Shown one piece after another: positions 1 through 43,787 of a stretch of 43,787 bases of DNA. The DNA is from Bradymonadales bacterium. Lineage in GTDB: Bacteria; Bdellovibrionota; UBA2394. The stretch lies in assembly GCA_007693605.1 (NCBI GenBank), contig REDG01000053.1, positions 1 through 43,787 on the forward strand, in the 5' to 3' direction. How positions within the stretch are numbered: the stretch's first letter is position 1; each line of letters starts with the position of its first letter. The translations under genes and the position numbers were made by a program. The notes below the pieces were generated by a model. That model saw nothing but the letters and a program-made list of their open reading frames with translations. It did not search any database and was not told where the DNA came from.

Positions 1-256
1 CTCCTCAAAAACCCAAATCTAACGCACTACATCCCAACTAATCCGGAAAAGATCCCATCTATGCCGCACCATTGATGTCTCAGCTCGTCAGAATTCTTAT
101 CTCTTCAGAGGGAAGACAAGCTAACGGTGCATCGGGCTTAAGTCGTCAGGGAGAAAATCGAAGTCTGAAAGGACGATCAAACGCGTCAGCAAGCCAAAAG
201 CTTGTACTCCCCTATTGGATCAAAGATCAGGGGATGTGCTAGAGAGAGTGGTAGCG

Positions 257-1192
257 ATGGAAAAGTCGATATCTCAATATGCCCGCTTCAGTTTGTTTTT
301 GCTGGTCTATTGTGTCGTCATTATTCTTTGGGGGGCCTTTGTGCGGATCTCGGGCTCAGGCGATGGCTGCGGAGATTATTGGCCCCTATGTCATGGCGAA
401 TGGATTCCCCAACAGGCTTTGGCCGACGCCATTCAGACCTGGATCGAGCTCTTTCATCGCCTAAAGTCTGGGGTCTTTGGTCTTCTGGTGCTGGCTGGCT
501 GGTTCTGGGCCTTTTGGCTTCGTAAGAGTTCTGTCCTTTTATATAAGGCGGCCACGGCAGTTTTACTTCTGACCCTTGTCGAGGCTTTGATTGGAGCCGC
601 ACTCGTTCTCTTCTCTTGGGTTGGAGAAGACGCCTCGCTGGGTCGATGGGTCGCCATGAGCTTTCATTTGGGTAATACGCTTCTCTTGTTGACCGCACTC
701 GTTCTTCAATGGCGGGTCGCAGCCAAAAAAGCTCAGAGTCTTTCTTTGAAAAATCTCGGCATGGATTCTTTCTTGATGATCATCTTGCTGCTCACCGCGG
801 TCACTGGGGCTTGGGCGGCCCTTGCCAGTACGCTCTACCCCTCAGAGAGCTTGATTGCAGGATTTCTCTCTGACTTTTCTTCCGAGAGCCCTCTTTTGCT
901 TCGCCTTCGTCTACTCCATCCCCTACTGGCGATTTTTTCGGTCTATGTTTTTCTTAGGTGGATAAGGCAACAAGATTTTCAGACAGCCCCTTCTCAGCGA
1001 AACTTTCTCTTCGGTCTGTATTGGATTCATTTGGGTTTTGGTTTTTTGACTCTCTTTTTTTTGGCGCCGGTTTGGATGAAGATTGGCCATCTTTTCTTGG
1101 CGGATCTTCTTTGGATCAGCTTGATCTACTGGATACTAGAGAATCGTTTGAGTTCGAAGCAGACTCGGCAAAGCTCTCTCCATTTGAACTAG
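257..1192 (+). CDS. ctaA: Heme A synthase (COX15/CtaA family)
   Basis: Multi-TM protein with GSGDGCGDYWPLCHG Cys pair and WIELFHR motif, plus later conserved His residues. ATG at 257 preferred over the ORF-track start at 215. Confidence 0.85.
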   Translation: MEKSISQYARFSLFLLVYCVVIILWGAFVRISGSGDGCGDYWPLCHGEWIPQQALADAIQTWIELFHRLKSGVFGLLVLAGWFWAFWLRKSSVLLYKAATAVLLLTLVEALIGAALVLFSWVGEDASLGRWVAMSFHLGNTLLLLTALVLQWRVAAKKAQSLSLKNLGMDSFLMIILLLTAVTGAWAALASTLYPSESLIAGFLSDFSSESPLLLRLRLLHPLLAIFSVYVFLRWIRQQDFQTAPSQRNFLFGLYWIHLGFGFLTLFFLAPVWMKIGHLFLADLLWISLIYWILENRLSSKQTRQSSLHLN

Positions 1193-1203
1193 TGGTCCAA
1201 GCA

Positions 1204-2319
1204 CTAAAGCTCAAAGTTCTGAAGCGCCACAAAGAAATTGTGATCTTTGCGCGGAAAGCTGTCTTGCGGTGAACCCGGAATCATAGGATTGGCAAAGAGT
1301 TGCCCGCCCTCCGTGCTTCGCTGAGACCGAAAGATGATACGAGGCTGAACGCCTCGAATGTCTTCCACCCCATTATTGCCAACATCAGCGGTAAACTGCA
1401 TGGTTCGCAAATGAGTTTGCGCGGTTCCGTTACTCAATACACTGACATAGGTAAACTGGATGGATTCGACAAGAGCATCCACGGGTTGCCACTCCCCAAA
1501 GCCCGACAAGTCACCAGGGTGAGGCCGGATCTCTCGTCGATAAAGACCCGTATTTTGTTGTTCGTCTAGCGCGTATTCGACAACAAAAACCGGATAGAGT
1601 CTGGCGTTTCGAGTGAAGCCAGAATTCACCAAACTCCCCACTTGGTTGTAGAGATTAGCGCCCGCATTCGAGTGCTCTACTTCAATGTTTGTGCCACCGA
1701 CACTGAGAGCGGTGACTTGAAGCAGGTTTGAAAAACTTAAACTCCCGTGCTCTTCCACAATCACATACAGACCGCCCACTTCGAGTTGATTACAAGTCGT
1801 TGGCACGAAAAGTCGCTGTTGAGTGGGCTCCGGGTTGACGGCAAGTGTTCGATCGAGCGGACAATGAAAGTCTTGGTCAAAATCAAACAAGAGAATGCGA
1901 AGGCCATCTTGCGGGCTAGTCAAGCTGCTGGCGTTGGCTTCCAATGTGGGGGGCAACTGAACATTCGCTAGAGAAGAGAGGCTTTCCATATTCAAGCCGG
2001 GTAAAGGAACAATGCCTCCCCGAAAGGGAATATCTGCACAGTTGGTAGAAACCTCATCGGTGGCGGCATTCCCAACGCAAGAGGGGTTCAGGTAAACGGC
2101 CTGCCGAATGTCTGACGAAAGCATTCGAGAAAGCAAGAGCGAAGACTGCTCGATGTCTCCACCCTCTTCGCTCGTGCGAAGACTTTGGGAGGATCTCTGC
2201 AAATATATCGAAATGCCCAGCCCCAAAGAGGACACCAATAGAAGAGCGATCATCAGCTCGACCATGGTAAAGGCCCTTTGGCTTGGGCAAAAAACCCCTC
2301 TACTTCCCATAGCTTCCAT
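1204..2319 (-). CDS. Type IV pilin-like protein with prepilin N-terminal cleavage/methylation motif (PilW-like minor pilin)
   Basis: QRA|FTMVELMIALLLVSSLGLGI class III signal (F1, E5) followed by a large soluble domain with Cys residues. ATG at 2319 avoids overlap with the upstream gene. Confidence 0.75.
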   Translation of the reverse strand: MEAMGSRGVFCPSQRAFTMVELMIALLLVSSLGLGISIYLQRSSQSLRTSEEGGDIEQSSLLLSRMLSSDIRQAVYLNPSCVGNAATDEVSTNCADIPFRGGIVPLPGLNMESLSSLANVQLPPTLEANASSLTSPQDGLRILLFDFDQDFHCPLDRTLAVNPEPTQQRLFVPTTCNQLEVGGLYVIVEEHGSLSFSNLLQVTALSVGGTNIEVEHSNAGANLYNQVGSLVNSGFTRNARLYPVFVVEYALDEQQNTGLYRREIRPHPGDLSGFGEWQPVDALVESIQFTYVSVLSNGTAQTHLRTMQFTADVGNNGVEDIRGVQPRIIFRSQRSTEGGQLFANPMIPGSPQDSFPRKDHNFFVALQNFEL

Positions 2320-2354
2320 TGTAACCGGAAGCTCAGTCACTGAGGAGAAGTCTT

Positions 2355-3257
2355 CTAAAAGTTTGAATTTGCAGAGGAAAAGCCTCGATGCCAAGACTCG
2401 TCGGGCTGATCTCCGACGAAGAAAATCGGGTTCAGATATCTCCCATTTCCTAAATGGGGAACAATGAAGTGTCGAGTCTCGTTGCGGCCCTCGATGTGTA
2501 TCCGAAGAAGATAGTCCAAACTGCCGCGCACTCGTGTAAGATTAGACATTCCAAAGGTTTCAAAGAGCCAGTTCCAATCGACAATGGGCTGGCTTCCGTA
2601 GCGCAAAATGGTGGCCTGACTGGCGCTTTGAAACTCTACATCTCGAAGGGCTTCGAGAAGTTGTTGACTGTTGTAGTTGCCTCGTTCGAAAACTTTCGAG
2701 GCTCTGACAATGCTCTCCCAGTTGTGTTCGTAGAAAGCTTCCGTCTGACCGAGGTAGCGCTCGACATGAGTTTGACAGAGTCCAACGACTTCATTGGGAA
2801 TGGGTCGATCTCCTTGACCTTCAGTTAAAACCTCACAGATCGAGCCCATGACTTCTTGAATCCGTTCCGGATTGACTCCGTCGGGAAAGGCGCCCTCCGT
2901 CCAGTCCAGTTGCACTCGAAGCCTGTTTCTTTCAGGATTGAAAACTCCCCCAGGATTATCCTCGCTCAAGTCGACAGTTCTGGCTCGACCCGCCAGCTCT
3001 TCGCCAACAAAGGCAAGACGAGTGGACAGGTCGAAGACCTCCCGACTGATTTCCATGCCTGGTCGTCCTAAGAATCTTGCTCCATCGTTGAGCACATCGA
3101 GAACACTTCGGTGTTGAAGAATTTCAGGCACACATTGGTAAGCGCTTTCAATATCTTCCCCCCTGCTCTGGGAAAAGATTGGGGAAGAAAGAAGAATAAA
3201 GAGACCAGCAGAAAGCAGAAGAAGAAAAACCGAACGAAGTTCAAGGGATTCTTTCAT
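2355..3257 (-). CDS. Hypothetical secreted protein
   Basis: 300-aa ORF with N-terminal hydrophobic signal (VFLLLLSAGLFILLSSPIFS); starts 2 nt after the upstream stop. Confidence 0.7.
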   Translation of the reverse strand: MKESLELRSVFLLLLSAGLFILLSSPIFSQSRGEDIESAYQCVPEILQHRSVLDVLNDGARFLGRPGMEISREVFDLSTRLAFVGEELAGRARTVDLSEDNPGGVFNPERNRLRVQLDWTEGAFPDGVNPERIQEVMGSICEVLTEGQGDRPIPNEVVGLCQTHVERYLGQTEAFYEHNWESIVRASKVFERGNYNSQQLLEALRDVEFQSASQATILRYGSQPIVDWNWLFETFGMSNLTRVRGSLDYLLRIHIEGRNETRHFIVPHLGNGRYLNPIFFVGDQPDESWHRGFSSANSNF

Positions 3258-3259
3258 CG

Positions 3260-4216
3260 TTATCGTCCCGCTCCTAAGAAATCGGCTGTGGGTCGACGGG
3301 GTCCATCGGTGTGGGCTGGTTGAGGAACATCGGTGTTCACACCTGGAGAAGAATTAGCACTGGCCAGATAAGGCAGACCTTTTGAGCGATAGAGGGCTTC
3401 AATAGTGCCAACAGGGTCTGCCGGAGTTCTGCTTGAAACCAAGACCTCAAAGGGAATCTGGTTGGCAGCTGTGGTGTCAACACGCCTTATGGGTTCTTGG
3501 CCCATGGGAACTCGTCTCATGTTTTCTAATCGGAGCTGATCCAAGGCCCCGTAGAAGTCTTCGGTGAGTTGGCGGATTTGCAGCTTTAGTGCTTCAGGAA
3601 TCTGAATGCTTGTCTCTCCAAAAGAAAGCCTCGTGCCAGACTCGCTTGAGAGGTTCTTGAAGGATTCGGCTTTTGAATCTTCAAGTGTTGAGTCTTCAAA
3701 ATCAGTGCGACTGTGAGTCTCTCCACCCGGCTTCAATCGAAGACCTTGACGGACTTGCCCATCCTCAAAATAAAAGCGAGCCACCTCTTCTCGAGTTTGC
3801 CCCCCCTCTCTTCGGTCGAAGACACTAAGCCTTCCAGCAATTCGTTGATTCGGATTCATTCCTCCAGAAATCTTCAATTCTCCTGCTCTAGAGAAGACTG
3901 CGAAAGGTCCGACCGCCTGGCCTTCATTCATCACAAAGCTTAGCCGATCGCCTGGGCTCACCAAAGTTTGAAGAGTTCGTGGAAGCTGTTGAAGATTGTT
4001 TTCTGTGATGATGAGACTGCGAGGCTCGGTATAGGAGCTTCCGGTTCGCTCGGCAAAATAAAGTTCGCCAGAATTGGCCAGTGTGGAGCTGGTTCCCACC
4101 CAGAACAGGACGGCCAAGAAAATCACAAGGCTTTGGCATCTTGCGGCAGAACTCTGAGTCGAACCTGAGTTCGTTCTATGGCTCGTCCATCTAAAAACTT
4201 TGGTGGTTTCCTGCAC
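3260..4216 (-). CDS. Hypothetical exported protein (start uncertain)
   Basis: Long ORF with signal-like segment LVIFLAVLFWVGTSSTLA. The true start is probably downstream of the sigma54-like site at 4232-4247 (GTG at 4216 or 4126). Confidence 0.6.
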   Translation of the reverse strand: MQETTKVFRWTSHRTNSGSTQSSAARCQSLVIFLAVLFWVGTSSTLANSGELYFAERTGSSYTEPRSLIITENNLQQLPRTLQTLVSPGDRLSFVMNEGQAVGPFAVFSRAGELKISGGMNPNQRIAGRLSVFDRREGGQTREEVARFYFEDGQVRQGLRLKPGGETHSRTDFEDSTLEDSKAESFKNLSSESGTRLSFGETSIQIPEALKLQIRQLTEDFYGALDQLRLENMRRVPMGQEPIRRVDTTAANQIPFEVLVSSRTPADPVGTIEALYRSKGLPYLASANSSPGVNTDVPQPAHTDGPRRPTADFLGAGR

Positions 4217-4231
4217 TTCAGTTTGAAATAA

Positions 4232-4247
4232 TGCAATCTTTGGGCCG
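4232..4247 (-). promoter_or_regulatory. Putative sigma54 (-24/-12) promoter
   Basis: Minus strand CGGCCCAAAGATTGCA = GG-N10-GC with TTGC. Confidence 0.45.
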
Positions 4248-4463
4248 TCTGGGGCGCTATATTTCAGGCATTGAGCCCCCATGCCTTGAAATTCTTGCGA
4301 TTTGGGCTCCGCAAAGTTTGCGAATGCCTCGATTCAACTGGTTTTGTTAGCTTTCTAATTTCCGAAAAATTTGGAGGATATCGGAGAATCTTTCAAGACG
4401 GAAGCCCTCGCCGGTACCGATCTAATTCTGATAGAATAGTGGAGTCTAGGGGAGAATTTTAGA

Positions 4464-4838
4464 GTGGAACCGAGGAGAAAGTATCCGAGATACGAAGCCA
4501 AAGAGCTTCCAGAGCTTCAGCTCAGAACCCTAGCGGGGCCGATTGGAGAGAAGCTTCTCAATGTCAGTCGAGGGGGTTGTGGTTTTTGGGCGCCTTTTGA
4601 AGACTTTCAACTACGGGTCGGGCAAGGCTTGCGGCTTCAACTGAAGCTAGACTCTAAGGGCTCAGAGTTTGAGATTCGAGGGGAACTTCTTTATGTTCAC
4701 CCCTGCCCGATGGAGTCCCAAATCGGTCGTCTCTATGGCATTCGCTTTGAGGCGGAGTCGAAAGAGCTCAACGACTACATCGAGGCCCATGAAGCAGAGA
4801 AATCTCGAGATAAGAAGACTCAACAACAACGAAGTTAA
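4464..4838 (+). CDS. PilZ domain protein (c-di-GMP receptor)
   Basis: RRKYPR (RxxxR) and NVSRGG (D/NxSxxG) motifs; C-terminal YGIRF. Confidence 0.85.
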   Translation: MEPRRKYPRYEAKELPELQLRTLAGPIGEKLLNVSRGGCGFWAPFEDFQLRVGQGLRLQLKLDSKGSEFEIRGELLYVHPCPMESQIGRLYGIRFEAESKELNDYIEAHEAEKSRDKKTQQQRS

Positions 4839-4874
4839 GTAAAAATCAGGCCTCGTTCGAGAGCCCTGCTTGGC

Positions 4875-5087
4875 CTAATCCTCTTCCACCAAGGGCACAT
4901 TTTGATACAGAGCGCAGTTTAGGCCCAAGTCCGTCTCCCTTTGCTCCACAAAATCCAAGGCGGCCTCAAGCGAGGGAAAGCCAAAGTATTCTTTCTTTCG
5001 ACTTCGTTCGACCATCACGAGAAAGGCATCTACTTTAGGGGTAGGCCTCCGAAAATAAAAGATTTGGGGCTTTCGGTGTCTGGGCAC
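4875..5087 (-). CDS. Small hypothetical protein
   Basis: 70-aa ORF downstream of dksA on the same strand with protein-like composition. Confidence 0.45.
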   Translation of the reverse strand: MPRHRKPQIFYFRRPTPKVDAFLVMVERSRKKEYFGFPSLEAALDFVEQRETDLGLNCALYQNVPLVEED

Positions 5088-5130
5088 GATTCAGGACTAG
5101 AAAGAAACTTAGTCCTTTTCAAGAAAATTC

Positions 5131-5508
5131 TTAGGAGAGCTCCTCTTGAGCCTCTTGCCTCTCCATCTCCCTAATTTCGGCCCCCTCAAGGCTTAAACGG
5201 GTCCAAGGAATAGACAGGAGTCTCTTCTCTTCGATCGGATTGCCAGTTTCCTCGCAAATTCCAAATCGATTGCTCTTAATGCGATCAAGGGCCTGCTCGA
5301 TTTCAGAGAGTTCTTGGCTGAGCTTCTCTCGACGAGCCAATGAAAAAACTTCTTCCTGAAGCTCTCGGGCCTTGTCTGCAATGTCACCCGAAGCCTCTTT
5401 AACAAGCTCGGTCGACAATAGCTGAAGCGTGTTCATATGCTTTTGCTTGAGATCCGTTAGTTTCTTTCGGCATGTCTCAATCACTTTTTTACTTGGCATC
5501 TGACTCAT
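5131..5508 (-). CDS. dksA: TraR/DksA family transcription factor
   Basis: Coiled coil with DIADKA (DxxDxA) tip; FGICEETGNPIEEKRLLSIPWTRLS C-terminal domain. Confidence 0.85.
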   Translation of the reverse strand: MSQMPSKKVIETCRKKLTDLKQKHMNTLQLLSTELVKEASGDIADKARELQEEVFSLARREKLSQELSEIEQALDRIKSNRFGICEETGNPIEEKRLLSIPWTRLSLEGAEIREMERQEAQEELS

Positions 5509-5685
5509 TCCTGAACTCCCCTTTCAAAAACTCCTGGCCTTCGAAAGATTGTATCCGAAGAAGGCTGTTTGTAAATGCCCACCCGATTTTTTCTTTGCTC
5601 CAGCCCAAAAAAGCAGGCTTTGATAGTGACAACTTTTTTTGCAGTCATGTCAAGCTTCCGTCTGTTCCGCTCTAAGCATTCCCCT

Positions 5686-7083
5686 TTAAATGAAGTCTCG
5701 AACCCATTTGGTCAATGTATTTTTGTAAGGAGGAAATCTCATGCCCCAGCGATCCCAGAGCGGCCTTCTCTCGAAACTACGAAGGCTACTGAAGCATTCG
5801 TAGCTAAATCGACCGTGGTAGGCTCCTAGCCCGCTCTTCCCGATTCCTCCAAACGCAAGCTCGGGATGGGTGAGATGAACCAAAAGGTCATTGACGACAA
5901 AAGCCCCAGAACGAGTCAAAGCTCGGTATTTTGAAATCTCAGACTCATTTGACGAAAAAAAGTAGACCGCCAAGGCGTCTTGGTCTCTTTGTAACCACTG
6001 TTGGAGTTCGTCTTCAGAGTCGAAGCCATAGACAGGCAAGATTGGGCCAAAAATTTCTTCTTTGCTTGCTGCCCCATCCAGAGAGGCCTCGATCAAGAGG
6101 GTCAACGGAAAGTGATTGGCATCCGCTCTTTCTTTGCCAAAGCAGATTCGTTGTTTGGCTGGGCTTTGAGCCAGTTCTTGAATTCGATTGAAGTGCCGTG
6201 AGTGTATGAGTTTAGAAAAATGCCCCTCTAGTCGGGCGGAGTAGAGCTTAAAGATCTCGACAAAGTCTGAAACTCTTTTTCTTGGAATATAGAGATGATT
6301 CGGAGACACACAGGTTTGACCTGCATTGAAAGCCTTTCCCCAAAGCACTCGTTCAGCGGCCTTTTCAAAATTGGCCGAGGGCATAATGACGCTTGGACAG
6401 CGGCCTCCAAGTTCGAGTGTCACTGAGGCGAGCTGTTTTGCCGCCTTCTGATACAGCTCTCGGCCTGTTTGAGTACTTCCGGTAAAAAAGAGCTTCTCAA
6501 AGCGATGCTCCATCAGTTCTTGTGCCACTGAGGGACCTCCCAAAAAGACCTGTACAAAGTCAGCTTGCACTGAGGCTGTCAGAATCTCATAAAGGAGTTG
6601 GGACGAATTCGGAGATTGCTCCGAGGGCTTTAAGACGCTTACATTGCCTGCCGCCATCGAGCCCATCAAGGGCAGCAGCGCGAGTTGAAGAGGATAATTC
6701 CATGGAGAAAAAATGAGTGAGAGACCATAGGGCTCTCGGCTTAATTCTGCAGACGAGAGAAAGTGAGCGATTCTCCACCAGGGGGTGGACAGTCTTTTCG
6801 GTCGAGACCATCGAGGCAGCTTTCGAATCATGAGATCGAGTTCGCGAAAAATCGGCTGAATCTCTCCGGTCCAGGCTTCAAAGGGAGGTCTGTTCAGATC
6901 CGCCCGAAGAGCTTCGAACAAGTCCTTCTCTCTTTTTTGTAACTCCGCCTGCAGGCTTCTGAGCTGAGAGAGGCGAAACTCAAGCGACTGAGACTTTCTG
7001 CTCTCAAAGAAAGCTCGAAGAGCCTCCATCCGATCTTTCAATTCGGAGGAGTTGATTTTCGATTCAGAAAAAGCTTCACTCAT
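5686..7083 (-). CDS. Aldehyde dehydrogenase (ALDH3/fatty aldehyde-like)
   Basis: PWNYP, LKPSE, FTGS, LELGG, NAGQTC, EIFGP and FGGIGKSG motifs. Confidence 0.92.
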   Translation of the reverse strand: MSEAFSESKINSSELKDRMEALRAFFESRKSQSLEFRLSQLRSLQAELQKREKDLFEALRADLNRPPFEAWTGEIQPIFRELDLMIRKLPRWSRPKRLSTPWWRIAHFLSSAELSREPYGLSLIFSPWNYPLQLALLPLMGSMAAGNVSVLKPSEQSPNSSQLLYEILTASVQADFVQVFLGGPSVAQELMEHRFEKLFFTGSTQTGRELYQKAAKQLASVTLELGGRCPSVIMPSANFEKAAERVLWGKAFNAGQTCVSPNHLYIPRKRVSDFVEIFKLYSARLEGHFSKLIHSRHFNRIQELAQSPAKQRICFGKERADANHFPLTLLIEASLDGAASKEEIFGPILPVYGFDSEDELQQWLQRDQDALAVYFFSSNESEISKYRALTRSGAFVVNDLLVHLTHPELAFGGIGKSGLGAYHGRFSYECFSSLRSFERRPLWDRWGMRFPPYKNTLTKWVRDFI

Positions 7084-7122
7084 ATTCAGTCGTTACCCTC
7101 AACTCAAAGGCTAGAGATTTTA

Positions 7123-8073
7123 TTGTCCCCTAAAAAGCTTTTTCTTTTTTGCTTGTTAGCCGCCTTTTGGGGCGGTTCATTTGTAGCCATTAAGGAAGTC
7201 GTCAGAACGATCGATCCCTTTGTTGCTGCAGCCGCCCGACTGGTATTGGCGAGCGCTTCTCTGTGGATTCTCTTTGGAATTTTAGGAAAGCTGAAAAGAA
7301 TCGAATGGAAGTTGGCCTGGCGATTGTGGGTGGTCGGTTTGTTTTCTCTGGCCATTCCCTTCTGCTTTCTGTTCTGGGGGGCTATTCAGATCTCTGCGGG
7401 GCTTGCAGGACTCTTGAATGCAAGCGTCCCCTTGTGGACAACAGTTTTTATTTTCGGACTCTTTCGATCAGAAGAACGAGCAGACTTTTCTCGCTCCACG
7501 GGCTGGGGGCTTTTGGTCGGCTTCGTGGGAGTCTTTCTACTTTTCTATCCGCTACTGCAAGTGGGCCAGTGGATTGAGATACTGGGCGCAACTGCGGTGC
7601 TCGTGGGGGCCTCATTTTACGGATTAGGCTCTATCTTTAATCGCTATTATCTGACTCATCGAAAGGATGTCAGTTTTTCGACTCTTCTGGTTCATCAGCA
7701 TAGTGCGGCCATGCTCTTTCTTTTGTTTTTTAGCTTTTTCTTTGCCGATGCCAGTCAGAGCTCTTGGCGGGAACTCAGTTCCTCAGCCTATCCTATTTTG
7801 CTATTGATCTATCTGGGAGTGATTTCTACCGCCTTGGCCCTCTGGATTTACTTTTATCTGATTCGAGAGATTGGCTCTGTTCGGGCGAGTGCCGTGACTT
7901 ATCTTGTTCCCGTCTTTGCTCTTCTTTTCGACTATTTGTTTTTCTCAGAGATTCCTAGCGGCATTCAGGTTTTTGGCGCGGGCATGATCTTAGTTTCGAT
8001 TTTTTTCCTGAGGGCGAGAGCCCCACAAGCGGAAAACCAAAAAGAGTCCAATTGCGATAAAGGGAAGGCTTAG
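7123..8073 (+). CDS. DMT/EamA family transporter
   Basis: About 10 TM helices; FWGGSFVAIK and YLVPVFA repeats typical of EamA. Confidence 0.88.
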   Translation: MSPKKLFLFCLLAAFWGGSFVAIKEVVRTIDPFVAAAARLVLASASLWILFGILGKLKRIEWKLAWRLWVVGLFSLAIPFCFLFWGAIQISAGLAGLLNASVPLWTTVFIFGLFRSEERADFSRSTGWGLLVGFVGVFLLFYPLLQVGQWIEILGATAVLVGASFYGLGSIFNRYYLTHRKDVSFSTLLVHQHSAAMLFLLFFSFFFADASQSSWRELSSSAYPILLLIYLGVISTALALWIYFYLIREIGSVRASAVTYLVPVFALLFDYLFFSEIPSGIQVFGAGMILVSIFFLRARAPQAENQKESNCDKGKA

Positions 8074-8781
8074 CCACTGCCCCATATTCAGAGCCCAGGC
8101 CTCTTCAAATCCCACTTGAGCTTCTTTGCTGAACTCAATGAGAAATCGGGCACTAAAGATGAGTGCTAACGCCAATCCAAAGAAGAATCCGTTTTGAACT
8201 GGAATCTTCTTTCGATACAGGCTCCAAGTGAACAGAAAAATCGCAAGATAACTCAGAGCCTCATAGATCTGCGAGGGATGTCGAGCGACACTGTCGATGC
8301 GCTCGAAAACCACTCCCCAAAAGAGATGGGTTGGCTTGCCAATAATTTCTGAGTTGAAAAAATTTCCGACGCGAATCAGCGCGCCCCCCAAGGGTATGGC
8401 CAGACAAATTCGATCCAGAACCCAGGAAAAAGAAAACTGCTTGTACTTTCTCGCAAAAAGAAAGATCGCAATAAAGACCCCAATCGCCGCCCCGTGACTG
8501 GCGAGGCCCCCTTTCCACACAAACAGAATCTCTAGGGGGTTGGCGAGGTAGAAGCCCGGCTCATAAAACAAGCAATGCCCCAATCGGGCGCCGACGACAG
8601 TTCCCACAATGATCCGAATGAGAAGGGGGTCAAGAGCCTTGAGATTCTTGTTCTCTAGCACAAAACAGCGCTTGACGACCAGATAACCCGCCACGAAAGC
8701 CAAGGCAAATAGGACGCCATACCATCGGGGTGCGAGTGGCCCGAGCTCAAAAATCTCAGGTGAAACATTCCAGCGAATCAT
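7990..8781 (-). CDS. lgt: Prolipoprotein diacylglyceryl transferase
   Basis: RWYG, GARLGH, GLASHG, RVGNFFNSE, RHPSQIYE and RFLIEF motifs. Confidence 0.95.
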   Translation of the reverse strand: MIRWNVSPEIFELGPLAPRWYGVLFALAFVAGYLVVKRCFVLENKNLKALDPLLIRIIVGTVVGARLGHCLFYEPGFYLANPLEILFVWKGGLASHGAAIGVFIAIFLFARKYKQFSFSWVLDRICLAIPLGGALIRVGNFFNSEIIGKPTHLFWGVVFERIDSVARHPSQIYEALSYLAIFLFTWSLYRKKIPVQNGFFFGLALALIFSARFLIEFSKEAQVGFEEAWALNMGQWLSLPFIAIGLFLVFRLWGSRPQEKNRN

Positions 8782-8859
8782 TCAATGGGAGTTTTCCGGC
8801 TTTTTGGTGGCGGATCAAGAAGAAGTCTTGAAATCTACAGCTGCGAGTTGGAAAAAGAA

Positions 8860-9132
8860 CTAGGGTGTCTGTAGGCCCGCCGTTGAGTGGTCTGAAATCC
8901 GTCGCAGCTCCTGCAATAGAGACTCTTCGACGAGGCTTAGGCGGTCTTTCGTTTCGAGTTCTCGAAGTAGATCCACCCAATCCAGTTCAGACCACGAGAG
9001 TTCGGCCATGACTTGAGTCAGACTTTGCCTGACTTCGTTTTGAAGACGGGTCTGCTTCTCGATCTGAACAAAAAGCCCTTGAACCAAGCTAAAGACCACG
9101 AGAACGAGAACCCCTAGGTGTAGATGCCCCAT
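8860..9132 (-). CDS. Small membrane-anchored hypothetical protein
   Basis: 90-aa ORF with N-terminal TM segment and helical acidic tail. Confidence 0.5.
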   Translation of the reverse strand: MGHLHLGVLVLVVFSLVQGLFVQIEKQTRLQNEVRQSLTQVMAELSWSELDWVDLLRELETKDRLSLVEESLLQELRRISDHSTAGLQTP

Positions 9133-9209
9133 CGAGACGGGAGTTAGCCAATCTCTCGGCAGATGACAATACCCGAAATGTCTTGAAATTTAGGGACTAG
9201 AGGCCGAAT

Positions 9210-9899
9210 TCAGGCCTTTTCGCGAGAACCCCTCTGCATGAACTCCAGAAAGAGCTCAGCGCGCCGTTCGGTCTTGAAGTAATGCTGAATTTGGGACCGA
9301 TTTCTCAAGTCAAAAGCCTCGGGCTCTTCGCTCACAAACTCGTCCACTTTTTCTTCCACAAAATCATGAAACTCCGTCTGGTGCTGATTCATTTGGATGA
9401 GAGTCTCAGAGAGAAAAAACAGATACTCAGGCACAAAGGGGTAGAGCTTCTCTTTTAAGAGCGGCGGAGCTTCAGACAAAGCGACCACTTGAACTTCGTG
9501 ATCAGAGAGTTCCCGTTCCCAGTCTAGGGGTACGGCCGCTTGAAGGTAGGGCGGCGAGTGAGTTGTGATACTCACGACCTCAGCGCCTTCCATTCTCGGC
9601 AACTCCAGGCATTCTAGCACATAGATGAGCTGGCGTTCTCCCCTCCACGACCCCCAGCCAATGCGCTCCAAGATCCAGATTTCAGAACCCTCAGCATTCT
9701 CTCCAATTCGCCAAGCGTCTACCTTCAGAAAGAGCGGAAAGTCGTGCTGAAACCGTCGCAGCTGAGACTCAATTTCGCCAAGAGCGAGATCAAACTGTTG
9801 GAGCACAGGCTCAAGAGACTGCCCCTCGATACTTAGGAGCGCCTCAGCCCTAGATTCTAGTAATTTTGGCAAGAACAAGCTTTTAGCCACAATCCCCAT
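9210..9899 (-). CDS. Hypothetical protein
   Basis: 229-aa acidic ORF with no recognisable motif. Confidence 0.65.
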   Translation of the reverse strand: MGIVAKSLFLPKLLESRAEALLSIEGQSLEPVLQQFDLALGEIESQLRRFQHDFPLFLKVDAWRIGENAEGSEIWILERIGWGSWRGERQLIYVLECLELPRMEGAEVVSITTHSPPYLQAAVPLDWERELSDHEVQVVALSEAPPLLKEKLYPFVPEYLFFLSETLIQMNQHQTEFHDFVEEKVDEFVSEEPEAFDLRNRSQIQHYFKTERRAELFLEFMQRGSREKA

Positions 9900-10080
9900 C
9901 TCCCAGCTTTAGTATAACAAGCTTGTAAGCATTCGGAAGAAGGGCTTTAAAAAAATCTCTGTTCTAAAGGAGATTCGTCTTCGCGAAGCCTTCTTCTTGT
10001 CTCCAAGAAAAAAATCAAAGGGGCTTGATTTTTTCTAAATTTTGATCGCCCTTCATTTTTTTTTCGGACATTCTAGGCCC

Positions 10081-11199
10081 ATGCGTTTTCTTCCCTTGTT
10101 GCTTGTTGGTTTGGGTCTGAACTCCGCCGCCTTGGCCAATCCAACGGAACGGCAAGAGCAAGCCGGGCCCCTGGCTCAGTGGTCTTTGAATCTTGCAGGA
10201 AGGCTGCAGCCAAACAATGAACCTGAGAGCGTTCATTTTTTTCCAAAACCCTATGTGGCTTATTCCCGAATGAATGCCGATCGCAGTCAACAGTCTTTGT
10301 TTTTAGTCGGGGGCTTGTTCAATCGGGTGAGCCATCATCAAAGGCTGAATGAGAATTGGGATGCTTCAGGAAGTTTGCAGGCGGTTACCTATATTGGAGG
10401 AGATCGCCCGCGCATCGACGGAGACGACTTTTTGAATCAGTTCGACTTTCGATCCAACGATCTTTCGGGTGAGCTTGGCCTTCATTACCGATTTCAAGCT
10501 TTGGAGTTTCCATTGAGAGCAAGTCTGGTCGCAAGATCTCAAGTCTCTTGGAGCTTTCAGAGGAAAAATCCGGAGGGAAGAAATCCTCCTAAATTCCACG
10601 GTCAACTGGGTCCTTTGCTTCGGGTCTCAAGAGCCCAAGCCTTGAGGAGCCGGATTCACGATCGAGGTTTCTTTCCTCAGGCCTATGCCTCTTATCAGCA
10701 TCGATTGGGTTGGGATCTTGAGTCGCTCGTCAATCGTCGGCAACTGGGGGGCAAGACTTGGTTTGAGTTTGGGGGGGGATTTCAACATCTCTGGGCCCTG
10801 AATTCAGATGATCGAGTCCTTTTTGAGGGCAGTGGCTACTGGATTGCCCGTGGAGATCGGCTCAATTCTGTGCCGGGCCGGCAGTTTCAAGGGGATGCCT
10901 ATTCAAAGTTCTTTTCAGAGATTCGAGCCGACCGCTTCTTGGAGGCGGGCTTTAGTTCACTCAACCGTCTGAGCCTTCGAGGTGATGTCTGGATCCAGCG
11001 AAGTCTTCAGTTCTTTCATTTTCGAGAAGTCGGCCTTTTCGACCTCAGAAAGCGTAGCGGCCTGAACGCAAGCTTGGAGCTTCTGGGGGAATCTTGGAAT
11101 CGATTCGACTGGAGTTTCTACTACGGAGCCTCTTACGGATTACGAAAAGATCCGCTCTTGACCCATGAACTGGGCTTTCGAACTTCTTATCGTTTGTAG
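10081..11199 (+). CDS. Putative outer-membrane beta-barrel protein
   Basis: Signal peptide MRFLPLLLVGLGLNSAALA; amphipathic beta-strand pattern; C-terminal LGFRTSYRL. Confidence 0.65.
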   Translation: MRFLPLLLVGLGLNSAALANPTERQEQAGPLAQWSLNLAGRLQPNNEPESVHFFPKPYVAYSRMNADRSQQSLFLVGGLFNRVSHHQRLNENWDASGSLQAVTYIGGDRPRIDGDDFLNQFDFRSNDLSGELGLHYRFQALEFPLRASLVARSQVSWSFQRKNPEGRNPPKFHGQLGPLLRVSRAQALRSRIHDRGFFPQAYASYQHRLGWDLESLVNRRQLGGKTWFEFGGGFQHLWALNSDDRVLFEGSGYWIARGDRLNSVPGRQFQGDAYSKFFSEIRADRFLEAGFSSLNRLSLRGDVWIQRSLQFFHFREVGLFDLRKRSGLNASLELLGESWNRFDWSFYYGASYGLRKDPLLTHELGFRTSYRL

Positions 11200-11337
11200 T
11201 GCAAGGGCCTTAGAGAAGAACATTGAGGCATTCTCAAAAGAGGAGCCCCTCGACTGAAGTTCCGCTTCAATATTTCAAGACTTGCCCACTTTCCTTTCTA
11301 GTAACTTGGTCTATAAGGAAGCTCAGAGGCCTTAAAA

Positions 11338-11365
11338 ACTAAAACAAATATGTATTATGTAAACC
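11338..11365 (+). other. Possible dif-like (XerCD) site
   Basis: ACTAAAACAAA-TATGTA-TTATGTAAACC. The XerD arm resembles TTATGTTAAAT and the spacer is 6 bp, but the XerC arm is poor. Confidence 0.3.
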
Positions 11366-11383
11366 TGTAAATCGATTTTCCTC

Positions 11384-12025
11384 ATGCAAAAAGAAAAAAA
11401 AGCCGCCGCACTCATCTGGAAGGGAGACATTTTCGATGCTCTTGCCTATTTCGAACTCAAGAGCCCTCGAATTGATCTTCAATGTCTCATTGTGCCCGTC
11501 GATGAAGAAGGCAATCTCTGGGGAAGTCGGGTCCCCTTCCCTCTTCTAGAGGCTCAAGCAGAATCCCTAGAGATCAGTGTTCGCAAATGCGTGCTTTCCC
11601 AATGGTCTTGGGAGGGGTTGAGTCTGGGCTGTCGAGATCTTTTGAAAGATCAAAGCTTAGAGCTTTTGGCCTTCTCAGACTTTCAAAGAGATCCAGACTG
11701 GGAAAAGCTTGCCAAGGCTGAAGGTCTTTCTCTTTTGTGGCCTATGCAATCCTGGACCATTGAGCTTGCGAGAAATGCTTTCTTGAGTATGGGCCACGAG
11801 GCCCTCATTTATGAGTCTAAAGTTCCAGAGTTTTTGGGAACGGCTGTTAACAGGGCTGTACTGGAGAGGGCGATGCAAGAAGGGGAGCTGTTCTTCAAAG
11901 CTTTCGTTTACAACGGTCCTTTTTTTCAAAGAAAAATTGCTTTAGGCTGCCAAGAGGGGCAAGCGGCGGAGGCTGGACCGCTTCTCCTTCAACTCCTAGA
12001 TAAGAAATCGGAGAGGTACCACTGA
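11384..12025 (+). CDS. Diphthamide synthase/DUF71 (PP-loop ATPase)-like protein, degenerate
   Basis: LLEAQAESLEI, LLWPMQSW and GELFFKAFVYNGPFFQRKI resemble the family; SGGKDS is replaced by KGDIFD. Confidence 0.6.
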   Translation: MQKEKKAAALIWKGDIFDALAYFELKSPRIDLQCLIVPVDEEGNLWGSRVPFPLLEAQAESLEISVRKCVLSQWSWEGLSLGCRDLLKDQSLELLAFSDFQRDPDWEKLAKAEGLSLLWPMQSWTIELARNAFLSMGHEALIYESKVPEFLGTAVNRAVLERAMQEGELFFKAFVYNGPFFQRKIALGCQEGQAAEAGPLLLQLLDKKSERYH

Positions 12026-12615
12026 TGACGGAACAGAAAGAGTCGAGAAAAGAAATGAAGACTGAAAAGTTGATCTCCTTGGGGCTGGTTTGCTTGGCGG
12101 TCGCACTGAGTTTTGCGTTTTCGTTTCTGATAGACGCACCGGCAAACTTTTCAATCTTGGGGGCCAGTTTATTGGTGCTTGCCGTTTTTATTCGTCATCT
12201 TCCCTGGCTTCTGTTTTTGAGCCTTCTTTTGATTGTGGCCAATCTACTTCAAGGCCCCAGCTTTCCGGGTATGGGCTGGCACCTGATGAGTTTTGGGGTT
12301 TATCTGGCCATTGGTCGTTGGTGGAAGAGAGACTTTGGCTGGACTCGATCGATTTCAAGCCCCGTATTGGCAAGCCTTTGTTTCTTTGTGGTCTCAAATC
12401 TGGGAGTTTGGCTTTGGAGCCCTCTCTATGAGGTCAGCCTAAGTGGGCTTGTGCTTTGTTTTACCATGGCCATTCCCTTTGGTCTGAAGAGCCTGTTGGC
12501 AGATTGCTTTTTCACGGCCTGCTTCATCGGACTAAGTGCTTGGGCGCATCAGAGACTGTCAGACGAAAGCTTTTCTGAAAAGATCAGTCTTCAGACCCAG
12601 CCAATCGAACTATAG
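12025..12615 (+). CDS. DUF6580-like putative membrane transport protein (S-component-like)
   Basis: About 6 TM helices; PANFSILGA and ASLCFFVVSNLGVW...Y...SLSGLVLCFTMAIPF motifs; start overlaps the upstream stop (TGATG). Confidence 0.7.
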   Translation: MTEQKESRKEMKTEKLISLGLVCLAVALSFAFSFLIDAPANFSILGASLLVLAVFIRHLPWLLFLSLLLIVANLLQGPSFPGMGWHLMSFGVYLAIGRWWKRDFGWTRSISSPVLASLCFFVVSNLGVWLWSPLYEVSLSGLVLCFTMAIPFGLKSLLADCFFTACFIGLSAWAHQRLSDESFSEKISLQTQPIEL

Positions 12616-12667
12616 CGAAGCATGGGCCTTCAGTTCATTTCATTTGCAGGCCAGTCTTTGGCTCGAT

Positions 12668-12880
12668 GGCCTGGAGGATTGAAAGGCATCCGCTGGGGAC
12701 CGCCTAGAATTCCAAACAACTTCGATGACTTCCAGGGCCCGCTCACCTGGATATCTGACTCTAAGGATGGCTGGATCGTTTCACTCATCACGATCCAGCC
12801 TCGCGCCGTTAATCCATTACTTCGTCTTACCATTCAGGCGCTCGGAGAGCCCCATCGGCTCCCTTTGAATCCTCCAGGCC
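12668..12880. ncRNA. Structured non-coding element (long closing stem with internal hairpins), family unknown
   Basis: 12668-12698 pairs with 12850-12880 (27/31), and 12701-12710 pairs with 12832-12840. Internal hairpins at 12731-12751 (6 bp) and 12769-12800 (11 bp perfect). Confidence 0.5.
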
Positions 12881-12950
12881 CAGGACACTCAGATTCATCC
12901 CTCCAGTTACCTTCTCACTCATTGTCCCAAGTCTCGCCGACTCTGCGAAC

Positions 12951-13003
12951 ATCGTCGACCGGAGGTCGACCTGAATGAGGGAGCAGATGGGCCCTTAGCG
13001 CCA
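12951..13003 (+). repeat. Partial copy of dispersed repeat (right end of the element at 23077-23273)
   Basis: 46/53 nt identical to 23214-23266, including the TCGACC-N3-GGTCGA hairpin and TGGGCCCTTAGCGCCA. Confidence 0.85.
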
Positions 13004-13011
13004 CTCGCCCG

Positions 13012-13521
13012 TTAGCGAGAGTCTCTCTTCCCCTGCCGCCGCCTCCCCGCAGCCCGAAGATGACCCATGATTCGTTTTTGAGCCGTCATTTCAAATCGCT
13101 GACTCTTTCTCAAGCCCACCGGAGCTGTCGAGCCGATAGGTTTCTTTGCCTTCGAAGATTTTGTGGCCCTCTTCTTTTTCTTTTGCTCTCTCTTTTCGCG
13201 CTTAAGTTCTTTCTTCTTTTCTAAAAGCCGCTTTTGTTTCAATTTTTGATGAGCGGTCTCAAAGGCATTCACGCAGCGGCTGAATATATCGAGCTTGTCT
13301 CTGCTGCGATTTTTAACCGTCTCAATTCCTTCTCGTTTCTTTAAAATTCGCTGCTTCTTCCACTGAGTTCTCGCCTTATCTCGGTACTTTCGAGCAAGTC
13401 TAATCTTAGTAGTCAAATCTTCTTCATTCCAATTCTTAATCTGCTTTGGCCCGGCTTCTTCAAACAGTTTAAATTCCTGTCGATTGAGAAGAGTTTTTGC
13501 CTTTTGCTTTGAAATTGCCAT
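13012..13521 (-). CDS. Highly basic hypothetical protein
   Basis: 169-aa Lys/Arg-rich ORF directly downstream of cdd; C-terminal IMGHLRAAGRRRQGKRDSR. Confidence 0.7.
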   Translation of the reverse strand: MAISKQKAKTLLNRQEFKLFEEAGPKQIKNWNEEDLTTKIRLARKYRDKARTQWKKQRILKKREGIETVKNRSRDKLDIFSRCVNAFETAHQKLKQKRLLEKKKELKREKREQKKKKRATKSSKAKKPIGSTAPVGLRKSQRFEMTAQKRIMGHLRAAGRRRQGKRDSR

Positions 13522-13524
13522 GAG

Positions 13525-14007
13525 CTATCTCCTTTGCGCTTGTTTTGATTTGAGCTTTAAATCTTTTTTTGTGAATCGAAAACCGAACAGCTCTTTGAGT
13601 CGATAGAGGCCAAGAATTTCTTTTGGATTTGCGATCCACAGCTTGGTATCTGGGCCAGAAAATTCTGAAATCACTTGAAGACACATTCCACAGGGGGCCG
13701 CACCCTCTGAATTTGAAGTCACCAAACAAATCTCATCAATGCGACGATGGCCGGCAGCAACAGCTGTGACAATGGCCACCCGTTCAGCGCAAATGGTGGC
13801 CCCATAGCTTGCGTTTTCAACATTGGTGCCGGCAAAAAACTGGCGGCCCGATCGCACAGAAGCTCCCACTGGATATTTGGAATAGGGAGAGTAAGAGCGA
13901 GTTTGTGCTTCTTTAGCAAGCTGATAGAGCTTTTTCGTGGAGCTCGTGACGAGCTTTCGCCACTCTGCCACTGCATCTTTGACCGAGTTTTTTTTTGGTT
14001 TCGGCAC
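13525..14007 (-). CDS. cdd: Cytidine deaminase
   Basis: YSPYS, NVENASYGATICAER and PCGMCLQ zinc motifs. Confidence 0.95.
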   Translation of the reverse strand: MPKPKKNSVKDAVAEWRKLVTSSTKKLYQLAKEAQTRSYSPYSKYPVGASVRSGRQFFAGTNVENASYGATICAERVAIVTAVAAGHRRIDEICLVTSNSEGAAPCGMCLQVISEFSGPDTKLWIANPKEILGLYRLKELFGFRFTKKDLKLKSKQAQRR

Positions 14008-14050
14008 TGTCTTTCTGGCCTCTCTTTGTTTAAAGTCTATCGAAGTTCTT

Positions 14051-15073
14051 ATGCAAAAAAAAGGAATTTGGCTGATTCAACTGGGGAGTCCTCGCTCTCC
14101 TAAGCGCGGGGATGTCGCCGCTTACCTTCGTGAGTTTTTAAGCGATCCAAGAATGATTCAACTCCCTAGCCCTCTTCGCTGGGGCTTGGTCAACTGCATC
14201 ATCGCGCCTTTCCGCTCAAAAAAGAGTGCAGCCGCTTACTCTAGCATCTGGGGAAAGAATGGATCTCCCCTGGTGACCCATAGCGAGGATCTCGCTGTAG
14301 CCATTCAAAAGAGACTGCCCTCAGACATATGGGTCGAACTGAGTATGCGCTACGGCTCTCCCAGCATTGAACAGGGCTGGCAGAGAATCAAAGAACGAGG
14401 AGTGACGGATCTAAAGATCTTGCCCTTATTCCCTCAGTATTCTTTCTCGACTTCCGCATCCGTCTTTGATGCCATCTCGAACATTTGGAAGTCTGAGCCC
14501 GTTCTTCCAAATCATCAGTTTTTCAGTTTCTTCTATCAGCACGAGGCTTTCATCGAGGCCTTTGCCCAAGTCGGAGAGAACTTTGACTTTGATGCTTACG
14601 ATCATATTCTGATGAGCTATCACGGGCTGCCGGAATCCTATGTCAAGCAAACAGGAAAGGAGTGTCTTTTAAACGAAAGATGCTGCGATCGAATAGATGA
14701 GAGGAATGCATTTTGTTACCGAGCGCAGTGCTTTGACAGTTCTCGCCGTTTGATGGAGCGCCTTAAAATTCCAAAGAACAAAGTGACGGTTTGTTTTCAG
14801 TCGAGACTTTCAGGACCTCCGTGGATTCGACCCTTCACAGACCATGTCGTATTGGATTTGGCCAAGCAGTCTTGCAAAAGGCTCCTGGTCTTCTGCCCGT
14901 CCTTTGTGGCCGATTGTTTAGAAACCATTGAGGAGATTGGAATTCGGGCTCGCGAAGACTTTGTTGAGGCGGGTGGAGAAGAGTTAACTCTTGTCCCCTC
15001 CTTAAATGCCCATCCGGCCTGGGTGGAGGCCTGCCTTCAAATTCTCAAAGAAAAGCCCCTAGAAAGCCCTTAA
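14051..15073 (+). CDS. hemH: Ferrochelatase
   Basis: QLGSP, YLREFLSD, MRYGSP, PLFPQYS, SYHGLP, FQSR and FVADCLETIEEI motifs; ATG at 14051. Confidence 0.95.
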   Translation: MQKKGIWLIQLGSPRSPKRGDVAAYLREFLSDPRMIQLPSPLRWGLVNCIIAPFRSKKSAAAYSSIWGKNGSPLVTHSEDLAVAIQKRLPSDIWVELSMRYGSPSIEQGWQRIKERGVTDLKILPLFPQYSFSTSASVFDAISNIWKSEPVLPNHQFFSFFYQHEAFIEAFAQVGENFDFDAYDHILMSYHGLPESYVKQTGKECLLNERCCDRIDERNAFCYRAQCFDSSRRLMERLKIPKNKVTVCFQSRLSGPPWIRPFTDHVVLDLAKQSCKRLLVFCPSFVADCLETIEEIGIRAREDFVEAGGEELTLVPSLNAHPAWVEACLQILKEKPLESP

Positions 15074-15104
15074 ATCAAGACCTTAAAGCCGAGCTTCGGC
15101 TCGA

Positions 15105-16106
15105 ATGAATCATGATATGCTGGAGGGGATGGGAAAAGGGGCAGAGCTGAGCCGCTCGTCTGGGGAGGCGAAGTATTTTCAGATTCCAGTCAATCTCTAT
15201 CAGCCCGATGAGTTGATTCATCGGGATCTTTACCTATTCTATCAAGGAACTTACCTTCTCTTTCGGCCTAAGAATCTTCGATGGAACCAAAAGGATAATA
15301 AACAGTTAGAAGAGTTTGGCGTGAAGAGCCTCTACATCAAATGCGATGGCAAAGAGGAGGCAAATCAGTTTCTTGAGTGCAACCTCTCGCGCATTCTTCA
15401 AGAGGGAAAGATCGATTCAGGGCAAAAAGCTCAAATCATCTATGAAACTTCTACGGCCATTCTTGAAGACATCTTTTCAAGGCCGAATTCTCCGGAGCGA
15501 GTGAAGCGATCGGTCGAGTTCGTCAAAAACTCGGTGGAGTATCTGAAAGACAAAGAGAATTTCTTAGAATTGATGAAAATGGCTTCGAAGGATTTTTGTG
15601 AATACACTCACGCACTCCAAACGAGCGCTTACGCCATCTCTCTGGGGCGAGCCATCGGCATTAAGAGCTTTAATGAGCTGACCGCTCTTGGAGTCGGGTC
15701 GATTCTTCACGATGTTGGAAAGGTCAAGATTGATTCGAGAATTCTCGACAAAGGCGAGGCCCTGAATGACGATGAGAGACTTGAGGTGCAAAAGCACCCC
15801 CAATTGGGGTTTGAACTTCTGAGACGCCAAAGAAGCATCCCCGAAGAGGCTGAACTCATCATCCTACAGCACCACGAAAGACCAAACGGAAAGGGTTACC
15901 CCTACGGCATCAGTGATGATCTTCATATATGCTCCAAGATCGTAGCCTTGGTGGATTGTTACGACAGCATGACATCCAACCGTCGTTATCGAAAAAAACT
16001 CTCCCCCGTAAACGCGCTTCGCCTCATTCACACCGAACTGAGAGAAGAGTACGAGCCTCGACTGGTCACCGAATTCATTAAGGTCTTAGGAGTCAAGCCA
16101 TCATGA
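15105..16106 (+). CDS. HD-GYP domain cyclic-dinucleotide phosphodiesterase
   Basis: YTHA, LHDVGK, QHHERPNGKGYP and DCYDSMT motifs. Confidence 0.9.
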   Translation: MNHDMLEGMGKGAELSRSSGEAKYFQIPVNLYQPDELIHRDLYLFYQGTYLLFRPKNLRWNQKDNKQLEEFGVKSLYIKCDGKEEANQFLECNLSRILQEGKIDSGQKAQIIYETSTAILEDIFSRPNSPERVKRSVEFVKNSVEYLKDKENFLELMKMASKDFCEYTHALQTSAYAISLGRAIGIKSFNELTALGVGSILHDVGKVKIDSRILDKGEALNDDERLEVQKHPQLGFELLRRQRSIPEEAELIILQHHERPNGKGYPYGISDDLHICSKIVALVDCYDSMTSNRRYRKKLSPVNALRLIHTELREEYEPRLVTEFIKVLGVKPS

Positions 16107-17098
16107 TTCAGGCCGCCTTCGAGAGTCTCGATCAAAACATTGAAAAGCAGTATGTGCCTGTAGAGCTTGATTTTATTGAACTGGATTCGCTGTGCGAGCA
16201 GAACATCTACTTGTTTGTTCAAGATCGGTTTGTGCTCTACCGAGGAGCCAACCTCCCCTTCACTCTTCAAGACAAACTGCGCCTAGAGAAGGCGAAGCAA
16301 AACAAAGTTTATATCTACTGCGAAAACGAAGCGGATCTTCGTCGATTCTACGAATCCAACCTGACCAATATTATCGAAAGCGACAAGGTCGCGCCTGAAA
16401 AGAAGGCAAAAGTTCTCTATCAGTGCGCCAAGGGCATTGCCAAAGATCTGTTTGAAAAGCCAACAAGCACCGAGACCATCCAGCGATCACGAGGGGTGGT
16501 CGACAACACCTTAAGCCTCCTATCCAAAAGTAGTGATGCCTTTGTTCAAATGATATCGCTCTCGGGCCATGATTATTATACCTACACCCATTGCGTGAAT
16601 GTTCTCACATTGACGGTGAGCCTCTTGTCTGACCTCGGCTACAAAGATCCCCGTTTTTTGAAAGAGGCAGGTATGGGAGCCCTTCTTCATGATGTTGGAA
16701 AGAAGAAAGTGCCCATCGAAATTCTCAACAAGCCTGGCAAATTGACAGAGGAAGAGTGGCAAGTGATGAAGCGACATCCTGAGTTCGGAGCTGAGATCGT
16801 AGAGAGAGCTCGAATGCCCGAACGAGGAGTGGATATCATCATTCAGCATCACGAAAGAATAAACGGCAAAGGCTACCCGCACGGTCTGGTCGGACAAGAT
16901 ATTCCGATTGCCTCTCAAGTGGTGGCGATCACCGATGCCTACGACGCCATGACAACGAACCGATGTTACCAGAAGGCAATGAAGCCCTTCGACGCGATGC
17001 GAATCATCACCCAAGAAATGAAGGGCCACTACAACCCTCAGGTCGTCCAGAAATTCCTACAGATGCTTAATGTAAAAAACAAGCTTCAGAAAAAATGA
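16103..17098 (+). CDS. HD-GYP domain cyclic-dinucleotide phosphodiesterase (paralog)
   Basis: YTHC, LHDVGK, QHHERINGKGYP and DAYDAMT motifs; ATGA overlap with the previous gene. Confidence 0.9.
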   Translation: MIQAAFESLDQNIEKQYVPVELDFIELDSLCEQNIYLFVQDRFVLYRGANLPFTLQDKLRLEKAKQNKVYIYCENEADLRRFYESNLTNIIESDKVAPEKKAKVLYQCAKGIAKDLFEKPTSTETIQRSRGVVDNTLSLLSKSSDAFVQMISLSGHDYYTYTHCVNVLTLTVSLLSDLGYKDPRFLKEAGMGALLHDVGKKKVPIEILNKPGKLTEEEWQVMKRHPEFGAEIVERARMPERGVDIIIQHHERINGKGYPHGLVGQDIPIASQVVAITDAYDAMTTNRCYQKAMKPFDAMRIITQEMKGHYNPQVVQKFLQMLNVKNKLQKK

Positions 17099-17108
17099 AC
17101 GAAAGATT

Positions 17109-18230
17109 CTAAATCTTCTGCAAAAAGACTCGGCGCAAGATCCCTCGGCTGGTCACCACTAAAACTTCCTTTTCAGCAACGATGACGGGGGCATGAAAAA
17201 TTCCGGAGCCGAGCTCAGTGGAACTGAGTAAGGGCTTGCCAGTTCTTCGGTCCAGGACAAACAAACTCCCCTCAGAGCTTCCAAACCACACTTCTTCGGA
17301 ACCCAATGCGACCTCCGACGCTAAGCCTCGGGCAAGCGAGTACTCCCAAATCAAATTCCCCGTTTCTAACTCGATTTTTTGAACTCGACCTTCTCGATCA
17401 GAAACAAAAACGCTGCCTGAAGCTTGATCAATCACGGGCGAGCTGTGAACTCCAACCGACTTTTCCCAGAGAAGCTTTCGCGAGCCTGCTTGAGCCTTCC
17501 ATGCCCGCAGAATCCCCCCAAAAGAGGCGGCCACCAGATACTCCCCTTCAGACCGAATGGATCGAAGATCATTCAAGCCCATGCTGTCCACTCCCGCTGT
17601 GCCGAAAGAGTCCGTCCAAAGCCTCTCTCCTGTCGAAGCCTGAAGCCCCTGAAGCCGCCCTGAGGGAAATCCCGCCAGAAGCCGATTCTGAAAGAAAGCG
17701 AGAGGCTGCCCGCTGATCAAACTGAACAGAGAGGCCTCCGTATCCGATTGCTGCCACAACCACTCCCCCGTATGGCGATCCAGGGCGACGAGCTGGCCTT
17801 GAGAATTCATCAGATAAAAGCGCTCTCGATCTACTAGGGCCTCTCCGAAGAAAATTCCTCGAACTCGCCTCTCCCAAAGGCTTTCCCCAGTTCGACGATT
17901 GAGAGCGTAGGCGTAACCCTTGGTGTCGGCCCCAAAGACTTCGTCTCCCTCGACCACCCACGAAGACTGAGAAGGGCCCTTCAGAGGGGACTCCCAAAGA
18001 ACCTGACCCGTTCGAATCGACCGAGCCGCCACTTGCGGGGCCAGCCCCGCCACCAAAAATCGATCCTCTTCGACCTGAAGACCCCCAACAAAAAATCTGC
18101 CTACTTGCTCCGCTGGGTTCGTGGACGGGTTCATCACCACTAACCAGCGATGAAAGAGCTTCCAGTCTTCGGCAGAGGCGGGGGAGATGCCAAGCCAGAG
18201 GGCAAAAAAAGAGACTAAAATCACACGCAT
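17109..18230 (-). CDS. bamB: PQQ-like beta-propeller protein, BamB-like
   Basis: Repeated ALDRxTGxxLW motifs, signal peptide, adjacent to der. No lipobox Cys is visible. Confidence 0.6.
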   Translation of the reverse strand: MRVILVSFFALWLGISPASAEDWKLFHRWLVVMNPSTNPAEQVGRFFVGGLQVEEDRFLVAGLAPQVAARSIRTGQVLWESPLKGPSQSSWVVEGDEVFGADTKGYAYALNRRTGESLWERRVRGIFFGEALVDRERFYLMNSQGQLVALDRHTGEWLWQQSDTEASLFSLISGQPLAFFQNRLLAGFPSGRLQGLQASTGERLWTDSFGTAGVDSMGLNDLRSIRSEGEYLVAASFGGILRAWKAQAGSRKLLWEKSVGVHSSPVIDQASGSVFVSDREGRVQKIELETGNLIWEYSLARGLASEVALGSEEVWFGSSEGSLFVLDRRTGKPLLSSTELGSGIFHAPVIVAEKEVLVVTSRGILRRVFLQKI

Positions 18231-18312
18231 CTTTCAAGCAATAATGCATTCCCAGCTCGCTGGCAAAGGAAGTTTTATTGCCTTGAGGGCGGCAAGTTCA
18301 ATGGGAGTGGCG

Positions 18313-19671
18313 CTAATTTTTGGCCCTAAACAACAACTGTATGGGCAAGGGACCCAAGTCAAAATCCTCTCTTAGACGATTCTCAAGATACTTCTTCTCA
18401 TCTTTCGGAACTGCGCTGGGCGCATTGGTGAAGATTTGAAAGCGCATCGGCCTCTCTGAAGTCTGGAGCATATAGTTGAATCGCAAGTAACGATTCTGAG
18501 TTTTCCCTCCGGTTTTCTTCATTCCTTTGCGGATCATTCGAGGACTTCTTTTTGCCTGAATATTCTTCAACCAGCGGTTGAGCTCTGGAGTGGTAATTCT
18601 TCGACGACTCTCCACCAAAGCTCGACAGACTCGCTCAAGATTCTTGATGCCAAAGCCCGTTCGAGCCGACACAAAGACGACTCGATAATGGTCAGATAGA
18701 CCCATCGAATCTAAGAGTTCTCGGCGGTAAGCCTTGGCGTTTCTCGTATCTCGAATCAAATCCCACTTGTTCACAACGATTAGAGTGGGTCTCGACGCCT
18801 TTTGCAAAAGCTGAAAGAGCTTTCGATCTTGAGTTGAAAGCCTAGCGGCGGTGTGAGCCTCCACAAGGAGAAGAACGAGATCGGCGCGATTCATCTGCTT
18901 CAAGACCAACTGGCTTGAGAAGATTTCTAGAGGATCTTCCGTTTTGTATATTTTGGGTTTCTTTCGAATTCCCGCCGTATCGACGAAAACCCAATTCTGC
19001 CCTTCAAATCGAATCCGTTGTTCTACCGAATCTCGAGTGGTGCCCGGTTGATCGGCAACTTCACTGACCCGCTGACCCGAAAGTCGATTGATGAGTGAGC
19101 TCTTTCCGACATTCGGTCGACCCAAAATGAAAACTCGATTGGCAGAGTCGGTGGTATCGGCTGAGGCTTTAGTTTTTTTTGGAGTTTTCCCTTCCCTTCG
19201 AATTCTCTGAATCAGATTGTCTTTTAGCTCCCCAAGTCCGCGGCCCGTCTCTGCTGCGCCCTCAAGCCACTCAAAGCCTGAGATCTTCGCCAAATGCTGA
19301 GAAATCTCTTCGTTAAACTCTCTCTTGTCGGATTTATTCAACCAGACCAGAACGGGCTTTTCTTGCTTTCGCAAGAAGTCTCGAATCAGCTCATCGCGCG
19401 CACTAAAAGCTTCGGAACCATCCACAATCCACAGATAGAGATTGATTTTTTTGGTCCAAGCTTGGGGGAATTTCTTAAAATCGGCTTCCGTCTGGTAGCC
19501 TGCGAGATCCCAAAGCTCCATACTTTCAGTATCTGAAAGATTCAAGGTTTCAACGAGCCGGTCACGAGTCACCCCCTCTTGGTCCCAAACTAAAGCGCGT
19601 CGCCTGCCGATCAGACGGTTAAAAAGAGAGCTTTTTCCCACATTGGGACGACCGAGAAGGGCGACAATCAT
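18313..19671 (-). CDS. der: Ribosome biogenesis GTPase Der (EngA)
   Basis: Two GRPNVGKS P-loops, GVTRD/GTTRD, DTAG, NKWD, and KH-like C-terminus YLENRLRE. Confidence 0.95.
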   Translation of the reverse strand: MIVALLGRPNVGKSSLFNRLIGRRRALVWDQEGVTRDRLVETLNLSDTESMELWDLAGYQTEADFKKFPQAWTKKINLYLWIVDGSEAFSARDELIRDFLRKQEKPVLVWLNKSDKREFNEEISQHLAKISGFEWLEGAAETGRGLGELKDNLIQRIRREGKTPKKTKASADTTDSANRVFILGRPNVGKSSLINRLSGQRVSEVADQPGTTRDSVEQRIRFEGQNWVFVDTAGIRKKPKIYKTEDPLEIFSSQLVLKQMNRADLVLLLVEAHTAARLSTQDRKLFQLLQKASRPTLIVVNKWDLIRDTRNAKAYRRELLDSMGLSDHYRVVFVSARTGFGIKNLERVCRALVESRRRITTPELNRWLKNIQAKRSPRMIRKGMKKTGGKTQNRYLRFNYMLQTSERPMRFQIFTNAPSAVPKDEKKYLENRLREDFDLGPLPIQLLFRAKN

Positions 19672-19751
19672 GGCTCCCCCCTATACTGCGCCCCCTCAAG
19701 CTCAACAAGCTCAATCTATTTGAGTTTTTGAGCCTCTATCGACGGATTGAC

Positions 19752-21011
19752 TCACTCCGCTTGAACGAGAAATATCAGCCGACCCGTACCGTTAACAATT
19801 GCGATCGCCTCTGTGAGAGGATCATCGAAGCGCAGAGGCGCAAGGCCCTGCAGACTTCCGGCGCTAAAAAAAGTAGCCTGAGAGGGCAGACTGGCATTGG
19901 TGCTGTTGAGAAGGCTGCGAACGCTGGCTGCTCTCAAAAAGAAAAGTTCTCCAGAGGCCCTCCACGCCAGGACATCTTTTAGAGAATCGGGATTCGCTTG
20001 AACCGCCTCTAAGCGAATCAAATCCTTTAGCTGACCAGGCGCGGCTCCTGTCAAACTCACTCGATTAAAAACCAAATCAGAAGTGGTCGAAACATTGGAA
20101 TAATAAACCAGACCGTTGTTGGTAGCGACTAAGATTCCAGTTCGGCCGTTTCCATCCAAATCGATCAAAACCGCATCGCTGGCGACTTCTCCAGAAGGAA
20201 AGTTCAGGCTTGGCAAATTGGCGAAGCTATCCGGCCCGACCTGTCGAACGAACGCAAAGCCGTTTGCCTGAAGAATTACAAAATCTTCTAAAGCATCCTC
20301 TCGATTTCGAAAGTTGGCGGCAAAGACCCTCTTCGCAAAACTCAAGGTATTCACCCCTCCAGAGGGCGTTTGAACAAAGGCTCCACCCGTGATGTTCCAA
20401 GTCTGAGCAATCCCAGACCGAATGGCCATGAGGGATCGGCTATTCGCCACAGCTAGATCTTCGTAGGTTCCTGAAACAGAGGGAGCATTCATGCGGAATG
20501 TCAGCGCTCTGGTACTCGGGTTGCGCTTATACAAATCAATTCGATTCGAAGCTCGGATGATGGCCACCACTTGCTGGCTGCCCCCTGGCAGAACGAAAGC
20601 CACGCTCCGTCCCGTTGAAACTTCACTCAAGGGATTGGGAATACTTAGCCAAACGGGACCATCCTCCGGATCTAGAGTGCCGTACTCCAAGATATACAAT
20701 CCGCTACTCGTCGAAACATAAAGGGAATCTACCCCCTGAGCCGGAAAGCGATGTCTCTGAATCGCCCGAAGGTTCGTTCCGCCCACAAAACTCAAATCTC
20801 CATCGAGACTAGAGTCTTTAGTATACAGAACGGGAGAACTCCCCCCCAAATTCAAACCGGTTCCGCCTTCTCGGCAAGCACTCAAACTGAAAAGACCTAG
20901 ACCTAAAACCAGGCTGGCTAGCCAGAAAAACATTCGCGGCTGAGCTCCAGAAACGATCGACTTACTCGGCTTGACCCCGTTTTTTGCTTTCTTTGACAGC
21001 ATATTCCGCAC
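19752..21011 (-). CDS. Putative lipoprotein with FG-GAP/VCBS-like beta-propeller
   Basis: Lipobox LSAC after a hydrophobic stretch; DLDGNGRTGILVA motif. Confidence 0.6.
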   Translation of the reverse strand: MRNMLSKKAKNGVKPSKSIVSGAQPRMFFWLASLVLGLGLFSLSACREGGTGLNLGGSSPVLYTKDSSLDGDLSFVGGTNLRAIQRHRFPAQGVDSLYVSTSSGLYILEYGTLDPEDGPVWLSIPNPLSEVSTGRSVAFVLPGGSQQVVAIIRASNRIDLYKRNPSTRALTFRMNAPSVSGTYEDLAVANSRSLMAIRSGIAQTWNITGGAFVQTPSGGVNTLSFAKRVFAANFRNREDALEDFVILQANGFAFVRQVGPDSFANLPSLNFPSGEVASDAVLIDLDGNGRTGILVATNNGLVYYSNVSTTSDLVFNRVSLTGAAPGQLKDLIRLEAVQANPDSLKDVLAWRASGELFFLRAASVRSLLNSTNASLPSQATFFSAGSLQGLAPLRFDDPLTEAIAIVNGTGRLIFLVQAE

Positions 21012-21017
21012 TCCCTC

Positions 21018-21863
21018 CTAGAGTTTAGCGCTCATCTCTTCGGAGGCCAAAGATTTTTTATCTTTCTCGCGGTCCTTGTCCTTTGGACTAATCGCTGTTC
21101 GAGTGTTCTTTGAAGACTTTTTTGCTCTCTTTTTCTTTCGTCGCTTGGCCCCCATCGCGGGCCCAATCTCATCAATCTTCAAGGCCAGATAGGCTTGACG
21201 AGCTGCGTCTTGCTCGGCCGATCTCTTCGAACTTCCCTGTCCGGTGGCCAGGCTCTCTCCGCCAAACTCAATCTTCACTTCGAAAGTTTTCGAGTGATCG
21301 GGGCCGCTCTCTCGAAGAACCGAATATCTCGGAGACTTTCGAAAGCGGCTCTGAAAATGCTCTTGCAGCTTGGTCTTATAGTCTTGAGAGGCCTCTAACT
21401 TTTGAGAGTCGGGCAAGAGATCGACAAAAACTCGCTCTAAAAACTTCTGAGTCTGCGCAAGGCCCTGATCTAAGAAATAAGCCCCGACCACCGCTTCAAA
21501 AGCGTCACAGAGAAGGCTCTTCTTTTTTCGACCGCCCGTTTTCTCTTCGCCCTTTCCAATCTTGAGAGCGGGACCGAGCTCGACACTCTCAGCAAGTCGA
21601 GCCAACTGCTTCTGGTTCACCAAAGCCGCTCTTCGCTTTGAAAGGGTCCCTTCGTCTTCGCGCGGAAAAGCATGCACCAACATCTCTGAGATACAGAGAC
21701 CTAAAACCGCATCGCCCAAAAACTCCAAGCGCTCATTACTCTGATCGAGCGAGAGCTTTTTCTCATGAACAAAAGAACGGTGGGTTAACGCTAATTCTAG
21801 GTGCTCAGGCTGCTTGAAGCGAATTCCCAACTTCTGGAGTAAAAGTTTTCGAGTCTCACTCAT
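21018..21863 (-). CDS. rnc: Ribonuclease III
   Basis: ALTHRS, NERLEFLGDAVL and DAFEA motifs; dsRBD DYKTKLQE...SKRSAEQDAA. Confidence 0.97.
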   Translation of the reverse strand: MSETRKLLLQKLGIRFKQPEHLELALTHRSFVHEKKLSLDQSNERLEFLGDAVLGLCISEMLVHAFPREDEGTLSKRRAALVNQKQLARLAESVELGPALKIGKGEEKTGGRKKKSLLCDAFEAVVGAYFLDQGLAQTQKFLERVFVDLLPDSQKLEASQDYKTKLQEHFQSRFRKSPRYSVLRESGPDHSKTFEVKIEFGGESLATGQGSSKRSAEQDAARQAYLALKIDEIGPAMGAKRRKKKRAKKSSKNTRTAISPKDKDREKDKKSLASEEMSAKL

Positions 21864-21878
21864 TAGAACGGAACCCTC

Positions 21879-22976
21879 TCACGCGACCGCTTTCTGAAGA
21901 GGAATCGATTTCAAAATGGGCCCGCCCCCAAGCATTTCGTCTCCATCATAGAAGACCGCAAACTGCCCCGGAGTCACCGCTCTTTGGGGCTCCAAAAATT
22001 CCAGAGTGAGAGTGCCTTCCTCTGACTTTAAAAGACGAACCGGGCAGTCTACAGCCCGAGACCGAATCTTCACTTGAAGAGTCCTTCCCATCTTCTCTTC
22101 TAAGCCCTGAAATTCCTGCACTTGAACAAGCATTCCCTCTGAAAAAACCTGTCCTGCTTCTCCGACAATCACCTGATTTAATTTCGCATCCACTCGAACG
22201 ACAAAATGCGCATGAAGGCCGAAAGACCCCAAGCCCTTTCGCTGCCCAACGGTGAAGTGGTGAATCCCGTCGTGTCGGCCAAGGACATGACCCGCTTCGT
22301 CGACAATCTCACCAGGTTTTCCGGTAAACTGAAACTCATCCTTCAAAAATTTTCGGTAGTTGTTGTCCGCAACAAAGCAGATCTCCATCGATTCTTTCTT
22401 TGAACCCGTGACAAGACCTGCCGATTCCGCCAGCTCTCGAATCTCTTCTTTGCTGTAGTCTCCGCAGGGGAAAAGTGCTTTCTCCAGCTTTTCAGCAGAC
22501 ACGCCCATCAGAAAATAGCTCTGATCTTTTTGAAGATCTTTTGCCTTTCGCAAACGAACGCGGCCAAGATCTCGATCCAGACGGACATAATGGCCGGTCG
22601 CAAAATAATCGGCATCCAGCAGTTTGGCTTGAGTCAGAAGCTCGTCGAACTTTACGAAGGTATTGCAGGCGACACACGGGTTGGGAGTTTCTCCCCGCCG
22701 ATAGGCGTCGGCAAAATACTGAATCACTTTCCTTTTGAAGTTTTGCTGAGAGTCTACCAAATAGTGTCGAATTCCCAAGCGATCCGCCACAAGCCGTGCG
22801 TCATCGACATCTTCAATAGAGCAGCAGCCACCCTTCCCCTCGCGGCGATTGAGCCGAGAGTAGTCGTAAAGCTGAAAGGTAATCCCGATCACCTCGTAGC
22901 CTTGGTTTTTCAAAATTAGAGCGGCCACCGAGGAGTCGACACCCCCGCTCATGGCCACCAGAACTCGCGTTTTCAT
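21879..22976 (-). CDS. mnmA: tRNA-specific 2-thiouridylase
   Basis: AMSGGVDSS, TPNPCVACN, ATGHY, KDQSYF, FTVGQRKG and TPGQ motifs. Confidence 0.97.
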   Translation of the reverse strand: MKTRVLVAMSGGVDSSVAALILKNQGYEVIGITFQLYDYSRLNRREGKGGCCSIEDVDDARLVADRLGIRHYLVDSQQNFKRKVIQYFADAYRRGETPNPCVACNTFVKFDELLTQAKLLDADYFATGHYVRLDRDLGRVRLRKAKDLQKDQSYFLMGVSAEKLEKALFPCGDYSKEEIRELAESAGLVTGSKKESMEICFVADNNYRKFLKDEFQFTGKPGEIVDEAGHVLGRHDGIHHFTVGQRKGLGSFGLHAHFVVRVDAKLNQVIVGEAGQVFSEGMLVQVQEFQGLEEKMGRTLQVKIRSRAVDCPVRLLKSEEGTLTLEFLEPQRAVTPGQFAVFYDGDEMLGGGPILKSIPLQKAVA

Positions 22977-23035
22977 GACTTCTCACTATCTCCCCTTTTG
23001 ATGTTCATCTCAAGTTTCAGATTCTCCAAAGAGCA

Positions 23036-23071
23036 GGGGCAGGTGGGCCCTGTGGATGGGCCCTTAGCGCC
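23036..23071 (+). repeat. Two tandem fragments of the repeat terminal motif
   Basis: GGGGCAGGTGGGCCC (23036-23050) and GATGGGCCCTTAGCGCC (23055-23071) match the right end of the adjacent element. Confidence 0.75.
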
Positions 23072-23076
23072 TCTCC

Positions 23077-23273
23077 TGGGGGCTGGTGATAAGGGTCCAG
23101 ATGCGCGAAGGCGAGGAGTGAGCAGCGCAGTGTGGTTATGATGCCACTCGAGCAGCGGAGCGACGATGCCGCCACTGCAACGCGGGCAAGGAGCGTTGCA
23201 GCCATCCTCAGATATCATCGACCGCAGGTCGACATGAGCGAGGGGGCAGGTGGGCCCTTAGCGCCAGCCCCCA
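23077..23273 (+). mobile_element. MITE/REP-like structured element (~197 nt) with terminal inverted repeats
   Basis: 23077-23104 pairs with 23246-23273, with two G-U wobbles on the + strand. Internal hairpins at 23175-23201 (9 bp) and 23218-23232. A partial copy lies at 12951-13003. Confidence 0.65.
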
Positions 23274-23274
23274 C

Positions 23275-23312
23275 AAAACGAAAAGGGCCCCTCCTTCTCC
23301 AGGAGAGGCCCT
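23275..23312 (-). terminator. Intrinsic terminator of the outer-membrane protein gene
   Basis: Minus strand AGGGCCTCTCCT-GGAGA-AGGAGGGGCCCT-TTTCGTTTT. Confidence 0.8.
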
Positions 23313-23394
23313 CTCGACCACTTTCACCACATGCTTCAAAACGACGAAGGATCAAAACGAGGCAAAAGTCGGTGTTTTTAATGCCTTGGGAGGA

Positions 23395-24471
23395 TTAAAA
23401 ACCGTAAACTAAACCTAAATAGCTTGTATTCGAATAGGTCGTCGGCTTCGAGCCTCCATTCTCCTTCGATACATCGACCCGAAAGGTGTTTTCTGCGTAA
23501 ACTCCCCAGTTCGAACCCAATCGGTACTCTCCAATGGCTCGCAGCCGGTTATCGAGCGTCCAGGTATCGCCGGAGGTTCGATTGACAGTCAATCGATGTC
23601 GAAGTCGAGCTGTTAAATCTGGGCTAATCGTCGCTCTAATTTCATTGTGAATTTGACCTTCTGTGGTGTCCGCCTTATCCTTATTTTTAAAAGCTCTTCC
23701 GGCCTGAACATAAGTGCCAAGTCGCAGGCTTTCATTAAAGACGGTATTCAAATAAAGCCTTCCCAAATGAGTGCTGGTAATCGAAGTCTGACTATCAATG
23801 GCTTGTTGATTGAAAATCCTCTCCAATTGCTCCTCTGCCGAGAGATTGTTAAATATCTGCTCGGTGGTACTTTTCGATTTTTTTGCTTCTGACTCAAAGC
23901 TCTTTAAAACCGATGCCTTTGAGTCGGCAAAGCTTGCATTGGGAGCATCCAGACCTTGGTCCCGCATGAATACATAGGCCGCACCAACGCTAAACCTATT
24001 GTTTAGTTGTCGCTCGATTGCCGGCATAGCGAACAAGAACACTTTATTATCACTAGCCTGCTTTTCTGGATTTGACTTCGTTGTATAATTCATCTCGGCA
24101 TAGAATTTAGCCTTAAAGTCATTGGGAAGATCAATCGCAATCTCTCCAAAAGGATAATGCATAAAACTCAAACTTCGATCAAAGTCAGCTGATTTACCAG
24201 TTCCATACTGAGCGCCCGTTTCTAGCCACAGCTGGTAACCGATAAAAGTGCTAAAACCATCGCCGGCATACTCCATCAAAAGCTTAGGTCGAACATAAGG
24301 CCCGATGGCTCCATTGTTTCTGTTTGCATCACTCGTTGGCTGAAAAGCACCTCCGGTGCTTCCCTTCATTCCAACTTCCAATTGAGCTCCGAAGCTCGGT
24401 CCAGAAGTCTCTTGAGCTTCAACAGCTCCGACCAAACTTAAAATTCCAATCACTCCCAACAAATATTTCAC
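23395..24471 (-). CDS. Outer-membrane beta-barrel (porin-like) protein
   Basis: Signal peptide ending VEA, alternating beta-strands, C-terminal YLGLVYGF BAM-type signal; GTG start with AGGAG RBS. Confidence 0.75.
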   Translation of the reverse strand: MKYLLGVIGILSLVGAVEAQETSGPSFGAQLEVGMKGSTGGAFQPTSDANRNNGAIGPYVRPKLLMEYAGDGFSTFIGYQLWLETGAQYGTGKSADFDRSLSFMHYPFGEIAIDLPNDFKAKFYAEMNYTTKSNPEKQASDNKVFLFAMPAIERQLNNRFSVGAAYVFMRDQGLDAPNASFADSKASVLKSFESEAKKSKSTTEQIFNNLSAEEQLERIFNQQAIDSQTSITSTHLGRLYLNTVFNESLRLGTYVQAGRAFKNKDKADTTEGQIHNEIRATISPDLTARLRHRLTVNRTSGDTWTLDNRLRAIGEYRLGSNWGVYAENTFRVDVSKENGGSKPTTYSNTSYLGLVYGF

Positions 24472-24546
24472 GATATCTACTCCTGTTTCATTCGGTTTTC
24501 GTCATCCGCCTGAAAAGCCCTAACCCAAGGACTCTTGACGAGCCGT

Positions 24547-24574
24547 TTTTTACCACGATAACGCGGTCTGTCAA
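24547..24574 (-). promoter_or_regulatory. Putative sigma70 promoter of the OMP gene
   Basis: Minus strand TTGACA-N16-TAAAAA with an extended TG. Confidence 0.4.
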
Positions 24575-24696
24575 TGGGGCCCGAAAAATCCCTAAAAATG
24601 CCCCCCTAAGGCCTTGAAAAGCCTAGATTTTTAAGAAAGCAAGTTTTGAGGGTGAAGACCCCCAATCTCTGCTAGAAAGGGGGCCCAGAGCCCATA

Positions 24697-25182
24697 ATGA
24701 GAGACTATTCCAGACTTTGTGAGGAGCTTTTGAGCCTTGTTGAGGGCGAGACTTCCAGCATCGCCAACTTGGCTAATGCGGCGGCCCTGTTGTTTCAGCG
24801 CTTTCGCTGGCACTGGGTTGGCTTCTATCTGGTAGAAGGAAAGGAACTCGTTCTTGGCCCCTTTCAGGGGCCTGTGGCCTGCACTCGAATTGGCTATGGC
24901 AAAGGAGTGTGTGGCCAGAGCTGGCAGCAAGAGGCGACCCTGAATGTGCCCGTAGTCGAAGCCTTTCCGGGGCATATTGCCTGTAGCCCCCACTCCAAAT
25001 CAGAGCTGGTGATTCCTCTTTTCGATCCTCAAAAGAACTGCTGGGGAGTGCTCGACATTGATTCAGAGAAGACTCATGACTTTGATGCTCAAGATGAAAA
25101 AGAATTGCAGAAGTTCTGTGAGACTTTAAGCTCTCAGATTTTTCTCTCAAAGAGTACGGCCAGCGCTCCTTCAAGAAGCTGA
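24697..25182 (+). CDS. msrC: GAF-domain free methionine-R-sulfoxide reductase
   Basis: ANLANAAA, WVGFY, LGPFQGPVAC, GKGVCG, FPGHIAC and GVLDIDS motifs. Confidence 0.92.
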   Translation: MRDYSRLCEELLSLVEGETSSIANLANAAALLFQRFRWHWVGFYLVEGKELVLGPFQGPVACTRIGYGKGVCGQSWQQEATLNVPVVEAFPGHIACSPHSKSELVIPLFDPQKNCWGVLDIDSEKTHDFDAQDEKELQKFCETLSSQIFLSKSTASAPSRS

Positions 25183-25778
25183 AGCTCAAGCTCTCTTCCC
25201 GAGATTTCATTGCTTAAACTTCGACAAGGAAGGCTCTGAGCCTTCCAAGAGATCGGCCACTTCAAGCCTTTCGCCTCTACACTGAAACGCGATGAAAGCG
25301 GAAAGACCGACAAGCGCCCCGTCCACTGAATTTCAGCGAACTCTGGCCGAGGCCACTTGAAAATTGAATTCTGAGAGTTCAAGATGAAAGACAGCGATCT
25401 TTCTGTCCAAAACTCCAGCGGAAAGCTCTTCTGAGAGGCTGCCAAAAACGCATCGAAATTATAGTCCCAACGATCATCCAAGCTCTGAAAGGCCCTGACT
25501 CGGCTAGCTGGCCATTCCGAAATGGCTTCAAGGGCGAGTTCAAAGTCAGACTGGTCTTTCTCTTTTGGCGCAGGCTGCCAGCCGAGACTCTTGGCATAGC
25601 GTTGAGCTTCACGAGACATGCTGTCGCCATCTCCCACCACAAGATCGGGAACGCAAGAGATGTTCATGCAGGTATCCAGGCCGCCGTCTACGGCAACCAC
25701 TCGATCACTTTGTTCAAGCCACTCCTTTAACTCCGGCAAAAGGGGGGCAGAGGCGTTTGAAACACAACTCACAATCAT
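25134..25778 (-). CDS. thiN: Thiamine diphosphokinase
   Basis: VAVDGG, PDLVVGDGDS, EKDQSDFELAL, GLKWP and LSNE motifs; ATG at 25778 overlaps the permease stop. Confidence 0.85.
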   Translation of the reverse strand: MIVSCVSNASAPLLPELKEWLEQSDRVVAVDGGLDTCMNISCVPDLVVGDGDSMSREAQRYAKSLGWQPAPKEKDQSDFELALEAISEWPASRVRAFQSLDDRWDYNFDAFLAASQKSFPLEFWTERSLSFILNSQNSIFKWPRPEFAEIQWTGRLSVFPLSSRFSVEAKGLKWPISWKAQSLPCRSLSNEISGRELELQLLEGALAVLFERKI

Positions 25779-26911
25779 CTGGAAGGGGCCATTTTCTCTT
25801 TGGTCTGAATCCAGATGATGGTCGATAGAACCAAAGCCTTGAAGGCAAACAACAAAGACATCGGCCAATCAAAACTGGAGTAAACGAAATTCATCACGCT
25901 CACCAGCAGCACCCCTAAGAGTACATTGCTAAAGCAGCCCTTTCCCCCACGAAGGGCCACGCCCCCAAGAAAAATTGCCAACCAAGCGTCGACCTGTCGA
26001 CCGTAGGCCCACCAAGCCTCTGCTCGCACGCCCACTTTGGTCTCAAAAAAAGCCGCCAAGGCCACACAGAAAAGATAAATCGCGCCGACCATGCCAAAGG
26101 TCTTAAAAAGAGAAACCCCGTTGAATCGAGCCGCCTCTAGGTTGTCGCCCACGGCCAACACACTCCGACCCAAGATATGATGATGAAGAAGCCCGTAAGA
26201 AGCCAAGACCAAGACCAAGGCCACTAAAGCCGCCAAGGGCAGCCCTCCGTAGGAGTAAAGAGAAACGGTGAGCAACAAAATGGCGAACCAAGTCAAAATG
26301 ACCGGTCCAAGCCACCGACTGCTCGGCCAAAAATGTCGAATGGCCGCCAAACTGACAATCACTCCCAAGACCATCGCTCCCACAAAAATGACCGCTGCGG
26401 GAAGCTGGGCTTGACCGCAAAACAAGGGCTCACACCAAAGCTCTGTTCTGGGCAAAAGAAAGATTCCGACCGAACCTAGAAAGATTCCCAAGCCCAAACT
26501 GATAAACTCCATGGAGTGTCTTCGTTTTGAGAACAGCCAGCCCATAAGAATCCCCAGTGCCGCCAATGCCAGGCAGATCAAAAGGGCCCCGATGGCGACT
26601 CCCTTGAAGTCCATGGATTTTCCCCAAGACGAGTTTTGCCAGAGTTGGGCCAAGCCAATGGCCAAAAGATACCAGCCCCCCAAACTGAAATCTCGAATGC
26701 CCGACAAATAGAGCCACGAGAGGCCCACCGCAAGAAGTGTCAGAACAGAAATGGACTGAAAGAACTCTACTACCCGACTGATGTCTCGAACCTCTGGAAC
26801 CAAAATTCCTGAAACCAATAGAGTCACAAGAGAGCTTGTGAGCAAGACGAGCTTGCGCCAGTCTACGAGCTTTCGAATCTTTCGAATGACTGTTCCCTCT
26901 TCATCCCTCAT
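25775..26911 (-). CDS. Sugar-type (CUT2, XylH/RbsC-like) ABC permease, divergent
   Basis: Many TM helices; LGRSVLAVGDNLEAARFNGV (EAA loop) and DAWLAIFLGGVALRGGKG. Confidence 0.75.
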   Translation of the reverse strand: MRDEEGTVIRKIRKLVDWRKLVLLTSSLVTLLVSGILVPEVRDISRVVEFFQSISVLTLLAVGLSWLYLSGIRDFSLGGWYLLAIGLAQLWQNSSWGKSMDFKGVAIGALLICLALAALGILMGWLFSKRRHSMEFISLGLGIFLGSVGIFLLPRTELWCEPLFCGQAQLPAAVIFVGAMVLGVIVSLAAIRHFWPSSRWLGPVILTWFAILLLTVSLYSYGGLPLAALVALVLVLASYGLLHHHILGRSVLAVGDNLEAARFNGVSLFKTFGMVGAIYLFCVALAAFFETKVGVRAEAWWAYGRQVDAWLAIFLGGVALRGGKGCFSNVLLGVLLVSVMNFVYSSFDWPMSLLFAFKALVLSTIIWIQTKEKMAPSR

Positions 26912-28343
26912 TCAATTTCTCCACGGCTTCCACAAGATTCTCAAGTTTGAGCTCCTCACCTGATAACTCGAGTGTTCTCTGAAAATCCTCCGAAAAACTA
27001 TAGATTCGGTGGCAGAGAGACTCCATCTCTTGAGCCTCTCTTGAAATCCATAAAACGGCCACTCCATAATCGGCCAAATCTCGAATGACAAAATAGACTT
27101 CCTCTTTGGCGGCTTCACTCATGCCTCGAGTCAAATCTTCTGCAATAAGAACCTGAGGCTCCACGCTCAAGGCCCTGCCTAACAAAATCTTCTGTTGAGT
27201 GTCATCTGAAAGCCATCGCATCTCTCGATCTAGGTCTTCTGAACTCAAACGCAAAAGGCTTTGGTAATGCAAACAGAGCCGTTCTTCTGTTTTGCTTGGA
27301 ATCCAAGACCTCTTTTGGTTTCTAAGGTAGGAAAAACTGAGATTGAATCGACCTGTTTGAGAGGGCCACATTCCATTTCGCATTCGGTAACCCGACACAA
27401 TCGAAATACCTTGAGTCTTCATCATCAAGTCTTTGAGTCGTAAGTTCTCAGAAGCTTTCCAAATCAGTTGCCACCGAGCTGAATTCGCATCGTCTCGAAA
27501 GAATTGCGGGAAAATCTCGTCGGGCCTCTTGGCGTAAATGCCAACAATCTCGCCTCGGGCCTGCCTGAACTTCAAGTCCCCCTTCAGCGACAAGCCCCAC
27601 AAGTCTTTTTGAATGGACTGAAAGTTTTTCGGAGGAAATCGTGTCGAGCTCATGTCGCGAATTGACTCTAGCCTCAGGGGACGACTCTGACTCTCCGACT
27701 CCAAATCTTTTTCGATCAGCCTCTGGGGGGGCAAGCTCCAAAACTTGTTCGCTTTAAAAATTGAGAACTCGCCCAGACTACAAGGGTAGACCCAGGCCGA
27801 TTCGGGTGAAAATTCACTAAGGATCTTGAAGAATCGCTTTTGATCATCCTTTGTGAGTTTAGAGAGCACTCGATCGACCAGAGCGAGTTTGGGTCGCAAG
27901 GCCACAAAACGGAGTAGAGACAGCCAAGTATTTTGTCGAATGTCGTTTTGTTCTGCGCTTTGATTCAGGGGAATAGCACAGGGCGAGGCTTGAAGAAGCG
28001 ACAGAGCCCTATTCCACTGAGCTCTTGAAAGCCCCAGTTGAAAATTTTCAAGATTGCTCAGCCCTGAAAATACCATGGGCTCTGAGGGATGATAGTAGAG
28101 CCCTCTTCGTCTTCGATCTCTAGCACTCGTGTGGAGGATGGATTCCCCTTCGAAAGACAAGTCCCCCGAAATCCTTAGGTGGTCAGAAACGCCCGCCAAA
28201 GCTTTCAAGAGTAGTGATTGACCCCGCCCACTCGAGGCCAAGATTTGAATTCGATCGCGCGCCTGAACCTCAAAGTTCAATGTTTCGAAAATCGTCGGCC
28301 CTGAGAGCTTTTGAATGCGAAGATTTTTGGCACAGAGCAACAC
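26901..28343 (-). CDS. Sugar-type double ABC ATPase with degenerate catalytic motifs
   Basis: Two-NBD layout (GEIVGI; QQKILLGRAL...LTRG). Walker A reads ASSGRGQS, signature LSDDTQQ, Walker B LVDR and IAED. Confidence 0.7.
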   Translation of the reverse strand: MLLCAKNLRIQKLSGPTIFETLNFEVQARDRIQILASSGRGQSLLLKALAGVSDHLRISGDLSFEGESILHTSARDRRRRGLYYHPSEPMVFSGLSNLENFQLGLSRAQWNRALSLLQASPCAIPLNQSAEQNDIRQNTWLSLLRFVALRPKLALVDRVLSKLTKDDQKRFFKILSEFSPESAWVYPCSLGEFSIFKANKFWSLPPQRLIEKDLESESQSRPLRLESIRDMSSTRFPPKNFQSIQKDLWGLSLKGDLKFRQARGEIVGIYAKRPDEIFPQFFRDDANSARWQLIWKASENLRLKDLMMKTQGISIVSGYRMRNGMWPSQTGRFNLSFSYLRNQKRSWIPSKTEERLCLHYQSLLRLSSEDLDREMRWLSDDTQQKILLGRALSVEPQVLIAEDLTRGMSEAAKEEVYFVIRDLADYGVAVLWISREAQEMESLCHRIYSFSEDFQRTLELSGEELKLENLVEAVEKLNEG

Positions 28344-28537
28344 CAGCCTTAGTATTCAAGTCTTTTTGCCGAGCCTCAAGGAAAAGCTTGCCGATCGGCA
28401 ATGGAAACTCGGGCTTTTCGTCGAGATTTCTGAGCTTTTTTACGGGTTCGTGGTCGGTACGATTCTTGAAGAATCTTTGAAGCAGCTATTCGCTTTGAGG
28501 CGACAGAGACTTCAGTGGAAGAGTCAGGGAGACAAAA

Positions 28538-28981
28538 ATGATACGAAGCATCACAAAAAATGAAGGACAAGTGAGTGTCTTTCACTTGAGAGAGAATCTT
28601 GAAGCTCATCGAACGAAGGCTTTTACGAAGAAGCTCTATGAACTGATCGATGCCGGCCGAGTGAATTTGATTCTAGAGATGAGCCATGTTCAAAACATTT
28701 CACTCATCGGAATGGTCGCGATCTCCCACTTATTCAATCGCTGCCGCCAAGCGGGGGGTGCTTTAAAAGTCGCCCATTTAACAGACACGGTTCAAGAGGC
28801 TTTTGAAGAAAGCAATTTGATTAACACCATTGAGGTCTACCCTCATGTGGTCGACGCCCTCAAAAGCCTCCAATCTGAAAACCTGTATTATACCGCCCGA
28901 TTCTCTGGCAGCTTCTTTGTCGAAGAAAAGAAAAGCTTCGTCGGCTGGGATCGCCTCCCCATTGGAAACTGTATCAATTAG
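28538..28981 (+). CDS. STAS domain anti-sigma factor antagonist-like protein
   Basis: NLILEMSHVQNISLIGMVAI...GGALKVAHL...VQEAFE pattern of the STAS fold. Confidence 0.75.
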   Translation: MIRSITKNEGQVSVFHLRENLEAHRTKAFTKKLYELIDAGRVNLILEMSHVQNISLIGMVAISHLFNRCRQAGGALKVAHLTDTVQEAFEESNLINTIEVYPHVVDALKSLQSENLYYTARFSGSFFVEEKKSFVGWDRLPIGNCIN

Positions 28982-29153
28982 TTGAAAGCTCGCAGTCATC
29001 ATCCACATCTTCAAGATAGAGTACTACGGCCTCTTTGATGTTTTTAAGAGCTTCCTCTTTAGTCTTTCCTTCTGACAAACAACCGGGCAGCGACGGAACG
29101 ACTGCTGTGAATCCACCCTCATCAGAAGGCTCTAAGATAACCTTGATTTCCAC
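28974..29153 (-). CDS. hicB: HicB-like antitoxin (short, UPF0150 type)
   Basis: ILEPSDEGGFTAVVPSLPGCLSEGKTKEEALKNIKEAVVLYLE. Confidence 0.85.
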   Translation of the reverse strand: MEIKVILEPSDEGGFTAVVPSLPGCLSEGKTKEEALKNIKEAVVLYLEDVDDDCELSTN

Positions 29154-29231
29154 CCCCACAGTGTAACACAAGTCAGCCTCATTAAGTTAAAGATCCCTGG
29201 CTTCTGAAGAAAAAGCCTGAATGAAGGCCTT

Positions 29232-30266
29232 CTACAGGCCGCTAGAAATTCTCTGATCCCGCCGCTCCCTCGATCGCCGCGATTCCTCCGGGCTTAGGGG
29301 CCTCGAATTAGGAGGCGGGCCTTTCATTCTTCGAAGAAACTCATTCAAGTAATCACTGTCAGGGCTTCTTGCCCCCCTATCCCCTTGAGGCCCGTAATCC
29401 TGGAGATGCCTGGAGTGAATCCCTACATGAGGAAAGAGTTGCCAGTCGATCGCTATCCCCTTCTTAAAGCCTTCACGACTTTGCGAAAGAAACTGTTCCA
29501 AACCGTCCTGCCCCTCGATGACCTGAGTTTCTATATCAAATAGAAGCCTGGCTTCGGAAAACTCTTGGTCCGACACCTCGCCTTCAGTCACTAAAGCGGC
29601 AATCAATTCTTCGTAGAAAATAAGAGACTCTGGCAGCTTTGGGAGTCTAATGCGCAAAAACTCGACATCTTTCAAATTCGTGACACCACTGTAGTGACTG
29701 CCTGTCTCTCTATAAAACTGAAATGATCCTATAAAGGCTCGAGACGATCTGTTCCGCAGCTTCGAGTAGGCTTTTCTCATGGCAGCCAAATACATCTGAA
29801 GATCATCGACTCGCGTAACTCTCAAACGAACTTCAAATTTTTCCATTGGCCCTAGGTTCTCTCTAATATGGATGCTTCGCTGAGCTAGCAGCACGCTCGC
29901 TCGATCAGGAAAGGCGACGCGAATACTGCCCCTCCTCCACGCTGTTGAGGTTGCCCAATCACCGGAAGTTGATCCCTGGGAGCGGCCGATAGGTAAAGCA
30001 GAAGGATCGTCCAAATAGACAGGCTCAAACTCATGCATATGACTTTGCCATTGAGGAAAGTTTAGCCTTGCCATCGACACTTCCACCTGCCGCGAGATGC
30101 TCATGGAAACAAGGCGCAACCTATCGACAACACGGCTCGCGCCCCAGCCCAAAAATGTCACAGCATATCGACACTGTTCGCCGGCACTCGGCGGAGCGCT
30201 CGGCACCGCCTCAAGGGCTGCTTCGCCGAAAAGTGCAACCAATAGAACAAAAGCCATCCGCTTCAT
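29232..30266 (-). CDS. Hypothetical secreted protein
   Basis: Signal peptide MKRMAFVLLVALFGEAALEA; 344 aa. Confidence 0.7.
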   Translation of the reverse strand: MKRMAFVLLVALFGEAALEAVPSAPPSAGEQCRYAVTFLGWGASRVVDRLRLVSMSISRQVEVSMARLNFPQWQSHMHEFEPVYLDDPSALPIGRSQGSTSGDWATSTAWRRGSIRVAFPDRASVLLAQRSIHIRENLGPMEKFEVRLRVTRVDDLQMYLAAMRKAYSKLRNRSSRAFIGSFQFYRETGSHYSGVTNLKDVEFLRIRLPKLPESLIFYEELIAALVTEGEVSDQEFSEARLLFDIETQVIEGQDGLEQFLSQSREGFKKGIAIDWQLFPHVGIHSRHLQDYGPQGDRGARSPDSDYLNEFLRRMKGPPPNSRPLSPEESRRSRERRDQRISSGL

Positions 30267-30280
30267 GTGAACCGCTATCT

Positions 30281-30296
30281 AGCACCTTTCTTGCCA
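30281..30296 (-). promoter_or_regulatory. Putative sigma54 promoter
   Basis: Minus strand TGGCAAGAAAGGTGCT = GG-N10-GC. Confidence 0.4.
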
Positions 30297-30523
30297 GAGA
30301 TACAACCTGAGTGATTTCGAAGACTTGTGATAGGTCATGATCATGCGAATGCATCTGCTTGACAGCCACTTTACAGCCAAATGAGAAAGGCTAAACTTCC
30401 TTTAGGATGATCTAGGCTCAGAGTTTGGATCTCCGACGATCGAGCTGGCGAAGGCCGGGCTGTGATCCCTAGGTTTTTTTGAAAGCTAAGTGGAATGAAT
30501 AAAAACTCGAAAGGAATTGAACG

Positions 30524-31051
30524 ATGAAATTAGTTTGTAGTCTCTTGACGGCTGTGAGTGCGGTATTTATTTCAGGACTCTCTTTCGCTGACAGCGACAT
30601 CCCTGCCTGCCGAGCAGAAGGCGTGCCGAAGGCATACCAGGGAGTTTGGCAAAAGTTGCCGATGCCAGGCGAGTTTGCTGAGGATGCTGCCAGAGAAGAG
30701 TTTCGGTTGAGTGAAAAACACTTTCACTATTTTGATCTCGAAGATCTTCGAGTGAACACCAGTCGGGCATGGATCTGTTGGCGAAGCGATACTCTCTTTC
30801 TGGTTCTGGACTTTGGACCAGATGCAGAAGAGGGGCGTTATGAATCAATTTGGATTACCAGCAGTGGGAGTTATTTGACATTCTGGGGCGAGGTCTACCC
30901 AGAGGTCGAAGAGACTGATGTTAAGAACAAAGACAAAGATCTGGAGCAGCTTTTCGCTTCGATAAGCTATTGGGACGAATCTAATGAGCTCAGGGCGTTC
31001 AAAAGAATTGGCCGCATCCAGTTGCTGCAAGAGTTTAAGCCCTTTCGTTAG
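30524..31051 (+). CDS. Hypothetical secreted protein
   Basis: Signal peptide ending SFA; AAGGA RBS; 175 aa. Confidence 0.7.
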   Translation: MKLVCSLLTAVSAVFISGLSFADSDIPACRAEGVPKAYQGVWQKLPMPGEFAEDAAREEFRLSEKHFHYFDLEDLRVNTSRAWICWRSDTLFLVLDFGPDAEEGRYESIWITSSGSYLTFWGEVYPEVEETDVKNKDKDLEQLFASISYWDESNELRAFKRIGRIQLLQEFKPFR

Positions 31052-31075
31052 AAGGATTGAATACAAAGAGCGAAC

Positions 31076-31093
31076 TGAGGCCTTAAGGCCTCA
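31076..31093. repeat. Perfect 18-bp palindrome between convergent genes
   Basis: TGAGGCCTTAAGGCCTCA, which includes the stop codon of the minus-strand lipoprotein gene. Confidence 0.7.
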
Positions 31094-32068
31094 TTCGCAG
31101 GCTTGATAGCGGAACTCGAAACGAGAGATCTTTTCAACGAAGATTTCTACCCGTAAGCCTTGGCTTTCAAAGCCTTTGAAGCTAGCGCCACTGAATACTC
31201 TTGACCGAGTGATGGATCGATCAAAATAAAGACCGAGAGGCTCAGTGCTGGGCTCGATGTCTGGAAACAATTGCTCAAACAAGACTGGCTGACCGGATGG
31301 GCCTGGCACAAAGGGAGCTTGTGTCGATCCCGTGTCGAGCACAACAAAGACCTGACTGGTCAAGGCTTCCGGCTCTGACTGAAAATAGGAGTCGAAAAAC
31401 TGAAAGCTGGCGTTCGATCCACTCTCTGAACCATTCCAAACCATCTCATCCGTGTCGCAGTTAGACAGCACTCGATTCGACTGAATCGACGGATTGAAAT
31501 TGAGTAAGGCCTGGGGAGTTCTCAGATTTGAAGCTTGCGAAGCTGCGAAATTCGAAGCTTGCGGAATAAAAAGTAGGTTCTCGCTCGATTGAGGGCTTCT
31601 CAGTTCAATGCTTCTAGAAAACAGCTCTTCAAAACTCAGGCTGTCAATCAACTGATAACTCGAACGGGGCACAGAAAAGTCGTTCAGAATGCTCTCGGTC
31701 GTGGCTGCTGGCACCAAGCGTAAGGCCTGCTCAGAGTCGGAGTAGTTGAGAGAGAAAGACTGGTCTCCAATCTGAAGCGAAAGATTGTAGCCATAAGCTT
31801 CGTTTGTTAGGAGCTCAAACAAACGGCCGGTATCAGCAATGAAATTTCCAGAAAAGTCTCTCTCCCCAAGTCTGGCATAGACAAGCGCATCCCAGCGCTC
31901 AGGCTCATTCTGCCAGACATCTGCGATCAGAAATATCTGAAGCAGAAAGTTATCCTCAGCGGGAGCAATATTCAGATTGGGCCCAGGATTGTGGGGCTTA
32001 GAGTCTGAGCCAGCGCAGGCCAGCATGAAGGCTCCGATCACCGCAAAGCAAAGACTTCTCAACATCAT
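31091..32068 (-). CDS. Hypothetical lipoprotein
   Basis: Lipobox MLAC after a hydrophobic N-terminus; coupled to the upstream gene by an ATGA overlap. Confidence 0.7.
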   Translation of the reverse strand: MMLRSLCFAVIGAFMLACAGSDSKPHNPGPNLNIAPAEDNFLLQIFLIADVWQNEPERWDALVYARLGERDFSGNFIADTGRLFELLTNEAYGYNLSLQIGDQSFSLNYSDSEQALRLVPAATTESILNDFSVPRSSYQLIDSLSFEELFSRSIELRSPQSSENLLFIPQASNFAASQASNLRTPQALLNFNPSIQSNRVLSNCDTDEMVWNGSESGSNASFQFFDSYFQSEPEALTSQVFVVLDTGSTQAPFVPGPSGQPVLFEQLFPDIEPSTEPLGLYFDRSITRSRVFSGASFKGFESQGLRVEIFVEKISRFEFRYQACE

Positions 32069-33405
32069 CGAGCGGTCCCCCTTCCGATGGGTCGAGGCTC
32101 ATCGGCCCGTCGAGGCCTTTCATCAGGAGAGGTCCCTACTGGAGCAGGGTTAGGACCAGTGGTCTCAGCCGCCTCCGAGGGGTTAGCGTGCGTTGGGAGA
32201 TAGGGCGAAAAGGGGGGGCCTACAGATTGAAGAATGTGAAACAGCCGTTGTTGATCTTCCGAGCTGAGTTCAGACTGAGCAGCAGGAGGAGTGCCGCTTC
32301 CTGGGACGACCCCGGCCGGAGGTGAGTCACTACCAAGATTAGTCCGAAGAGCGAAGATTGCTAAGGGGATGGCCAATACGACAACATAGCCCTTTCTAAT
32401 CACTGCCATCAGTGGACTCTCAAGTACCCGGTCCCAAGCTCTCAAATTTAAAGAGCTGTGCATCAGCCACAATGGCCACTCCCCTCGAATTGCCAATTCT
32501 GTCAGAAACTTTCGAATGGGCTCAGAGTCCTTCATTGCCTTTGCAACAAGATCCGCTATTTCTTGGGGCGGGCTGTAAACATCCGGATCCAAAAGCTTTC
32601 CTTCTGAGTCAAATAATTCTCGAAGTTGAATTTCAATATAGGCCTGAGTGGTATTGATACTCAGCATCTGAGCTTCCAGATCTTGAGGACTCTTAATGAG
32701 CTCTGTCAAAGGCAGCCCTCGAACTCGGGCGGTCACTTCGGCCCGCTCCTCAACCAACTCATATCTCCTTCGTAAATCACTCAAAAAGGCCAATCGGGTG
32801 GCTTGGTGAATCTGATTGGCTTGAAGAATGCTTTCAAAGAGCTTCTTCTTTTCCTTCATCAATTCAATTCGCTCATTGATCTCGGCGAGTGAGCTAAACT
32901 CGACTTGACTTGCCGCCAACCCCTCTTCGCTGTAAATCTCCGAGGCCAATAAGCCAACATCTTTAGAAAGCACATTGGGGAGATGTTGAAGCCGGACCTT
33001 CACTACAGTGGACTCAGTCTTCAGTTTCAAAGCCGCTGCTTCTAGCCTCGCAAGGTTTCCTTCAGCAAGCTTGATTCCTTGGATTGAAGTTGATTGAATG
33101 ACAGGAAACCCTTTAGCCAGAGCAATCGATCTCAAAACATGATGCGCATCTCTCCAGCGATTGGGGCCTGTTTCACCCCTTTCTCCCGTCATGTCTTGAG
33201 CGATCCGCTCATGAGGAACGAACAATGTCTCCCGTAGAGGGACTCGCTTGCCGACCAAAGCTCTGTAAATGCCACTACAAACTCCACCGGCCTCACTAAA
33301 GGTCGGAGCCAGGCTGACAAAAAAGAGAACTGCCAAACGAAAAACCGAGTAAAAGCAGGCTCTCAGCCCAAAGCTCGATCGAGATGATATTACCCCTTGG
33401 TTCAT
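32065..33405 (-). CDS. Hypothetical exported/membrane protein with coiled coil and Pro-rich tail
   Basis: Signal-like LAVLFFVSLAPTFSEA, helical core, one TM (YVVVLAIPLAIFAL), Pro-rich C-terminus; ATG at 33405. Confidence 0.7.
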   Translation of the reverse strand: MNQGVISSRSSFGLRACFYSVFRLAVLFFVSLAPTFSEAGGVCSGIYRALVGKRVPLRETLFVPHERIAQDMTGERGETGPNRWRDAHHVLRSIALAKGFPVIQSTSIQGIKLAEGNLARLEAAALKLKTESTVVKVRLQHLPNVLSKDVGLLASEIYSEEGLAASQVEFSSLAEINERIELMKEKKKLFESILQANQIHQATRLAFLSDLRRRYELVEERAEVTARVRGLPLTELIKSPQDLEAQMLSINTTQAYIEIQLRELFDSEGKLLDPDVYSPPQEIADLVAKAMKDSEPIRKFLTELAIRGEWPLWLMHSSLNLRAWDRVLESPLMAVIRKGYVVVLAIPLAIFALRTNLGSDSPPAGVVPGSGTPPAAQSELSSEDQQRLFHILQSVGPPFSPYLPTHANPSEAAETTGPNPAPVGTSPDERPRRADEPRPIGRGTAR

Positions 33406-33421
33406 TCCAAAGACTGAAAAG

Positions 33422-33437
33422 TGCAAGACCCATACCA
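33422..33437 (-). promoter_or_regulatory. Putative sigma54 promoter
   Basis: Minus strand TGGTATGGGTCTTGCA = GG-N10-GC with TTGCA. Confidence 0.5.
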
Positions 33438-33569
33438 GGCCCGGAATAGTAATCCCCTGAAATTATTTGGCTTTTAGAGCCCCCCTTCGCGACTTTCAGT
33501 GCCAACTGAGGCATCGGAATCCCATCACTGGCTGGTAAACCACATTTAAACCGAAATTTTGAAAGGGGC

Positions 33570-33599
33570 TTGCAATGGTACTACATTGGATATACAATG
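33570..33599 (+). promoter_or_regulatory. Sigma70 promoter of the TA operon with overlapping inverted-repeat operators
   Basis: TTGCAA-N17-TACAAT, overlapped by CAATG-N6-CATTG-N6-CAATG. Confidence 0.7.
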
Positions 33600-33622
33600 A
33601 GTTTACAGAAAGGTATGTTTTT

Positions 33623-33853
33623 ATGGTTAAAAAGCTCGTAAAACATGGGAACAGTTTGGCACTCATTTTAGACCGGCCGGTTCTCGATTTACTTCATATT
33701 AATGAAGAAACATCCCTCGATATTTCTACTGTGGACGGGAAGTCCCTTCAGATCACGCCTATTTCGGAAGCGGAACGCCAAAAGCAGTTTTCGAAAGCTC
33801 TGAAGAAAGTGAACAAGAAATATAAGCATACGCTTCAGAACTTGGCGAAATAG
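33623..33853 (+). CDS. AbrB/MazE-family antitoxin
   Basis: KKLVKHGNSLALILDRPVLDLLHI swapped-hairpin motif; stop overlaps the toxin start. Confidence 0.9.
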   Translation: MVKKLVKHGNSLALILDRPVLDLLHINEETSLDISTVDGKSLQITPISEAERQKQFSKALKKVNKKYKHTLQNLAK

Positions 33854-34308
33854 TGACTCTTTTAAATCCTCGGTTTTTAACACTCGATGAAGTGAAAGCC
33901 ATCCATCGCTCTCAAATCGAAGGCTTTGGTGGCTCAGTCGAGATTCGTGACGAGGGGCTTCTTCTCTCTGCACTAGCGCAACCCGAAGCTGGATTTGGCG
34001 AGTGCTATCTTCACGAGTCATTAGAAGACATGGCTGGCGCTTATTTATTTCATATTGTCAAAAATCATCCTTTTGTGGATGGAAACAAACGCACAGGTAC
34101 GGCTGCGGCTTTGGTTTTCCTGGAACTCAACCATGTTGAACTTCAAGCAGAAGTTTTGGATAGGGTGAAGCGCACAACATCTTCAACTCTGCTGGAAGAG
34201 CTCGTTATTCGAGTCGCTTCGGGAAATACGGATAAAACCGAAATCGCCAAATTTTTCAAAAAGTATCGACAGCGGCCTCAATTTGGGTGGGCTTTGCGTC
34301 CGAACTGA
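33853..34308 (+). CDS. doc: Death-on-curing (Fic/Doc) toxin
   Basis: IRDEGLLLSALAQP and HPFVDGNKRTG Doc motif. Confidence 0.92.
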   Translation: MTLLNPRFLTLDEVKAIHRSQIEGFGGSVEIRDEGLLLSALAQPEAGFGECYLHESLEDMAGAYLFHIVKNHPFVDGNKRTGTAAALVFLELNHVELQAEVLDRVKRTTSSTLLEELVIRVASGNTDKTEIAKFFKKYRQRPQFGWALRPN

Positions 34309-34459
34309 TCTCGGCGCAAACTGTTAATAAAAGATCTCGTAAATGTTTAGGCACTCTCACTTCAACCGCACACTTTTTTCCAAGCAATCGATTCAATCTT
34401 TACAGAAAAATTGCAAAAATTTTTGAACGATCTACAGCCTCCAGAGGCGATGTGCAGGC

Positions 34460-35026
34460 TTAGAATCTAAATCCAAAATACAATTTGTAGATCGGAAAAA
34501 TAACCCATGACCCCCCTAGAGTTGCACTAAAATTACTATACTTGTTCTTCAAATAACCCGCAGAGAATCCGAGTCCTGGGTTAAGGGAGAATCGTCCCCA
34601 AACAAATTCATAACCTCCTAAAGTTTGGTTCCCCAAAAAACTTTCTCGTTTGTCTATGTGATTGAAGTCGTGAACTATCGGGAAGTAGAGGTTGGAGCCT
34701 TTGGGTGCAATCCTTCCCGTAACCCCCGACTCCACATACCAGCCTCGATACTCCTGTGTCAGAAAATAGGTCAGGGATACCGTTCCACCATAACCCACTC
34801 CAAGCTCCCTTTTATAGGGCAGAAGAATGACTGGATTTAAGTTTAGTTTTAACTTCGGGGTCGCGATGTAAGAGAAATTGAAATCAAGGCTTCCAAACAA
34901 AGCGAGAGTGGGGTCAAAACCGATCTGCCACTTCCTATCGGAAATCTCAGAATTGGCAGTCACCAAAGCTGGCAAAAGTGTTGCTGTAAGGAAGACAAGA
35001 CCAATCAATCTCAAGAGCTTTTTCAT
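34460..35026 (-). CDS. Small outer-membrane beta-barrel protein (DUF3575-like)
   Basis: Signal peptide; RGWYVE, LGGYEFVWGRFSLNPGLG; C-terminal YFGFRF; visibly AT-richer than flanks. Confidence 0.65.
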   Translation of the reverse strand: MKKLLRLIGLVFLTATLLPALVTANSEISDRKWQIGFDPTLALFGSLDFNFSYIATPKLKLNLNPVILLPYKRELGVGYGGTVSLTYFLTQEYRGWYVESGVTGRIAPKGSNLYFPIVHDFNHIDKRESFLGNQTLGGYEFVWGRFSLNPGLGFSAGYLKNKYSNFSATLGGSWVIFPIYKLYFGFRF

Positions 35027-35153
35027 TGAAATTAAAGCTAGTCCGATTCAAAGAATTATCAAGCCCACAAAATGGTGGAACATTTTTGAACAAAAGTGGT
35101 CGGCATCCTAGACTTTAGACCGGGGCTCGAAGCCCCAGGCACGCAAGCCAGCG

Positions 35154-36002
35154 TCAGGCGGACCTGGCTCCTCGGGCCTTGGCCAAGAATGACTGATAGG
35201 GATTCTTTTCCCAGGAAGCCTTGAGCTTCGAGTAGCGCTTGGCGTCTTCAATCTCACTAGACTCTCTAAAGAGAGAGAACGAAAGATTGTAGTGAAGCTG
35301 CCGGAGTTTCTCTCGAAAGCCTTCTTCCTTTCGAAAGGCCAAAATAGAATTTTCCAGAAGCTCTAGCCCCTCCGAAGATTTAGAGGAGCATAGAATCACT
35401 CGATCCTCTCGAGCCCCCAGATCGATCAAGCTTCGACGCATCTCCTCTGCGCCCGGCAAATCCGACTTGTTCACCACAAAAATATCTGAGCGCTCTCGAA
35501 GACCGCTCTTCATCCACTGAACCTCATCGCCTGTTTCCGGCTGAAGCACTAGAACGGTCACGGGAGAGAGTTCCGCAATCTCTGACTCCGTCTGACCCGC
35601 CCCCGCGGTCTCGACCAAAACCCAATCGAACAAACTCTCCAAATAGATTGCAATATCCCGAACGGCACGACTAAATGCTCTCGCCCCACGAGTGGAAAGC
35701 GAGCGAATGAACAAACTCTCAGACAAGTCTTTACCGCTCATGCGAATTCGATCCCCTAACAAACTGCCCCCTGTCACTGGTGAAGAGGGGTCGCAAGCGA
35801 GCCATGCCAGCCTTCCCTTTTTCACTAAACGGGGTGCGAAGTTAGCCAAGAGTGAGCTCTTTCCAACGCCGCCTGGCCCGGTGAAACAGACGGTGGAAGA
35901 CAGGGAGCGAGAGCTGAAAGCCTTCGCCAAAGCCTCAAAGGCTTCTCGCTCTCGATTCTCTATTGCAGAAATTCTTTGAGCGATCTCACGACGAGGAAAC
36001 AT
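35154..36002 (-). CDS. meaB: MeaB/ArgK (LAO/AO) family GTPase
   Basis: TGPGGVGKSS, DPSSPVTGGSLLGDRIRM, FIRS, ETAGAGQTE, GDEVQ and VNKSD motifs. Confidence 0.85.
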   Translation of the reverse strand: MFPRREIAQRISAIENREREAFEALAKAFSSRSLSSTVCFTGPGGVGKSSLLANFAPRLVKKGRLAWLACDPSSPVTGGSLLGDRIRMSGKDLSESLFIRSLSTRGARAFSRAVRDIAIYLESLFDWVLVETAGAGQTESEIAELSPVTVLVLQPETGDEVQWMKSGLRERSDIFVVNKSDLPGAEEMRRSLIDLGAREDRVILCSSKSSEGLELLENSILAFRKEEGFREKLRQLHYNLSFSLFRESSEIEDAKRYSKLKASWEKNPYQSFLAKARGARSA

Positions 36003-36369
36003 TCTTTGGCGATGCCTCCTGGTCTACCGGTCGAGTTTCCCCTCCCTCATCATTGGTCTTCGGCAGCCATTCCAACTCAGCCTTCAGCTTCAAGCGGTAA
36101 TTCTTCGCCAAATGATCGGCCACGCGATTGCCCATGATATTCCAATCAATCTTCGACACCCGATTCGTGACCTCTTCTTTGATTCGGTCCTGAATGTCCT
36201 TTTGAATGCCCTTCATCCAATCAAAAGCGGAACTCACAGACTCTCTGGGATCTTTGAGTCGACTGGAGGTGCTCGCCACTCTCTCGAAGGCTGTGAAGAT
36301 CAGCTCTTCCCAACCCCCCTTTTTTTCTTTGAATGCTCCTGAGTCTTCCTCGTTGTCAAAATCAGCCAT
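35986..36369 (-). CDS. Hypothetical protein
   Basis: 127-aa ORF overlapping both neighbours in the operon. Confidence 0.7.
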   Translation of the reverse strand: MADFDNEEDSGAFKEKKGGWEELIFTAFERVASTSSRLKDPRESVSSAFDWMKGIQKDIQDRIKEEVTNRVSKIDWNIMGNRVADHLAKNYRLKLKAELEWLPKTNDEGGETRPVDQEASPKNVSSS

Positions 36370-36805
36370 TGGCGACCCCTCTCTTCTTTGCCATCTCTTC
36401 CATTCGCTTGGTAAAGGAACGAATCAAAGCCGGAAGCTGACTCTCTGTTAACTTCTTTGAAATGGCCGACGGCACAAAGGCCCCGAGCTTTACTTCCACT
36501 CCATACTCAATTCGAGTCTTGTTTTCCGAGATCTCGTGAAAGCGCCAATAGCCTCGATTATCTTTGATGATTTCCCCAGAAACAAAGCTCCATCGAATCT
36601 CTTCAGGTTCGTTGACACTAAAGCGCAGGCGATACGAAAGAGACTTCATCACCTCAATCTGAAAGTCGGCCTCAAAATCATTTCCGCTTCCGTGCCTTTT
36701 GGCGTACTTCGTCGCTCCCAGAAACTCAGGGTAAGCCTCGACATCGGCCACAACACCAAAACAAACACTTCTGGGAGCCTCTACTTCAAACACTCGTTCA
36801 TGCAC
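36362..36805 (-). CDS. START/SRPBCC (RatA/COQ10/polyketide cyclase) family protein
   Basis: VVADVEAYPEFL, IRWSFVSG, NRGYWRF and TRIEY motifs. Confidence 0.85.
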   Translation of the reverse strand: MHERVFEVEAPRSVCFGVVADVEAYPEFLGATKYAKRHGSGNDFEADFQIEVMKSLSYRLRFSVNEPEEIRWSFVSGEIIKDNRGYWRFHEISENKTRIEYGVEVKLGAFVPSAISKKLTESQLPALIRSFTKRMEEMAKKRGVANG

Positions 36806-36829
36806 GCTCTTATCTCCTCTTCAAATGAT

Positions 36830-37798
36830 CTAGGCCGGAAACCCGAGAATTCCATCTTTTCTGTCAAACCGATGATCTGAAACCAAGTGCCGAATCGTTC
36901 CGGATTTCGAACGCATCACAATCGAATAAGTTCGACAGCCTCCCGAATAGAAATTCACTCCACGCAAAAAAGTGCCCGTTGTGACTCCAGTGGCACTAAA
37001 CATCACCTCACCTCGTGCCAAATCCGTCATCCCATAGACTCGATCAAAGTCTTTGATGCCTAGGGCACGGGCCCGCTCCTTCTCCGCCTCATCGCGAAAG
37101 GTCAACTGCCCCTGAATCTCGCCCCCCATGCATTTCAAGGCGGCTGCCGTAATGACGCCTTCAGGCGCTCCACCCGTTCCCAAAAGAACATCAATTCCTG
37201 AGTCAGGTTCACAAACGGCAATTCCGGCAGACACATCGCCATCCTGAATCAATCGAATCCGACAACCCAACTCCCTCACCTCTGCCATCAGAGCCTCGTG
37301 TCGAGGGCGATTCAGCATCACCACCGTCAGTTCGTTAAAGCGACACTTTTTTTTCTCGGCAATCCGGCGAAGGTTCCAAGAAGTGGACTCTCTGAGGTCC
37401 ACCACACCGGAGGCTTCTGGCCCCACGGCGATCTTTTTCATATAAACATCGGGGGCATTCAAAAGGCCCCCCGGCCCAGAAAGAGCTGCCACAGAGATTG
37501 AATTTGACATTCCGTGAGCGCAAATGGTGGTTCCCTCTAAGGGATCAATGGCAATCTCCACTTCAGGACCTTCGCCCGTTCCCAAGCTTTCCCCAATATA
37601 AAGCATTGGAGCCTGATCTCTCTCACCCTCCCCGATTACCACTTTTCCCTTCATGGCGATTCGATTGAAGGAGGTTCGCATGGCAGATACCGCCGCCTGA
37701 TCGCTTAATTTTTCATCGCCAAGGCCAACGGTTCGAGCGGCAGCAATGGCCGCCGCCTCTGTCGCACGAACGCTTTCGAGAGCGAGATTTCTGTCCAT
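36830..37798 (-). CDS. glpX: Fructose-1,6-bisphosphatase class II
   Basis: RATEAAA, VIGEGERDQAPMLYIGE, DPLEGT, PDVYM, RPRH and GGAPEGV motifs; ATG at 37798 with AAGGAG RBS. Confidence 0.96.
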   Translation of the reverse strand: MDRNLALESVRATEAAAIAAARTVGLGDEKLSDQAAVSAMRTSFNRIAMKGKVVIGEGERDQAPMLYIGESLGTGEGPEVEIAIDPLEGTTICAHGMSNSISVAALSGPGGLLNAPDVYMKKIAVGPEASGVVDLRESTSWNLRRIAEKKKCRFNELTVVMLNRPRHEALMAEVRELGCRIRLIQDGDVSAGIAVCEPDSGIDVLLGTGGAPEGVITAAALKCMGGEIQGQLTFRDEAEKERARALGIKDFDRVYGMTDLARGEVMFSATGVTTGTFLRGVNFYSGGCRTYSIVMRSKSGTIRHLVSDHRFDRKDGILGFPA

Positions 37799-37973
37799 TT
37801 CATTCTCCTTCGACCGCTTTGAGTCTAGCCCATGGCTACGCACAGACTCAAGCCTCCGTTAGAAATGTTGGGAGTGTCGCTAAGGGGGCTGTCGCCAAAT
37901 TCTCAGTTCGGGAGTGGCAATAAAGGCCTGAAAAATTCTTTGCCAGCCCAGCTTAGGCTCGCTATGTAAGGAG

Positions 37974-38080
37974 CACATTCGTGGGGGTGCCCGGCGAGTT
38001 TTTGTGATTCGGGGCTGAGATGGCAGGAAAGCCAAACCCCAGAACCTGATCTGGTTCGAACCAGCGGAGGAAACGAGTGA
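37974..38080 (+). promoter_or_regulatory. TPP (thi-box) riboswitch
   Basis: P1 CATTCGT/ACGAGTG; GGGGTGC...GCTGAGA...AACCCC-AGAACCTGAT-CTGGT(TCGA)ACCAG-CGGAGGAA. Confidence 0.9.
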
Positions 38081-38157
38081 GTTGTATTTCAAATAGTCTT
38101 CAGATTTTGTTCCTTTTTCTTCGGCAACCCCAGTCAAGACCTGTCCATCGAAATCTG

Positions 38158-39240
38158 ATGTCTTCAAATTTCGGTAGACTGCTGCTGAGAGGCTTTGTCC
38201 TGACTGCAATGCTGATGCTTTTCAATCCGGTTTTTCTTAGCGCAGAGTCAAAGAAGGCCTCCGTTGCAAGCTGTCAGACAGGCCTGAGCTCGATGGCAAA
38301 ACTCCTAAGAAACCCCTTTCTCACTCCTCTTTCCGATGAAAAACTTGGCGCACGAGCCTTTTTTGAACTTCCCCCAGAGATTCGGCTAAAGATGCTTCGA
38401 GCCTATATCAAATCGGTTCGACCGCCCGTACAAAACTCCCGTCAAAAAAGAGAAAAGTTGGACCTTCTGAAAATTCTCGACCCGAAGGCCGGTTCTGATA
38501 TTCGAGGGCCTAGCCCTATTCGTGAAGAGGATGTTCCACAAGTCTACGGCCCCAATCGAAGCCCTCGGGACATCTTGATTCGAGAGGTTTTCAACTATCT
38601 ACACCACCATGAAGTCTTGATTCACCGGAACCTGCTTGCGAACTCCGTGCAAGTGCTCCGACCCCGCATTCTTTGGGTTTTGGGAATTTTGACCACGCTT
38701 GGCATCACTGCAGGGGTCTACCCACTCGTCTACCCCATTCTTTCCTCTAGAAGCGCAGGAACCAGCGCCTCAGTCGCAGAGCTGGCTTGGTCTGATGCCC
38801 GCCGCGACGCGTTTCGAGCAAGGGCAGCCCTTGCTGGACGACCCATTCCGCAACTATCGGAGACATGGTCTGGCCTCGATGCCTCCTCTCAGAAAAAGCT
38901 TCTCGGCGAACTTGAAAGGCTCGCCACAACCTACAATCTTGATATTAATCAGACCCTCGGAATGTTTGAGCAGTATGGTCGGGATGAATGGAAAAGCAAT
39001 ATCGGACATCTTGCGAGCCTGATCTTGTTGATCGAGTCAACAAGCTCTGAAGAAGTCCGAGGCTTCGCCCTGAAAAACCTTTGGCTTTTTTATCTCTTAC
39101 ACCCCGATCTGTTCAGTTCGGGCTTTGGTCAGTTGGTAGATCTAGAGGACTTTGTTGGTGAATTTCTTGAAAGCAAAGATCCGACTCTTGAGCATCGCGA
39201 TCATGTGCTTCGACACCAAGAGAATCTCTTTAGGAAATGA
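38158..39240 (+). CDS. Hypothetical exported/membrane protein downstream of the TPP riboswitch
   Basis: Signal-like N-terminus (GFVLTAMLMLFNPVFLSA) and one internal TM (ILWVLGILTTLGITAGVYPLVYPIL); no known motif. Confidence 0.7.
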   Translation: MSSNFGRLLLRGFVLTAMLMLFNPVFLSAESKKASVASCQTGLSSMAKLLRNPFLTPLSDEKLGARAFFELPPEIRLKMLRAYIKSVRPPVQNSRQKREKLDLLKILDPKAGSDIRGPSPIREEDVPQVYGPNRSPRDILIREVFNYLHHHEVLIHRNLLANSVQVLRPRILWVLGILTTLGITAGVYPLVYPILSSRSAGTSASVAELAWSDARRDAFRARAALAGRPIPQLSETWSGLDASSQKKLLGELERLATTYNLDINQTLGMFEQYGRDEWKSNIGHLASLILLIESTSSEEVRGFALKNLWLFYLLHPDLFSSGFGQLVDLEDFVGEFLESKDPTLEHRDHVLRHQENLFRK

Positions 39241-39307
39241 TGTCTGCTAGAGCCCCTCGACGATCGGCAATCGACTGAGCTTTGATCAAGTTTTGGGGTT
39301 TTCTTCC

Positions 39308-40339
39308 TTAACTCGTCTCTTTCAGTAAATCTTCGGCTGCTCGACGACCTGAGAGATAAGCCCCTTCCACACGACCCCCTAGAAAAGCATCTCCTATGAT
39401 ATAGAGCGCTTCTCGCCGAGAAACCAAGAAAGATTGAGAGCGGCTGTCTGCAGACCGGTCTTTCGGTTGAGAATATCTCCATCGATGAATGCCGTGAAGA
39501 ATGCCCGGCTCTTCAAGAAAGTCCGACAAAGCTCGCAAACGCCCCTTCCTCTCTCTTTTCCAAAACTCTTGAGGCTCTTCTCGCTCCACCACTTCCCATA
39601 ACTCTTCTGAGACAGCTCCCGCTAAATGAACCGTTACGGCCAAGCCCTCACAAAGTCCCTTGTCTTGATTGTTTGCAATCCAACGAACGCTAGATTCCGA
39701 AGGGGGCCAAAAAGCTCCCTTTTCTAGACAGGTTGGTAAGCGGCTAAGCTCAAACAACAGAGCCAAGCAGGGTTCGTATTGAAAAGACTCCAGTTCCTTA
39801 GCCAGAGTTTTCGAAACTTCTGACGAAGTCAGTAGGTCGATCGCTTGAGGGGCGGGGCAACTGAGCATGACATATTCGGCCCGCTCAAGTCGTCCATCTT
39901 TTGAGAAAACTTTCCAAGCTTCTGCAGAGCGCTCAAGCCTGTTAGCCCTCCACTCAAGTTGAATCGTCAGGCCTTCTGACCACTTTGCCATCAAACGACG
40001 AATCCCGTCAGGCGAAACCCAGCGCTCTTGAGGCTCTTGCCGTCTTTTCGCATCGCCCGATAAGAATTCAGCTCGCCAGGCATTCAGCCAGCCACGACTC
40101 TTCCAGTTTTGAACTTCTTTTTCGAAAGCCGGATCTCTGACCGTAAAATATTGCGCTCCAAAATCAAAGCGCAGCTCACCGTAAGACCTCGTGGCCATTC
40201 TACCCCCCACGCCCCTCGCCTTTTCGAGAAGAACACAATCCACCCCACCCTCTTTCAAACGATGGGCCGCACTTAAGCCCGCAATTCCAGCGCCGATGAT
40301 GATCACCTTTTGATTCAAGAAGTCTTTCCCTTCATCCAT
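39308..40339 (-). CDS. Renalase-like FAD/NAD(P)-dependent oxidoreductase
   Basis: IIGAGIAG, EKARGVGGRMATR, FDFGAQYF, HRWRYS and GD...VEGAYLSG motifs. Confidence 0.9.
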   Translation of the reverse strand: MDEGKDFLNQKVIIIGAGIAGLSAAHRLKEGGVDCVLLEKARGVGGRMATRSYGELRFDFGAQYFTVRDPAFEKEVQNWKSRGWLNAWRAEFLSGDAKRRQEPQERWVSPDGIRRLMAKWSEGLTIQLEWRANRLERSAEAWKVFSKDGRLERAEYVMLSCPAPQAIDLLTSSEVSKTLAKELESFQYEPCLALLFELSRLPTCLEKGAFWPPSESSVRWIANNQDKGLCEGLAVTVHLAGAVSEELWEVVEREEPQEFWKRERKGRLRALSDFLEEPGILHGIHRWRYSQPKDRSADSRSQSFLVSRREALYIIGDAFLGGRVEGAYLSGRRAAEDLLKETS

Positions 40340-41652
40340 CGACTCGACAGTCTAAGAAAACGGGCGCTCAAAACCAGCGCCATTACCCCCAGACCGAGAG
40401 CGAGACCAATCCAAAGGCCGACCGCCTCAAGGCCCATAGAGAATCCAACAAAGAGACCCAAGGGCAGGCCAAGAACCCAATAAGCCACAAAGCACAAAAG
40501 CATCGGCACTTGCACATCTCCATAGCCTCGAAGCACTCCCGTCGTCACACTTTGAAGTCCATCAAAAATCTGAAAGACGGCTGCGATCACAATGAGTTTC
40601 GCCCCGAGTGCAATCACTTCCGAATCGGAGATATACCAAGACGGTAACTGCTCACGCAAAAGAAACAAGACAAGGGCGCTCAAACTCATAAAACAAAAGG
40701 CGAAGCATCCCACACCCACACCAATTCTTCGACAGGCCTCGAAGTCCTTTTGACCAAAAGCAAAGCCCACACGAATTGTGGCCGCATAGCCGAGGCTCAG
40801 GGTGATGACATAAGTCAAGGTGGCCATATTCAAAACGATCTGATGGGCCGCCAGCGCTGTGGCTCCAAACCAACCGACAAAAATAGTGACAGAACTAAAG
40901 GCTCCAATTTCGAATAGGCTGTAGCTGGCCGTAGGCAATCCGATCTGAAGGTTTCTGAGTGCAAGCTTTCGTCGCCAAGACCGACTCCAGCGCTTCGGAA
41001 GATAAACACGAAAGAAGGGCGAACGAAACAAAATCCAAAGCATCATGCCCGCCATCGTGCTTCGAGAAATCAAAGTCGCCACACCCGCCCCAAGCAATTC
41101 GAGTCGTGGAAAGCCATACAGACCGTAAATGAGAAGAAAGTTGAGAGCCACATTCAGGACCACACCAAAGAGGGCGACCAACATGGGGGTTTTGACATTC
41201 CCCAAGCCCTCAGAAAACTGGCGAATGGCATTCTGCAACGCCATGGGCAGACAAGAAAGTGCCAAGCAAAACAGATAAGGAGTCGCCGCTTCGGCGACGG
41301 CGGCTGGCTGCCCAAACAAGTCCAGCGCGGGAACAAAAGCCGAGAGAATCGCAAAGGAAAGCACCCCCACAATCAAACTGAGGATGGCTCCATGCTTAAA
41401 GTTTTCAAAGATGAGATAGTGTCGCCTCGCCCCTCTTGCCTGCGCGACCAGGGTGGCAATCGAAGCGGTAAAGCTCATGCTAAAGACCATGAACAGAGCA
41501 AAAAGGCTGCTCGCAAAGGCAGAAGCCGCCAGATCGACCGCACCCAACCGTCCAATCATCAGAGCGTCGGTAATTTGCAAAATCACCTGCGTCGTCTGAG
41601 CGACCATAATGGGGAGACCGAGTTTTAAACTCAGCCAAAGATCTCGAATCAC
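40315..41652 (-). CDS. MATE family efflux transporter (NorM-like)
   Basis: About 12 TM helices; TDALMIGRLG, GAGVATLISR, ALAAHQI and FQIFDGLQ motifs. Confidence 0.92.
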   Translation of the reverse strand: MIRDLWLSLKLGLPIMVAQTTQVILQITDALMIGRLGAVDLAASAFASSLFALFMVFSMSFTASIATLVAQARGARRHYLIFENFKHGAILSLIVGVLSFAILSAFVPALDLFGQPAAVAEAATPYLFCLALSCLPMALQNAIRQFSEGLGNVKTPMLVALFGVVLNVALNFLLIYGLYGFPRLELLGAGVATLISRSTMAGMMLWILFRSPFFRVYLPKRWSRSWRRKLALRNLQIGLPTASYSLFEIGAFSSVTIFVGWFGATALAAHQIVLNMATLTYVITLSLGYAATIRVGFAFGQKDFEACRRIGVGVGCFAFCFMSLSALVLFLLREQLPSWYISDSEVIALGAKLIVIAAVFQIFDGLQSVTTGVLRGYGDVQVPMLLCFVAYWVLGLPLGLFVGFSMGLEAVGLWIGLALGLGVMALVLSARFLRLSSRWMKGKTS

Positions 41653-41714
41653 CTTCTAGCTTTTGAAGATTTCCCCTGAATTGGCAAGGTCCAGCTCCAA
41701 GAATAAAGCCGAAA

Positions 41715-42083
41715 CTAATCGTCTCCCTCTCGAAAGTCTCGAATCTCTTGTCGAATGCACTCTCGCAGTTGAGAGGCTTGGCTCGCTTCAGGAAATTGCT
41801 CTTCGCAACGAGCCCAGGCGGCCCTTCGAATGTTCCTTCGTCTCATTTGTGGCGTCATTCTTTGCAGAGCCTCTTCATCTTCAATGAGGGGTGGGGGTGT
41901 TTCTTTTACATTTGAAGGAGCAGTCTGCTGAGGCCTCGTCGACCGCTCGCCTGAGGGGGGTCCAGCCCGCTGAGCCAAAAGCGGGGAAGCCGACTCAACA
42001 GCATTGAGAGAGCTTTCCGCCTTCAAATCCGACAAGCCCACAAAGCCCAGTAAAATCAGAGAAAAATAAGCCGCCTTTTTCAT
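41715..42083 (-). CDS. Small secreted hypothetical protein
   Basis: Signal peptide, Pro/Gln-rich linker, C-terminal helical domain with two Cys; GGAGG RBS. Confidence 0.7.
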   Translation of the reverse strand: MKKAAYFSLILLGFVGLSDLKAESSLNAVESASPLLAQRAGPPSGERSTRPQQTAPSNVKETPPPLIEDEEALQRMTPQMRRRNIRRAAWARCEEQFPEASQASQLRECIRQEIRDFREGDD

Positions 42084-42194
42084 TCAAAAACCCTCCGCCA
42101 TTTTCTCACTCAAAGTCCATTCTATCGCCCCCAACACAGCCTCTAAAGAGCTTTCTTCCCCATTTCTTTGGAGCAAAAAGCTGAATATTTTGTT

Positions 42195-42213
42195 TTTAAA
42201 ATATGACATATTT
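42195..42213 (+). repeat. Left copy of 19-bp inverted repeat (core palindrome AAATATG-N-CATATTT)
   Basis: TTTAAAATATGACATATTT is the exact reverse complement of 43356-43374. Confidence 0.9.
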
Positions 42214-42301
42214 CCGTCTGATAGAAAACCTCTTAAAAAGCCAAAGAACGCCATAAACTTTTTGATTTCTTATTTTTATATAATATTTTATTATATTATA
42301 A

Positions 42302-42991
42302 ATGATCCTGTATAAGCTCTTCGCTTACCAAGAAAGCTCCGATCCATCTCTGCGATCGCACTACTATCGACACCGCTCGATTCTCCAAAAGAAGCTTTCA
42401 GAGATTCCTTTCGCCCCATGGTTTGGTGAGAAGGACGCCGAACTTATCCGGCTTCTGTCAAAGTTTGGGCCCCTAGAGCCCGCAGATCTGCAGAATCAAT
42501 CGCAGCAGTCGAAGCTCCGAAAGTGGAATCAGATTCTGCCGCAAGATCCTCATTTCTTTAGAATGCTAGAGGGCCAGATGCAGCTCTATAAAAACTTTTC
42601 CGAGTCAAGCATCGAGCGGTTTTTCGAGAGTCCAGAAGCCAAGGCTTGGGCGCTGCAACGAGCAAAACTAAATCGCCCTCCACTCTTTGAACTCGATCAA
42701 TTTTTCAAGTCTTCGAAGACTCCTGCACTCCATCGTGAGAAAGTGGCGCGGGCGCTGTTAAGATCTCAGCCCCTTCTTCGCTTGATCGATCTACAGGAGA
42801 TGGGGCTGAAAAATGCTCAGACCATTTGGGAGCGATTCCCTTTTCGAGAACTCTATCGGAGGTCTTATCTAGACTCTCTAAAATCAAATCTCTCTGCCGG
42901 GAAAAGCTCTCGTAGACTGGACTTGGAGAGTAACCCCATAGCCCAGACTTTCCCAAAAGCCTTCGAAGCTGAGCCTCAGTCAGTTGAATGA
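42302..42991 (+). CDS. Hypothetical protein
   Basis: 229-aa ORF after a very AT-rich promoter-like tract; no SD (possibly leaderless); overlaps the antisense HTH gene by 287 bp. Confidence 0.6.
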   Translation: MILYKLFAYQESSDPSLRSHYYRHRSILQKKLSEIPFAPWFGEKDAELIRLLSKFGPLEPADLQNQSQQSKLRKWNQILPQDPHFFRMLEGQMQLYKNFSESSIERFFESPEAKAWALQRAKLNRPPLFELDQFFKSSKTPALHREKVARALLRSQPLLRLIDLQEMGLKNAQTIWERFPFRELYRRSYLDSLKSNLSAGKSSRRLDLESNPIAQTFPKAFEAEPQSVE

Positions 42992-43280
42992 AGTAGTATC
43001 GAGAAAGAACTTTGCGAAGAACGCGAAGGCTAGGTGCTTTCAGCAGAATATAAGCCTCTACAATCTGCTGCCTCGACTGTTCGTCGAGCCTCTCTTTTCG
43101 CAACCGCTTTGTCTGTGCGAGTTTGCGCTCCGACTCTCTGATCCACCGATAGATGGTCTCTCGCGAGACCCCGAGATCTCGGGCAATGCTCTGAATGGGT
43201 TGGGCCTCTGACCAAGCGACTAGGGCCCTTCTCTTTTGCTCGGAAAGCTTGGTTTCAAATTGTTTATTATTCTTTGTCAT
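42705..43280 (-). CDS. Transposase-type double HTH DNA-binding protein without catalytic domain
   Basis: IQSIARDLGVSRETIYRWIR (HTH) followed by SLRVLRKVLSRYYFIQLTEAQLRRLLGKSGL (winged-HTH of the IS630/IS481 type); no DDE domain visible. Confidence 0.7.
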   Translation of the reverse strand: MTKNNKQFETKLSEQKRRALVAWSEAQPIQSIARDLGVSRETIYRWIRESERKLAQTKRLRKERLDEQSRQQIVEAYILLKAPSLRVLRKVLSRYYFIQLTEAQLRRLLGKSGLWGYSPSPVYESFSRQRDLILESLDKTSDRVLEKGIAPKWSEHFSAPSPVDRSSEEGAEILTAPAPLSHDGVQESSKT

Positions 43281-43355
43281 TTCATCTCATTTTGATACAA
43301 TTAACAAAGCTTGATACTCGCTCCTATATGCCCTTCTAGCTTTTCCTATTTCAGC

Positions 43356-43374
43356 AAATATGTCATATTTTAAA
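43356..43374 (-). repeat. Right copy of 19-bp inverted repeat
   Basis: AAATATGTCATATTTTAAA on the + strand. Confidence 0.9.
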
Positions 43375-43395
43375 TTTAAAATTTATAAATTATGA

Positions 43396-43422
43396 GTTCG
43401 TAAAATTATTTATTTTACGAAC
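43396..43422. other. Perfect palindrome, candidate tyrosine-recombinase binding/crossover site
   Basis: GTTCGTAAAAT-TATTT-ATTTTACGAAC, ending 28 nt before the recombinase ATG. Confidence 0.6.
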
Positions 43423-43450
43423 AGAGTAGAATTGGCGAAGATAATGGGAG

Positions 43451-43710
43451 ATGAAGAGCGGCCAGAACCCGAAAATTTTAGAAGCTGAGAGGCACCCCCT
43501 TTTTGTGGCCCTTGGGCAGTACCTGGTCGAGCTTCGAGAAGATCGAAAACTGAGCCCGAGCTCAGTCTCTCTTTACGAGCGAGAGATTCTGGGGCTTTTT
43601 GGGCTCCTGTCGAATCCTAGCGATCTTAGTGATCTGAAATTGAGCCTGCGGAAAGCTTCGACGGCCACCATTCGTCGAAAGATCGGAATATGGAAGCAGT
43701 TTTTGAGAAG
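43451..43710 (+). CDS. Xer-like tyrosine recombinase, N-terminal (SAM-like) domain; partial, truncated by contig end
   Basis: Manual translation: MKSGQNPKILEAERHPLFVALGQYLVELREDRKLSPSSVSLYEREI...ASTATIRRKIGIWKQFLRS. This matches the XerC/D pattern (YL..ER.LS..T...Y.R....S..TI.RK). Confidence 0.7.
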
Positions 43711-43787
43711 CGGGCGGGCGCCGGGGGGGGGGGGCGGGGGGGGGGGGCGGGGGGCGGCGGGGGGGCGGCGGGGGGGGGGGGGGGGGG
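43711..43787. other. Poly-G low-complexity tail, probable sequencing/assembly artefact
   Basis: An almost pure G run interrupts the ORF at the window end. Confidence 0.85.

Follow-up and report, generated by a model that had tools for sequence, protein, structure and literature searches.

We found that the analysed window (the whole stretch of DNA, 43,787 nucleotides long) ends in a module that is single-copy and conserved, with its gene order kept, across a family of 14 genomes that includes this one (the family label is used loosely). The module consists of a gene for a Xer-like tyrosine recombinase, a 27-bp palindrome directly upstream of it, a gene for a helix-turn-helix (HTH) protein, a convergent gene for a basic protein (orfA), and an asymmetric motif present in two inverted copies that bracket the two convergent genes. 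We tentatively favour the reading that a solo recombinase and its core site were domesticated here and that this unit, gated by the HTH protein, would resolve sister chromosomes near the terminus.

The first-pass annotation had called attention to a perfect 19-bp inverted repeat around two convergent ORFs, and the repeat stands as described: positions 42195..42213 are the exact reverse complement of 43356..43374, the looser similarity reported to continue outward extends the repeat to 27 nt at 89% identity, and the spacings of 88, 75, and 76 nt from the repeats to the starts of orfA, the HTH gene, and the recombinase gene are all confirmed. Both ORFs, orfA (42302..42991, plus strand, 229 aa, with a conserved core of about 200 aa) and the HTH gene (42705..43280, minus strand, with a conserved core of about 125 aa), lie within the bracket, but the annotation had left unmentioned that their 3' ends overlap by 287 nt. 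The recombinase gene (43451..43711, plus strand) is likewise present beyond the right repeat, but only its 5' third, 87 codons, can be read before the contig runs into a poly-G end (43712..43787) that is likely a sequencing artefact and where a public contig (X1) diverges from the window. The 3' part has no match elsewhere in the assembly of this genome; a recombinase fragment on contig C53 was rejected as the missing piece. The window contains no tRNA and no RNA family at threshold, and an RNA-hairpin role for the palindrome is conceivable. Two public RNA runs from the same study contributed 0 reads, which carries no weight on expression.

The repeat is not readily obtained by chance. When the two intergenic regions were block-shuffled 1,000 times, no run produced a 19-bp inverted repeat (longest: mean 8.5, maximum 16 bp). 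The 19-mer has no third copy in the 2.19-Mb genome at up to three mismatches, and its 15-mer core occurs exactly only at the two repeat positions. Perfect inverted pairs of at least 19 bp that lie 0.2 to 5 kb apart number 12 in the genome, of which this repeat is one.

A search of relatives showed that the gene trio and the twin inverted motif are kept family-wide, which supports the dedicated system that had been proposed. The HTH gene has one match in each of the 13 other family genomes and none in 27 genomes of other families; orfA occurs in 13/14 family genomes and in 0/287 other genomes of the phylum, and in the sole family genome without it a contig end falls inside the HTH gene. The recombinase clade is represented in 12/13 relatives, and the contig of the thirteenth stops just past the palindrome. 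The two convergent genes overlap tail to tail by 38 to 287 nt in 12/13 genomes and are 2.6 kb apart in G010. Distances among the recombinases track those of XerD (rho 0.65, p 0.006) and trxB (rho 0.41, p 0.02), and orfA distances follow those of the HTH protein, with no significant link to housekeeping genes. The module lies near glpX in eight genomes including this one; surrounding genes vary, and the flanks hold glpX-region and variable genes rather than a transposon, as judged from the ORF listing and homology, with family scans for part of the ORFs. No description of the module was found in the literature searched, which included few subscription papers.

The resemblance of the HTH protein to a transposase N-terminus could suggest a decaying relic of an IS630-like or integrative element in which the repeat is a chance product of AT-rich DNA. 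This reading is very improbable and largely refuted by the single copy in every family genome at protein identities of 26 to 62%, the open reading frames, the invariant catalytic residues, the shuffles described above, and the 20 synonymous versus five non-synonymous codon changes that separate a close pair of recombinases.

Comparison across the family showed the perfect 19-bp repeat to be the form that a degenerate, non-palindromic 24-bp motif (consensus nnnTGTnnnATTTTAAnTGTnAAA) takes in this one genome; the motif is asymmetric and has two TGT triplets 14 bases apart. A de novo search recovered the right copy (43358..43381, plus strand) in 13/13 genomes, always at one offset from the palindrome, which begins 15 nt beyond it. 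The right copy recurs at this offset in 11/12 metagenome loci, is shifted by a single base in the remaining one, and is absent from 172 flanks of non-family sites; it is fixed to the palindrome and not to the HTH start (98 to 159 nt). The inverted left copy (42188..42211, minus strand) emerged independently in the de novo search, and a matrix built on the right copies of the other genomes ranks the two repeat copies of this genome first and second. The same kind of matrix scan places a left motif 5' of orfA at p<0.02 in 10/13 genomes, with weak matches in G011 (p 0.12) and G002 (p 0.08) and none 5' of orfA in G010. In G010 and a relative (L222), the left copy and its AT-rich tract sit beside the end of the HTH gene although orfA has moved. 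Six more metagenome loci extend far enough upstream to be scored; there the left motif reaches -3 to 8, and it is weak or absent in some of them. The AT-rich tract itself (42257..42301, 93% AT) lies directly 5' of orfA and is 80 to 93% AT in 9/10 relatives, the tenth having a misplaced anchor.

Elsewhere on the long contigs of relatives there are sites whose scores equal that of the left motif copy. A third matrix match in this genome, 5' of trxB (C42:13969), was rejected, as it is not conserved in the nine relatives examined. The motif was also rejected as a sigma-70 promoter, since no match falls on it in this genome. A sigma-70-like match with an extended -10 (43274..43301, plus strand; a consensus match only) faces the recombinase, and at this place 11/14 family genomes have a TGATAY/TGAAAC motif.

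The first-pass annotation had offered an invertible cassette as one of two explanations, and our comparison argues against the bracketed stretch as a routine inversion switch. None of 23 loci is flipped, namely the 14 family genomes and nine further metagenome loci (12 were of family type, and three of these repeat G006, G008, and G010), all of them kin and majority forms from assemblies that would miss rare flips. In 14/14 genomes and 9/9 further loci the HTH gene starts beside the palindrome and points away from it. The twin copies agree at only 12 to 21 of 24 bases with no identical block at a common place, their longest in-register identical block being 4 to 9 bp at shifting positions in 11/13 genomes, and the palindromic core of the repeat is peculiar to this genome (self-complementarity of 0 to 12 of 14 in relatives). 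A public contig, probably from the source sample, runs through both repeats with no joint, and rare forms are lost from contigs. Moreover, the recombinase has a better candidate site in the single-copy 27-bp palindrome. On our preferred reading, the twin repeat would be a pair of protein-binding sites and not the crossover points of a phase switch.

Rare inversion is a different matter, because assemblies show the majority form only and the twin copies evolve in concert: they are more alike within than between genomes (16.9 versus 14.9 of 24 bases, p 0.0004; p 0.003 without this genome). A minority of cells might flip the stretch between the twin motifs, with the palindrome as an operator or helper site, and the flip, by the recombinase or another enzyme, would turn an internal, outward-pointing promoter away from the recombinase gene; a promoter-like match inside the segment does point outward. 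We regard both the flipping by a minority of cells and its effect on the promoter as fairly doubtful. The inverted copies bracket the HTH gene even without orfA in G010 (555 nt apart, 1/500 shuffles), they share 19 bp here, and in G001 a 12- to 14-bp G+C-rich block outside the motif is shared. Shared protein binding explains the within-genome likeness and the G001 block less well than DNA exchange does, and strongly biased switches exist, with about 4% inverted at one Clostridioides difficile site (PMC5903667). Against this stand the 0/23 count, the short and shifting identical blocks, the unconserved dyad core, and the contig that crosses both repeats; in addition, the same data did reveal both orientations of an unrelated cassette (L191 and L226, see below).

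The palindrome (43396..43422; arms of 10 to 11 bp and a variable centre of 5 to 7 bp) is AT-rich, intergenic, and linked to the recombinase gene, and it occurs at exactly one locus in 14/14 family genomes. Only 4/287 other genomes of the phylum have it, at one mismatch and none of them near a recombinase, and a reversed-pattern control gave no matches. The arms co-vary: immediately outside the core they pair in 13/13 genomes, with four pair types among them, and the 7-nt centre drifts among relatives. The arms equal the XerC-side arm of the Neisseria dif site, as given in PMC2731167, at 9 to 10 of 11 bases. The palindrome is thus probably the core site of the recombinase. The best genome-wide match for a partner site in this genome has seven mismatches of 25, and the best in relatives have 6 to 11 (stretches of 3 to 390 kb per relative); because the genome has no partner site, the palindrome would pair only with its sister copy or with incoming DNA.

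If the palindrome paired with incoming DNA, the module would serve to integrate, excise, or resolve phages, plasmids, or an additional replicon carrying the same palindrome. The flanking genes do vary, and insertions lie right beside the site, but in G005 and G010 the inserted genes have no second palindrome next to them, and the four viral contigs with the palindrome pattern lack the family genes. Viral contigs have no close relative of the recombinase either, and phage and plasmid records hold no relative of orfA, which leaves this an improbable function.

Scanning with the palindrome pattern returned 86 metagenome loci and four viral loci, of which 12 are of family type and 78 are not. An unrelated tyrosine recombinase is present at 18/40 distinct non-family sites (loci of at least 2.5 kb), against a background of 33/3,641 5-kb windows of this genome, a rate that is likely lower than in gut bacteria. 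Fourteen of 38 distinct non-family 25-mers have an inverted partner with the same centre and a recombinase in between, and two loci (L191 and L226) represent one non-family cassette in both orientations, with flanks swapped at 60/60. The inverted partners and this cassette therefore identify the sequence type as a tyrosine-recombinase crossover site outside the family. Since the non-family recombinases beside the same 25-mer form a clade separate from the family enzyme, a crossover role for the family palindrome follows by analogy. The inverton motifs reported in PMC11892184 may bear on these non-family cassettes.

The recombinase is, by its sequence, a third, family-restricted Xer-like enzyme that is neither XerC nor XerD. 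Full-length copies in relatives have 277 to 312 aa and are simple-type tyrosine recombinases with core-binding and catalytic domains, in which the R-K-H-R-H/W-Y signature takes the form R-K-H-R-H-Y, invariant in 11/11 relatives aligned; catalytic integrity refers to these copies, as the one in this genome is read to codon 87 only. In a tree of 33 sequences, from which six XerC rows were left out, the recombinase clade stands apart from XerC and XerD with support of 95/93. Scores are 405 to 467 bits within the family and at most 166 outside it (137 other genomes), where the best matches are ordinary XerC or XerD by gene context. Against the XerC, XerD, and XerA equivalogs the enzymes score 131 to 169 bits (cut-offs 220 to 335), and against XerS 61 to 91 bits (cut-off 267), with 10/10 below in each case. 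The XerC and XerD of this genome also fall below the XerC cut-off, so it is the tree that carries the clade assignment. Matches to invertase models reach about 46 to 60 bits (cut-offs 221 to 222), which places the enzyme outside the Fim subfamily by score.

HTH proteins of the family (133 to 209 aa) have two HTH subdomains and resemble the N-terminal DNA-binding part of IS630, IS3, and IS481 transposases; the matches cover only the first 120 to 143 model positions and include no DDE catalytic domain. In structural comparison the predicted model ranks Tc3, a CRISPR-repeat-binding protein, and paired domains highest, though no match reaches significance by E-value. Bipartite HTH domains of the Tc3/paired type read long asymmetric sites. 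The HTH protein likely binds the twin 24-bp sites. The orfA proteins, in turn, are basic in 12/12 and have a predicted all-helical fold (pLDDT 88.5). They match no family in Pfam, NCBIfam, PHROGs, or PADLOC, no solved relative by sequence, and no fold in the PDB or among viral models, and no longer or fused form was found among 8,000 candidates. A wide structural search gave a best Z of 5.2 (rmsd 3.7, 78 aligned), with weak HTH-like matches to residues 139-201 and the other parts barely covered, and these results do not show a new fold. A predicted complex of orfA, HTH protein, and recombinase (G007 copies) scored 0.00, which counts neither way.

The second explanation in the first-pass annotation, twin operators bound by the HTH protein, fits this anatomy, but the idea that each gene has its own operator loses weight, since the left copy remains beside the HTH gene where orfA has moved away. 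In its strict form, the HTH protein at the twin motifs would control its own gene and orfA and nothing else, the gene overlap giving antisense interference, while the recombinase would merely repress its own gene at the palindrome or act at an unrelated site; we consider each half of this circuit unlikely. The motif lies 80 to 119 nt before orfA and about 60 to 120 nt before the HTH gene, the overlap is shared by nearly all genomes, and Tn3-family resolvases autoregulate through their sites (PMC7157771), all of which would suit a regulatory circuit. The persistence of the left copy and AT-rich tract beside the HTH gene in G010 and L222, the anchoring of the right motif to the palindrome, the full set of catalytic residues, and the use of the same 25-mer as a crossover site elsewhere speak against it.

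The module coexists with a XerCD/dif system. This genome has XerD beside scpA, XerC after trmFO, and a canonical dif on contig C36. Across the family, XerD-tier matches are found in 10/14 genomes, XerC-tier matches in 13/14, FtsK-gamma in 13/14, and the dif pattern in 12/14, one of which (G002) looks spurious. Skew position could be judged in the three genomes whose contig brackets the GC-skew maximum: the palindrome lies 58 kb from it in G007, where dif coincides with the maximum, 27 kb from it in G008, and 40 kb from it in G012, where dif is 106 kb from the palindrome. The 27 to 58 kb between palindrome and skew maximum fall inside the range given for Legionella dif (89 bp to 79 kb; 10.1101/2021.09.12.459815). 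Strand-skewed octamers, none of them a clear KOPS-like word, change polarity at dif or the skew maximum and not at the palindrome, so that the palindrome is not the main dif of the chromosome, a candidacy also rejected on the canonical dif at the skew maximum in G007.

Our preferred, still tentative reading is that the third Xer-like recombinase would bind and recombine the upstream palindrome as a back-up to XerCD/dif. The bipartite HTH protein would read the asymmetric two-part motif and control the recombinase; the right motif, phased against the palindrome core, may be an accessory site, and the left motif, 0.55 to 1.2 kb away, a looping partner or operator. The basic orfA protein may be a helper or second regulator, and the module would descend from a mobile-element resolution unit fixed in the ancestor of the family. 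The back-up role in sister-chromosome resolution, put forward from sequence comparison, falls a little short of probable. A genome with XerCD, dif, and FtsK has no need of another resolution system, and terminus nearness in the family is one ancestral event and not many; both count against it. So do the displacement of the recombinase gene (which inserted genes separate from the palindrome by 1 to 2 kb in G005 and G010, and which was not found within about 2.4 kb of it in L168), the weak or missing left copies, and the within-genome likeness of the twin copies. An unlikely variant is a second, FtsK-independent system for unlinking chromosomes, assembled from domesticated mobile-element parts. 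In that variant, the HTH protein, derived from a transposase, would sit one and a half turns of the helix away from the symmetric, XerC-like core and license the recombinase. The orfA protein would serve as its partner or as an off-switch, and the twin sites, by looping or now and then flipping the two control genes, would turn the system on or off.

The solo Xer systems known so far take the place of XerCD. A family that keeps both, with the solo enzyme linked to a transposase-derived HTH protein and an orphan protein, would, if confirmed, represent a new mode of control over site-specific recombination and an example of core genes recruited from mobile elements. Should the twin sites flip, they would form an old, family-wide phase switch of regulatory genes. 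A recombinase this compact, paired with a symmetric site of 27 bp and perhaps gated by a protein, could also become a tool, and the parts are small and testable in E. coli.

Several known systems share parts of this anatomy. XerS/difSL of streptococci and lactococci, XerH/difH of Campylobacterota, and XerL/dif of Legionellales each combine a solo tyrosine recombinase with a site of about 30 bp (PMC1914069, PMC5357621, PMC2731167, and 10.1101/2021.09.12.459815; see also PMC8138268 and PMC11318664). Like these, the module pairs one recombinase with an AT-rich, intergenic, single-copy palindrome and is a vertically inherited mark of its lineage; their sites lie in the terminus region, as may the palindrome, and, as with XerS, the palindrome lies directly upstream of the recombinase gene. 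Unlike them, it coexists with XerC, XerD, dif, and FtsK instead of replacing XerCD/dif, its site is off the polarity switch, and its enzyme is shorter than XerS (about 356 aa) and far below the XerS cut-off. None of these solo systems, as those sources describe them, has an equivalent of its two additional conserved genes or of the second, phased motif.

Invertons of the FimB/FimE type and of gut bacteria (Clostridia group 139/invertase group 35) also have inverted repeats beside a tyrosine recombinase, which in our relatives is adjacent and catalytically intact, and the palindrome has the sequence of the repeats flanking recombinase cassettes outside the family, one of which was observed in both orientations. 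The module differs from FimB/FimE-type invertons in its single palindrome, its degenerate twin motif without a dyad, and the lack of a flip in the 23 loci. With IS630/IS481/IS3 transposases and the Tc3/paired domains, the HTH protein shares two HTH subdomains joined by a basic linker, but unlike those transposases it lacks a catalytic domain and is a single-copy protein conserved family-wide.

Like TnpS/TnpT-rst of the Tn4651 group and TnpI-irs of Tn4430 (PMC7157771), the module places its site between the gene of a tyrosine recombinase and a divergently oriented partner gene, and it has a core inverted repeat accompanied by (here candidate) accessory subsites. Unlike these, it has no transposase, no terminal repeats were found, and it is a chromosomal single copy across the family; its partner is a bipartite HTH protein, and it includes a third gene, orfA, without a fold match. 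The module thus resembles XerS/difSL or TnpS/TnpT-rst in anatomy and is a member of neither.

The canonical dif pattern is present in 11-12 of the 14 family genomes, and in the genome of the window (G000) a dif-like site of this type lies at C36:3665-3685 (locus L101). The pattern coincides with the GC-skew maximum in G007; in G012 (contig C4) the two are 66 kb apart, and in G008, of the same genus, the distance is probably about 85 kb if contig C5 joins C1. The maximum falls between dif and the recombinase module in G012 and, on the same condition, in G008.

The third-best match to the matrix built from other genomes' right motif copies, a back-to-back motif-like sequence upstream of trxB (G000:C42:13958-13992), was rejected, as it is not conserved in the 9 relatives examined. 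At L030:5668-5845 in G010, the upstream gene is succeeded by a long G+C-rich hairpin; the left motif and AT tract come next, with orfA absent from this place.

Five elements of G000, each about 260 nt and ending in one common perfect inverted repeat (C2:26323, C12:7506, C31:6585, C41:2232, and C71:21773), are likely miniature transposable elements. At C53:49028-50790 (L005), a transposase-like ORF adjoins the 3' fragment of another integrase, and this contig end is common to C53 and four other contigs. The poly-G or poly-C contig ends of the window (43712-43787), C9, C30, and C33 are likely sequencing artefacts. At window 33575-34308, a gene that weakly matches MazE precedes one of the Fic/Doc family, and the two likely form a toxin-antitoxin pair.

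Outside the family, inverted pairs of identical 25-bp palindromes, the sequence type of the module, enclose one tyrosine recombinase gene. A single such cassette was found in both orientations (L191:2501-4085 and L226:391-1967), and further metagenomic loci share the design (L219, L158, L187, L199, L236, L159, L162, L202, L185, L212, L182, L196, and L207). Judged from gene context, their hosts are probably Clostridia, and these cassettes may be a known inverton group.
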